47,576 nucleotides of DNA, taken from Candidatus Saccharimonadales bacterium (GTDB lineage: Bacteria; Patescibacteriota; Saccharimonadia; Saccharimonadales; JANWIN01). The notes beneath the pieces are model-generated. The model did not search any database. It saw nothing but the letters and a program-made list of their open reading frames with translations, and was not told the origin of the DNA. A program made the translations under genes and the position numbers. Positions 1-47,576 of the stretch are shown piece after piece. The stretch is taken from assembly GCA_025449905.1 (NCBI GenBank), contig JANWIN010000006.1, positions 1 to 47,576 of the forward strand. The letters are read 5' to 3'. The number at the start of each line of letters is the position of its first letter. The first letter of the stretch is position 1.

Positions 1-1634
1 TGCCCGATTCCAAGTCCAAAAGGCGCAAAAGCCGTCACGCTAAATCTGTTGATGGCATAGTAGCACCCGAGGGCTTTCATGGACGAGGTAGTATAGATTT
101 TGATCACCCGGGCAAAGATGATAAAAACGCCGGCAGCCTTGATGATTTTAAGCGTTCAGAAGGTTTCCACTCGGCCTACCAACCACTAATTGATCAGCAG
201 GCAGGCGAGATTTTAGTTGAGCTACCGGACAAGCATGCATCTAAAAAATCCAAAAAACCAAAGCGCTCACTGTTTAGCCGCATACCTGTTATTGGCCGTT
301 TGAGTCGTAGTAGCAGGGGTAAAGCTCCCTGGTCACGGCGACGAAAAATTGTCTTCAGCCTAGCTAGCTTCATTTTCTTGGTTGGTATCTTTTTTGCGCT
401 TAAGATTTACTTTAATGCCAACAAAATCTTTAGCGGCGGCGGCGCGGCGCCAGGACTTAGCCAATGCCAAGACATGAGTCAATTGAACCGTGAAGGTGAT
501 TGCCGCATTAATGTTTTAATCTTGGGCATTGGTGGACCAGGCCATGAAGCGCCAAATTTAACAGATACAATTATGCTAGCTAGCATCGACCCAATAAATA
601 ACAAAGTCGACCTACTAAGCTTGCCACGCGATTTATGGGTTCAAATAGGTGGTTACGGTTATCACAAAATTAACGAGGCTTATTTTTACGGCAAGGAATA
701 CTCCAAGGCCAAGAATGAATCCGGCAAGAAACGCGACGGCCTGAAGATGGTAGACCAAACAATTAGCCCAATATTGGGCGTGCCAATTCATTTTCACATT
801 TTAGTTAACTTTCCAGCCTTTAAATCAGCGGTTGATGCTGTAGGCGGTGTAACCGTTAACGTACCAAAGCAACTTTACGACCCGTCAGTCGCTTGGGAGA
901 ATAATTACAATCCGATAATTGCCAAAAAAGGCGAGCAAAAGTTTAACGGTTCGCAGGCTCTTCTTTATGCCAAATCACGTCAATCTGACAGCGATTTTGC
1001 CCGCAGTGAGCGGCAACGACTAATACTGGTTGCCTTAAAAGATAAAGTCTTATCACTTGGTACCTTTGCCAACCCAATAAAAGTCTCCAACCTGTTGTCT
1101 TCGCTGGGCAATAATATCTTTACTGATTTTTCACTGCAAGACTCCGGTAAAATGTATGACTTAATTTCTAAGGTGGACAGTAAGCAAATTAAGTCACTTG
1201 ACCTGTTAACGCCGCCGCACGACCTGTTAACCACGGCAGCTTTAGATGGACTATCAATAGTTGAACCCAAGGCCGGCCTGTTTAACTACGGTGCTATCCA
1301 AGCTTATGTTCATAAGGCTCTGCGTGATGGCTGGCTGGCCAAAGAAAACGCCACGGTGGCTATATATAACGGCACCTCAACTGCCGGTCTGGCTGCTAAC
1401 AAAGCCGCCGAGCTTAAATCATACGGCTACAATGTTATAAAGGTCAGTAACGCTACCCGCACGCCAGACTTAGCCCAAACAATCCTAGTTGATCTGTCTA
1501 AAAAAGACACCGAGTACACCAAACATTACCTGGAACTAAGATTAAAAACCAAAGCTACCGGTGATCTGCCTAAAGACTCGGGCATTACGCCGCCGGAAGG
1601 CACTGATTTTGTTATAATACTAGGTAAGAAATGA
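1..1634 (+). CDS. LytR-CpsA-Psr (LCP) family cell-envelope phosphotransferase, 5' partial. The frame is open from the window edge, and the TTG at 300 is only the ORF-track start.
   Basis: Frame 3 has no stop from nt 3 to 1634. It encodes a basic N-terminal region, one TM helix, then an LCP-like core (NVLILGIGG, DTIMLASIDP, LSLPRDLWV). Confidence 0.8.
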   Translation, partial: PDSKSKRRKSRHAKSVDGIVAPEGFHGRGSIDFDHPGKDDKNAGSLDDFKRSEGFHSAYQPLIDQQAGEILVELPDKHASKKSKKPKRSLFSRIPVIGRLSRSSRGKAPWSRRRKIVFSLASFIFLVGIFFALKIYFNANKIFSGGGAAPGLSQCQDMSQLNREGDCRINVLILGIGGPGHEAPNLTDTIMLASIDPINNKVDLLSLPRDLWVQIGGYGYHKINEAYFYGKEYSKAKNESGKKRDGLKMVDQTISPILGVPIHFHILVNFPAFKSAVDAVGGVTVNVPKQLYDPSVAWENNYNPIIAKKGEQKFNGSQALLYAKSRQSDSDFARSERQRLILVALKDKVLSLGTFANPIKVSNLLSSLGNNIFTDFSLQDSGKMYDLISKVDSKQIKSLDLLTPPHDLLTTAALDGLSIVEPKAGLFNYGAIQAYVHKALRDGWLAKENATVAIYNGTSTAGLAANKAAELKSYGYNVIKVSNATRTPDLAQTILVDLSKKDTEYTKHYLELRLKTKATGDLPKDSGITPPEGTDFVIILGKK

Positions 1635-2380
1635 AAAAACTGGCAGCCAAGATAAAGCCAACTAGTGGTTTTGCGAATCTGTTCCATATCGGTCTTAGTA
1701 TACTCTTGCCGATTTTGGTGTTTATATTAGTTCGCATAAATTTGGTTGAGGTAGCAGCTGTCGTAATTCTGTTGGCTAAATGGCGAATGTTCGCCGTAAA
1801 ACCCAGGCATTGGCCGGCAAACATCAGAGCTAACTCGATTGACATCATTGTCGGCTTATCAATTTTGGTATTTATGAGTCATACAGATTCTCAGACGATT
1901 CAATTAATTTGGACACTGATATATGCCGGCTGGCTGGTGATTTTGAAGCCTCAAACCAGCACTTTGGCAGTTGCCAGTCAGGCTTTAGTTGGCCAAATCG
2001 TCGGGCTATCGGCGATATTTTTAAACTGGGGAGATGATCCACTTTATTTATTGGTAATCGGTAGTTGGGCCGTCTGTTACTGTGCGGCCCGGCACTTCTT
2101 TACCAGTTTTGATGAACCCTTAACTAGTTTTTTGTCACATATTTGGGGCTATTTTGCTGCTGCACTGGTTTGGGTTCTGGGTCATTGGCTGTTATTTTAT
2201 GGCGAGATTGCGCAGCCAACCTTACTGCTGTCAATTATCGGTTTTGCCTTGGCTAGTCTGTATTATCTGGAAAAAACCGATCGCTTGTCAGTACTAATGA
2301 GACGGCAAATAATCTTTATTTTAGTAGCTGTAATAGTTGTGGTGCTGGCTTTTTCTGACTGGGGTGATAAAGCAATTTGA
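1631..2380 (+). CDS. Polytopic integral membrane protein of unknown function
   Basis: 249 aa ORF with about 6-7 hydrophobic helices. Its ATGA overlap with the LCP stop suggests translational coupling. Confidence 0.6.
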   Translation: MKKLAAKIKPTSGFANLFHIGLSILLPILVFILVRINLVEVAAVVILLAKWRMFAVKPRHWPANIRANSIDIIVGLSILVFMSHTDSQTIQLIWTLIYAGWLVILKPQTSTLAVASQALVGQIVGLSAIFLNWGDDPLYLLVIGSWAVCYCAARHFFTSFDEPLTSFLSHIWGYFAAALVWVLGHWLLFYGEIAQPTLLLSIIGFALASLYYLEKTDRLSVLMRRQIIFILVAVIVVVLAFSDWGDKAI

Positions 2381-2438
2381 CGACTTGGCTTAGCGGCAGT
2401 TACTTGAGCTATAATGGTTAAGCGCTTAAGGAGGGTAA

Positions 2439-3605
2439 ATGGCAGTTAATAATGTTTCAAATAGTGATAAACCAAAGCTTTTAATAGTAGTATTTTTGAT
2501 TTTTATTAGTGCCACGGCCGGTTTTTTTGGTGGTTGGTTAGGTACTAAAAACAAGGATTTCTTGTCGGATACCAGCTCAACTAGGCAGATCGTCGCCAAC
2601 GAGAGTCAGCTTATAAACAAAATTGCCGAAGACGTCGGGCCTAGTGTTGTTTCCATTCAAGCCACCCAAAATACGGCCGTAAACAGTATTTTTGGCGTCC
2701 AACACTTAAGTCAAAAAAGCGCAGGCACCGGTTTTATTATCGACTCCAGTGGAATCATTGTTACTAATCGCCATGTCGTGCCCGCTGGTGTCACCAAAGT
2801 ATTGGTAATCTTATCTGACGACACAGTACTAGATGATGTCAGTGTTATAGGCCGTACCGCTTCTGACGACCCACTGGATATAGCCTTCTTGAAGGTCAAC
2901 AATAAAAAGGGTCACTTTTTAAAGCCGGTTAAACTCGGTGATTCCAGTAAAATGGAAGTCGGTTTTGCGGTAGTCGCCATTGGCAATGCTCTTGGCCAGC
3001 TTCAAAATAGCGTAACTAGCGGTATAATTTCGGGCTTTGGGCGAAGTGTTCAGGCCGGTGATGAATCAGCCTCCAGCGTTGAAAATTTACAGAATCTTTT
3101 TCAGACTGACGCCGCTATTAACAGGGGTAATTCTGGCGGCCCGCTGGTTAATATCAACGGCGAAGTCATTGGTATAAATACAGCTACGGCCGGTGGAAAT
3201 GCCCAAGATATAGGTTTTGCCATTCCCACGAACGACGTTGGCGGGATAATAAAAAGCGTTCTGCAAAGTGGCAAGCTACAGCGACCTTATCTAGGTGTGC
3301 GCTACATAATGCTAAATGACGGCTTAGCCGCGCAATATAAGCTGGATACTAAGCACGGAGCATATGTTATTCCCACTGGTCGCGGACAAACGCCTTCAAT
3401 AATTAGTAACAGTCCAGCTGACAAAGCGGGCTTGCGCGACGGGGACATAATAACCAAAGTAAATGGCATAGAACTTAGCGAGCGCAATGTTCTATCTTCA
3501 GAGGTTGGCCGCTATCAGGTTGGAGATAAACTCAAGCTAACTGTAAATCGTAACGGCCAGGTGAAGACAGTCAGCGTTACTTTGGATACTTTACCGGCTA
3601 GTTAG
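2439..3605 (+). CDS. htrA: HtrA/DegP-family (S1C) serine protease with a C-terminal PDZ domain
   Basis: N-terminal TM anchor and a catalytic triad context (TNRHVV, DIAFLKV, GNSGGPL). The tail is PDZ-like. TATAAT lies at 2410-2415 and an AAGGAGGG Shine-Dalgarno at 2428-2435. Confidence 0.85.
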   Translation: MAVNNVSNSDKPKLLIVVFLIFISATAGFFGGWLGTKNKDFLSDTSSTRQIVANESQLINKIAEDVGPSVVSIQATQNTAVNSIFGVQHLSQKSAGTGFIIDSSGIIVTNRHVVPAGVTKVLVILSDDTVLDDVSVIGRTASDDPLDIAFLKVNNKKGHFLKPVKLGDSSKMEVGFAVVAIGNALGQLQNSVTSGIISGFGRSVQAGDESASSVENLQNLFQTDAAINRGNSGGPLVNINGEVIGINTATAGGNAQDIGFAIPTNDVGGIIKSVLQSGKLQRPYLGVRYIMLNDGLAAQYKLDTKHGAYVIPTGRGQTPSIISNSPADKAGLRDGDIITKVNGIELSERNVLSSEVGRYQVGDKLKLTVNRNGQVKTVSVTLDTLPAS

Positions 3606-4404
3606 ATGAAAATAGCTGAATAAAATCATCAGTTTTGTTTAATTTGAAGCCAGCCTGTTTAGCGGTTTGAGCTAACTTTGAGTGCTGAGTTGGTAGGGAT
3701 TCGGTCAAAATAAATTTTGGAGGAGACTTTGAGTTATTTAATTGCTCAAAAAGTCGTCGATAAATATCCAGTCCGTCTGGACCGCCAAAAATTGCCAGTT
3801 TTGGTTCGTTTTTGGCTGCCTCATTTAACTTAAACTCATCTGGAACGTAAGGCAAGTTAGCTAAAATAACATCCACTTTTTTGTTTAAGCTTATAAACAA
3901 GTCAGTTTTTATAAATTTAATACTCGCCCCATGTTTTTTGGCATTTTGGCGGGCTACTGCCAGACATTTTTCGTCAATATCACTAGCTAAAACTTCAAAT
4001 TTTGATCGCTCTAATTTGGCCGTAATCGCCAAAGCACCGGAGCCCGTGCCAATATCTAAAATCACTGAACTGGGGGGTAGCTTTAGCTCTTTAAAAAACT
4101 CAATCATAGCTTCTGATTCTGGCCTCGGCTCTAAAACATGTTTATTTATTATAAATTCGCGACCGTAAAACTCGGTTTTACCGCGTATGTAAGACAATGG
4201 CTGATGGTCTAAACGCTTTATTAACTGCGTATTTAGGACTTTGAGATTGGCAATTGATAATTTTGTCTCTGGATGTGCTATAAGGTTGGCCCTATCAATT
4301 CTTAAAACATCTTCCAGCAGCACTAAACAATCCAACCTTGCAGTTGGAATGCCTATTTTCTCCAGTTTATAGACGGAAACTTCTAGCCAATCTTTAAGAT
4401 TCAT
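3598..4404 (-). CDS. prmC: Release-factor glutamine N5-methyltransferase (PrmC/HemK)
   Basis: SAM motif DIGTGSGA; motif IV reads NLPY instead of NPPY. It overlaps prfA by 11 nt (operon) and converges on htrA with an 8-nt overlap. Confidence 0.85.
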   Translation of the reverse strand: MNLKDWLEVSVYKLEKIGIPTARLDCLVLLEDVLRIDRANLIAHPETKLSIANLKVLNTQLIKRLDHQPLSYIRGKTEFYGREFIINKHVLEPRPESEAMIEFFKELKLPPSSVILDIGTGSGALAITAKLERSKFEVLASDIDEKCLAVARQNAKKHGASIKFIKTDLFISLNKKVDVILANLPYVPDEFKLNEAAKNEPKLAIFGGPDGLDIYRRLFEQLNNSKSPPKFILTESLPTQHSKLAQTAKQAGFKLNKTDDFIQLFSSN

Positions 4405-5449
4405 TGCTGAGTAATTGGTGCTCGTAGGCTAGAAGCTTTTCGATTAAGTCATCAATATTACCATCAAGTGCACCCGGTAGATTACTGCGTGAGTAGCCAA
4501 TGCGGTGGTCGGTAATTCGATCTTGGGGGAAGTTATAAGTGCGAATTTTCTCACTGCGATCACCGCTGCCAATCAGTTTTTTGCGGGCATCAGACAGTTC
4601 CTTTTGCTCCTCGTCTATTTTCATTTGCAGCAGTCTTGAGCGCAGGATACCCATAGCCTTGGCTCTGTTTTTTATCTGCGATTTTTCGTCTTGGTTGGAA
4701 ACCACAATTCCGGTTGGCAGGTGAGTAATGCGCACTGCCGAGTCGGTAGTATTAACACTCTGGCCGCCGTGGCCGCTAGAGCGATAAACATCGATTCTCA
4801 AATCTGAGTCTTTGACTTCGACATCAGTTTCTTCGGCCTCCGGCATGACAGCAACGGTAACTGTTGAAGTATGAATTCGTCCGCTTGATTCGGTGACCGG
4901 AATTCGCTGAACGCGGTGTACACCGGCCTCGAATTTTAGATGTCTATAAGATCCTTCGCCGCGAATAGCAAAAATAACTTCTTTAAAACCGCCAGTCTCA
5001 GACGGACTTTGGCTCAGTAGTTCAACTTTATAACCATGAGTTTCACTATAACGGACATACATTCGGTAGAGGTCTCCGGCAAATAAACTGGCTTCGTCAC
5101 CGCCGGCTGCGGCGCGGATTTCAATAATTGCATCACGTTCATCATTAGCATCTTTAACAACTAGCTTTTCTTGAAGTTTTTGATCAATATCAGCTAGTTT
5201 AGTGTTATTTTCTTGTAATTCCTGCTGAGCCAATTCGGCTAGATCTTTATCGGCGTCGCCTATTATTTTTTCGGCTTCATTTTTAGACTCTTCTACTTTT
5301 TTACGCTCATCAAACAGCGTTAATACATCTTCTAACTCACCAATTCTTTTAGCCACGCCTGGATATTCTTTAGTACTAAAAAAAGCCTGGTCTTTTAGTT
5401 TGGCCTGGAGTTCTTTATGTTCAGCTCGTAGTTCGTCTTCTTTATTCAT
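4394..5449 (-). CDS. prfA: Peptide chain release factor 1
   Basis: GGQ motif (SGHGGQSVNTTDSAVRITHLPTG) and an RF1-type PVT tripeptide (RIPVTES). Confidence 0.95.
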   Translation of the reverse strand: MNKEDELRAEHKELQAKLKDQAFFSTKEYPGVAKRIGELEDVLTLFDERKKVEESKNEAEKIIGDADKDLAELAQQELQENNTKLADIDQKLQEKLVVKDANDERDAIIEIRAAAGGDEASLFAGDLYRMYVRYSETHGYKVELLSQSPSETGGFKEVIFAIRGEGSYRHLKFEAGVHRVQRIPVTESSGRIHTSTVTVAVMPEAEETDVEVKDSDLRIDVYRSSGHGGQSVNTTDSAVRITHLPTGIVVSNQDEKSQIKNRAKAMGILRSRLLQMKIDEEQKELSDARKKLIGSGDRSEKIRTYNFPQDRITDHRIGYSRSNLPGALDGNIDDLIEKLLAYEHQLLSNES

Positions 5450-5504
5450 AGTAAATAAAACCGCTTACTTTATAGTTTATAGCGGTTTTGTTAAATCTTC
5501 CTAG

Positions 5505-5867
5505 TTATTGTTCGCTAGCAGGGGCAGCAGCAGCTTTAGCAGCGGCTTTTTTCTCGGTTTGCTTAATTTTACGGGTAGTTTTTTTAACGGCTGCGGCTTT
5601 GCGGGCATCTTTAGCTTTAGCGGCGGCGTCAGCGCGAGCTTTAAAACGGTCGACGCGGCCCTCAACATCAACTAATTTCTCTTGGCCGGTGAAAAATGGG
5701 TGCGAAGCACTGGAAATATGAACTTTTATAAGCGGATATTCATTGCCGTCCTCCCATTTGACAGTTTCTTCGCTGTCAGCAGTGGAACGCGTCAAAAAAG
5801 AGAACCCGTTGTTTAGGTCCTGAAAGACCACCGGACGATAATTAGTGGGGTGTATACCTTTCTTCAT
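5505..5867 (-). CDS. rpmE2: 50S ribosomal protein L31, type B (no Cys), with an Ala/Lys-rich C-terminal extension
   Basis: [17 protein letters not shown]...HPFFTG...GRVDRF matches L31 type B. ATG at 5867 is preferred over the TTG at 5873. The tail is about 40 aa of A/K-rich sequence. Confidence 0.9.
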
Positions 5868-6025
5868 AGTCAAACTAGTATACCTTTACGCTTAATAGTT
5901 GTAAAGACGCGCCGTATCTGTTAAGCTGGTCTTACGTTAAATTAAACAGGGGAGTTTAAATCCTTCCTGGGCACGTCCGTGCAGGACTGCAGCAGGCAAT
6001 ACTCTACCGAAGATGAAAGGATTTC

Positions 6026-6859
6026 ATGGCTACCAAAGAGGTAGACCCCGTAGTAAATAAGTTGCCACAGGCGACTGCCGCCCCAACGAAGTCGAAACGG
6101 ATTTCTGAAGGGGTAGATATTAAAGAGCTTTTAGAGTCTGGCGCTCATTTTGGGCATAAAACTAGCCGTTGGCACCCTAAAATGTCACCCTATATTCATT
6201 CAAAGCGCAGCGGCGCGCATATTATTGACCTGACTAAAACTGTTATTGCTCTAGAAGATGCCTTAACTTTTTTGGCTAAAACTGCCTCTGAAGGCAAGCA
6301 AATTCTGCTAGTTGGCACCAAGCGCCAAGCTAAAGAAATTATTAAACAGATGGCCGACGAAACCGGCATGCCGTACGTTACCGAACGCTGGATTGGAGGT
6401 ATGTTAACTAATCAAAAAACTATTGGCGGCCGAATAAAGTACCTAAAAGACTTAGAAACCAAATTAGAATCTGGCCAGCTGGCGACCAAGTATAACAAGC
6501 TAGAAGTCCAGCGTTTTCAAGAAGAAATCGATGGCATGAATGTACTTTATGGCGGCATTAAAGATATGGCTGCCCGTGTCGGCGCGGTTTTTATTGTCGA
6601 TGTCATTCACGAGTCCAATGCTGTTAAAGAAGCCCGTAAACTAGGCATAAAAACAGCGGCCATTGTAGATACCAACGCCGATCCGACACTTATTGATTAT
6701 CCGATTCCAGCCAATGATGACGCTACCAAGACTATTCAGTTAATTGCGGGTTACGTTAAACAGGCAATTCTAGCCGGCAAAGCCAAGCAAAAGACCGAAG
6801 AGAAACATAAAGGCAAAACCAAGAAGTCAGAAGCTAAAAAAGAGGAAGAAGAGGAATAA
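6026..6859 (+). CDS. rpsB: 30S ribosomal protein S2 with N-terminal extension and a K/E-rich tail
   Basis: GAHFGHKTSRWHPKM and TERWIGGMLTN signatures. It is preceded by a leader of about 150 nt. Confidence 0.95.
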   Translation: MATKEVDPVVNKLPQATAAPTKSKRISEGVDIKELLESGAHFGHKTSRWHPKMSPYIHSKRSGAHIIDLTKTVIALEDALTFLAKTASEGKQILLVGTKRQAKEIIKQMADETGMPYVTERWIGGMLTNQKTIGGRIKYLKDLETKLESGQLATKYNKLEVQRFQEEIDGMNVLYGGIKDMAARVGAVFIVDVIHESNAVKEARKLGIKTAAIVDTNADPTLIDYPIPANDDATKTIQLIAGYVKQAILAGKAKQKTEEKHKGKTKKSEAKKEEEEE

Positions 6860-6860
6860 G

Positions 6861-7325
6861 ATGGCTGATGTTCCAGTTGAAGATATTAAAAAGCTGCGTG
6901 AATTAACAGGGGTAGGTATTACCGATGCCAAGAAAGCGCTGGTTGAGTCGGCGGGTGATTTTGACAAAGCCCTAGCTGCAATGCGCAAAAAAGGCTTAAC
7001 CAAAGCCGAAAAGCGGAGTGAGCGCGAAGCCCGAGCAGGTTTGATTGGTACATATAGCCATGACGGACGTATAGGTGTGCTGGTAGAAGTTAACTGCGAG
7101 ACTGATTTTGTTGCTAAAACCGATGAATTTAAGGAGTTAGTCAAGGATTTAACACTACACATTACTTCAATGGAGCCTAAAGATGAAAAAGATTTACTAG
7201 AACAGCCGTTTGTTAAAAATCCAGACCAAACAGTAGGCGATTATGTCAAAGAACACATTGCTAAATTGGGTGAAAACATAGTTGTTAGGCGTTTCAATAG
7301 AATGGCTTTAGGTGAGGTGGAGTAG
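6861..7325 (+). CDS. tsf: Elongation factor Ts, minimal 154-aa form
   Basis: UBA-like N-terminus (IKKLRELTGVGITDAKKAL), then LVEVNCETDFVAKT and LGENIVVRRF. The central coiled-coil segment of longer EF-Ts proteins is absent. Confidence 0.9.
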   Translation: MADVPVEDIKKLRELTGVGITDAKKALVESAGDFDKALAAMRKKGLTKAEKRSEREARAGLIGTYSHDGRIGVLVEVNCETDFVAKTDEFKELVKDLTLHITSMEPKDEKDLLEQPFVKNPDQTVGDYVKEHIAKLGENIVVRRFNRMALGEVE

Positions 7326-7889
7326 ATGGACTCGAACACAATATTTACTCAATTTAAAAAGCAGCTAACAGATACGAAGAGCCATTTTCAAGAAGAATTA
7401 AAGAAGCTTCGCACTGGGCGGGCTCATCCTGGGATGCTTGATGGCGTGGTCGTGGAAGCCTACGGCACCAAAATGCCGCTAATACAAGTTGGTAGTATCT
7501 CTACACCCGAACCACAGCTGCTACAAATTACACCATTTGACCCAAATAATCTACAGGCTGTTGCGGCTGCCATTCGCGATAATAAGTCTTTGGGCCTCAA
7601 TCCGGCCGATGACGGCCACGTTATCAGGATTCAAATTCCGCCATTAAACGAAGAAAGACGGCGTGAGTTTGCCAAAATCTTAGGGACTAAAGTTGAAGAT
7701 AGTATGGTGCGGATGCGAAATGCTCGACACGAAGGCCTAAAGCAGGCTGAACAGGCTAAAAAAGACCGCAAAATCAGTGAAAACGACTACGATCGACTGG
7801 AAAAACAGATAGACGAAGCTATGGCTAAGCAAAAAAGTGAAATCGATGGGCTGGCCAAGACCAAAGAGCAAGAAATATTAACCGTTTAA
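7326..7889 (+). CDS. frr: Ribosome recycling factor
   Basis: Typical RRF sequence (LRTGRAHPGMLD, ITPFD, IRIQIPPLNEERR). The start abuts the tsf stop. Confidence 0.95.
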   Translation: MDSNTIFTQFKKQLTDTKSHFQEELKKLRTGRAHPGMLDGVVVEAYGTKMPLIQVGSISTPEPQLLQITPFDPNNLQAVAAAIRDNKSLGLNPADDGHVIRIQIPPLNEERRREFAKILGTKVEDSMVRMRNARHEGLKQAEQAKKDRKISENDYDRLEKQIDEAMAKQKSEIDGLAKTKEQEILTV

Positions 7890-7906
7890 GGGTTATACTT
7901 TAAAGC

Positions 7907-9106
7907 ATGACGGTTTTACTACTAATTTTGGGGATATTGTTGATTGAAGCCTTGGTGGTTCTTCATGAATTTGGCCATTATATAGCCGCTAAAAGAAATG
8001 GAATTGTCGCCGAAGAGTTCGCCATTGGCTTTCCTCCAAAAATATGGAGCCGAAAGATGAAAAATGGCACAGTTTTTTGTCTTAATATGCTGCCACTAGG
8101 TGGCTACGTAAAGCTAAAAGGTGAAAATGACTCAGCTAAAGGCAAGGGTAGTTTTGGGGAAGCTCCACTGAAGGCCAAAGTCAAGGTAATGAGCGCTGGT
8201 GTGGGTATGAACTTGCTGGTGGCCTTTGTTTTACTGACAGCCCTCGCTTTAATGGGCATGCCAAAAATAATAGACAATCAATTTAGCCTCAAAAGTGATG
8301 CTAAAACCATTAAAGATCAGGTTCTAATAGGCGATATTGAAGCAGGCTCACCGGCTGAAAAAGCCGGTCTTAAAAAACAAGACCAAATCATATCATTCCA
8401 AGGTGTAGATAAAGGCAAAGTTTATTGCTTGGCCCTAAATTGCTCTAGTACCGCCACTATTAATATTACCAACAAGAGCCAATTGCCGGCTACCACTAAA
8501 GGTTTTGCCAACCAAAATGCTCAGCTTCAATATAAGAGGGGAAGTGAAATTAAAACAGCTGAAATAAAACTGAGAAGTGAAAGTGAAGTAACAACCTATA
8601 ACAAAGAACATCACTGCACTGATAAGCATTACCAGGATAGCGAAAGATCCTGCAAAGGTTATCTAGGCATCACACCGCTTCAATATACCGTTCAACGCTC
8701 AACCTGGTCAGCGCCAATTGTGGCTATTGGTGTCATGAAACAAATAACTTTTGAGACTTTCAAGGGGCTAGGTACAGCGCTGGGCAATTTATTTAAAGGC
8801 AATACTAAAAAGGCAAGTGCTCAAGTAGCTGGTCCGGTTGGGATATTCGTGCTTCTAAAGGATGGCAGTCTGCTTGGCATCCAAGTGATCTTATTTATTG
8901 TGGCGATTATTTCGCTGGCACTAGCCATTATGAACGTTCTGCCAATTCCGGCATTGGACGGCGGGCGGTTGTTTGTAACGTTATTCTTCCATAGTATTAA
9001 AAAACCACTGACTAAGCGCGCCGAAAACTTGATTCACGGTACCGGTTTTGCACTGTTGATGTTGTTGTTTATCGCTATAACAATTGTTGATATTGGGCGG
9101 TTGTAG
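7907..9106 (+). CDS. rseP: RseP-like site-2 (M50) zinc metalloprotease with a PDZ domain
   Basis: HEFGHY zinc motif in TM1, a PDZ segment (GSPAEKAGLKKQD), and a C-terminal NVLPIPALDGG motif. Confidence 0.85.
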   Translation: MTVLLLILGILLIEALVVLHEFGHYIAAKRNGIVAEEFAIGFPPKIWSRKMKNGTVFCLNMLPLGGYVKLKGENDSAKGKGSFGEAPLKAKVKVMSAGVGMNLLVAFVLLTALALMGMPKIIDNQFSLKSDAKTIKDQVLIGDIEAGSPAEKAGLKKQDQIISFQGVDKGKVYCLALNCSSTATINITNKSQLPATTKGFANQNAQLQYKRGSEIKTAEIKLRSESEVTTYNKEHHCTDKHYQDSERSCKGYLGITPLQYTVQRSTWSAPIVAIGVMKQITFETFKGLGTALGNLFKGNTKKASAQVAGPVGIFVLLKDGSLLGIQVILFIVAIISLALAIMNVLPIPALDGGRLFVTLFFHSIKKPLTKRAENLIHGTGFALLMLLFIAITIVDIGRL

Positions 9107-9922
9107 GTGATTAGCGTCTATCTGCCAATTTATATACTGGCGCTTTATGGGCTAGTCCGACTTTTTAGTCGGGTAAATGCTGAAAAGAAAAACAAGGTTA
9201 ATTGGGATGCTTTGGAATCTGTAGCCATAACTCTGACGCTATATTTTGGCTCGCAGCTGATTGCCGCTCTGGTCTTTTTTGTCTTTACCGGCCTGCACAA
9301 TGTCGGTAGCAGCACCCAGTACTGGCTGGAACATTCAGTAAGTGCTCAGTTTGTCTTTGTTTTAATCGTTGAATTTTTGGTTCTGTGGGGTCTTAGGAGC
9401 TTTCTAAGGCGGCGCAAGGCCAGTTTTAGAACTATCGGCTTTATAAATCCCCGCTGGAGGGATATTGGTTGGACGCTGATTGGTTTTGGTATGTATTTTG
9501 TGCTATTTGTCGGTGTTTCACTACTAGCTAAAGCCCTAGTTCCTTCTCTTAACGTTGATCAAAACCAAGAAATCGGCTTTGATACGGCCCAAGGAGCCAG
9601 TTTAGCACTGGTTTTTATAAGTTTAGTGGTCTTACCGCCTATAGTTGAAGAAATTTTAATGCGCGGTTTTTTATACAGCGGGCTTAAAAAACAATTGCCC
9701 AAAATTTGGGCAGTTATTATTACCAGCCTGCTTTTTGCCTTAGCCCACTTGCAGGCAGGCAATGATAAGCCGCTGCTGTGGATTGCGGCTATTGATACTT
9801 TTTGTTTGTCTTTAGTACTAATTTATTTGCGCGAAAAAACCGGTGGTCTATGGGCCTCAATCGGCTTGCATACTTTAAAGAATTTCATCGCCTTTTTAGC
9901 CCTTTTTATTTTCGTACATTAG
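9107..9922 (+). CDS. CPBP (CAAX-type) intramembrane glutamic endopeptidase
   Basis: EEILMRGFLY and FALAH motifs in a multi-TM protein. GTG start immediately after the rseP stop. Confidence 0.8.
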   Translation: MISVYLPIYILALYGLVRLFSRVNAEKKNKVNWDALESVAITLTLYFGSQLIAALVFFVFTGLHNVGSSTQYWLEHSVSAQFVFVLIVEFLVLWGLRSFLRRRKASFRTIGFINPRWRDIGWTLIGFGMYFVLFVGVSLLAKALVPSLNVDQNQEIGFDTAQGASLALVFISLVVLPPIVEEILMRGFLYSGLKKQLPKIWAVIITSLLFALAHLQAGNDKPLLWIAAIDTFCLSLVLIYLREKTGGLWASIGLHTLKNFIAFLALFIFVH

Positions 9923-9925
9923 ATA

Positions 9926-9954
9926 TTGCTTTTATAACAGGAATATGATATAAT
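9926..9954 (+). promoter_or_regulatory. Sigma70-like promoter: TTGCTT, 17 nt, TGaTATAAT. It ends 6 nt before the ATG at 9961.
   Basis: Hexamers read directly: -35 at 9926-9931, extended -10 at 9946-9954. Confidence 0.55.
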
Positions 9955-9960
9955 CTATAT

Positions 9961-10722
9961 ATGACGCAACAAATTCGTCGAGCTGTTTTTAAGCTTGGAT
10001 CAGAGGTAGTAACCAATAATCAAGGTGTTGATGTAGAGCGCATTATTAGCCATGCTGGGCGAATAATCACTTTTTGTGACGCTGAGAATCTTGCTGAGCT
10101 AATTGTTAGTTCTGGCTCAGTACGAGCGGGCAGAGCTGAAGCGCCGCACATCAAAGATGATCAAGTACTGGCTGGGCTTGGCAGCGCCGGAGTTGTAATG
10201 GCCTGGAAAAGTGCTGCTGCTCTTTTTGATCGTTTGGCAAGTCAGGCGACAGCTACTGATTATGAGATGATGGACACCGAAGAACGAGGTACTTTTCGAA
10301 CTGCCCTTATAAAAGATCTTGACCTAGGAATAATCCCCATTTTTAACACCAACGATAAAATGAATGATGAAGAGCTGCCAAAGCGTCCCTGGGGAGGTGA
10401 AAACGATGGTCCAGCAGCTCATATAGCCATACTTATTGAAGCTGATCTACTTTTCTTGCTGACCACCGGTGATGGTTTATTTGATGATGGAGGCAATACG
10501 ATTAGAGAAGTGCCCTATGATCCAGAAATACGCCAGCGAACTTTAAGTATGCTAGAAACTAGAGGCAAGAAAACTCAAGGAATATATAGAAAAGCCGAAG
10601 CAGGCTTTGAAGCTACTGATGCTGGAGTTCATGTTTACATTGCGGATGCTGACGATGATTTGCATCAAATAATTGCTGGCAATCGAGGCACATATTTGGC
10701 GCCAAAGCCTCAGGACATGTAA
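9961..10722 (+). CDS. Amino-acid kinase family protein, glutamate 5-kinase (ProB)-like, without a PUA domain
   Basis: VFKLGSEVVT, IVSSGSVRAGR, IFNTNDKM and GENDGPAAHIAILIEADLLFLLT align with ProB. The GTGGMxTK-type motif is not conserved (KTQGIYRK). Confidence 0.6.
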   Translation: MTQQIRRAVFKLGSEVVTNNQGVDVERIISHAGRIITFCDAENLAELIVSSGSVRAGRAEAPHIKDDQVLAGLGSAGVVMAWKSAAALFDRLASQATATDYEMMDTEERGTFRTALIKDLDLGIIPIFNTNDKMNDEELPKRPWGGENDGPAAHIAILIEADLLFLLTTGDGLFDDGGNTIREVPYDPEIRQRTLSMLETRGKKTQGIYRKAEAGFEATDAGVHVYIADADDDLHQIIAGNRGTYLAPKPQDM

Positions 10723-10736
10723 AATAAGCCTCATAC

Positions 10737-11984
10737 GTGAGGCTATCTAAACTTTTCACAAGTACCAGTAAAGACGCGCCAGCTGATGAAACTGCTAAAA
10801 ATGCCCAGCTCTTAATTAGGGCTGGTTTTATACATAAAGAAATGGCTGGCGTATATAGTTACTTGCCTCTAGGACTAAAAGTTATTGAAAATATCAAAAC
10901 CGTTGTTCGCGAAGAAATGAACAAATTGGGCGGGCAAGAATTTTTAATGACCAGTCTTCAGCGAAAAGAACTTTGGGAAAAAACCGATCGTTGGGATGAT
11001 AAAAAGGTAGACATTTGGTTTAAGTCCAAACTGCAAAACGACACAGAAGTGGGGCTGGCATGGTCACACGAAGAACCTATAACCGATATGATTCGCGAAT
11101 TTATTGCTAGCTACCGAGATTTACCGGCCTATGTTTATCAATTTCAGAATAAGTTGCGAAATGAAGTTCGCGCCAAAAGCGGTATCATGCGGTGCCGCGA
11201 ATTTTTGATGAAAGACCTTTATTCTTACTCAAAAACAGAGCAGGAGCATCAAAAATTTTATGATGTCGTTACTAAAGCCTACTTAAATATTTTTGATCAA
11301 GTAGGTTTAGGCGATATAACGTACTTTACGTTTGCTTCCGGCGGAGCATTTACCCAATTTAGCCATGAATTCCAGACCCTAACAGATGCCGGTGAAGATA
11401 CCATATATTTGAACCGGTCAAAAAAACTAGCAGTTAATGAAGAAGTTTATAACGATGACGTATTGAAACAGCTCGATCTAAAAAAAGAAGATTTAGAAAA
11501 GGTAAAAGCTGCCGAATTAGGGAATATTTTTAGCTTTGGTACTACAAAGTCCGAACAACTTGATCTTTACTTTGTTGACGAAAAGGGTAAAAAACAGTCG
11601 GCTGTATTAGGCTCATACGGAATAGGTATTTCCCGGTTAATGGGTGTTGTTGCGGAAGTTTTGAGTGATGACAAAGGGCTGGTTTGGCCAGAGAATATAG
11701 CGCCCGCTAAAGCCATAATCATCAATCTTGGTGCCGAGCAAGAGGTTACAAAGGCAGCAGACGAGCTGTATGAAAGTTTACAGACAGAAGGTATCGAAGT
11801 ATTGTATGATGACCGCGAACTGTCAGCCGGTGAAAAGTTCGCTGACGCCGATTTAATCGGCGTGCCGTATAGGGTTGTAATTAGTAATAAAACGCTCAAA
11901 GAGGACAAATTTGAGCTGAAAAAAAGAAGTAGCCAGGATGTAGAGTTAGTTGACACCCGCGGTATAATAGATGCTCTACGGTAG
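10737..11984 (+). CDS. proS: Prolyl-tRNA synthetase, bacterial type, lacking the INS editing domain (415 aa)
   Basis: The N-terminus (MRLSKLFTSTSKDAPADE...LLIRAGFI) is colinear with E. coli ProRS, and class II motifs are present (REFLMKDLYS). The roughly 180-aa insertion is absent. GTG start. Confidence 0.9.
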   Translation: MRLSKLFTSTSKDAPADETAKNAQLLIRAGFIHKEMAGVYSYLPLGLKVIENIKTVVREEMNKLGGQEFLMTSLQRKELWEKTDRWDDKKVDIWFKSKLQNDTEVGLAWSHEEPITDMIREFIASYRDLPAYVYQFQNKLRNEVRAKSGIMRCREFLMKDLYSYSKTEQEHQKFYDVVTKAYLNIFDQVGLGDITYFTFASGGAFTQFSHEFQTLTDAGEDTIYLNRSKKLAVNEEVYNDDVLKQLDLKKEDLEKVKAAELGNIFSFGTTKSEQLDLYFVDEKGKKQSAVLGSYGIGISRLMGVVAEVLSDDKGLVWPENIAPAKAIIINLGAEQEVTKAADELYESLQTEGIEVLYDDRELSAGEKFADADLIGVPYRVVISNKTLKEDKFELKKRSSQDVELVDTRGIIDALR

Positions 11985-12068
11985 TAAGTTTGGTATAATA
12001 CTAAACCCAAATTGATTAATAAGTTTGTTGAAAGGTTTGCAAAGTAAAAGAGTCAGTGAGACATTTCT

Positions 12069-12527
12069 ATGAATAAGCAATTTCACTTAACCAAAGAAGG
12101 TGTTGAAGAGCTCAAAACTGAGCTGGACGAGTTATTGGCGCGCCGCACCCCTATTGCTGAGCGGATTAAAACTGCCCGTGAATTTGGTGATTTAAGCGAA
12201 AACGCCGAATATAGTTCAGCTCGTCAAGAGCAAGAGCAGGTAGAAAGCCGCATTACAGAGGTTGAGCACATTCTGCAAAACGTCGAGATTATCAAAAAAC
12301 CGCGTGGCGATGCCAAGGTCCAGTTGGGCTCAACTGTTAAGCTTAGAAACGATGGCAAGACCAAGCAATTTACTGTGGTTGGAACGGTTGAGGCCGACCC
12401 CCTAAATGGTAAAGTATCTGACGAATCACCAATTGGCAGAGCCCTAATAGGCAAAACAGTTGGCGACAAAGTCGAAATCAAAACCCCAGCCGAGACTGCT
12501 ACTTACAAAATCACCGACATTTCCTAG
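12069..12527 (+). CDS. greA: Transcription elongation factor GreA
   Basis: Coiled-coil N-terminus with GDLSENAEYSSARQEQ, and a C-terminal SPIGRALIGK motif. Confidence 0.93.
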   Translation: MNKQFHLTKEGVEELKTELDELLARRTPIAERIKTAREFGDLSENAEYSSARQEQEQVESRITEVEHILQNVEIIKKPRGDAKVQLGSTVKLRNDGKTKQFTVVGTVEADPLNGKVSDESPIGRALIGKTVGDKVEIKTPAETATYKITDIS

Positions 12528-12569
12528 CCCAAAACTTTAAAATCGGATAAGCTTGAACAGAGAATTGCT

Positions 12570-14096
12570 ATGAAGTGGTTAGAAAAAATTGTTGATGAAA
12601 TTGAAAAAGCTCACCCAACGGGTGAGATTGTAGTTTCTTCCGGCGTAACGCCTTCCGGTAAATACCACTTGGGTACGTTGCGTGAAGTATTAACAGCGGA
12701 AGTTATTGCCAGAGAACTTAAAAATCGTGACAGGAAAAGTAAGCATATTCACATTGCAGATGACTTTGATGTGTTTCGAAAGGTCCCAGTTGGCATTCCA
12801 GCTGACTATGAAAAATATCTAGGCAAACCGTTAGTAGATATTCCGGCACCAGATAATTCAAGTAGTTCTTATGCTGATTACTACTTAAGTGACTTAAATG
12901 AAGCAAAAAAACAATTAAATCTCGACATGGAAATAATTCGTGCCAGCGAAAAATATAGAGCCGGATTTTTTAAAGAAGTTATTGAAAAGGCTTTATCGAA
13001 AGCCGACGATATCAAGAAAATACTAGAAGAAATTTCTGGCCGAAAACTAGGCAATGATTACTCACCAATTCAAGTAGTAGAGGAAGGTTACTTAAAAAAT
13101 CGAGAATTTAGAGCTATTGATACGAACAAAGGCGTAATAACTTATCTAGATCCTAAAGGCGTGGAGCAATCCGTAGACTACACAAAGGGGAAAGTAAAAC
13201 TGAACTGGCGTATAGACTGGCCGGCGCGCTGGTCGCTAATGAAGGTTAATGTAGAGCCTTTTGGGAGGGATCATGCTACTAAAGGCGGGTCTTACGACAC
13301 AGGTGTTGGGATAGTAAAAAAGGTATTTGATGCCAAGCCGCCCCTGCCAGTACCTTACAACTTCATCAACCGGACTGGTGATACTAAAAAAATGAGTAAA
13401 AGCGCCGGAGAAACCATAACTATATCAGACTTACTAAGGTTTTTGCCCGTAGAAGTAGTTTGGTATTTTATGTTGCGCTTCTCACCCGATAAGCTTTTAT
13501 TTTTTGATGACGGTCCAACATTTATTAGGCTGATGGACGAATACAAGGAACTGCTTGCTAAGACCAATAGGACAGCAGAAGAACAGAAGCTGCTTGAATT
13601 GTGCCGATATGGACAAAAAGAATCTTTAGTTAGTAGGGTGCCTTACTCTCACATGGTAAATGCCTATCAAGCCTCATTAAAAGACGGCTCTAAGGCTATG
13701 GATGTAATACGACGAACTGAACATGGCGAGGTGGTAGATGAAGATAAGGACAAAATAAAAGCTGAATTTGTCGGTATAGACCACTGGCTTGAAAAAGGTG
13801 CGCCAGAGGAGGTTAAATTTCAGCTTGCTAAAAGTTTTGATGTTACAAAATTGAGCGACCAAGAAAAAGAATTTCTGTCAATGCTAGCGCAAAAAGCTTC
13901 GGCGCTGCCAAAAAACGCGGAGGGAGAGGCTTTTCACAAAGCGATTTACGACTCATTAAATGGATTTGAACCAAAACAAGCTTTCAAGACCCTGTATCGT
14001 GTATTAATTAATAAAGATGAGGGTCCGCGAGCTGGGTGGTTTCTAAGTATTTTAGATCGTGACTGGCTGATAAAACGCTTAAAGCTCGAGGCTTAG
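12570..14096 (+). CDS. lysK: Class I lysyl-tRNA synthetase
   Basis: Class I HIGH-like (HLGT) and KMSKS motifs in a 508-aa protein. The sequence resembles archaeal/spirochaete-type LysRS, not class II LysS. Confidence 0.9.
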   Translation: MKWLEKIVDEIEKAHPTGEIVVSSGVTPSGKYHLGTLREVLTAEVIARELKNRDRKSKHIHIADDFDVFRKVPVGIPADYEKYLGKPLVDIPAPDNSSSSYADYYLSDLNEAKKQLNLDMEIIRASEKYRAGFFKEVIEKALSKADDIKKILEEISGRKLGNDYSPIQVVEEGYLKNREFRAIDTNKGVITYLDPKGVEQSVDYTKGKVKLNWRIDWPARWSLMKVNVEPFGRDHATKGGSYDTGVGIVKKVFDAKPPLPVPYNFINRTGDTKKMSKSAGETITISDLLRFLPVEVVWYFMLRFSPDKLLFFDDGPTFIRLMDEYKELLAKTNRTAEEQKLLELCRYGQKESLVSRVPYSHMVNAYQASLKDGSKAMDVIRRTEHGEVVDEDKDKIKAEFVGIDHWLEKGAPEEVKFQLAKSFDVTKLSDQEKEFLSMLAQKASALPKNAEGEAFHKAIYDSLNGFEPKQAFKTLYRVLINKDEGPRAGWFLSILDRDWLIKRLKLEA

Positions 14097-14098
14097 CA

Positions 14099-14542
14099 GT
14101 GAGCAAAAAGATAATTACTCTTTGTTCAAGTGCTAATTTCTATAAGCATGTTGGTGAGATTGCAGATGAGCTAGAAAATCGCGGTTACAAGGTAATAATT
14201 CCACGAACAGCCGAGATAATGCGCAAAAGCGGCGACTATGATGTAGCCAAAGTAAAAACCTGGATTAAAAACAAAGATGATTTGCCTAAAAAGCGGAAGC
14301 TTATGGACGGGCATTTTGCCGAGGTAGAAAAGGCCGACGCTATCCTAGTCGTAAATGATGAAAAACACGGAACTCCAGGTTATATCGGACCTAATGGCCT
14401 AATGGAGATGGCTTTGGCCTACTATTTAAAGAAACCTATCTATATCTTAAATAGCGTAAAGAATGACTCAAATATTTATGAAGAAGTCTATGGCATGGGT
14501 AATCTAATATTGGATGGGGACATTTCAAAAATTAAGTTATGA
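14099..14542 (+). CDS. Nucleoside 2-deoxyribosyltransferase-like (Rossmann-like) small protein
   Basis: The pattern ITLCSS...ADAILVVN...G..GLMEMALAYYLKKPIYIL resembles the Nuc_deoxyrib_tr-like fold. Recognition is by motif only. Confidence 0.4.
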   Translation: MSKKIITLCSSANFYKHVGEIADELENRGYKVIIPRTAEIMRKSGDYDVAKVKTWIKNKDDLPKKRKLMDGHFAEVEKADAILVVNDEKHGTPGYIGPNGLMEMALAYYLKKPIYILNSVKNDSNIYEEVYGMGNLILDGDISKIKL

Positions 14543-15027
14543 GAACTGAAAAAGCGATTTTTGCAGCCGGATGTTTTTGGGGAGTCCAGGATTATTTTGA
14601 TCAAATCCCGGGGGTTATTAATACAGTCGTAGGCTACACTGGCGGGCACACCAAAAACCCATCCTATGAAGAGGTGTGTACCCATACTACCGGGCATGCT
14701 GAGGCCACAGAAGTTGAGTTTGATCCCCGGAAAGTAAGCTTCGAGACTTTGGTTAAGCAGTTTTTTAGAATGCATGACCCCACACAACTAAACAGGCAAG
14801 GACCAGATATCGGCGATAGTTATCGTTCAGCAATTTTTTATTTTGATGAGGGGCAAAAACAAGCAGCCGAAGCTATTAAAAAAAGTGTTCAATCAAACTT
14901 TAAAAAACCAATTGTTACAGAGACTTCAAAAGCCACTGAGTTTTACGCGGCCGAAGATTATCATCAAAAATATGTCCAAAAAACTGGGCGCGGTGCCTGT
15001 CACATCCCATTTACGCCGATAAAGTAA
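14539..15027 (+). CDS. msrA: Peptide methionine (S)-sulfoxide reductase MsrA
   Basis: GCFWG active-site motif and YHQKY near the C-terminus. ATGA overlap with the upstream gene. Confidence 0.95.
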   Translation: MRTEKAIFAAGCFWGVQDYFDQIPGVINTVVGYTGGHTKNPSYEEVCTHTTGHAEATEVEFDPRKVSFETLVKQFFRMHDPTQLNRQGPDIGDSYRSAIFYFDEGQKQAAEAIKKSVQSNFKKPIVTETSKATEFYAAEDYHQKYVQKTGRGACHIPFTPIK

Positions 15028-15038
15028 ATTGCTACTGC

Positions 15039-15067
15039 TTGAGCAGAGTTATATCCTGACTTATAGT
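15039..15067 (+). promoter_or_regulatory. Candidate promoter for the heliorhodopsin gene: TTGAGC, 17 nt, TATAGT. It ends 9 nt before the ATG at 15077.
   Basis: Hexamers read directly at 15039-15044 and 15062-15067. Confidence 0.45.
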
Positions 15068-15076
15068 AAGGACAAG

Positions 15077-15895
15077 ATGGCTAGGAAGAAAACCAAAGCT
15101 AAGGCTAAAAAACCGACTCAGAAAGCTGAACTTGCAAGCTTGAACCGCTGGAATGCCATTTTTGGAATTGTCTTTTTGCAGGAGATAATCTTACTTTTAA
15201 TCTTAAGCCGAGATTATAGCCTACCGGTAACAACCAATTACTTGGCGGTTGATAGTTTAGCTTCACAAACAGCCGATAAAACTGTTTGGGCGCCAGCCTC
15301 ACATCATTTGTTTGATATTAATCTAATATTTTTGGTTGCGGCCATTTTAGCAGTCGGGGCGCTAACTCATCTTTTGGCGGCTAGTCTTTACAGAAAACGT
15401 TACGAAGCTGACCTAAAACAAGGCGTAAATAAGCTGCGCTGGCTGACCCATATTGTTGGTGGGGGATTAGTTTTAATTACCCTAGCTTTAATGAATGGGG
15501 TTTATGACTTCTCAACATTATTGGCTATATTTGCTCTGGTAGAAGTTGCCGGCCTGTTTGGATTATTGGTAGAAGCCAGACCCGAAATTAAGCGTCATCC
15601 GAGGGCGGCAACCAAGCTGGCTTTTGTGGCCTTTATAACGCCGTGGCTAATTATTAGCTTTTACCTATTCGGTGCCCAGATATTTGGCGATAGATCGCTA
15701 CCGGCGCATGTTTATTGGCTAGATATCAGCATCTTTGTATTGTTTGTCTTAAAACTACTCAATAACCACCTACACAAAATTAAATACAATCGCTGGGCAG
15801 ACTACTTATTCATGGAAAAAACTTACCTGGTTTTGAGTTTCTTAGTAAAATCAGCCATTGCTTGGCAAATTTTCTTCGCCGTCCTCAATCCATAA
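15077..15895 (+). CDS. Heliorhodopsin-family 7-TM protein. The retinal lysine is conserved but the canonical counterion Glu is replaced.
   Basis: Colinear with my recollection of heliorhodopsin 48C12:
- TM1: LNRWNAIFGIVFLQEIILLLILSRDYSLPVTTNYL vs LQNFNRIAGVFHLLQMLAVLALANDFALPMTGTYL.
- TM3: NKLRWLTH vs NIFRWVEY.
- TM7: YLVLSFLVKSAIAWQIF vs YIVLSLVAKSALAWQIF.
The Lys codon is at 15848-15850. Confidence 0.82.
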   Translation: MARKKTKAKAKKPTQKAELASLNRWNAIFGIVFLQEIILLLILSRDYSLPVTTNYLAVDSLASQTADKTVWAPASHHLFDINLIFLVAAILAVGALTHLLAASLYRKRYEADLKQGVNKLRWLTHIVGGGLVLITLALMNGVYDFSTLLAIFALVEVAGLFGLLVEARPEIKRHPRAATKLAFVAFITPWLIISFYLFGAQIFGDRSLPAHVYWLDISIFVLFVLKLLNNHLHKIKYNRWADYLFMEKTYLVLSFLVKSAIAWQIFFAVLNP

Positions 15896-15915
15896 CGGCT
15901 GTTACAATATAGTTA

Positions 15916-16686
15916 ATGGCCTACACAAGAAGTCCGGCTTATGAACCAGGGCAGAGCGAGTCTTTTAAAATATCGCGTTCAAAAATTGAGTTATTTATGC
16001 AGTGTCCGCGCTGTTTTTGGCTGGACGGGCGGCTTAAAATTAAACGCCCTAGCGGCCCGCCGTTTCAAATCAACAAAGCTATCGACGAATTATTAAAAAA
16101 AGAATTCGATTCCTATAGAGCAAAGGGTAAACCGCACCCGATTATGGTTAAAAACAAGATTAAAGCCATCCCATTTGCCCACGACGATCTAAAGACTTGG
16201 CGAACAAATTTTACAGGCGTTGCAACTTTGCACAAACCCACAAATTTATATGTTTTTGGCGCCATTGACGATATTTGGGTGGATGACAAAGGCCAAGTTA
16301 TTGTTGTCGATTACAAAGCCACCGCCAAGCAAAGCGATGTAACACTCGATGCCGACTGGCAAATAAGCTATAAGCGCCAGATGGAAGTCTATCAGTGGCT
16401 GCTCAGAGCCAACGCCTTTAATGTCAGCGACACGGCTTATTTTGTTTACACCAACGGTCGTTTGGACTTAGATGGTTTTTTTGACAAAGTGGAGTTTAGG
16501 ACCAAAATTATCCCCTACAAAGGCAGTGATAAATGGATTGAGCCAACGCTAGCTAAGATGAAAGAATGTTTAGAAGGGGATATGCCAGCTGTCGGCACAG
16601 CGGCCATGGGCGGCGAATGCGATTATTGTCTTTACGCCAAAGCCCGCACCGAACTAACACTGAATCACGTAAATAAAAAGAAATAA
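15916..16686 (+). CDS. PD-(D/E)XK nuclease of the Cas4/RecB-like type with a four-Cys (putative Fe-S) arrangement
   Basis: N-terminal CPRC and C-terminal CDYC cysteine pairs, an IDDIW...VVDYK motif (D...D/ExK), and a QMEVYQ (QxxxY) motif. TACAAT at 15903-15908 lies 7 nt from the ATG. Confidence 0.75.
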   Translation: MAYTRSPAYEPGQSESFKISRSKIELFMQCPRCFWLDGRLKIKRPSGPPFQINKAIDELLKKEFDSYRAKGKPHPIMVKNKIKAIPFAHDDLKTWRTNFTGVATLHKPTNLYVFGAIDDIWVDDKGQVIVVDYKATAKQSDVTLDADWQISYKRQMEVYQWLLRANAFNVSDTAYFVYTNGRLDLDGFFDKVEFRTKIIPYKGSDKWIEPTLAKMKECLEGDMPAVGTAAMGGECDYCLYAKARTELTLNHVNKKK

Positions 16687-16690
16687 ATCG

Positions 16691-17575
16691 ATGAACTATG
16701 ACTTTTCTCCTCTAAATTACGATAAGAAGCTATTAAAGTATGGTTTATTAACAATAGGCGGGTTCTTTGCACTATTGTTTATTGGCGAGCTGATTGATTT
16801 TAAGTACCTAAGCTTGTTAGGCATTCCTTTGATTATTTTTTTTATAGTCTTAGTTGGAAAAAGAGAACCACTTAGACAGAGAGCAATAGCAGAATTTGCA
16901 AAACTGAATAATTTGCAAGCATTAAGTGACTCAGAAAAAATGGACGACGTGCCAAGAAGGTTTGAGAGCATCAAAAGAGGCAAAGATGTTTCAAATGGAT
17001 TTAAAATTAAAGGTGCTAAATGGCCAATTGATATATTAGAATTTGCTCATTATGAAGGGAAAAGCAATTCATTAAATGATTATCACTTTACGATTACGAC
17101 CTTCAAAACAGATAAAGAATATCCCAATCTGTATTTGGATAGTACGTCTAACGGTGCGGACTTACTTATCTACCAAAATCAGCAAAAACAGTCATTGGAG
17201 GGCGACTTCGACAAACATTTTACTCTTTATGTGCCCGAAGATTCAGGATCATTATCTCGCGCTGTTTTATCGCCGGATATAATGCAAACAATGGTTACTT
17301 CAGGTAGTGACTACGACATTGAAATAGATGGCAAAAAAATATCAATAGCTGGTCTCGGAGACCACTTTAACAGTAAGGATTTACCTGCCCTCCTTTCGTT
17401 CACTACTTTAATGCAAAAAGAATTTAGTCACCTTGATAAGTCATGGCAGCCAGTTTATGACAATCAAGGTAAGCCGCATCTGTTAAGCTCGTCGATCATT
17501 ACAAAAAAGAAGTTAGTGCAAACCATATCAATCGTCATGATTGTAATTTGGCTTTACTTTATTGTATTCAGCTAA
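16691..17575 (+). CDS. Membrane protein, DUF3137-like: two N-terminal TM helices and one C-terminal TM helix
   Basis: Hydrophobic segments at both ends. LEGDFDKHFTLY...VLSPDIMQTM resembles the DUF3137 core from memory. The gene is visibly AT-richer than its neighbours. Confidence 0.4.
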   Translation: MNYDFSPLNYDKKLLKYGLLTIGGFFALLFIGELIDFKYLSLLGIPLIIFFIVLVGKREPLRQRAIAEFAKLNNLQALSDSEKMDDVPRRFESIKRGKDVSNGFKIKGAKWPIDILEFAHYEGKSNSLNDYHFTITTFKTDKEYPNLYLDSTSNGADLLIYQNQQKQSLEGDFDKHFTLYVPEDSGSLSRAVLSPDIMQTMVTSGSDYDIEIDGKKISIAGLGDHFNSKDLPALLSFTTLMQKEFSHLDKSWQPVYDNQGKPHLLSSSIITKKKLVQTISIVMIVIWLYFIVFS

Positions 17576-17625
17576 CGACTTATGATTAGTCCAATCAGTT
17601 CTTTTAATGAGATATAATAACGAAC

Positions 17626-18849
17626 ATGTTAGACATTCAGTTTATCCGGGACAATGCTGAGCTGGTCAAAGAAAAATCCAAGCAAAAGGGTATAGAAGTT
17701 GATATTGATAAGCTTCTCGAATTGGATGAAACACGTCGAAAATTAATTGGCGAAGTTGAAGACTTGCGGGCTAAACGCAACGAACTTTCTGGCGATAAAA
17801 AGCCCAGTGATGAACAAATAGCCAAAGGCAAAGAACTCAAAGAAAAAATTTCCAAACTTGAAGAAGAGCTAAAAAAAGCTGAACAATTCAGCGAAACCCT
17901 AAAAGATATACCCAATATCTTTCCTGACGATACGCCGCTTGGTGGAGAAGAAGCCAATAAAGTTGAAAAAAGTTGGGGTGAGCCGAGTAAAGACAAGACT
18001 ATAGGCCACCTGGAATGGGGTGAAAAGCAAGGCTTAATTGACTTTGAACGCGGTGCAAAAGTAGCAGGCAATAAATTTTATTATCTAAAGGGGCAGCTTG
18101 TTGAGATTGAACTAGCCTTGTTACAATTTGCCCTCGAGATTTCAAAAAAGCACAGCTTTACCCCAATGGCCGTTCCGCATTTAGTAAATACCAAGGTTAT
18201 GAGCGGAACAGGGTTTTTGCCTAGAGGTGAAGAAAAACAGATTTATAAAATAGAAGGCGAAGATTTAAATTTAATTGCCACATCGGAAATTTCAATTACT
18301 GGTTATCATGCCGATGAAATAATTAAAGGCTTGCCAATTTTATATGCCGGCATAAGCCCGGCATATAGGAGTGAAGCAGGAGCTTACGGCAAGCATAGTA
18401 AAGGCCTTTATCGAGTGCACCAATTTAATAAAGTTGAGCTTTATGTATTTTGTGAATCATCTGACAGTGAAAAATGGCATAAAAAATTATTAGAAATTGA
18501 GGAAGAAATTTGCCAGGCGCTTAAAATTCCTTACCAAGTCGTAAGAATTGCAGCAGGCGACCTGGGTGCACCAGCCTATAAGAAGTATGACATCGAATAT
18601 TGGAGCCCGGCTGAGCAGGCCTTCCGTGAGCTAATGAGCTGTTCTAACGTCACCGACTACCAGGCTAGGCGGTTAAATATTCGTTATAAAAATAAAGATG
18701 GGCTGAATGAACTAGTTCATACACTTAATGCCACGGCTACAGCTACGAGCCGAATGCTCATTGCATTAATCGAAAATTTTCAGTGTAAAAATGACGAACT
18801 GGAAGTCCCAGAAGTTCTAAAGCCTTATTTATCAAGAAATAATCAGTAA
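17626..18849 (+). CDS. serS: Seryl-tRNA synthetase
   Basis: Coiled-coil N-terminal arm and class II core motifs (YRSEAG, RVHQFNKVE, LNATATATSR). Confidence 0.95.
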   Translation: MLDIQFIRDNAELVKEKSKQKGIEVDIDKLLELDETRRKLIGEVEDLRAKRNELSGDKKPSDEQIAKGKELKEKISKLEEELKKAEQFSETLKDIPNIFPDDTPLGGEEANKVEKSWGEPSKDKTIGHLEWGEKQGLIDFERGAKVAGNKFYYLKGQLVEIELALLQFALEISKKHSFTPMAVPHLVNTKVMSGTGFLPRGEEKQIYKIEGEDLNLIATSEISITGYHADEIIKGLPILYAGISPAYRSEAGAYGKHSKGLYRVHQFNKVELYVFCESSDSEKWHKKLLEIEEEICQALKIPYQVVRIAAGDLGAPAYKKYDIEYWSPAEQAFRELMSCSNVTDYQARRLNIRYKNKDGLNELVHTLNATATATSRMLIALIENFQCKNDELEVPEVLKPYLSRNNQ

Positions 18850-18908
18850 GACAGGTTAAAATAGGGTACAATAGCCAGTAGATTCTTGAGAGGAAGTCTT
18901 ATTATTTA

Positions 18909-21515
18909 ATGAAAAAAATCTTTAGAAGAGCTTTGGGCGACCCACAACTTAAGGCGCTAAAACGCCTGCAGAGCAGGGTGAAAGATATCAATGCTCATGC
19001 CGACAAGTACAAAAAACTGTCTGACAAAGCGCTTAAAGCTAAGACCGAAGAATTTAAAAAACGTCTAGAAAAAGAAACACTTGATCAACTTTTGCCCGAA
19101 GCTTTTGCGGCGGTACGCGAGGCTGCCACCAGAACGCTTGGCCAACGACATTTTGACGTTCAGCTAATTGGCGGTATGGCTTTGCATGAGGGTAATGTTG
19201 CTGAAATGAAAACAGGCGAAGGCAAAACTCTGGTGGCTACGCTGCCCGTTTATTTAAATGCCCTAACTGGCAAGGGCGCCCACGTGGTAACTGTAAATGA
19301 TTATCTAGCCCAGCGTGATGCTGGCTGGATGGGTCAAATCTATGGTTTTTTGGGCCTAAAAACAGGTGTGATTATTGCTGAAGAATCTTATATATTCGAC
19401 CCAAGTTTTACCAACAAAGATCATGATGATGAACGCTTTCGCCATCTAAAACCAGCCACTCGCCAGGAAGCTTATGCGGCTGATGTAACTTACGGCACCA
19501 ATAACGAATTCGGCTTTGACTACCTTCGCGATAACATGGTCCGCGAAGTTGACCAGCTACGACAGCGCGAACTGCACTACGCCATAGTTGACGAAGTAGA
19601 TTCAATTTTAATTGACGAAGCCAGGACACCGTTGATTATATCGGCACCAGCAGTGACCAGCGGTAATGCTTACGCTCAATTTGCTAAAGTCGTTCGGCCG
19701 CTAGAAGACGAAAAACATTATGAAAAAGATGAAAAGCGCAAATCGGTTGTTTTAACTGACGAAGGTGTGGAATATATCCAAAATAGTCTAAATATTGATA
19801 ACTTATATTCCAGCGACAATATCCGCACGATTTATCACTTAGAACAAGCACTGCGGGCCCAAACGCTTTTCCACCGCGACAAAGATTATGTAGTGACAGC
19901 TGATGGCGAGGTGGTTATCGTTGATGAGTTCACGGGGCGCTTGCTAAAAGGTCGCCGCTACAACGAAGGCTTACACCAAGCCATTGAAGCTAAAGAAGGT
20001 GTTGAAGTTCAGGAAGAATCCATGACCCTGGCGACCATTAGTTTTCAGAACTACTTCCGCTTGTATGAAAAATTAGCCGGTATGACCGGCACGGCCAAAA
20101 CCGAGAGCGAAGAATTCCATATGATTTATAAACTAGATGTTATTGAAGTACCCTCAAATAAACCAATAGTGCGTGAAGACAAATCAGACCGCATTTACAA
20201 AACTGAAGCTGCTAAATTTAGAGCGGTGATTAGCGAAGTCAAAAAATTGCATCAGCGTGGTCAGCCAGTCTTGATTGGTTCAGCATCAATTGAAAAGAAT
20301 GAAATTTTAGGCCAACTGCTGGCAAAGTCCGGCGTACCGCATAATATTTTAAACGCTAAAAATAACGAACGTGAAGCAGCGATAGTCGCTAAAGCCGGCC
20401 AGAAGGGTAGTGTTACACTGGCCACCAACATTGCCGGTCGTGGTACTGACATTGTACTCGGCGACGGCGTGCGCGAGCTTGGTGGGCTGTTTGTTTTGGG
20501 TAGTGAACGACATGAAGCTAGGCGAATTGATAATCAGCTGCGCGGCCGTACCGGACGACAGGGCGACCCGGGCATGACCCAATTCTTTGTCAGTACTGAG
20601 GATGATTTGATGCGCATTTTTGGCGGTGAACGGATTGCGGCGATTATGGATCGCCTAAAGGTTGAGGAAGACGTACCGATTGAAAATCGCATAATTTCGC
20701 GTAGTCTAGAAGCGGCTCAGAAAAAAGTTGAAGGTTTTAACTTTGACCAACGGAAAAATGTTGTTGAATACGACGACGTAATGAACCGCCATCGCCGAGC
20801 AACTTATAGCATGCGACGCGAGGTTTTGAATCAAAATGACATTTCCAAACGTATCAGAGACCTAATAAACGAAGAAGCCGAAGCTTTAGGTAAGTCGCCA
20901 AACTTAACCAGCGATGAATTTGAAGCCGAAATAAGTGAAGTTTTTCCATTTGACGAAGCCGCGCTGGACCGTTTATTTAGCGGCGACACCAATACTTTTG
21001 CTAAGCAACTGAAAACGGAAGCGAATGAGTTATACGATAGCCGCCGAACGGCTTTTGGCAGCGAAATTATGCAAAAAGTTGAGCGCGATATTTATCTGCA
21101 GGTGCTAGATAATTTGTGGATGCAGCACCTAGAAAATATGGATCACCTGCGCGAAGGTATCCATTGGATTAGCGTTGGTCAGCGTGACCCGCTAGTTGAA
21201 TATCGCCGCCAGGGACAGATTTTGTTTGATGATATGCAGGGTAGTTTGCGCCACGATATTGTCCGCGCGCTGTTCCATGCCGAACCGGTGTCTGAATCTG
21301 AACTAGAAGCACCAATTGAAACCGAACTAACCCGGGCGGCTCGCCAATCGGTTGACAATGCCGATCGCATTGTCGAAGCTGAAGAATTCGCAGAAACTGA
21401 CTTTAGCGGCCTAGATGCTCCTAAAGCGACCAAGAAAAAACAAAGCACTGATACGCGCAAAAAACAACGAAAGCAAGAGCGCCAGCGTAAAAAGAAAGGC
21501 AAAAAAAGAAGATAA
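18909..21515 (+). CDS. secA: Preprotein translocase ATPase SecA, with a basic C-terminal tail and no Zn-finger
   Basis: MKTGEGKTLVATLP Walker A, DEVDSILIDEARTPLIIS, and TNIAGRGTDI. The tail is K/R-rich and contains no Cys. Confidence 0.97.
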   Translation: MKKIFRRALGDPQLKALKRLQSRVKDINAHADKYKKLSDKALKAKTEEFKKRLEKETLDQLLPEAFAAVREAATRTLGQRHFDVQLIGGMALHEGNVAEMKTGEGKTLVATLPVYLNALTGKGAHVVTVNDYLAQRDAGWMGQIYGFLGLKTGVIIAEESYIFDPSFTNKDHDDERFRHLKPATRQEAYAADVTYGTNNEFGFDYLRDNMVREVDQLRQRELHYAIVDEVDSILIDEARTPLIISAPAVTSGNAYAQFAKVVRPLEDEKHYEKDEKRKSVVLTDEGVEYIQNSLNIDNLYSSDNIRTIYHLEQALRAQTLFHRDKDYVVTADGEVVIVDEFTGRLLKGRRYNEGLHQAIEAKEGVEVQEESMTLATISFQNYFRLYEKLAGMTGTAKTESEEFHMIYKLDVIEVPSNKPIVREDKSDRIYKTEAAKFRAVISEVKKLHQRGQPVLIGSASIEKNEILGQLLAKSGVPHNILNAKNNEREAAIVAKAGQKGSVTLATNIAGRGTDIVLGDGVRELGGLFVLGSERHEARRIDNQLRGRTGRQGDPGMTQFFVSTEDDLMRIFGGERIAAIMDRLKVEEDVPIENRIISRSLEAAQKKVEGFNFDQRKNVVEYDDVMNRHRRATYSMRREVLNQNDISKRIRDLINEEAEALGKSPNLTSDEFEAEISEVFPFDEAALDRLFSGDTNTFAKQLKTEANELYDSRRTAFGSEIMQKVERDIYLQVLDNLWMQHLENMDHLREGIHWISVGQRDPLVEYRRQGQILFDDMQGSLRHDIVRALFHAEPVSESELEAPIETELTRAARQSVDNADRIVEAEEFAETDFSGLDAPKATKKKQSTDTRKKQRKQERQRKKKGKKRR

Positions 21516-21527
21516 CCCAAAGCCGTT

Positions 21528-22835
21528 ATGAAACATACCGTTTACGAAGTGAAATTAAACAACGGTGGGCAAGGGCTGTTGATTAATGTTGCCGACGCCA
21601 GTGTCATGACCATGGAGCTTAACTTCCGAGCCGGAGAATATTTAGTCAGCCGTTCGAAATGGGAGACGCCTCATTTAATGGAGCACTTGCTGTTGGGTGC
21701 CAATAAAGCTTACCCCAAAGCTCGAGCTTTTCAGGCAGAGTTTGAAAAAAACGGCGCCTATTCAAACGCCTCGACTGGCACCTACGACATTACTTATGAG
21801 GCGGAGTGTGCTGATTTTGAGTGGGATCGGATTATTAAATTAATGATTGAAGGCATCAGCCACCCGCTGTTTTTGGAGGATGAATTTCAGGCCGAGGCTG
21901 GCAACGTTCGTGAAGAGCTGACTGCTCGTTCTAATAACCATTTTCGACACTTGAGTCTGGCGCTGCGCGAGCAATATGGATTTTATGTCATGACCGACCA
22001 AGAACGCTTAAAAGAAATGGTTAACGTTACGACCGCTGATGTCAAAAAACATTATAAAAGTACCCATTCAACATCTAATTTGCGTTTTGTAATTGCTGGT
22101 AGCTTACCGGTTGAAAGACGGCGTGTAATCAAGCGGCTTTTAAATAATCTAGAGCTGCCGGCCGGCAATGGGCGGATTGAGTTGCCACCAGAAAAGCCAA
22201 TAAAACTCGACAAACCTTTATACATTCATAATCCAACGGTCGATAACCTCTATTTTTATATAGACACATTTTTAAAACGTCGGTTACGTGATCCAGAGGT
22301 TGATGCGCTAGGACTGATTAATACCATGCTAACCGAGACACTTTACTCGCGTATTTTAGGCAAAGCCCGTGAGCGCGGGCTGGTTTATCACGTCGGTTCA
22401 GGATTTGGTCAAGCCAGCACCAGTTCCAATTGGTGGTTTGGCGCCCAAGTCATGCCTAAAAATGCCAATGCTTTATTTAATATTATCATCCGCGAACTCA
22501 GAGCGGTCTTTAACGGCAAACTCAAAGAAGAGGATGTGGTTGATGCCAAACAATATGCACTGGGCCGCTACCAACGCAGTGGCCAAACCGTTCATGGAAC
22601 AGCTACCGGCTACAGCTTTCGCTACTTTTTTGATGATGAAGTTGAGGATTATTATAAAATGCCCGAGCGTATCAAAGCCGTTACCCGCAACCGTATCACT
22701 TCGGTCTCGCAAGAAATGTTTACTGATGATGTTTGGGGATTTGGTGCACTTGGCCAAGCCAAAGAACGCCAACTAAACCAGCTGCATGACAAGCTGGAAT
22801 ATTTGTGGACGAATAAACCGCAAAAACTGGACTAA
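21528..22835 (+). CDS. M16 (pitrilysin/insulinase) family zinc peptidase
   Basis: Inverted zinc motif HLMEH (HxxEH) near the N-terminus. The length and two-domain layout are typical of M16. Confidence 0.85.
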   Translation: MKHTVYEVKLNNGGQGLLINVADASVMTMELNFRAGEYLVSRSKWETPHLMEHLLLGANKAYPKARAFQAEFEKNGAYSNASTGTYDITYEAECADFEWDRIIKLMIEGISHPLFLEDEFQAEAGNVREELTARSNNHFRHLSLALREQYGFYVMTDQERLKEMVNVTTADVKKHYKSTHSTSNLRFVIAGSLPVERRRVIKRLLNNLELPAGNGRIELPPEKPIKLDKPLYIHNPTVDNLYFYIDTFLKRRLRDPEVDALGLINTMLTETLYSRILGKARERGLVYHVGSGFGQASTSSNWWFGAQVMPKNANALFNIIIRELRAVFNGKLKEEDVVDAKQYALGRYQRSGQTVHGTATGYSFRYFFDDEVEDYYKMPERIKAVTRNRITSVSQEMFTDDVWGFGALGQAKERQLNQLHDKLEYLWTNKPQKLD

Positions 22836-22895
22836 CAGTTGTTAATTATTAACAGAAGCGCTATAGTAGCAGTTATTAAAAGGGAAAATTAACTC

Positions 22896-23330
22896 ATGGA
22901 TCCAAATTCACCATTCAATACAAACCCTAATCCTAATGCTGATGTGGCAGCTCCGCCAGCCCCGCCCCAGCCAGTGGCACCGCCAGCACCTGAACCGGGC
23001 ATTGCACCGCCACCAGGCGGACCGGCACCACTTGACCCAACTCCGCCACCACCACCAGCGCCCGGACCAACACCCGAAACACCTCCTGGACCACCAGCCG
23101 GAATAGATCCGCTTGGTGCTCCAGCACCTCAGCCACCCGCACCAGACCCAACGGCCTTAGGTCCAGTGCCTGGACCAGCTCCGGCAGATGGAGCTGGTGG
23201 GCCAGTTCTACCGTCTTCACCAGCCGCTAACCTGGCTGCAGGAGAGCATAAGAACAAGAACCTCAAGCTATTTGCAATGATCGGCGGCGGCCTACTAGTA
23301 CTTATTTTGTTCGTTGTTGTAGTGCTCTGA
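22896..23330 (+). CDS. Proline-rich low-complexity protein with a single C-terminal TM anchor
   Basis: About 115 aa of P/A/G-rich sequence, then LKLFAMIGGGLLVLILFVVVVL at the extreme C-terminus. No N-terminal signal peptide. The DNA is locally GC-rich. Confidence 0.55.
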   Translation: MDPNSPFNTNPNPNADVAAPPAPPQPVAPPAPEPGIAPPPGGPAPLDPTPPPPPAPGPTPETPPGPPAGIDPLGAPAPQPPAPDPTALGPVPGPAPADGAGGPVLPSSPAANLAAGEHKNKNLKLFAMIGGGLLVLILFVVVVL

Positions 23331-23449
23331 TTCGATACGCCATTTCAAACTGATAATTTGATTGATTAAGTTGAATTATATGCCGAAACCGAGCGAACTA
23401 TCATATAAAAAATTAGTAAGCACAGCGTGGGGCAATATATAATCGGCTT

Positions 23450-24529
23450 ATGCAAGATATAGTTAAAAAAGCCGAGGCCTTAGCTAATAGTGTTAAAACT
23501 AGCCTAAAAAAGCTTGATATTGACGAGTCGGAAAAGCAATTATCAGAGCTAGATAAACAAATCTCGGCAGCTGATTTTTGGTCTAACCCATCCAAAGCCC
23601 AAGCGGTAACCAAAAAACAAGCGGGTTTAGTGCGCCAAATAGAGCCGTGGCGGCGTCTTGAGACAGAGCTCAAGGACGTACAGGAGCTGCTGCAGACCGG
23701 TGATCAAACTCTATCCAGCGATTTGGAAAAACAATTGAGTGACCTAGAAAAGACTTACGAGGACTTAAAGAATGGCCTAAAACTACAGGGTCCGTATGAT
23801 AATAATGATGCAATTGTCAGCATTTATGCTGGGGCTGGCGGTGTCGATGCTCAGGACTGGGCAGGCATGTTGGTCAGGATGTATACCCGCTGGGCAGAAA
23901 AACGCGGCTTTAAAACAAAAATATTGAACGAGTCGGCTGGTGAAGAGGCGGGCATTAAAAGTACAGATTTGAGCATTGACGGCGAGGCTGTATATGGTCT
24001 GCTAAAAGGCGAACAAGGTGTGCATCGGCTGGTACGACTAAGCCCGTTTAATGCCGATAATTTACGCCAAACCAGCTTCGCCAAAGTTGAGGTTTTACCA
24101 AAGATTGACCAGCCAGAGGACCTAGAGCTTGGTGACAAAGAGCTAAAAATTGATGTCTATCGCTCCGGCGGTCATGGCGGCCAAAGTGTTAATACTACCG
24201 ATTCAGCCGTACGGGTTACGCATATACCAACAGGTGTCTCTGTGGCCATTCAAAACGAGCGTAGTCAACTTCAGAACAAAGAAATGGCTATGACGCTGCT
24301 GCGTTCTAAATTAGCAGCCCTGAAACTGGAGCAGCACCTAGACAAACTATCAGAACTAAAGGGTCCCACCCAATCTGCTGAATGGGGCAATCAAATCCGC
24401 TCTTATGTCCTGCATCCCTATAAGCAAGTTAAAGACTTGCGTAGTGGTTTTATCAGCAAAGACCCCAACAAAGTTTTGGACGGCGACCTGGACAGTTTTA
24501 TTGAGGCTTATTTGAATTACGGGTCTTAA
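23450..24529 (+). CDS. prfB: Peptide chain release factor 2, encoded without the programmed +1 frameshift
   Basis: SPF motif (RLSPFNA) and GGQ motif (SGGHGGQSVNTTDSAVRVTHIPTG). A single uninterrupted ORF runs from the ATG at 23450. TATAAT at 23438-23443 lies 6 nt upstream. Confidence 0.95.
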   Translation: MQDIVKKAEALANSVKTSLKKLDIDESEKQLSELDKQISAADFWSNPSKAQAVTKKQAGLVRQIEPWRRLETELKDVQELLQTGDQTLSSDLEKQLSDLEKTYEDLKNGLKLQGPYDNNDAIVSIYAGAGGVDAQDWAGMLVRMYTRWAEKRGFKTKILNESAGEEAGIKSTDLSIDGEAVYGLLKGEQGVHRLVRLSPFNADNLRQTSFAKVEVLPKIDQPEDLELGDKELKIDVYRSGGHGGQSVNTTDSAVRVTHIPTGVSVAIQNERSQLQNKEMAMTLLRSKLAALKLEQHLDKLSELKGPTQSAEWGNQIRSYVLHPYKQVKDLRSGFISKDPNKVLDGDLDSFIEAYLNYGS

Positions 24530-24556
24530 GCTAAGCGTTTTGTTATAATATTGCTA

Positions 24557-25243
24557 ATGATTCTGCTTGACAGGGTAACTAAACAGTACGGCCGCGTCGG
24601 TACACCAGCACTTGATCGGGTCTCCTTACATATTGAGCCAAAAGAATTTGTCATAATTATTGGTGCCAGCGGTGCTGGTAAGTCAACGCTGCTCAAGCTA
24701 TTAACCCGCGAAGAAAAGCCAACCGGCGGCAAAATCATTGTCGGCGGTATTGATTACGAGCAGCTAAAAGATAGAGATATACCGCTGCTGAGGCGAAAAA
24801 TCGGTGTGGTTTTTCAGGATTTTAAACTGCTACCTAATAAGAATGTTTTTGAAAATGTCTCTTTTGCCCTAGAGATTGTCGGAACGAGTAAAAGTGAAAT
24901 CGAGCATACTATACCGAAGGTGCTAGATATCGTCGGCTTAAAAGGCAAGGAAAAGAGTATGCCATCAGAATTATCCGGGGGTGAGCGCCAGCGGGTAGCA
25001 ATTGCCCGGGCGGTGGTAAGGCAGCCAAAAATCTTAATGGCCGACGAACCGACCGGTAACCTTGACCCTAAGAATGCCTGGGATGTAATAAGGGTTCTGG
25101 AAAAGATTAATCGCTACGGCACCACTGTTATGCTGACTACTCACAACCAGGAAATTGTTAATAAACTAAAACGCCGAGTTATAACTATAAAAGACGGCAA
25201 AGTTGTTAGCGACCGAGCTAATGCGGAATATAAGGTAGCATGA
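24557..25243 (+). CDS. ftsE: Cell-division ABC ATPase FtsE
   Basis: Walker A GASGAGKST, signature LSGGERQR, Walker B ILMADEPT. ATG at 24557 is preferred to the TTG at 24551 because TGtTATAAT (24541-24549) lies 7 nt upstream. Confidence 0.92.
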   Translation: MILLDRVTKQYGRVGTPALDRVSLHIEPKEFVIIIGASGAGKSTLLKLLTREEKPTGGKIIVGGIDYEQLKDRDIPLLRRKIGVVFQDFKLLPNKNVFENVSFALEIVGTSKSEIEHTIPKVLDIVGLKGKEKSMPSELSGGERQRVAIARAVVRQPKILMADEPTGNLDPKNAWDVIRVLEKINRYGTTVMLTTHNQEIVNKLKRRVITIKDGKVVSDRANAEYKVA

Positions 25244-26202
25244 GTAAAGATCACGAATTAGAGCGCAAATGGATAACCCTTACTCGTATATTTAAAACGG
25301 GCTGTATAAATTTTGTGCGCAATGCTTCATTGAGTATTGCAGCTATGGCCGTAATGCTGATAACACTGACCATCATTTTGTTTTCCTTAATCGCCAACGC
25401 CACTTTTTCCAATACGATTAAGCAAATAACTGATCGAATTGACGTCTCGGTTTATCTTAAAGACGACATTACACCAGAGCAACGCGACAAACTCATAGCC
25501 GATCTTAAAAATATAGACAATGTTAAATCAGTCAACTACGTATCTAAAGACCAGGCTCTAGAAAATTACCGCAAACAAAATGCCAACAATTCTGATCTGT
25601 TAGTGGCCATTTCGCAAACCGACAATCCACTGCCGGCTAGCCTTAGTATCAAGCCCAATAATCCAAATAATATAAACGATATAAAGGTCTTCTTAGAAGG
25701 CACCGATATCCAGGCTTTGCAGTCTGACCCGACGTCTTATTCCGGCGATAGAAAAGATGCAATTGATAAGATTACCCATGCTACCAGTTTTTTCCGAACA
25801 GCCGGGGCAATTGGGGTGGTAGTCTTTGCCATTATTTCGATGCTTATTATATTTAACACCATTAGAATGGCCATCTTTAATCGACGCAGCGAGTTGCAAA
25901 TAATGCGCCTACTTGGCGCCAGTACAAATTACATACGGGGGCCGTTTATAGTCGAGACCATGCTTTACGGCATAATTTCAGCGACCGTATCTGTTATTCT
26001 GCTAAACGCTTTATTTGCTGCGGCGTCGTCAACGTTGCAGGCTAGTAGCTTGGGGCTACTGGATATTGACTATTCTTATAAGTATTTTTCAGATCACTTT
26101 TGGGTATTTTTGACAGGCCAAATTGCGATTGGTATAGTGATTGGTACCGTCTCTTCATTGATTGCGACCCGACGGTATCTAAAATTCAAGTCACCGAAAT
26201 AA
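25240..26202 (+). CDS. ftsX: Cell-division permease-like protein FtsX
   Basis: One TM helix, an extracytoplasmic domain, then three C-terminal TM helices. ATGA overlap with ftsE. Confidence 0.88.
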   Translation: MSKDHELERKWITLTRIFKTGCINFVRNASLSIAAMAVMLITLTIILFSLIANATFSNTIKQITDRIDVSVYLKDDITPEQRDKLIADLKNIDNVKSVNYVSKDQALENYRKQNANNSDLLVAISQTDNPLPASLSIKPNNPNNINDIKVFLEGTDIQALQSDPTSYSGDRKDAIDKITHATSFFRTAGAIGVVVFAIISMLIIFNTIRMAIFNRRSELQIMRLLGASTNYIRGPFIVETMLYGIISATVSVILLNALFAAASSTLQASSLGLLDIDYSYKYFSDHFWVFLTGQIAIGIVIGTVSSLIATRRYLKFKSPK

Positions 26203-26301
26203 AGTTTTCTAAATAATAAGGGAGAGCTCAAAAACGAGTGGTATTTAAGACCCCAAAATTTAGCTTAAGCAGTATTGAAATGAAGGAAGGATTGTGTTAA
26301 T

Positions 26302-27459
26302 ATGAGAATGGCTATGCCAAAACAAAAACCAAAAACAACAGTGTTTTCTTATATTGCACGCCTGCCGTTGTTGCTTTTAGCGGTGGTTTTTATTTTGGCC
26401 AATGGCGGCGCACAGTTAGTTCAGGCTGACAGATTTGACGAAAAAATCAATGCCATTAATCAGGAAACGGCTGTTAAGGCTGCCAAAAATGCCCAACTAG
26501 GAGCCGAGGCTTCAAGTTTGAGCAACAAGATAAACAAGCTACAAGTTGAGATTAATGCCTTGCGAGATCAAATTAATCAATACATCCATGACATTAAGAA
26601 ATTACGCGTCCAGATTAAAGAACAAGAGGAAGAGTTAGAGCGCCAGAAAGATATTTTAGGCCAAAATATTCGAGCTATGTATCTGGAGGGTGACATCTCT
26701 ACGCTTGAAATATTGGCTTCCAGCCATGACTTGAGCGAATATGTCGACAAAGAGCAGTATCGTAATTCTGTTCAAGACAAAATTACTACTACTATGGATA
26801 AAATCATCGAGCTTAAACATCAGCTTAAGGCTAAAGCTGATGAAATTAAGGATAAACTAGACGATAAACAGGTAGTAGAAGAGCGCTTAGCCAGCCAGCA
26901 AGCCGAGAACAATCAATTACTGCACCTAAACAAAAATCAACAAGCTAATATCAATGCCCAAATAATGGAGAATAATGCTGAAGTTGCCCAGCTAAGATCA
27001 CAACAGGCCGCTGAAAACGCTGCCTTGTTTGGCGGGTCAAACGTAGTTTTAGGCAAGGCCTGCGACACCTCTAACGGCGACACCTATCCTCGACCTTGGT
27101 GTTCGGCTGCCCAAGATAGCATGGTTGACTCATGGGGCATGTATAACCGTGAATGCGTAAGCTATACAGCATGGAAAGTTGCCTCAACTGGCCGCCACAT
27201 GCCTTACTGGGGCGGACGCGGCAATGCTAATGAATGGGACGATAATGCCCGTGCTGCCGGTATTCCAGTTGGTGGTACGCCGCGAGCAGGTGATGTAGCA
27301 ATTAGTAATAACGGTTACTACGGACACGCTATGTACGTTGAATCAGTTAATTCTAACGGCACAATAAATATCAGCCAGTATAACTCGCAATTAACCGGTC
27401 GTTTCTCACGCGTCTACAATATGAACAAGGGTAGCTTGGTATTTATACATTTCCGCTAA
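26302..27459 (+). CDS. Secreted coiled-coil plus CHAP-domain peptidoglycan hydrolase (PcsB-like architecture)
   Basis: Signal/anchor sequence, about 200 aa of heptad-rich coiled coil, and a C-terminal CHAP-like domain with candidate Cys (NRECVSYTAWKV) and His (GHAMYVESV). Confidence 0.8.
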   Translation: MRMAMPKQKPKTTVFSYIARLPLLLLAVVFILANGGAQLVQADRFDEKINAINQETAVKAAKNAQLGAEASSLSNKINKLQVEINALRDQINQYIHDIKKLRVQIKEQEEELERQKDILGQNIRAMYLEGDISTLEILASSHDLSEYVDKEQYRNSVQDKITTTMDKIIELKHQLKAKADEIKDKLDDKQVVEERLASQQAENNQLLHLNKNQQANINAQIMENNAEVAQLRSQQAAENAALFGGSNVVLGKACDTSNGDTYPRPWCSAAQDSMVDSWGMYNRECVSYTAWKVASTGRHMPYWGGRGNANEWDDNARAAGIPVGGTPRAGDVAISNNGYYGHAMYVESVNSNGTINISQYNSQLTGRFSRVYNMNKGSLVFIHFR

Positions 27460-27478
27460 GCTTTAGTACAATTAACTA

Positions 27479-28705
27479 GTGCCGAGAGACAAAAATAATA
27501 GCGAGGAAAGTGCTAAAAAGCCTATAAAATGGCCGAGACTGGCCGCTAATATTGCAGTTGCAGTCGCCATTTTTGGTTTTGGTTGGGCTATTGGTAATGG
27601 CAAGATTGGTGTTGATAGCGTTTTTCAGCGTTCACTTAATAAAGATTTACCCAAAAATCTGGATTATTCCAGTGTTGAGCAGGTTTATGATTCACTCCGG
27701 TCAAATTATGCCGGCAATTTAGACCTACAAAAGCTCCTCGATGGCCTAAAATCAGGTTTAGTCGAAGGCTCTGGCGACCCTTACAGCGAGTTTTTAAGTA
27801 GTGAGGAAGCTAAGAAGTTTAACGATCAGCTGTCCGGCTCGTTTAGCGGCATAGGCGCTGAGCTTAGCAAAGATAGTAAAACCGGCAACATTGTCGTGGT
27901 TTCGCCAATTGCCGGCTATCCAGCCGATAAGGCTGGACTGCGTCCTAAAGACGTTATTACAGCTGTAGACGGCCAAAATATTGCAAACAGCAGCATATCA
28001 GAGGCTGTCAATCGTATACGTGGACCAGTCGGTACGGTAGTTAACTTAAAAATATTAAGAAATAACACTAAGGAGCTAGAACTTAAAATAACTAGAGCCA
28101 AAATAACCATCCCAAGTGTTAAGTCTAAGGTGTTAGATGGTCGGAACGGTTACATCCAAGTATCAACTTTTATAGACAACACCGCCGAATTAACCCGTCA
28201 AGCAGTAGAGAGGTTAAAAGACCAAAACGTAAAAGGCATTGTTCTTGATTTAAGAGGCAATCCTGGCGGACTTTTGGATTCTGCTATCAATATATCTAGT
28301 CTTTGGCTGAACAATAAAGTTGTTCTTTTTGAAAAGCGGGGAAGTGAAGTAGTAAAAACCTTTAAATCGGACAGTAATCCGATACTTCAGGGAGTGCCAA
28401 CAGTGGTGTTAATAGACGAAGGCAGTGCCAGTGCTAGCGAAATAGTGGCTGGAGCCTTGCGAGATAATGGGGTTGCCATCCTAATTGGCAAGAAATCCTT
28501 CGGTAAAGGTAGTGTCCAGCAATTAATTAATTTAGGTAATGGCGCCCAGCTAAAAGTGACTATTGCTAAATGGTACACACCAGATGATAAAAATATCGAC
28601 AAACAGGGTATCACTCCAGATAAAATTGTTAAATTTACTGATGAGGACGCTAAAAATAACCGTGATCCGCAGTTAGATGCGGCGCTAGAGTTTTTGAAGA
28701 AGTAA
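27479..28705 (+). CDS. ctpA: S41 family carboxy-terminal processing protease with a PDZ domain
   Basis: PDZ (SPIAGYPADKAGLRPKD), LDLRGNPGG, Ser (EGSASASEI) and Lys (FGKGSVQ) dyad contexts. GTG start 6 nt after TACAAT (27467-27472). Confidence 0.88.
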   Translation: MPRDKNNSEESAKKPIKWPRLAANIAVAVAIFGFGWAIGNGKIGVDSVFQRSLNKDLPKNLDYSSVEQVYDSLRSNYAGNLDLQKLLDGLKSGLVEGSGDPYSEFLSSEEAKKFNDQLSGSFSGIGAELSKDSKTGNIVVVSPIAGYPADKAGLRPKDVITAVDGQNIANSSISEAVNRIRGPVGTVVNLKILRNNTKELELKITRAKITIPSVKSKVLDGRNGYIQVSTFIDNTAELTRQAVERLKDQNVKGIVLDLRGNPGGLLDSAINISSLWLNNKVVLFEKRGSEVVKTFKSDSNPILQGVPTVVLIDEGSASASEIVAGALRDNGVAILIGKKSFGKGSVQQLINLGNGAQLKVTIAKWYTPDDKNIDKQGITPDKIVKFTDEDAKNNRDPQLDAALEFLKK

Positions 28706-28738
28706 GGCAATTTCGCGCTGGTTTCACCAGCTACCCGA

Positions 28739-28768
28739 GATACTTTTGTCTCCAGCAACAAAAGTATC
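28739..28768. other. Perfect 11-bp stem hairpin (GATACTTTTGT / ACAAAAGTATC, 8-nt loop) in the ctpA-pyrG spacer
   Basis: Read directly. It is preceded by a 6-bp hairpin, GCTGGT-TTC-ACCAGC, at 28717-28731. No U-tract follows on either strand. Confidence 0.6.
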
Positions 28769-29102
28769 CAAAAATGCCGCAGGCGACTGTCAGCACTTTA
28801 TGATTTCATAGTCAAAAGACACAATATTCGGAGAACTCTTCGCTAATCACTCCTCAAACATCTCCTCACTCTAAATGTGTTTTTGACATTCACTCATCAG
28901 GAACTGCCAGAGCCTGGAAGGAAATGCCTATGCTTGCAATACAGCAAGGATAGAAGATAGTGGTGGTGCATTGTGGCAAAACCCATGATACTTACCGGGC
29001 GGTTCACTAAGAGAAGCGTTTTTGTAAAAAATTACTTCTTGCTATCTGTAAGGTGTTAGGGTAGCATTAAGACTATATTAAAAGAGGTAAGGATGAGGAG
29101 AA

Positions 29103-30713
29103 GTGGCAAAACGGCCAACTAAGTTCATTTTTGTTACAGGTGGTGTGCTTTCCGGACTCGGCAAGGGCATCACAGCCGCCTCAATCGGTAACCTCTTAAA
29201 AGCCCGAAAACTCAAAGTCAACATTCAAAAATGTGACCCGTATCTAAATGTTGATGCCGGCACACTTAACCCACGTGAACACGGTGAATGTTTTGTAACC
29301 AAAGATGGGGCTGAAACAGATCTGGATCTTGGCCATTATGAGCGGTTTTTAGATGAGGAATTATCCAGTTCTAGCAGCTTAATGAGCGGCCGAGTACTCC
29401 TTAAAGTTATTCAAGATGAGCGAGCTGGTAAGTACGAGGGCGATGACGTCCAAATTATTCCCCACCTAACCGGTGCGATACAGGACTATATTATTAATGC
29501 CGGCAAGGGCTACGATGTTCATATTGTCGAGATTGGCGGCACAGTCGGTGACTACGAAAGTTTGAGTTTTGTTGAGGCAATTCGCGAACTTGGTATGCGC
29601 GTCGGACAAGAAAATTGTATTTACGTCCATGTTGTTTATCTACCATTTTTGGGAGCCAGCCAGGAAATCAAGACCAAGCCGGCTCAAAACTCGGTACGCG
29701 AGCTAAGAAGTCTGGGTGTGACACCCGATATCTTAGTTGGCCGCAGCGAAAGGCAGGCCAATGAAAACGTCAAGCGCAAGCTTAGCTTATTTAGCGGTGT
29801 TGAGCCCAGCGCCATTGCACTATTGCCAAATGCGCCCAGTATTTACGAAGTACCTCTAACCCTAGAAGATACCAAGATTGCCGATGTTATATGTAAAAAA
29901 TTAGGTGTTAAAGCCTCTAAGCCAAAACTAAAAGATTGGCGGGATGTCGTCAAACGAGCAACCTCTAAGCACAAAAAGAAAATAACTGTTGGCGTAGTAG
30001 CCAAGTATATGGATAATACTGATACTTATATGTCGGTTTTTGAAGCCTTGCAGTCAGCGGCTTGGTGGAGCGACGCAGATATAAAAATTAGGTGGATAGA
30101 GGCCGAAGGACTAGAAAAAAAGAAAGACATAAGTAAGATTATTAACGGTGTTGATGGCATTTTAGTACCCGGTGGTTTTGGTACCCGTGGCCTGGAAGGC
30201 AAGATTAAAGCCGCCCAGTATGCCCTGCAAAAGAAGGTCCCATATCTTGGATTATGCTTAGGCCTTCAAATGGGGGTCATCGCCGCCGCCAGGCTAAATG
30301 GCTTAACCAAAGCCAGCTCTACCGAGCTTGATTCTAAAACTCCGGACCCGGTTATTGATACTATGGCTGACCAACGGGGCAAGGAAAATACCGGCGGCAC
30401 CATGCGGCTAGGCGACTATCCTTGCAATATAGACAAACAGAGCCTGACCGCCAAACTATATAAAGCGAATAAGATTACCGAGCGCCATCGGCATCGCTAT
30501 GAGTGCAACAATAATTATCGTGATTTATATGAATCGTGGGGAATTAAAGCCGTTGGTACTTCACCCGATGGCCGCTTAGTAGAGATTATCGAAGGCCTAA
30601 ATCACCCATTTTTTGTGGCCAGTCAATTTCATCCCGAATTTAGGTCGCGGCCTAACCGCCCGCACCCAATGTTTAAGGGATTTATCGAGTCTTGCAAACG
30701 AGCGAATGGCTGA
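29103..30713 (+). CDS. pyrG: CTP synthase
   Basis: FIFVTGGVLSGLGKGITAAS N-terminus and a GATase domain with GLCLGLQ and HRHRYE motifs. GTG start with a purine-rich SD. Confidence 0.97.
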   Translation: MAKRPTKFIFVTGGVLSGLGKGITAASIGNLLKARKLKVNIQKCDPYLNVDAGTLNPREHGECFVTKDGAETDLDLGHYERFLDEELSSSSSLMSGRVLLKVIQDERAGKYEGDDVQIIPHLTGAIQDYIINAGKGYDVHIVEIGGTVGDYESLSFVEAIRELGMRVGQENCIYVHVVYLPFLGASQEIKTKPAQNSVRELRSLGVTPDILVGRSERQANENVKRKLSLFSGVEPSAIALLPNAPSIYEVPLTLEDTKIADVICKKLGVKASKPKLKDWRDVVKRATSKHKKKITVGVVAKYMDNTDTYMSVFEALQSAAWWSDADIKIRWIEAEGLEKKKDISKIINGVDGILVPGGFGTRGLEGKIKAAQYALQKKVPYLGLCLGLQMGVIAAARLNGLTKASSTELDSKTPDPVIDTMADQRGKENTGGTMRLGDYPCNIDKQSLTAKLYKANKITERHRHRYECNNNYRDLYESWGIKAVGTSPDGRLVEIIEGLNHPFFVASQFHPEFRSRPNRPHPMFKGFIESCKRANG

Positions 30714-30750
30714 ATTGTAAATTAACGGTCTCTATTGTAACATTAGCTTT

Positions 30751-31293
30751 ATGGACCAATCTGCACCGCCAACGCCAGCGCAAAATTTAGAGCGCCAGCG
30801 TAAAATCCTGCTGGTCGAAGACGATGATAACCTGGCAAACGTTTATTTAACTCGTCTTAAAGCTGAAGGTTTTGATGTTAAGCGAGTGCCAAACGGCGAA
30901 GATGCTTTAGCCAGCGCTATCGAATATCGGCCGGACTTAATTTTACTCGATGTTATGATGCCTAAGGTTAGTGGCTTTGATGTGCTCGATATTCTTAGAA
31001 ACACACCAGAGACGGCCAACATGAAGGTTATTATGCTTACTGCCTTGAGCCAGGAAAGCGACAAGCAACGAGCCAATTCGCTAGGAGTTGATGATTATTT
31101 AGTAAAGTCACAAGTAGTAATTGCCGATGTCGTAGAGCGTATAAAGCATCATTTAGGCCTAGAACAAATAGCTGGGGCGCAAGTAGCCCCCGGTCAGACA
31201 CACGATCAACCAATTGCTCCTCAGCCCGCCCAGGTATCACCGGCACCGCAAACTCCAGCAGCCTCACAAACTCCCCCAACCCCAGCCCAGTGA
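30751..31293 (+). CDS. Stand-alone response-regulator receiver domain with a P/Q/A-rich C-terminal tail and no output domain
   Basis: Canonical REC residues are present (VEDDD, LILLDVMMP, IMLTA, LVKS). The last roughly 45 aa are low-complexity (APQPAQVSPAPQTPAASQTPPTPAQ). Confidence 0.85.
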   Translation: MDQSAPPTPAQNLERQRKILLVEDDDNLANVYLTRLKAEGFDVKRVPNGEDALASAIEYRPDLILLDVMMPKVSGFDVLDILRNTPETANMKVIMLTALSQESDKQRANSLGVDDYLVKSQVVIADVVERIKHHLGLEQIAGAQVAPGQTHDQPIAPQPAQVSPAPQTPAASQTPPTPAQ

Positions 31294-31295
31294 AA

Positions 31296-31568
31296 TTATT
31301 CGACGGTAACTTCGGTGCGGCGGACAGTTTTACCGCTAAAAAGGCGGACTTTTCGTTGTTTAAATTGAACTACGCCGTCTTTAGCGGCGTGAATTGTATA
31401 ATTTCGGCTAACAAAGGTACCTTTGCCGGGTCGTTTGGTCATACCAACCTGGCGGACAATAACTTGGCCAGTTTTTACTTTTTCGCCGCCAAATAGTTTA
31501 ACCCCTAGGCGTTGACCTGGGCTATCATGAACATTTTTGGCTGTACCACCGGCTTTGACGTGACTCAT
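31296..31568 (-). CDS. rpmA: 50S ribosomal protein L27
   Basis: MSHVKAGGTAKNVHDSPGQRLGVK is the L27 signature. Confidence 0.95.
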   Translation of the reverse strand: MSHVKAGGTAKNVHDSPGQRLGVKLFGGEKVKTGQVIVRQVGMTKRPGKGTFVSRNYTIHAAKDGVVQFKQRKVRLFSGKTVRRTEVTVE

Positions 31569-31569
31569 A

Positions 31570-32778
31570 TTACTTCCTTATAAGCGTTACTAGTTCGCGG
31601 CCAACAATTTGGCCCTCGCGGTGATAAATTAAATCGTCTCCGCTAGCGTGAACAAAACTCACACGATTGTAACCTAATTCCTCGAGAGAAGCAAGGATGG
31701 GTAAATGAGTAAAACCACCGCTATTTTTCCAAGCCGGCAGGCCTAGGGTCAGCCTAAAACCAGACTTAGTTTGGACGCTCAAGTTTTTCAGGAATTTTTT
31801 AATGATGGTGTTAACGTCGCTAAGTGTTTGCTTTAAGTCTTCAACCTTTGGCGTAGTAGAGAAGGCTCGGCCCAAATAAACTTCACTTGCGACAAAATCA
31901 AAGGATTTGTCCCATTGGTGCTTTATGGCATCACCCTCCTCAACCAAATAACTAAATGGCGGATGGGAAAATGTTTCCCCTAGCCAATCCATGTTGGCTT
32001 TAGTGTGTTCAACCATTCTAGGCTCAATATCACTGCCATAGGCGTTATAGCCCATCAGTGCAGCCTCTTGCAAAATAACGCCGGTGCCGCAAAACGGATC
32101 TAGTACTGCTTTATTTTTAGATTGGGGCTCTGCACAGTTTTTACCAGCCGGTTCAGCCTCACCAGCGGCTAGATTAATAATAATTTGGGCCAACTTGGGC
32201 GGCAGCATGCCGACCTTCATGTCGCGCTTGGGCCTTGAGCGGTCTCGCAGGGTGTAGGCTTCAATATCCTGGACAGCAATACTTTGGGCTAGTATTGTTT
32301 GCTTTTCATCTTTGACAACCACCAATTCCCAGCCTAACTGACTAGTCAATTTGTTATGTAAAACCGAAGCAGCGTTTAAAGCTTTTTCATTATTTGGAAC
32401 AATACGCACCGAACGCTCACTTTTTTGAACAATTTTTTTAAGTCGCAGCCCGGTTTTATTTATTTCATTGGCTGATACTTCGATATCATAAACGCTCAAC
32501 CCTAATCTTAATTTGCCGTCAGGTAAATGGTCTAGGTGCTTGGGAATGGTTTTAGCTAGATAGCTTTCCAGCTCCTTCCAGCTGGCGGTGTCCAGAACAG
32601 TCAAGACTTTTGCGAACTTGACCATGCCGCCTAGACGGTTAAATTCAATCTGACTTGGCTCAATGTCAAGCAAGGTCGCTTGCTCACCAACCAGCCGCAA
32701 CTTACTGCCGCCATACAAACTTTCCAGCTCAGCCAATCCGATTTTTGGCTGGCGGCCTAAAATTATCAAACTCTGCAT
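31570..32778 (-). CDS. SAM-dependent methyltransferase of the UPF0020/Trm11-like putative RNA methylase type
   Basis: Motif I DPFCGTGVILQEAA. The position of the (D/N)PPY motif reads SEVY. ATG at 32778 is preferred over the TTG at 32802: on the minus strand TATACT lies 7 nt upstream of it. Confidence 0.5.
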   Translation of the reverse strand: MQSLIILGRQPKIGLAELESLYGGSKLRLVGEQATLLDIEPSQIEFNRLGGMVKFAKVLTVLDTASWKELESYLAKTIPKHLDHLPDGKLRLGLSVYDIEVSANEINKTGLRLKKIVQKSERSVRIVPNNEKALNAASVLHNKLTSQLGWELVVVKDEKQTILAQSIAVQDIEAYTLRDRSRPKRDMKVGMLPPKLAQIIINLAAGEAEPAGKNCAEPQSKNKAVLDPFCGTGVILQEAALMGYNAYGSDIEPRMVEHTKANMDWLGETFSHPPFSYLVEEGDAIKHQWDKSFDFVASEVYLGRAFSTTPKVEDLKQTLSDVNTIIKKFLKNLSVQTKSGFRLTLGLPAWKNSGGFTHLPILASLEELGYNRVSFVHASGDDLIYHREGQIVGRELVTLIRK

Positions 32779-32804
32779 CTGTCTTAGTATATAATTAACC
32801 AAAT

Positions 32805-33869
32805 ATGAGTCCAGCAGGCGATGGTACGCGGGCTAAGCGCATCAGGTCAGTTATCACTATTGTTACCTTTGTTGCATTAGCGCTTTTAATCTACACTCAG
32901 CGCGATAAAATCGCCGATACTTTCAGTAATTTAGGCAAAGTAAATGCTTTTGCACTGCTACTCATAATTCCTCTGCAAGCTTTAAACTATCACGCCTACA
33001 CCAACCTATATCGTAAAACCTTTAAAATTTTAGGCGTTGATATGCCCTACAAGGATATGCTGAAGATATCGTTAGAAATTAACTTTGTTAATAATATTTT
33101 CCCTAGCGGCGGCCTATCAACCTTTTCCTATGTTGGCTCGCGCATGAAAAAATTCCAAATAACCGGCACCCAGTCGACGCTTATCCAGATGATGCGTTTT
33201 GTCTTGGTATTTATCTCGTTTCAAGTTTTGTTATTTTTGGGACTGTTTTTGCTGGCCATCAACGGCAAAGCCAATAATGTCATGATGCTTATAACCGCCT
33301 CAATTGCCACATTATTATTCTCGTTAACGGCCATTTTTGTGTTTGTAATTGGCAACGAAAAACGTATACATGCCTTTTTTCTGCCAGTTGTAAAACTGAT
33401 TAATAGTTTAGTTCATATAGTTAGGCCGCATAAATCAGACATATTAAACATTGACAGAGTAAAACGCGTTTTTAGTCACTTGCACGAAAACTATCTTGTA
33501 ATTCGTAAAAATTATCAGCAGCTCAAAGCACCGTTTATGTACAGCTTATTGGCTAATTTGACAGAAGTGCTAACGCTATACGTGGTTTACATTGCCTTTA
33601 ACCAATGGGTGAACCCTGGAGCGGTGATTATCGGCTATGCCATTGCCAACTTTGCCGGTGTGATTGCTTTCCACCTGCCGGGCGGGGTAGGCGTGTACGA
33701 AGCTTTAATGACAGCCGTTATGGCGGCCGCTGGCGTACCAGCAGCCATTACGCTGCCAGCCACGGTTATGTATAGGATTTTATCTCAGTCTCTGCAGTTG
33801 CCGCCCGGTTATTACTATTATGCTAAGTTTATGCGCTCCAAGTATAAGAACAAGCCAAAACCGGTATGA
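32805..33869 (+). CDS. Multi-TM membrane protein, UPF0104 / lysylphosphatidylglycerol-synthase-TM-region-like (flippase-like)
   Basis: About 8 TM helices. Size and topology fit that family. Family assignment is from memory of general features only. Confidence 0.4.
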   Translation: MSPAGDGTRAKRIRSVITIVTFVALALLIYTQRDKIADTFSNLGKVNAFALLLIIPLQALNYHAYTNLYRKTFKILGVDMPYKDMLKISLEINFVNNIFPSGGLSTFSYVGSRMKKFQITGTQSTLIQMMRFVLVFISFQVLLFLGLFLLAINGKANNVMMLITASIATLLFSLTAIFVFVIGNEKRIHAFFLPVVKLINSLVHIVRPHKSDILNIDRVKRVFSHLHENYLVIRKNYQQLKAPFMYSLLANLTEVLTLYVVYIAFNQWVNPGAVIIGYAIANFAGVIAFHLPGGVGVYEALMTAVMAAAGVPAAITLPATVMYRILSQSLQLPPGYYYYAKFMRSKYKNKPKPV

Positions 33870-34987
33870 GTGAGCAAATCTGGAGTGTTTCTGACTTTGT
33901 TGCTGTTTTAAACCAAACCCTAGAATTTGCTTACCCGGGCGTCACGATTGTTGGCGAGCTAGCCAATTTTAGAATCAGTAAAAACAAATGGGTTTATTTT
34001 GACTTAAAAGACGAAAACGCCAGCGTGCGCTGTTTTGGGACGGTTTATATGCTACCTGGGCCGCTGGAGGATGGATTGAGCGTTCAAGTTAATGCCGCAC
34101 CGCGTCTGCATCCGCAATTTGGCTTTAGCCTGAATCTTATGAGTATTCTGCCAGTTGGCGAGGGTTCGCTAAGAAGGGCAGCTGCTTTATTAGAAGCCAA
34201 ACTAACCCGTGAGGGATTATTTGATGAAGCCCGCAAGCGGCCCTTACCATATCCGCCGCAAACAATTGGCCTAATAACTTCTGGTGAATCAGCCGCTTAT
34301 GCTGACTTTATAAAGATTACTAATGCCCGGTGGGGCGGGTTAGACATTAAATTAGCTGATATTCAAGTTCAGGGCGAAGCAGCCATAGAACAAATTAGCC
34401 AAGCTATTACTCTTTTTAATCAACTGCCTAAAATACCTGAGGTTTTGGTGCTTATCCGCGGCGGCGGCAGCGCTGATGACCTAATGGCTTTTAATTCTGA
34501 AAGCGTAACTCGTTCGGTCGCCGCTAGTCGAATTCCAACGCTGGTGGCTATCGGCCATGAAATTGATACTAGCCTAGCTGAAAAAGCCGCTGACAAGTGC
34601 GCCAGTACACCAAGCAACGCCGCTGAGCTGCTTACACCGGATAAAAAACACGAACTTGTGCGACTGAAAACAGCCCAATCCAGCCTCAACCAGCATTTGA
34701 GTACAATCACTGATAATTTAAGACAGCAGGTTAAATATTTTGCTGACCAATTTATAAATGTCATGAGGCAAACTTTTAATAATGAACGGCAAAAGCTCGC
34801 AACATCGGCTAACTTGCTAGAAGCTCTTAGTCCTAATGCGGCCCTAATTCGTGGTTACGCAATTTTGCGCAGTGGCGATAGGCTCATAAAAAGCGGCCGC
34901 CAAGTTAGGGAAAATAGCTTAATTAGTGCGCAGGTCAGCGACAGCGTAATTGACGCTCAAGTAAAAAAAGTGGATTACAATAAGTAG
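33866..34987 (+). CDS. xseA: Exodeoxyribonuclease VII large subunit
   Basis: N-terminal OB fold (WSVSDFVAVLNQTLE...VGELANF), and a catalytic region with IRGGGSADDL and GHEID. Confidence 0.9.
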   Translation: MSEQIWSVSDFVAVLNQTLEFAYPGVTIVGELANFRISKNKWVYFDLKDENASVRCFGTVYMLPGPLEDGLSVQVNAAPRLHPQFGFSLNLMSILPVGEGSLRRAAALLEAKLTREGLFDEARKRPLPYPPQTIGLITSGESAAYADFIKITNARWGGLDIKLADIQVQGEAAIEQISQAITLFNQLPKIPEVLVLIRGGGSADDLMAFNSESVTRSVAASRIPTLVAIGHEIDTSLAEKAADKCASTPSNAAELLTPDKKHELVRLKTAQSSLNQHLSTITDNLRQQVKYFADQFINVMRQTFNNERQKLATSANLLEALSPNAALIRGYAILRSGDRLIKSGRQVRENSLISAQVSDSVIDAQVKKVDYNK

Positions 34988-35185
34988 ATGGCCACAAAAC
35001 CCGTAAACTATCAAAAACTCAACAGTGAGTTAGAACAAATTCTAGCCCAAATGCAGAGTGGGGAATTGGATATCGATGAATCGATAAAGCTATATGAGCG
35101 TGGTCAAAAGATTGTTAAAGAACTTCAAACGTACTTAAAAGCTACTGAAAACAAAATCAGCAAAGTCCAAGCTTCCAAGAAGTAA
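34988..35185 (+). CDS. xseB: Exodeoxyribonuclease VII small subunit
   Basis: 65-aa helical protein (LEQILAQMQSGELDIDESIKLYERG) immediately after xseA. Confidence 0.85.
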   Translation: MATKPVNYQKLNSELEQILAQMQSGELDIDESIKLYERGQKIVKELQTYLKATENKISKVQASKK

Positions 35186-35205
35186 TTTATGCTATCATAA
35201 GCAAT

Positions 35206-35868
35206 ATGAGAAAGTTAGATATTAAAGGTGCTATAAATGCGCTTTTGATACCTTTTATTTTAATAATTCTGTTATTTTTAGGAGCCTGCGCGTTTGGCTT
35301 TTGGGCTTATTCCAGCCGGCAGGATTATAAAGATAATGCTGACGCCAAAATAGATAAAGCTGTTGAAGTTGCCGTCCAAATAAATTCAGAAGCCAAAGAC
35401 AAAGAATTTATTCAACGCGAAAAGAAGCCACTGCGAACCTACAACGGCCCCGAAGACTACGGCAGCGTAACGGTTAAATACCCTAAAACCTGGAGTGTTT
35501 ATGCAGTCGAAAGTGCTAATAGTGCAAATCCGGTTGACGCCTATCTTAATCCTGGGTTTGTACCGGGCGTTACAACTCAATCAGCATATGCGCTGCGAGT
35601 TCAGGTGGCACCACGCGGCTATTCTTCCGAAATTCAACGCTTTGATAGTCTAGTCAAAACCGGCAAACTCAAGGCCACACCTTTTAAATTTTCGAAAGTT
35701 CCAAAAATTGTTGGCATGAGACTTAATGGCGAGATTGAAGTAGGCAAACAAGGTAGCATAATCTTAGTTCCGCTTCGCGATAAGACACTCAAGGTCTTTA
35801 CCGAAGCTAGCCAGTTTGTGGATGATTTTGACAAGATAATATTACCGAATCTGTCCTTCTCGCCATAA
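35206..35868 (+). CDS. Membrane-anchored extracytoplasmic protein of unknown function
   Basis: One N-terminal TM helix followed by a soluble domain of about 180 aa. TGcTATCAT (35190-35198) lies 7 nt before the ATG. Confidence 0.5.
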   Translation: MRKLDIKGAINALLIPFILIILLFLGACAFGFWAYSSRQDYKDNADAKIDKAVEVAVQINSEAKDKEFIQREKKPLRTYNGPEDYGSVTVKYPKTWSVYAVESANSANPVDAYLNPGFVPGVTTQSAYALRVQVAPRGYSSEIQRFDSLVKTGKLKATPFKFSKVPKIVGMRLNGEIEVGKQGSIILVPLRDKTLKVFTEASQFVDDFDKIILPNLSFSP

Positions 35869-36059
35869 ATTATTCTGAGATAGCACACTTGGGTCTCTGG
35901 CTAGGCGCTAACGAAGCGCGAACTGAGTGGTATAGCATACAGCGAAGGAGCACTGGAGGTATGCAACACCGCCAGGGGTCAAGAGCATCAGCAGAGTTTT
36001 GAGCTTCGCTCAAAAGCAGGCTATGCGGTGTGAATCTCAGAATTGGTATACTAGGTTAT

Positions 36060-36812
36060 ATGCAGGAGGGTAAAATTAGCGCGCCGCAGCTTAGAGGTAC
36101 TAGCAAGCGCCGGCAATCAGCGGACGAACGATTACTTTTAAGCCTGGCTGAACATCTTAAATTACCGCTGCTACAAATAACCCAGAGCGCCGAGCTAGCC
36201 CGTCTCACTAACCGTCCGCTTGAGCAGCTGGAATCGATTGAGTTAACGGCCGAAAATGCCCTAAAACTTCTAGACAACTATTTATTTACTACTCAATTGG
36301 CCCAGCAGCAAATTGCCGCCGAGTTAGAGCCGGTATCACTTTCGGCAGTTTTGCATGATGTGGCCGATGATTTGCATAAACTGGCAGCTCAATATCACTG
36401 CAACTTACAACTTCATTTATCGGGTAGATATGAGCCGATTATGGCTCATCGCCGCGGTTTGGAGGCGGCTCTGACCAGTCTGGGCTATGTTTTTATCGAA
36501 GCCCAAGGCTCGGTGGAAACTGCCCATAAGCCGGTGGTAAAGCTTGCGGCTCACCGCGGTAAAAAGGGCGTAGTAGCCGGGATGTTTGCTGATGCTGAAG
36601 GCTTGAGCAGCGATATGTATCAAAAGGCTCACCAACTTTATGGTCGAGCAAGGCAACCGCTAACAGGCTTAACGGCTAGCAATGGAGCCGGAATCTTTAT
36701 TGCCGAGTCAATTTTAAGCGCAATGTCAGCGAGGCTCCGAGTAGCGCGCCATCAAAAACTAAACGGGCTGGCGGCGACATTTATGCCAAGTTACCAGTTG
36801 TCGATTGTCTAG
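36060..36812 (+). CDS. Sensor-less histidine-kinase-like protein with an H-box but degenerate ATP-binding boxes
   Basis: - H-box-like LSLAEHLKLPLLQI, with the His codon at 36153-36155.
- The N-box position reads LTSLGYVFIEA, with no Asn.
- G1-like DAEGL and G2-like NGAGIF.
- No TM or sensor domain.
- ATG at 36060 is preferred to the GTG at 36030, because TGgTATACT at 36044-36052 lies 7 nt upstream. Confidence 0.6.
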   Translation: MQEGKISAPQLRGTSKRRQSADERLLLSLAEHLKLPLLQITQSAELARLTNRPLEQLESIELTAENALKLLDNYLFTTQLAQQQIAAELEPVSLSAVLHDVADDLHKLAAQYHCNLQLHLSGRYEPIMAHRRGLEAALTSLGYVFIEAQGSVETAHKPVVKLAAHRGKKGVVAGMFADAEGLSSDMYQKAHQLYGRARQPLTGLTASNGAGIFIAESILSAMSARLRVARHQKLNGLAATFMPSYQLSIV

Positions 36813-36814
36813 AT

Positions 36815-37189
36815 ATGGCTAAGATTTTATTACTGGAACCGGATGCTTTGCTGGCTAAAAATACCCTCGGCGCATTAAAAAAGTCTGGTCATAAAATCAG
36901 CTGGCAGAGTGGTGCTCAACCTGCCATCAGCGCAATTGATAAACAAATACCGGACCTTATAATTATGGAACTACAGTTAACTGGGCATAGCGGTGTGGAA
37001 TTTTTGTACGAGCTTCAATCCTACCCGGAATGGCAAACTATCCCGGTCATTATTTACAGCCATATACCAAATGCGGGGGAGCCTGCTAAACATTGGCAGC
37101 AATTGGGTGTAGTAGCCTATTACTACAAGCCGCACACTAAACTAAAAGAACTGGCTGATTCTATTGACCACATTCTGATGACAGCATGA
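36815..37189 (+). CDS. Pseudo-receiver domain protein with the phospho-acceptor Asp replaced by Glu
   Basis: Receiver-fold pattern: LLLEPD, DLIIMELQL (Glu52, codon 36968-36970, at the Asp57-equivalent), IIYS, YYKP. Confidence 0.7.
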   Translation: MAKILLLEPDALLAKNTLGALKKSGHKISWQSGAQPAISAIDKQIPDLIIMELQLTGHSGVEFLYELQSYPEWQTIPVIIYSHIPNAGEPAKHWQQLGVVAYYYKPHTKLKELADSIDHILMTA

Positions 37190-37875
37190 AACAGACAACA
37201 ACTACAGCGATTGTTTTATCGCGAACCGATTTTGGCGAAGCTGACAGAATTTTGACAGTTTTAACAGCTGATCAAGGCAAGGTTCGGCTTTTGGCCCGCG
37301 GCGTACGCAAGGTAAAAAGTAAGTTGGCTGGGGGTATAGAACTATTTAGTGTTAATGACATTAGCTTTTTGGGTAAAGGTGAGGTTAGAACCCTTACTTC
37401 CTCACGGATGCAAAAACACTATAAAAATATTGTTAAAGACGTCGAGCGGACAATGTTTGGCTATGAAGCCTTAAAACTAATAAATAGGATTACAGAAGAT
37501 GGAGCTGGTCAAGAATATTTTGATTTGCTGGACAGCACTTTGGAAGCTATTGATGAGGCTGATGTTGAACTGGAACTAATCCGCCTGTGGCTGTATATGC
37601 AGCTTCTAAAGCTTGGCGGCCATTCTCCAAACCTCAAAACTGACACTAAAGAGCAGCCGTTAGACGAAAAACAAAAGTATAGTTTTGACTATAAAAAAAT
37701 GTCTTTTTCAGTTGCTAGCAACGGCCACTACAATTCCGCCCATATTAAGCTGCTGCGGTTAGGGCTTAGCCTAAACTCGCCGATAAAACTCAAAAACATT
37801 AGTGACTCGTCTAAAACCGCCGATGTTTGTCAGCAACTCAGCCGCTCTATGCTAGAGCAATTTGTTCGCTTATAA
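37186..37875 (+). CDS. recO: DNA repair protein RecO
   Basis: N-terminal OB fold (AIVLSRTDFGEADRILTVLTADQGKVRLLARGVRK). ATGA overlap with the upstream gene. Confidence 0.88.
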   Translation: MKQTTTTAIVLSRTDFGEADRILTVLTADQGKVRLLARGVRKVKSKLAGGIELFSVNDISFLGKGEVRTLTSSRMQKHYKNIVKDVERTMFGYEALKLINRITEDGAGQEYFDLLDSTLEAIDEADVELELIRLWLYMQLLKLGGHSPNLKTDTKEQPLDEKQKYSFDYKKMSFSVASNGHYNSAHIKLLRLGLSLNSPIKLKNISDSSKTADVCQQLSRSMLEQFVRL

Positions 37876-37882
37876 TTGCTTC

Positions 37883-38413
37883 ATGTCTAAAGTTATGATT
37901 TTAGTGGGATCGGGGACTGAAAACTCGCGATCTTTGAATTTGGCTCAAAATATTGAAAAGGCGCTTCAAAGGCAAAATATCAAAACCGAGCTAGTTGACT
38001 TGCGGATTCTGCAGCTGCCGCAGTACGACGCCACTGTCGAAAATACCGACTCATATGATGATAAAACTCGCAATTTTTTAAAAAAGTCTAAGCAGGTTGA
38101 TGGCTGCGTCTGGGTAACGCCGGTGTACCATAACAGCTACAGCAGTCTTCTAAAAACAGCGATAGATTGGCAGCATTTTTCTTTCGATGGCAAAGTTCTG
38201 GGCACAGCCAGTCATGGTGGTCAAAGTCCAGCTGCTGTTGACCAGCTATTAATGGTGGCTAGAGCTCAACATTTTGTTTCTATCCCAACAAGAGTATGTA
38301 CGCACAATAATGACTTTGACGATGATAAGCGCTTAACAAATCCAGCGATTGTAGAGCGCATAGATCATTTTGCAAACGAGTATTCGGATTTTATAAAAAG
38401 GTTTTCAAACTAA
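37883..38413 (+). CDS. NADPH-dependent FMN reductase family protein
   Basis: MSKVMILVGSGTENSRS flavodoxin-like N-terminus and a VWVTPVYHNSYSS motif. TATAAT (37871-37876, inside the recO stop region) lies 6 nt before the ATG at 37883. Confidence 0.8.
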   Translation: MSKVMILVGSGTENSRSLNLAQNIEKALQRQNIKTELVDLRILQLPQYDATVENTDSYDDKTRNFLKKSKQVDGCVWVTPVYHNSYSSLLKTAIDWQHFSFDGKVLGTASHGGQSPAAVDQLLMVARAQHFVSIPTRVCTHNNDFDDDKRLTNPAIVERIDHFANEYSDFIKRFSN

Positions 38414-38422
38414 CAGGATATA

Positions 38423-38489
38423 ACCCCGCCTATTAGATTTTGATGACGCGTTCGCATCATAAGTGATGCCAAAATCTAAGTGGCGGGGT
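38423..38489. other. Long imperfect palindrome / extended hairpin that abuts the next -10 box
   Basis: CCCCGCC(ta)TTAGATTTTG at 38424-38442 pairs with CAAAATCTAA(gt)GGCGGGG at 38470-38488. An inner hairpin ATGAcGC-GTTC-GCaTCAT spans 38443-38460. TATAAT at 38489-38494 begins immediately after the right arm. Confidence 0.6.
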
Positions 38490-38502
38490 ATAATAACGCT
38501 CA

Positions 38503-38721
38503 ATGAGCGAACTTAGTTATACAGTTGAAGATGAAATTATAATTCAGCCTGAAATTGTACGTGCATTTAGGCTCAGAGAAGGTGATATATTTACTGGGAT
38601 AACCCATAAGGTCAAACCCGGCGATAAACTTAGTGCAGTAGAAGGTACCTCTTGGCATCTAATAGACCCAAATATTCAAATTTGGGGGGGTGGTTGTTAC
38701 TTTATCCGGTGTAGAACATGA
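38503..38721 (+). CDS. Small hypothetical protein (72 aa), translationally coupled to glyQS
   Basis: The ORF has an ATGA overlap with the glyQS start. TATAAT lies 8 nt upstream of its ATG. I recognise no family. Confidence 0.4.
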   Translation: MSELSYTVEDEIIIQPEIVRAFRLREGDIFTGITHKVKPGDKLSAVEGTSWHLIDPNIQIWGGGCYFIRCRT

Positions 38722-40061
38722 CCCAAACTAAGCTAGAAGATATTGTTAGTCTTGCCAAGCGGCGAGGTTTTGTTTTTCAATCCAGCGAGATTTATGGGGG
38801 GTTAGCTGGATTTTATGATTACGGGCCACTTGGAGTTGAGCTAGCGAATAATATAAAAAAAGAATGGTGGAACACAGTTGTTAAAGAGTCCGAAAATATT
38901 TACGGGGTTGATAGCGCAATAATTCAAAATCCTAAACTTTGGGAAGCCAGTGGCCATGTCGCCGGTTTTACCGATCCACTGGTAGATTGTAAAAGCTGTG
39001 GCATGCGCCATCGGGCCGATCATTTAGCAAAAACTGACTCAACTGACTTGAAAGAGCTAGCCAAACTACTCAAAGACAAAGCTTGTCCGCACTGTGGTAA
39101 AAAAACCCTAACCGAACCGCGTACCTACAATATGATGATGAAAACCTGGGTTGGTCCGGTTGAGGATGAATCTTCAGTTGCATACTTGCGTCCAGAAACT
39201 GCCGGCCCAATGTTTACCAATTACGAGAACGTTCGTGAAACCATGCGTGCCAAATTACCATTTGGTATTGGTCAAATAGGCAAGGCTTTCCGCAACGAAA
39301 TTAGTCCGCGTGATTTTATCTTCCGCGTTCGTGAGCTCGAGCAGATGGAAATGCAGTACTTCGTAAAGCCAGACGAGCAAAAAGAAGTTTATGAGCAATG
39401 GCGCAAATTTGCTTGGGACTTTTTGATTAAAAGGGTTGGTATTAAAGAAACAAACTTAAGCTGGCATGAGCACGACAAAGATGAACGAGCTCATTATGCC
39501 GCCGCCGCGCACGATATTTACTTTAAATTTCCGTTTGGTGATAAAGAGCTGTGGGGAACACATAACCGCACTGACTTTGACCTATCAAACCATGCCAAAG
39601 CCAGCGGCAAAGACTTAGAATATTTTGACGAAGAATCAGGCAAGAAGTTTATTCCATACGTTATCGAATCATCAGTTGGTGTTGGGCGCATGTTTTTGGC
39701 GGTTTTAACTGATGCTTACACCGAAGATGAAGTTGAAGGTGAGAAAAGAATTGTTTTGAAGTTAAAACCGGAGCTGGCGCCAGTTAAAGTTGCGGTTTTT
39801 CCATTGCTTAAAAATAAGCCCGAGCTGGTTAAAAAGGCCAGGGAAGTTTATGAAAGTTTGAAAAAAGAATTTGGGGCGGTTATGTGGGATGACAATGGAA
39901 ACATTGGCAAGCGCTACCGCCGGCAGGATGAAATCGGCACACCATACTGCGTGACCATAGATTTTGACACTTTGGATAATGACACCGTAACAGTCCGCAA
40001 TCGCGACACCACCAAGCAAGAGAGAGTCAAAATCTCTGAACTTCAAGAAAAATTGAGCTGA
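38718..40061 (+). CDS. glyQS: Glycyl-tRNA synthetase, alpha2 (GlyQS) type
   Basis: RRGFVFQSSEIYGGLAGFYDYGPLG N-terminus, class II motifs (FRNEISPR, RVRELEQMEMQYF), and a C-terminal anticodon-binding domain. Confidence 0.95.
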   Translation: MTQTKLEDIVSLAKRRGFVFQSSEIYGGLAGFYDYGPLGVELANNIKKEWWNTVVKESENIYGVDSAIIQNPKLWEASGHVAGFTDPLVDCKSCGMRHRADHLAKTDSTDLKELAKLLKDKACPHCGKKTLTEPRTYNMMMKTWVGPVEDESSVAYLRPETAGPMFTNYENVRETMRAKLPFGIGQIGKAFRNEISPRDFIFRVRELEQMEMQYFVKPDEQKEVYEQWRKFAWDFLIKRVGIKETNLSWHEHDKDERAHYAAAAHDIYFKFPFGDKELWGTHNRTDFDLSNHAKASGKDLEYFDEESGKKFIPYVIESSVGVGRMFLAVLTDAYTEDEVEGEKRIVLKLKPELAPVKVAVFPLLKNKPELVKKAREVYESLKKEFGAVMWDDNGNIGKRYRRQDEIGTPYCVTIDFDTLDNDTVTVRNRDTTKQERVKISELQEKLS

Positions 40062-40062
40062 T

Positions 40063-40629
40063 ATGAAAAACGCAATTTTATTGCATGGTAGACCAGGCAA
40101 GGAAGAATATTATCATCCAAAAATGCCAAGCATGAGCAACGCTCATTGGATTCCGTGGATACAGGGCCAACTACTTAAGAAAGATATAGCAGCTGCCACG
40201 CCCGAGGTACCTTTTGCATTCGAACCAAAATGGGAAAGATGGGTCAAAGAAGTTGAAAGATTTGAAATTAATCCAGATACAATTTTAGTAGGACACAGCT
40301 GCGGGGGAGGTTTTTGGGTTAGGTATTTGAGCGAGCACCCGGAACTTGAAGTAGGGAAGATAGTACTGGTGGCTCCATGGATTGATGTTGAGCAGGAAGA
40401 TCCAAATCACTTTTTTGATTTTAAAATTGACCCCGATTTAGTTAGTAGGACAAAAGGGTTGGTGGTGTTTAACTCCGATAATGATAAAAACGATATGAAA
40501 ACATCTCTTGAAAAACTTAAGAAAGAGATTAAAGACTTAGTAGTGAAAGACTTCCATAATTATGGTCATTTCACAATTGGCTCAATGAAAACACCAGAAT
40601 TCCCAGAACTATTACAGGAACTGTTATGA
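40063..40629 (+). CDS. YdeN/RBBP9-like alpha/beta serine hydrolase
   Basis: 188 aa with a GHSCGG nucleophile elbow, and a late His (NYGHF) preceded by an acidic run (SDNDKND). Confidence 0.7.
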   Translation: MKNAILLHGRPGKEEYYHPKMPSMSNAHWIPWIQGQLLKKDIAAATPEVPFAFEPKWERWVKEVERFEINPDTILVGHSCGGGFWVRYLSEHPELEVGKIVLVAPWIDVEQEDPNHFFDFKIDPDLVSRTKGLVVFNSDNDKNDMKTSLEKLKKEIKDLVVKDFHNYGHFTIGSMKTPEFPELLQELL

Positions 40630-40636
40630 TTGAGCT

Positions 40637-41323
40637 ATGAAGCATGTGCTGATTACCGGCGGGACGGCTGGGTTAGGGAAGTTGACTGCAAAAAAACTTG
40701 GTGAGGCTGGATATTTAGTGACGATTTTAGGACATGACGCCGGACGCACAAAAGATGCGGCCAAGGAACTAGGCTGCGCGTATGTATTAGCCGATGTTTC
40801 AGACCAAGCGATGGTTAAAAAAGCTCTGGCAGATGCCACCAAAGCTAATGGCCAGATAGATATTTTGATAAATAATGCCGGTATTTGGATACAGGGAGAT
40901 TTAGAAAATAATAACCTAGAAGAAGTTCATAAAACAATTGAAATAAACGGCATAGGAGCAATCTATTGCACACACGCGGCTGTGAAAAAGATGAAGTCCA
41001 AAAAGTCAGGCAGGATTATTTTTATTAGCTCAATAAGGGCGCAACACCCAATTCCACAAAGAAGTGCTTATGTTGCTAGTAAATGGACAATGACAGGCTT
41101 TGCTAAAGCTATGCAAGAAGAGTTACGACCATTCAAAATTGGCGTGAGCATTATTTATCCGGGAGCAATGAAAGACACAAATATCTTTTCTCATGATAAG
41201 AATCACCGCGATATGACCGATGCTTTAGACCCTGAAATCGTAGCCGACACCATTGTTAATATTTGCAATTTGCCTGATAGTGTTAGTGTGCCAGAATTTG
41301 GTATAGAAAGTTTGAGTTATTAA
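40637..41323 (+). CDS. Short-chain dehydrogenase/reductase (SDR)
   Basis: TGGTAGLG cofactor motif, NNAG, and a YVASK catalytic motif. TGtTATGAT (40622-40630) lies 6 nt before the ATG. Confidence 0.9.
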   Translation: MKHVLITGGTAGLGKLTAKKLGEAGYLVTILGHDAGRTKDAAKELGCAYVLADVSDQAMVKKALADATKANGQIDILINNAGIWIQGDLENNNLEEVHKTIEINGIGAIYCTHAAVKKMKSKKSGRIIFISSIRAQHPIPQRSAYVASKWTMTGFAKAMQEELRPFKIGVSIIYPGAMKDTNIFSHDKNHRDMTDALDPEIVADTIVNICNLPDSVSVPEFGIESLSY

Positions 41324-41327
41324 TAAA

Positions 41328-41855
41328 ATGAATAGACCAAGAATTTATGCCTTTATTGACAGCCAGAACCTCAATAAAGGTACCCAAAAAATGGGCTGGA
41401 AGATGGACTGGCGAAAGTTCCGCGACTTTTTGCAGGTCAAATATGATGTTTCCAAAGCCTTTATGTTCATTGGCTTTATTGCCGGCAACGAGGATTTATA
41501 CAACCAATTGCACGACTCTGGCTACGCAATTGTGCTGAAACCAACTGTTGAACATACGACTACTGATGAAAAAGATAAACCGCAACAAACAACCAAAGGC
41601 AATGTAGACGTCGAACTGGTTCTATACGCAATGAAGGAAATGTCTAATTACGACAAATGTATTATCATCTCTGGTGACGGCGACTTTTATAGTTTGGTAG
41701 AGTATCTAGAAAAGAAAAATCGACTGGCCCACGTGATGGCGCCGAACTGGCAATATTCGAGTTTGTTAAAGCCTTATGAAAAATACATTGTGCGGTTGGA
41801 TCAGCTGAGAAATGAGCTAGCTTATCGTGATCGAAGAAAGCGGAAAAACGCTTAA
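41328..41855 (+). CDS. NYN (LabA-like, PIN-related) domain putative ribonuclease
   Basis: Acidic motifs in the NYN pattern: AFIDSQN, GNVDVEL, ISGDGDF. Confidence 0.8.
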   Translation: MNRPRIYAFIDSQNLNKGTQKMGWKMDWRKFRDFLQVKYDVSKAFMFIGFIAGNEDLYNQLHDSGYAIVLKPTVEHTTTDEKDKPQQTTKGNVDVELVLYAMKEMSNYDKCIIISGDGDFYSLVEYLEKKNRLAHVMAPNWQYSSLLKPYEKYIVRLDQLRNELAYRDRRKRKNA

Positions 41856-41929
41856 AGTATTGGAAATTTCATAGCCAAAACTAAGCCGGCTGTAATACAA
41901 TGAAGTAGATAAATAAGAAGGAGGCTATC

Positions 41930-42310
41930 ATGTTAGGAGACAAATCAGCAGCAGCAACCATTGCCGTAAAAAGCTTGGAAGCTGCAAAAAAGTTTTATGA
42001 GGGGACACTTGGGCTAAAACCACAGCCAACTGATGACCCCGATGGGGTAATCTACAAGAGTGGTAATTCGATGGTCTTTGTTTATGAGTCGCAGTTTGCC
42101 GGTACTAACAAAGCAACCGCAGCTAGCTGGGGTGTTGGCGATGACATCGAAAAAGTCGTTGAAGACCTAAGCAGTAAGGGCGTAAAGTTTGAGCACTATG
42201 ATATTCCCAAAGTTACTCGAGATGGCGATATACATGTAATGGGCGATATGAAAGCTGCTTGGTTTAAAGACCCTGACGGCAACATTCTGAACCTAGTCAA
42301 CAAAATGTAA
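41930..42310 (+). CDS. VOC (glyoxalase/bleomycin-resistance/dioxygenase) family protein
   Basis: 126 aa with a FYEGTLGL N-terminal motif and a FKDPDGNIL C-terminal motif. Canonical AAGGAGG SD upstream. Confidence 0.8.
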   Translation: MLGDKSAAATIAVKSLEAAKKFYEGTLGLKPQPTDDPDGVIYKSGNSMVFVYESQFAGTNKATAASWGVGDDIEKVVEDLSSKGVKFEHYDIPKVTRDGDIHVMGDMKAAWFKDPDGNILNLVNKM

Positions 42311-42311
42311 A

Positions 42312-43043
42312 ATGGCTAAATCCAGCAAACTAAATTTTAGCGGGCTGAGGGCGATTTACTTTAATGGTACTTTGACTAAATCGCCCGAACCCAGCCATAC
42401 AGATTTGCTAATAAACCTTAGCAAGTCAATTATGGATAAGCACGGAGTAAATACCGAAGTTATACGAACTATTGATCATGACATTGCTACAGGTGTTTAC
42501 CCAGATATGCGCGAACATGGAGCAAAGACTGACGAATGGCCAAAAATTTACAAGCGAGTTGAGCAAGCTAACATATTGGTAATCTGCGGTCCGATTTGGC
42601 TAGGTGATAATAGCTCCATGACAAAAAAAATTATTGAAAGACTATACGCCTGCTCGGGTTTATTGAATAAAAATGGGCAATATGCCTATTATGGCAAGGT
42701 TGGCGGTTCACTGATAACAGGCAACGAAGATGGCGTTAAACACTGCACAATGAACACGCTTTATAGCCTTCAGCATCTTGGCTGCGTTATCCCGCCTCAG
42801 GCTGATGCTGGCTGGATTGGTGAGGTTGGCCCGGGGGCCAGCTATGGCGACATACTCGAAGATGGCAGTCGCGAAGGTTTCGATAATGACTTTACCAACC
42901 GTAACACAACATTTATGACTTGGAACCTAATGCACCTAGCTAAGATGCTAAAAGCTAATGACGGAATTCCAGCACAAGGCAACCAGCGTAGCAAATGGGA
43001 CGCCGGCGAACGATTTGATTTTGAAAATCCAGAGTACCGTTAA
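42312..43043 (+). CDS. Flavodoxin-like NAD(P)H-dependent FMN reductase family protein
   Basis: Flavodoxin-like fold pattern (IYFNGTLTKSP...ANILVICGPIWLGDNSS). Confidence 0.7.
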   Translation: MAKSSKLNFSGLRAIYFNGTLTKSPEPSHTDLLINLSKSIMDKHGVNTEVIRTIDHDIATGVYPDMREHGAKTDEWPKIYKRVEQANILVICGPIWLGDNSSMTKKIIERLYACSGLLNKNGQYAYYGKVGGSLITGNEDGVKHCTMNTLYSLQHLGCVIPPQADAGWIGEVGPGASYGDILEDGSREGFDNDFTNRNTTFMTWNLMHLAKMLKANDGIPAQGNQRSKWDAGERFDFENPEYR

Positions 43044-43059
43044 GCTATAATAGCTGGCA

Positions 43060-44316
43060 GTGACCAAAAAGATATTTCCAAAAAATTTTTTGTGGGGAGC
43101 CAGCACGGCTAGCCATCAGGTTGAGGGCGGAACCACCAATCAATGGAGTGTGTGGGAGCTATCCCATGCCGCAGAACTGGCTAAAACCGCCGAGAAGCGT
43201 TTAGGTAATTTGCCCATTTGGAAAGATATAAAAAGTCGGGCCCAAGATCCGCATAATTATGTATCTGGTAGCGGCGTGGAGCACTACAGCAGGTATAAAG
43301 AAGATTTTGACATTGTAAAACAGCTCAACCTTAACTCCTTTCGCTTTGGCATAGAGTGGGCAAGGATTGAACCATCGCAGGGAGAATGGGACGAGAATGC
43401 GGTAGCGCACTACCACTCCTATATTAAGGAGCTTAAAAGACGCAAAATTGAACCGGTGCTAAATATTTGGCACTGGACTTTGCCAACTTGGTTTGCCGAG
43501 CAAGGCGGCTTTAAAAAATCTGAAAACCTAAAGCACTGGCAACATTTTGTAGCCAAGATCGCCGAAGAATTCGGCCGTGATTTAAACTACGTTATTACCC
43601 TAAATGAACCCAACGTTTATACCGCATCAAGTTATTTGAACGGCCAATGGCCACCTGGGGAGAAGAACCCTCTAACTTTCCTGTGGGTCTATTGGAACCT
43701 TGTGAGGGCTCATAAGTATGCATATAAAATCTTAAAAGCCAAAAATCCACGATTGCAAGTGGGTATTGCGGCACAACTTGCCAACATTCAAGCCAAGCGG
43801 CCACATAATTTTATAGATGAGCTAGTTACTAAGTGGATGCGTTATTTTTGGAACTGGATGTTTCTTCGTCGTATCCGCTTGCAACAGGACTTCATTGGTT
43901 TTAACTATTATTTTACGGATTATTTTAAAGGAGTTAGACGCCACAATCCCCAAACGCCGCTTAATGATCTGGGCTGGTATATGGAGCCAGAAGGACTATA
44001 TCCACTACTTATTAGGATTTGGACAAGGTATAAAAAGCCGATTATGGTAACCGAAAATGGCGTGGCTGACGCTGGTGACGAGCATCGCCGTTGGTGGCTG
44101 GAAGAAACCATGGTGGCTATGGAACGAGCGATTAGCGAAGGCGTGGATGTTTGCGGCTACTTCCACTGGAGCTTGCTAGATAATTTCGAGTGGGCTTATG
44201 GTTGGTGGCCAAAATTCGGTCTTGTAGAGGTAGATAGGGAACACGGTATGAAACGAACGATTCGGCCTAGCGCCAAGTGGTGGGCAGAGGAAATAAGCGA
44301 ACTACAACAAGATTGA
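43060..44316 (+). CDS. Glycoside hydrolase family 1 beta-glucosidase/beta-galactosidase
   Basis: FLWGASTASHQVEGG N-terminus, acid/base TLNEPN, nucleophile VTENG. GTG start 8 nt after TATAAT (43046-43051). Confidence 0.92.
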   Translation: MTKKIFPKNFLWGASTASHQVEGGTTNQWSVWELSHAAELAKTAEKRLGNLPIWKDIKSRAQDPHNYVSGSGVEHYSRYKEDFDIVKQLNLNSFRFGIEWARIEPSQGEWDENAVAHYHSYIKELKRRKIEPVLNIWHWTLPTWFAEQGGFKKSENLKHWQHFVAKIAEEFGRDLNYVITLNEPNVYTASSYLNGQWPPGEKNPLTFLWVYWNLVRAHKYAYKILKAKNPRLQVGIAAQLANIQAKRPHNFIDELVTKWMRYFWNWMFLRRIRLQQDFIGFNYYFTDYFKGVRRHNPQTPLNDLGWYMEPEGLYPLLIRIWTRYKKPIMVTENGVADAGDEHRRWWLEETMVAMERAISEGVDVCGYFHWSLLDNFEWAYGWWPKFGLVEVDREHGMKRTIRPSAKWWAEEISELQQD

Positions 44317-44341
44317 CTAAACATAAAGCTTGTGCTATAAT
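44313..44341 (+). promoter_or_regulatory. Near-consensus promoter: TTGACT, 17 nt, TGcTATAAT. It ends 8 nt before the ATG at 44350.
   Basis: -35 at 44313-44318 and extended -10 at 44333-44341, both read directly. Confidence 0.6.
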
Positions 44342-44349
44342 GTGGAAGT

Positions 44350-44715
44350 ATGAACAGAAACGCATTAACTACTGTCGACAAACTAAGAATAGCAATGGCA
44401 AGTGCTCTCACACCTGTGCTGGGTGTAATAGCTATAAGTGCTTTAAAGGAAGAGTCTCCTAAGCGTTCTGAATTTGAGCTGGAACAGATACAAGATATTA
44501 AAAGACAGGTTAGAGATCTAGAACCTGGGCAAACCGTTATACATGTAATGGCAGGACAAGGGGACAGCCCCTGGAGTCTGGTAAAAAGAGTTCAAGATGC
44601 TATACATAGCCAAGAAGACCCTAGGCCTGCTGTAGATGACGTTACTAAAGCTCTTGGGAACGAAGGATTGCAACCTACTCAATTGGTTGATGTAAATATT
44701 GCTGACCTTAGGTAA
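44350..44715 (+). CDS. Hypothetical small protein, possibly membrane-anchored with a degenerate LysM-like segment
   Basis: 121-aa ORF behind a strong promoter. It has one hydrophobic N-terminal segment. The stretch VIHVMAGQGDSPWSLVKRV is weakly LysM-like. Confidence 0.4.
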   Translation: MNRNALTTVDKLRIAMASALTPVLGVIAISALKEESPKRSEFELEQIQDIKRQVRDLEPGQTVIHVMAGQGDSPWSLVKRVQDAIHSQEDPRPAVDDVTKALGNEGLQPTQLVDVNIADLR

Positions 44716-44774
44716 ATTGTAAATTTTGCCATAAATTGTCTAGTGTTTCAAGTTTAAGCTTTACCACTATATAT

Positions 44775-44902
44775 TGTGGAATAGGCTTTTTTATAACCAA
44801 AACTGTGGATAAGTGTGGGTAATTTGACCTAAATTAACTAATTATGTGCTTGCTAGTGGGTGAAAGTGGGTAGTACACTGCCGGTAGTGGGTAAAAGTAG
44901 GT
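44775..44902 (+). promoter_or_regulatory. Array of GTGG(G/A) direct repeats at 10-bp spacing; candidate MraZ operator
   Basis: AGTGGGT occurs at 44855, 44865 and 44886, and AGTAGGT at 44896. TGTGGAT is at 44804, TGTGGGT at 44814, and TGTGGAA at 44775. The pairs are spaced exactly 10 bp apart and lie 60-190 bp upstream of the mraZ ATG. Confidence 0.6.
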
Positions 44903-44963
44903 AAGGCCAAAACAGTCTTAACCCCTCACTAAAACAAAAAACCACTATCAATAAAGGGAGAAG

Positions 44964-45338
44964 ATGGCTACGGTAGATTACTTCGAACGCAAGCTGGACG
45001 ACAAACGGCGGCTAACTATGCCGACTGAGCTTCGTCACAAGCTGGCTGACGGGGTAGTCATAACTCGCGGCTTCGGCAAATATCTACATTTGTACCCCAG
45101 GGAATACTGGGACCAGATAGTAGAGCCAAAACTAGCCGGGGACGCACTGGACGAAGTAGTGGCCGACTTGAACATCCAATTTAGGATGGGCAAAATCGAA
45201 GCTACACCGGACGGTAAACAGGGCCGCATCACCATCGAACAGCATTTACTGGATTACGGCGGCATTGACCGCGAAGTAATCGCCGTAAGTGTTGGTGGAC
45301 AGTACTGGCGCCTGATGGCCCCGGAACAGGCCACCTGA
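44964..45338 (+). CDS. mraZ: Transcriptional regulator MraZ, short 124-aa form
   Basis: Two SpoVT/AbrB-like halves with DxxxR-type motifs (LDDKRRLTMP and DGKQGRITI). It occupies the first position of the dcw cluster. AGGGAG SD upstream. Confidence 0.85.
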   Translation: MATVDYFERKLDDKRRLTMPTELRHKLADGVVITRGFGKYLHLYPREYWDQIVEPKLAGDALDEVVADLNIQFRMGKIEATPDGKQGRITIEQHLLDYGGIDREVIAVSVGGQYWRLMAPEQAT

Positions 45339-45506
45339 GATCCCACGCACTTTAACAACTAGGGTAAACGATTAAATAACCAACGATTCGAGGTTAGCTA
45401 ATCGGCAGTCAACAAGTGTCGGAGTAACACTTTAAAATACTCTCGCACTTTACACAAAAAACACCTCCCAAAACTCCACCTCACACATAAGTCTCTCAAA
45501 ACTTTT

Positions 45507-45572
45507 GTTTTAGCCAGTGAAAGAAGCCGTAAGTCACTCTTACCAAGCATCTTTTACATACACGGCTAAAAC
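45507..45572. other. Structured element in the mraZ-rsmH spacer: a 9-bp outer stem enclosing an inner hairpin
   Basis: GTTTTAGCC (45507-45515) pairs with GGCTAAAAC (45564-45572). An inner AGTGA...TCACT stem lies between them. Confidence 0.45.
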
Positions 45573-45658
45573 ATACACAAAAACAAAAACTTTTTAAAAC
45601 AAAAAGTTGGCTGCTGGTTAGGTGACCTTGCAAAAACAAAAATAAAAAGCAAAAAAAG

Positions 45659-46624
45659 ATGCACCGAAACAAACATCACCCAGTACTTCTAGCTGAAGTC
45701 TTAACCTATCTGGCGCCAGAAGAGGGTCAAACCTATCTGGATTTAACAGCTGGTTACGGCGGACATGCTAAAGCAATACTGGCCAAAACAAAAAATAGCC
45801 CGGCCGTTTTGATCGATAGAGATAAGTCGGCCATTGACTATTTAAAAAACCAGATTAAGACCAAGAACGTAAATCTAATTCATCAGGACTTTTTGAGCGC
45901 AAGCCAAAAGCTTCTGAAAGATAAGACGCAATTTGACTTAATACTGGCTGATCTTGGGGTATCGTCACCGCACCTTAATACGGCGAGTCGTGGTTTTTCC
46001 TTCGCAATAGAAGGGCCTTTAGACATGCGCATGGACCAGAGCCAAACGCTTACAGCTGAGCAGATTGTTAACGGCTACAGCGAGAAGCAGTTGGCACAGG
46101 CCATCCGCAGCTACGGAGAAGAACCAAAAGCTAAAAAAATAGCCAAGTCGATTGTAAGAAATCGCCCGGTTATATCGAGCAAAGAGCTTGCCAATATTGT
46201 CACTACAGCAGTTCGCCGGCGGGGTAAAACCCATCCGGCAACTAAAACCTTTCAGGCGCTCAGAATTGAAGTCAATCAAGAACTGCAGCAGCTGGAAGCG
46301 GCTTTGCCACTTTGGCTAGAACTACTTAGTCCGGGTGGCAGGATAGCGATCATTAGCTTCCACAGTCTAGAAGACCGACTGGTAAAGAAAGCCTTTAAAG
46401 AAGCTGGCGGGCAGGGCTACGACGCAACACTAAAGCTACTTACCAAGCAGCCGGTAACCAGTGACAAAAATGAATTGTTTACCAATCCGCGAGCTCGCAG
46501 CGCCAAGCTGCGGGCCGCAGTGAAAATAAAAACAAGACCACAGCCCGTTACAAGTAACAGGCTGGGCAGGAAGGGAACACATGCACATGCCTATTCAGGT
46601 AAAAAGCAGTTCCCGCGCTTATAA
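45659..46624 (+). CDS. rsmH: 16S rRNA (cytosine1402-N4)-methyltransferase RsmH with a short basic C-terminal extension
   Basis: HHPVLLAEVL, DLTAGYGGH, ADLGVSSPHL, SFHSLEDR, and NPRARSAKLR motifs. Confidence 0.93.
   Translation: MHRNKHHPVLLAEVLTYLAPEEGQTYLDLTAGYGGHAKAILAKTKNSPAVLIDRDKSAIDYLKNQIKTKNVNLIHQDFLSASQKLLKDKTQFDLILADLGVSSPHLNTASRGFSFAIEGPLDMRMDQSQTLTAEQIVNGYSEKQLAQAIRSYGEEPKAKKIAKSIVRNRPVISSKELANIVTTAVRRRGKTHPATKTFQALRIEVNQELQQLEAALPLWLELLSPGGRIAIISFHSLEDRLVKKAFKEAGGQGYDATLKLLTKQPVTSDKNELFTNPRARSAKLRAAVKIKTRPQPVTSNRLGRKGTHAHAYSGKKQFPRL
46541..46565. repeat. Copy 1 of a roughly 25-35 bp hairpin-forming repeat, inside the rsmH 3' end
   Basis: CAGCCCGTTACAAGTAACAGGCTGG. It is self-complementary apart from one mismatch. 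Confidence 0.6.
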
Positions 46625-46665
46625 AGTCAGAGTCAAAGTACTCTAAAACTTAAATAAGGCGCCAA

Positions 46666-46703
46666 CCCTCACCACTTACCCCGGGTGGGCTAAGTGGTGG
46701 GGG
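46666..46703. other. GC-rich hairpin of about 16 bp with a GGGT loop, downstream of rsmH
   Basis: CCCTCACCACTTAcCCC-GGGT-GGGcTAAGTGGTGGGGG, read directly. No U-tract follows. Confidence 0.6.
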
Positions 46704-46712
46704 ACCAAGTCG

Positions 46713-46737
46713 CAGCCAGTTACAAGCAACAGGCTGG
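46713..46737. repeat. Copy 2 of the hairpin-forming repeat, intergenic between rsmH and ftsL
   Basis: CAGCCAGTTACAAGCAACAGGCTGG differs from copy 1 at 2 positions. The shared upstream GACCA extends the similarity. Confidence 0.6.
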
Positions 46738-46773
46738 ATAAACAAAAATAAACATAAAACCAAAGAAAGACAT

Positions 46774-47121
46774 ATGACATACTCATCATCACTCGCACTG
46801 AATCGTCGCCGCTATAGCGGCCGTGGCCAAAACACTGCCAGTTTTATCAGCCAAACTAAAGGGCTGGGACCAATTAGCAACACAGTTATTCTTATAATAT
46901 TAGCTTGCTTATTGGGCTTGTTATACCTAACACAAGTTACCAAAACTAATGCCTATGGTTATCAAATTAATAATTTGACCAAAGAACAAAGTCAGCTGAC
47001 TCGTCAAAATGATGAATTAAGTGTGACCGCCGCCCGATTGCAGGCTTTAGATAAAATCAAAAATAGTAAGGCCGCCGAACGATTGGTGTCGGTTGCGCCC
47101 AGCGAAACTGTCCAAAATTAA
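46774..47121 (+). CDS. FtsL-like cell-division protein: single TM helix plus a coiled coil
   Basis: 115 aa with a basic N-terminus, one TM helix (VILIILACLLGLLYL) and a short coiled coil. It sits between rsmH and the PBP gene. Confidence 0.55.
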   Translation: MTYSSSLALNRRRYSGRGQNTASFISQTKGLGPISNTVILIILACLLGLLYLTQVTKTNAYGYQINNLTKEQSQLTRQNDELSVTAARLQALDKIKNSKAAERLVSVAPSETVQN

Positions 47122-47142
47122 AAGGGGAAGACATCGAGGTTT

Positions 47143-47576
47143 ATGTATAGTCCTCAGCCGCCCCAAAATGAACCCAGCCCAGCCCGACGCATCCGTCTTT
47201 GGTACGCGATATTATTATCAATAATAGCCCTGTTTGTAGTCCGCTTGTTTTATCTGCAAGTCATCCGTCACGACCATTATAAAAAAATAGCCTTGCAGGC
47301 CCAGACCAAAGAGTACGAAATTCAAGCCGAGCGGGGAACAATTGCCGCCCATGACGGCAAAAATGTAGTGCCGATTGTCTTAAATGAAGCTCGCTACACA
47401 CTATTTGCTGATCCGCAGTTTATAGAAGACCCTAAAGCCGTGGCTAAAGAAGTGGCCGGTGTGATAGGCGGTAATCAAGATGACTTGGCTAAAAAAATGG
47501 AATTATCGACGCGTTACGTTGTACTGGCTAAAAAACTAAATGGTGCCCAGAAGAAAGAGATTGATAAGTTAGAACA
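47143..47576 (+). CDS. Class B penicillin-binding protein (FtsI-like transpeptidase), 3' partial
   Basis: Open frame from the ATG at 47143 to the window end, absent from the ORF track because it has no stop. It encodes a TM anchor, then FYLQVIRHDHY...ERGTIAAHDG, typical of a PBP dimerisation domain. Confidence 0.8.
   Translation, partial: MYSPQPPQNEPSPARRIRLWYAILLSIIALFVVRLFYLQVIRHDHYKKIALQAQTKEYEIQAERGTIAAHDGKNVVPIVLNEARYTLFADPQFIEDPKAVAKEVAGVIGGNQDDLAKKMELSTRYVVLAKKLNGAQKKEIDKLE

Follow-up and report, generated by a model that had tools for sequence, protein, structure and literature searches.

Threonine at the counterion position and a retained retinal lysine in an intact heliorhodopsin of a Saccharimonadales bacterium

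Can a heliorhodopsin (HeR) with threonine at the position of the Schiff-base counterion, and with its retinal lysine in place, be a retinal pigment? A gene in the 47,576-nt stretch of DNA analysed here (the window) raises this question. A preliminary description, made from the letters alone, had read it either as a re-wired counterion and cavity or as a retinal-free derivative. These are the two readings that survive our analysis, and the evidence does not separate them decisively. The gene and its surroundings are:

14539..15027, + strand: msrA, peptide methionine sulfoxide reductase, the conserved upstream neighbour (Pfam PF01625, E = 1e-64)
15039-15067, + strand: putative promoter-like TTGAGC-17-TATAGT, a consensus match; such sites are not enriched relative to shuffles
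15068-15072, + strand: putative AAGGA ribosome-binding site, a consensus match 5 nt 5ʹ of the HeR ATG
15077..15895, + strand: HeR family gene, 272 aa, with seven TM helices and an AB-loop beta-hairpin (ORF; Pfam, NCBIfam, PDB phmmer, AF2, Foldseek)
15916..16686, + strand: PD-(D/E)XK nuclease, the conserved downstream neighbour (Pfam PF12705)

The ORF runs from an ATG at 15077 to a stop at 15895, giving 272 aa, and its basic N-terminus, MARKKTKAKAKK, resembles those of homologues. The protein matches Pfam PF18761 over the whole profile (E = 3.2e-48; 164.6 bits against a cutoff of 26.7; profile positions 1-242 of 242) and NCBIfam NF038020 ‘HeR’ with 168.9 bits against a cutoff of 100. A phmmer search of the PDB matched TaHeR (6is6, 8e-36) and 48C12 (6su3/9ljj, 8e-30). 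The AF2 model (pLDDT 86.5, pTM 0.82) has strands at residues 48-58 and 71-82, between TM1 and TM2, and Foldseek places it close to 6is6 (TaHeR) and 6su3 (48C12), with TM-scores of 0.82-0.89 and an rmsd of 2.2-2.7 Å, whereas type-1 rhodopsins reach just 0.5-0.6. The N-terminal tail and the BC, DE and FG loops hold 18 Lys and Arg residues, against 3 in the AB, CD and EF loops, and this positive-inside count predicts the inverted, N-in/C-out topology of HeRs. Profile, phmmer and Foldseek results agree with the colinear seven-helix homologue that had been proposed, and the suggested comparison with the family profile and with PDB 6SU3/6IS6 gave a strong family match to both structures. The gene is intact, and its product is a genuine membrane protein of the heliorhodopsin fold.

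The order msrA / HeR / PD-(D/E)XK nuclease / SerRS / SecA is fixed in at least 10 Saccharibacteria contigs. msrA adjoins the HeR orthologue in loci L002, L003-5, L006, L008 and L011/12 and in a JGI 371-kb contig, and the nuclease lies 3ʹ of the orthologue in every locus that extends far enough. The window HeR has come down vertically as the orthologue at this fixed position in a Saccharimonadales (CPR) bacterium. A scan of genome contigs gave one locus, at 38% identity, and an exact-sequence look-up of the window protein returned no record. Pfam detected no carotenoid, blh or type-1 rhodopsin genes among the 49 window ORFs, 5 of which have no Pfam match; this bears out the earlier remark that the window has no carotenoid or blh genes. 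The further supposition that the host probably cannot make retinal is in line both with this result and with the report that retinal synthesis is absent from Saccharibacteria hosts, which presumably obtain retinal by scavenging (Jaffe 2022, PMC9296517).

What has become of the counterion? Residues were mapped with MAFFT on two independent sequence sets, in agreement with pairwise HMMER alignments, onto a 48C12 sequence rebuilt from the phmmer alignment, with its numbering verified. The positions at the counterion site are:

15356..15358, + strand: Gly94, at 48C12 S76 (alignment)
15437..15451, + strand: TM3 motif R121-W122-L123-T124-H125, equivalent to 48C12 RWVEY (gapless alignments)
15458..15466, + strand: Gly128-Gly129-Gly130, at 48C12 S111-S112-S113, common to the whole ‘GGG’ subgroup

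As described previously, RWVEY reads RWLTH: gapless alignments confirm Thr124 (15446-15448) at counterion E107 and His125 at Y108. In 48C12, E107 is held by two serines, S76 and S111 (PMC7049168); in place of this single TM3 Glu and its serines, the window protein has T124, G94 and G128. A register shift that would restore the counterion is ruled out. Residues 119-143 contain zero Asp or Glu, and no HMMER or MAFFT alignment has a gap across RW(L/V/F)(T/E)(H/Y). Since TM3 has no acidic residue, no change of register can bring a counterion back.

The survey for T/H at E107/Y108 that had been suggested showed this pair to be rare: of 5.8 billion clusters at 90% identity, just three combine RWLTH with the lysine. 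The window protein, P0002 and P0003 form this T/H clade. All three have K258, and they are 67-81% identical to one another and 58% identical to the sister lineage. Their codons at the two positions are ACC, ACA and ACC for Thr and CAT, CAT and CAC for His, so that the changes specific to the clade have been kept with synonymous codon differences. The remaining positions of interest are:

15173..15184, + strand: Phe33 (H23) and Glu36 (Q26), TM1 (alignment)
15368..15370, + strand: His98 (H80), retained; Tyr in P0003, Arg or Lys in lysine-less orthologues
15542..15544, + strand: Glu156, TM4, at 48C12 A139 beside N138 (V155); a feature of the whole subgroup and no novelty of the T/H clade
15572..15574, + strand: Glu166 (E149), member of the conserved cytoplasmic cluster R121/E166/E247/Y109/N26/N118 (alignments)
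15752..15766, + strand: TM6 K226 (F209) and N230 (Q213), clade-specific cationic or polar replacements (alignments)
15815..15817, + strand: Glu247 (E230), the sole carboxylate left in the Schiff-base cavity besides Glu166 of the adjacent R121/E149 cluster
15836..15850, + strand: TM7 S254-F-L-V-K258, the SxxxK retinal-binding motif (S237...K241), intact (alignments)

Lys258 (codon 15848-15850; AAA, AAA and AAG across the three T/H members) aligns with K241. Mapping confirmed every position previously listed as conserved: K241 itself, S237 (S254), H80 (H98), N101 (N118), R104 (R121), W105 (W122) and E149 (E166). E230 is also retained, as E247, so that the TM3 Arg is present with both of its partners (R121, E166, E247). 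The His23/His80 pair is represented by H98 alone, H23 being Phe33 as had been stated. One characterised HeR, from Chloroflexi, is a pigment with neither histidine (10.1101/2021.02.16.431466); hence the pair is not strictly defining.

Could another carboxylate serve in place of E107? The protein would then be a canonical pigment with a relocated counterion (Glu247, Glu166, Glu36 or Glu156) acting via water. Lysine-bearing homologues without E107 show that counterion relocation occurs in the HeR family, the TM3 carboxylate having moved to 108 in P0092 and to 111 in P0141 and P0169. Furthermore, the window protein retains E230, which lines the Schiff-base cavity in 48C12, the structure from which the composition of the cavity is known (PMC7049168). 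However, the T/H clade has no carboxylate at 76, 108, 111 or 237, and R104 already interacts with both E230 and E149 (PMC7049168, PMC9726877). The preliminary description had pointed to new carboxylates at Q26 and near N138. Both are present, as Glu36 and Glu156, but neither stands as a replacement counterion. Glu36 is seen in the window protein alone, with Gln in its closest relatives P0002 and P0003. The sole connection of Q26 to the Schiff-base cavity of 48C12 runs via His23 and one water molecule (PMC9726877), a connection that is broken in the T/H clade, where position 23 is Phe or Leu. Glu156 is found across the subgroup, in orthologues with both E107 and the lysine (E+K) and in lysine-less ones alike; it coexists with E107 in relatives and predates the change from Glu to Thr. 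We consider a relocated protein counterion quite improbable.

Four cavity-lining changes fall together on the T/H stem: E107 to T, Y108 to H, F/M209 to K and M/Q213 to N. The preliminary description had overlooked the two in TM6 (F209 to K226, Q213 to N230), as well as the Gly128-Gly129-Gly130 run in TM3. F206 corresponds to BR W182 and Q213 to BR W189 (PMC7049168). By helical periodicity, position 209 would be the equivalent of BR Y185, on the inward face toward the Schiff-base region, and the same 48C12 and BR equivalences would set K226, T124, H125 and K258 around that region. Most pocket positions are smaller than in 48C12 (G94, G128-130, A158, G159, V155, V132), yet Lys226 replaces Phe or Met at 209.

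A second lysine near the chromophore could mean that relocation of the active-site lysine is in progress, with Lys226 on TM6 an alternative or additional attachment site for retinal. Attached to helix 6 by a Schiff base, the retinal of a microbial rhodopsin would adopt a different chromophore geometry. This reading draws on the presence of both lysines in the T/H clade and on K209 in P0130, P0146 and P0183; we give it very little credence. P0183 has E107, K209 and K241 in one protein, and P0130 (T107, N241) and P0146 (H107, S241), which are unrelated, have Lys at 209 and no TM7 lysine. Outside the T/H clade and P0183, a basic residue at 209 (Lys or Arg) is confined to homologues without the TM7 lysine (P0130, P0146, P0150, P0166 and P0108).

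Orthologues in the msrA/SecA slot have E107 and the lysine, Thr and the lysine, E107 without the lysine, or neither. K241 is replaced by Val in P0004/5/7/8/184 and by Leu in P0006, and these ORFs are intact and conserved. The lysine-less orthologues are also altered around the retinal site: S237 to N, H80 to R/K, F206 to A/L and, in one clade, W105 to R. The T/H clade keeps the lysine, Ser237, W105, F206, W173, P172 and H80 (Tyr in P0003). In the sister lineage (L007) and the subgroup members P0181, P0182, P0183 and P0195, both E107 and the lysine are kept at 46-82% identity; the subgroup, including its Gly-rich pocket, therefore derives from an E+K ancestor, and probably still binds retinal. 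In other genomes, orthologues appear to be losing or rewiring the counterion and lysine site in different ways. P0006 carries a RIFCSPHIGHO2 name, a P0003 contig is named ANAN16-1, and relatives come from Rifle aquifer groundwater assemblies. Such sample and contig names suggest an origin in the dark subsurface; a literature search for habitat information on the sample accessions found none.

How common are such losses? A profile search with alignment A1 gave at least 16 matches, at least 9 of them new. We collected the 180 nearest homologues as cluster representatives; the survey drew on the best 150 of 1241 HeR matches. Among these, 103 of 180 lack the lysine and 86 of 180 lack a carboxylate at 107; 74 of the latter 86 (86%) also lack the lysine. 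The preliminary description had E107 as close to invariant. This holds among characterised and canonical HeRs but not in the wider set, where 12 of 74 lysine-bearing homologues are without a carboxylate there. In uncharacterised HeR homologues, loss of this carboxylate is widespread and usually accompanies loss of the lysine. In contrast, N16, Y92, N101, R104, W105, E149 and E230 are 84-96% conserved across the same 180 homologues. We found no description of lysine-less or counterion-less HeRs in the literature searched. One survey filtered out lysine-less HeR matches as possible pseudogenes (10.1101/2021.02.16.431466), and the available text of Chiriac 2022 (PMC9166423) reports only a check for the TM7 SxxxK motif, with no mention there of the counterion position or of lysine-less forms; the TM7 motifs had no text match in its supplementary tables. 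A TM7-lysine filter, as used in at least one published HeR survey, discards over half of the representatives of the clusters closest to the window protein.

These losses are consistent with a retinal-independent, HeR-like protein with a light-independent role. Constraint on the Schiff-base site would have been relaxed, Lys258 would be a relic not yet lost, and K226 would occupy or neutralise the former Schiff-base region. The role could be carried by the dimer and AB-hairpin architecture and the R104/E149/E230/Y92/N16/N101 cluster, and might be the regulation of a partner or the binding of small anions, perhaps linked with msrA to the handling of oxidative stress. We regard this as a real possibility, though one that falls short of an even chance. 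Besides the intact, conserved same-slot orthologues without lysine, counterion or both, and the survey figures above, it is in keeping with the basic residues at 209, which elsewhere are mostly in lysine-less members, and with a dark-subsurface origin of relatives, as the names suggest. FArhodopsins, which often keep the lysine yet bind no retinal (PMC10308929; 10.1101/2025.04.29.651185), are a precedent. Against it, the T/H clade keeps SxxxK, H80, W105, F206 and W173, which are altered in truly lysine-less orthologues. The clade's substitutions at 107, 108, 209 and 213 form a coordinated, polar set, and its pocket appears larger, not filled in. Moreover, E and K persist in the five subgroup relatives across deep divergence, which points to continuing selection for retinal binding in the subgroup.

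Does selection on the gene distinguish between a pigment and a retinal-independent protein? Between the window gene and its relatives, pS is 0.76-0.80 (synonymous sites are saturated) and pN is 0.17-0.20; the sole dN/dS ratio obtainable given this saturation, L002 versus L003, is 0.066. This shows purifying selection on the HeR gene, not on specific residues. In Fisher tests of pocket constraint, the odds ratio for the T/H clade is 0.54-0.59 and not significant, the Schiff-base and pocket positions being no more conserved than the rest. The T/H value resembles that of the lysine-less sister clade (0.49) and differs from those of canonical clades (0.08 and 0.23), as expected of a retinal-independent protein. 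However, constraint is also weak in the subgroup's E+K members (0.43-0.67), which the test therefore fails to tell apart from the T/H clade; within the subgroup it does not discriminate. A naive-Bayes comparison of K+E with lysine-less proteins over all other columns, a weak classifier (70%/86% leave-one-out), scores the T/H clade +1 to +2.7, between the group means. Retention of the lysine in the T/H clade has a chance probability of roughly 0.5, given 67-81% identity within the clade and 58% to the sister lineage.

We tentatively favour, while judging it to fall a little short of an even chance, a retinal pigment that needs an exogenous anion as a surrogate counterion; the retinal-independent protein is its main rival. 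In the Schiff-base cavity, anionic character would have given way to cationic and polar character. Lys258 would take up retinal that is obtained by scavenging from the host or the surroundings, and the protonated Schiff base would be held by an exogenous anion (chloride, or of the nitrate/acetate type) in the cytoplasm-facing cavity, with Thr124, His125, Lys226, Ser254 and His98 as likely ligands. Output would pass via the fully conserved cytoplasmic R121/E166/E247/Y109/N26 cluster. If an anion holds the Schiff base, the colour and the photocycle of the pigment should depend on anions.

Several observations favour a pigment of this kind. The T/H clade keeps the retinal-site residues that lysine-less orthologues altered. 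Its changes are confined to the cavity lining and are polar or cationic, unlike random hydrophobic decay; its pocket residues are smaller (G, A, V), and the pocket appears not to be filled as it is in FArhodopsins; and the subgroup has E+K ancestry. There is also mutant precedent: 48C12 E107A/Q and TaHeR E108A are pigments that need or bind anions for Schiff-base protonation, at pH 4.5 TaHeR has chloride in its Schiff-base cavity, and most HeRs neutral at the counterion position have been predicted to take up an exogenous anion (PMC9385722, PMC7049168). Retinal scavenging is documented for HeRs and for type-1 rhodopsins of Saccharibacteria (PMC9296517). Other observations argue against an anion-dependent pigment. 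Same-slot orthologues lost the lysine and are intact, so a function that does not require the Schiff base is conserved in the lineage; counterion loss is usually joined with lysine loss (74/86); lysine retention in the T/H clade is weak evidence, and pocket constraint there is weak; and, electrostatically, another lysine turned toward the Schiff-base region disfavours a protonated Schiff base. Visible absorption was lost in V2HeR3 when its counterion was neutralised (E105Q; PMC9448325).

The V2HeR3 result is what would be expected if retinal were bound through an unprotonated Schiff base, with a pKa below physiological pH and absorption in the UV/violet (about 360-400 nm). Here, too, the sole acidic group near the Schiff base is removed and a cationic side chain added, and 48C12 E107A/Q need anions for protonation (PMC9385722), which implies deprotonation when anions are scarce. 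Nonetheless, we think this unlikely: a natural UV-absorbing HeR was not found in the literature searched, cytoplasmic anions could occupy the cavity, and the doubts about retinal binding that attach to an anion-dependent pigment apply equally.

What is the significance of a HeR with this cavity? If it is a pigment, no natural heliorhodopsin would have been shown before it to use an exogenous anion, or to do without a counterion. That would be a type-3 counterpart of the step from bacteriorhodopsin to halorhodopsin, and would give biophysics and tool development an anion-dependent HeR scaffold. If it is not, it would join its lysine-less same-slot orthologues as a HeR scaffold under purifying selection without Schiff-base chemistry. 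The invariant part across these forms would then be the cytoplasmic R104/E149/E230/Y92/N16/N101 cluster, not the chromophore site, which bears on what heliorhodopsins do.

The closest known systems are 48C12 (6SU3/6SU4/6UH3) and TaHeR (6IS6/7U55), which belong to the same family and share colinear helices, the AB-loop beta-hairpin and N-in topology. At about 30% identity, the window protein has their K241, S237, R104, W105, H80, N101, N16, Y92, E149, E230, F206, W173 and P172. It differs from 48C12 by E107 to T, Y108 to H, H23 to F, S76 to G, S111/112/113 to GGG, M115 to V, N138 to V, M141 to A, I142 to G, F209 to K, Q213 to N and Q216 to H, and by an extra Glu at 139 and an extra Asp at 199. 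In 48C12 E107A/E107Q and TaHeR E108A, bound halide or nitrate maintains protonation of the Schiff base (Singh 2019, cited in both PMC9385722 and PMC7049168). Like these mutants, the window protein has a neutral counterion position (T124) and an intact lysine (K258). Unlike them, it is natural and selectively maintained, has Thr rather than Ala or Gln, carries three more cavity changes (H125, K226, N230) and has lost the S76 and S111 hydroxyls; anion binding here is putative.

Halorhodopsin and BR D85T/D85S have Thr or Ser at the primary counterion position and use an exogenous halide as counterion. The likeness is an analogy of mechanism only, since these are type-1 proteins of opposite membrane topology. 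The Ser one turn above the Thr (position of BR T89 and HR S115) is Gly in the window protein, for which, unlike halorhodopsin, we have no evidence of ion transport. Rh-noK, haloarchaeal opsin-like proteins and FArhodopsins are also rhodopsin scaffolds under selection without canonical retinal chemistry. However, all are type-1; the TM7 lysine, absence of which defines Rh-noK, is present throughout the T/H clade, and the pocket of the window protein appears enlarged, not occluded. HeRs are common in CPR/Saccharimonadia, with 80 in Saccharimonadia according to the available text of Chiriac 2022 (PMC9166423). The window protein comes from the same host group as these HeRs and as the type-1 rhodopsins of Jaffe 2022 (PMC9296517).

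The ORF at 15077–15895 (+) is a real gene for a 272-aa heliorhodopsin (HeR) homologue. An AAGGA lies 5 nt 5ʹ of its ATG, and a promoter-like TTGAGC-17-TATAGT lies further upstream. Initiation at a TTG at 15029, which would lengthen the frame, is unlikely; starting from the ATG at 15077, the protein has the basic N-terminus MARKKTKAKAKK found in homologues. Membership of the HeR family, proposed in the preliminary description from the sequence alone, was borne out by profile searches: the protein matches the Pfam Heliorhodopsin profile (E = 3.2e-48, 164.6 bits; cutoff 26.7) and the NCBIfam HeR profile (168.9 bits; cutoff 100) end to end, and HMMER matches it to the solved HeRs TaHeR (8e-36) and 48C12 (8e-30). 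An AlphaFold2 model made with 29 homologues as input (pLDDT 86.5, pTM 0.82) has the seven helices and, as is typical of HeRs, a long beta-hairpin in the AB loop; TM is 0.82–0.89 against 6IS6 and 6SU3 (rmsd 2.2–2.7 Å), but only 0.5–0.6 against type-1 rhodopsins. Predicted cytoplasmic segments carry 18 Lys and Arg residues versus 3 in external segments, a distribution that fits the inverted topology of HeRs.

We rebuilt the 48C12 sequence from the HMMER alignment, verified its numbering at 17 published positions, and aligned the protein with it in two different homologue sets. All residue assignments and codon coordinates in the preliminary description proved correct.

Residues of 48C12 and their equivalents in the HeR homologue
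Kept: K241 = K258 (codon 15848–15850); S237 = S254; H80 = H98; N101 = N118; R104 = R121; W105 = W122; E149 = E166; E230 = E247; N16 = N26; Y92 = Y109; F206 = F223; W173 = W190
Changed: E107 to T124 (codon 15446–15448); Y108 to H125; H23 to F33; Q26 to E36; S76 to G94; S111-S113 to G128-G130; M115 to V132; N138 to V155; A139 to E156; M141 to A158; I142 to G159; I199 to D216; F209 to K226; Q213 to N230; Q216 to H233

There is no acidic residue between positions 119 and 143 of the protein. Hence, a register shift cannot place a carboxylate at the counterion position, and a misaligned Glu or Asp at E107 is ruled out.

In 48C12, the protonated Schiff base hydrogen-bonds to E107 and S237, S76 and S111 hold E107, and the cavity is lined by E107, H23, H80, S237, E230, Y92, N16, N101 and Y108 (Kovalev 2020, PMC7049168). 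In the clade formed by our protein and two homologues, P0002 and P0003, all with RWLTH in TM3 (the T/H clade), the sole nearby carboxylate is lost, both E107-supporting serines are glycine, Y108 is His, and a Lys is new at position 209 (48C12 numbering). The K209 assignment is firm because the TM6 alignment is gapless. F206 and Q213 of 48C12 equal BR W182 and W189 (Kovalev 2020, PMC7049168); by spacing, F209 would equal BR Y185, and helical periodicity would put position 209 within the inward arc of 202, 206, 213 and 216. Lys or Arg at 209 also occurs in homologues P0183 (with E107 and K241), P0130 (T107, no K241) and P0146 (H107, no K241), and R209 accompanies E107 without K241 in P0150 and P0166. 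These co-occurrences suggest that a side chain at 209 could reach residue 107 or the Schiff-base region.

What could stabilize a Schiff base in such a cavity? A distal protein counterion is quite improbable. The remaining carboxylates are E247 (E230) and E166 (E149), whose counterparts are salt-bridged to R104 in 48C12, and neither new carboxylate put forward in the preliminary description survives as a replacement: Glu36 is not conserved in the T/H clade, and Glu156 is present throughout the wider subgroup. There is direct experimental precedent for an anion in this role: 48C12 E107A/Q and TaHeR E108A still form pigments, with bound anions keeping the Schiff base protonated (PMC9385722, PMC7049168). 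Chloride occupies the TaHeR cavity at pH 4.5, and uptake of an exogenous anion, as in BR D85S/T, is predicted for most HeRs in which the counterion position is neutral (PMC9385722; PMC7049168). Our best reading, a tentative one, is that the protein binds retinal as a pigment that depends on an anion. The anion would be bound by T124, H125, K226, S254 and H98, and output would pass through the conserved cytoplasmic cluster. A counter-case is V2HeR3 E105Q, in which visible absorption is lost (PMC9448325); an unprotonated, UV-absorbing Schiff base in our protein is unlikely.

The RWLTH motif is rare. Among 5.8 billion 90%-identity clusters, a word-indexed search detected it elsewhere only in P0002 (74% identical) and P0003 (68%), both of which merge into the query's own cluster when 1.84 billion 50%-identity representatives are scanned exhaustively with HMMER. 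Its family surroundings are non-canonical. Among 180 homologues (the best 150 of 1241 representatives plus closer matches), 62 have Glu or Asp at 107 with the lysine, 29 have the carboxylate alone, 74 have neither, 12 have the lysine alone, and 3 are truncated sequences missing residue 107 or 241. Counterion loss is strongly tied to lysine loss (74/86), and pocket positions in the T/H clade are weakly constrained. Both observations favor the main alternative, a substantial possibility, that the protein is HeR-like but retinal-independent, its lysine a relic. The 12 with the lysine alone comprise the RWLTH trio, P0159 (RWITF) and eight sequences in which another residue occupies 107; the carboxylate has relocated to 108 or 111 in three of them. 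By comparison, the cytoplasmic cluster N16/Y92/N101/R104/W105/E149/E230 is 84–96% conserved across all 180.

The survey also exposed a large radiation of HeR-family proteins (P0004–P0010, P0025–P0180) without the retinal lysine (103/180) or the 107 carboxylate (86/180). P0023 (RWIHA) and P0092 (RWIQE), both with NxxxK in TM7, form a second, deeper lysine-bearing lineage without E107; Glu at 108 in P0092 suggests a shifted counterion. E107, S76, S111 and S237 were highly conserved in all 479 HeRs known in 2020 (Kovalev 2020, PMC7049168). One published survey filtered out lysine-less sequences as possible pseudogenes (10.1101/2021.02.16.431466), and SxxxK is the only check reported in the available text of the Chiriac 2022 CPR survey (PMC9166423). 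We found no description of lysine-less or naturally counterion-less HeRs in the literature searched.

The window is typical of small CPR genomes, and named relatives are Candidatus Saccharibacteria/Saccharimonadales MAGs. Its gene order is S2, Ts, RRF, RseP, Rce1-like, PyrH, ProRS, GreA, LysRS, orf147, MsrA, HeR, PD-(D/E)XK nuclease, orf294, SerRS, SecA and further genes. No carotenoid, blh or type-1 rhodopsin genes were detected among the ORFs scanned, in line with the earlier observation for carotenoid and blh genes.

6861–7325 (+): EF-Ts ORF, 154 aa only, covering Pfam EF_TS positions 1–76 of 204
12570–14096: class I LysRS (PF01921)
14099–14542 (+): 147-aa ORF between LysRS and msrA, overlapping the msrA start by 4 nt
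14539–16686: HeR slot
16691–17575 (+): 294-aa ORF between nuclease and SerRS, with hydrophobic N- and C-terminal segments
30751–31293 and 36815–37189 (+): two stand-alone response-regulator receiver-domain proteins

The HeR slot is fixed in at least 10 Saccharibacteria contigs, with (LysRS/)msrA upstream and the PD-(D/E)XK nuclease, SerRS and SecA downstream; only the downstream side is seen in L001 and L007.

HeR variants at the slot in fetched loci
L002 (P0002): RWLTH
L003-5 (P0003): RWLTH; msrA upstream but inverted (opposite strand); small 85-aa rhodanese-domain gene inserted directly after HeR (1-nt spacing; L003 1403–1660, L004 1268–1525)
L006 (P0006): RWLGY, K to L
JGI 371-kb contig (P0004): E kept, K to V
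L007: RWIEY + K
L008, L001: canonical E+K (107 carboxylate with TM7 lysine)
L010 (P0183): E+K plus K209; orf148 in place of msrA, which L010 lacks
L011/12 (P0181): E+K

Since the slot is shared and neighboring proteins are 70–90% identical to those in the window versus 38–75% for HeR, these are positional orthologues of a fast-evolving gene. That lysine-less orthologues occupy the same slot again favors retinal independence. Where co-directional, msrA and HeR are 6–121 nt apart; this adjacency fits the published idea of a tie between HeRs and oxidative-stress genes but may be no more than conserved gene order.

Other features of the neighborhood also vary. In the window, as in L002, L006 and the JGI contig, a class I LysRS lies upstream of the slot; L010 (4028–5536) and L012 (1569–3548) instead have a class II enzyme (PF00152 + PF01336) there. 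Between these related genomes, one LysRS seems to have been replaced in situ by a non-homologous enzyme. The 147-aa ORF has no match in Pfam, NCBIfam or PDB; a 148-aa ORF in the equivalent position of L010 shares 62% identity with it, and L002 and L006 lack it. The 294-aa ORF has no Pfam match and no tblastn match in any fetched locus, and L006 has no gene there. The syntenic EF-Ts of L006 and of the JGI contig is 199 aa long; the window's may be shortened or reflect a different start/stop call. Published neighborhood analyses put two-component genes near HeRs; the receiver proteins lie 15–21 kb from HeR, and no histidine kinase was detected in the window.

A subgroup marked by G111-G112-G113, E139 and D199 holds the T/H clade, five E+K lineages (L007, P0181, P0182, P0183, P0195) and at least three lysine-less ones (P0004/5/7/8/184, P0006, P0206). 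Neighbor joining places the T/H clade as the sister of L007, which implies that E107T, Y108H, M209K and M213N arose together on its stem from an E+K ancestor. Synonymous sites are saturated between the window gene and L002/L003 (pS 0.76–0.80, pN 0.17–0.20), dN/dS between L002 and L003 is 0.066, and clade members use different synonymous codons for T, H, K226 and K258. Purifying selection on the gene is strong, but at such divergence the conservation of individual residues is statistically not compelling.

Sequence, predicted fold, topology, Lys and Arg place the protein in the HeR family, but it lacks the family's counterion; we found no report of a natural lysine-bearing, counterion-less HeR in the literature searched. 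At most, the anion-dependent pigment that we favor would work like the counterion-neutralized HeR mutants, and its likeness to halorhodopsin is by analogy only. The protein stands outside the lysine-less opsin-like class, whereas its orthologues fall inside it. The lysine-less homologues that radiate around it in a fixed orthologous slot also bear on the unsolved function of HeRs.
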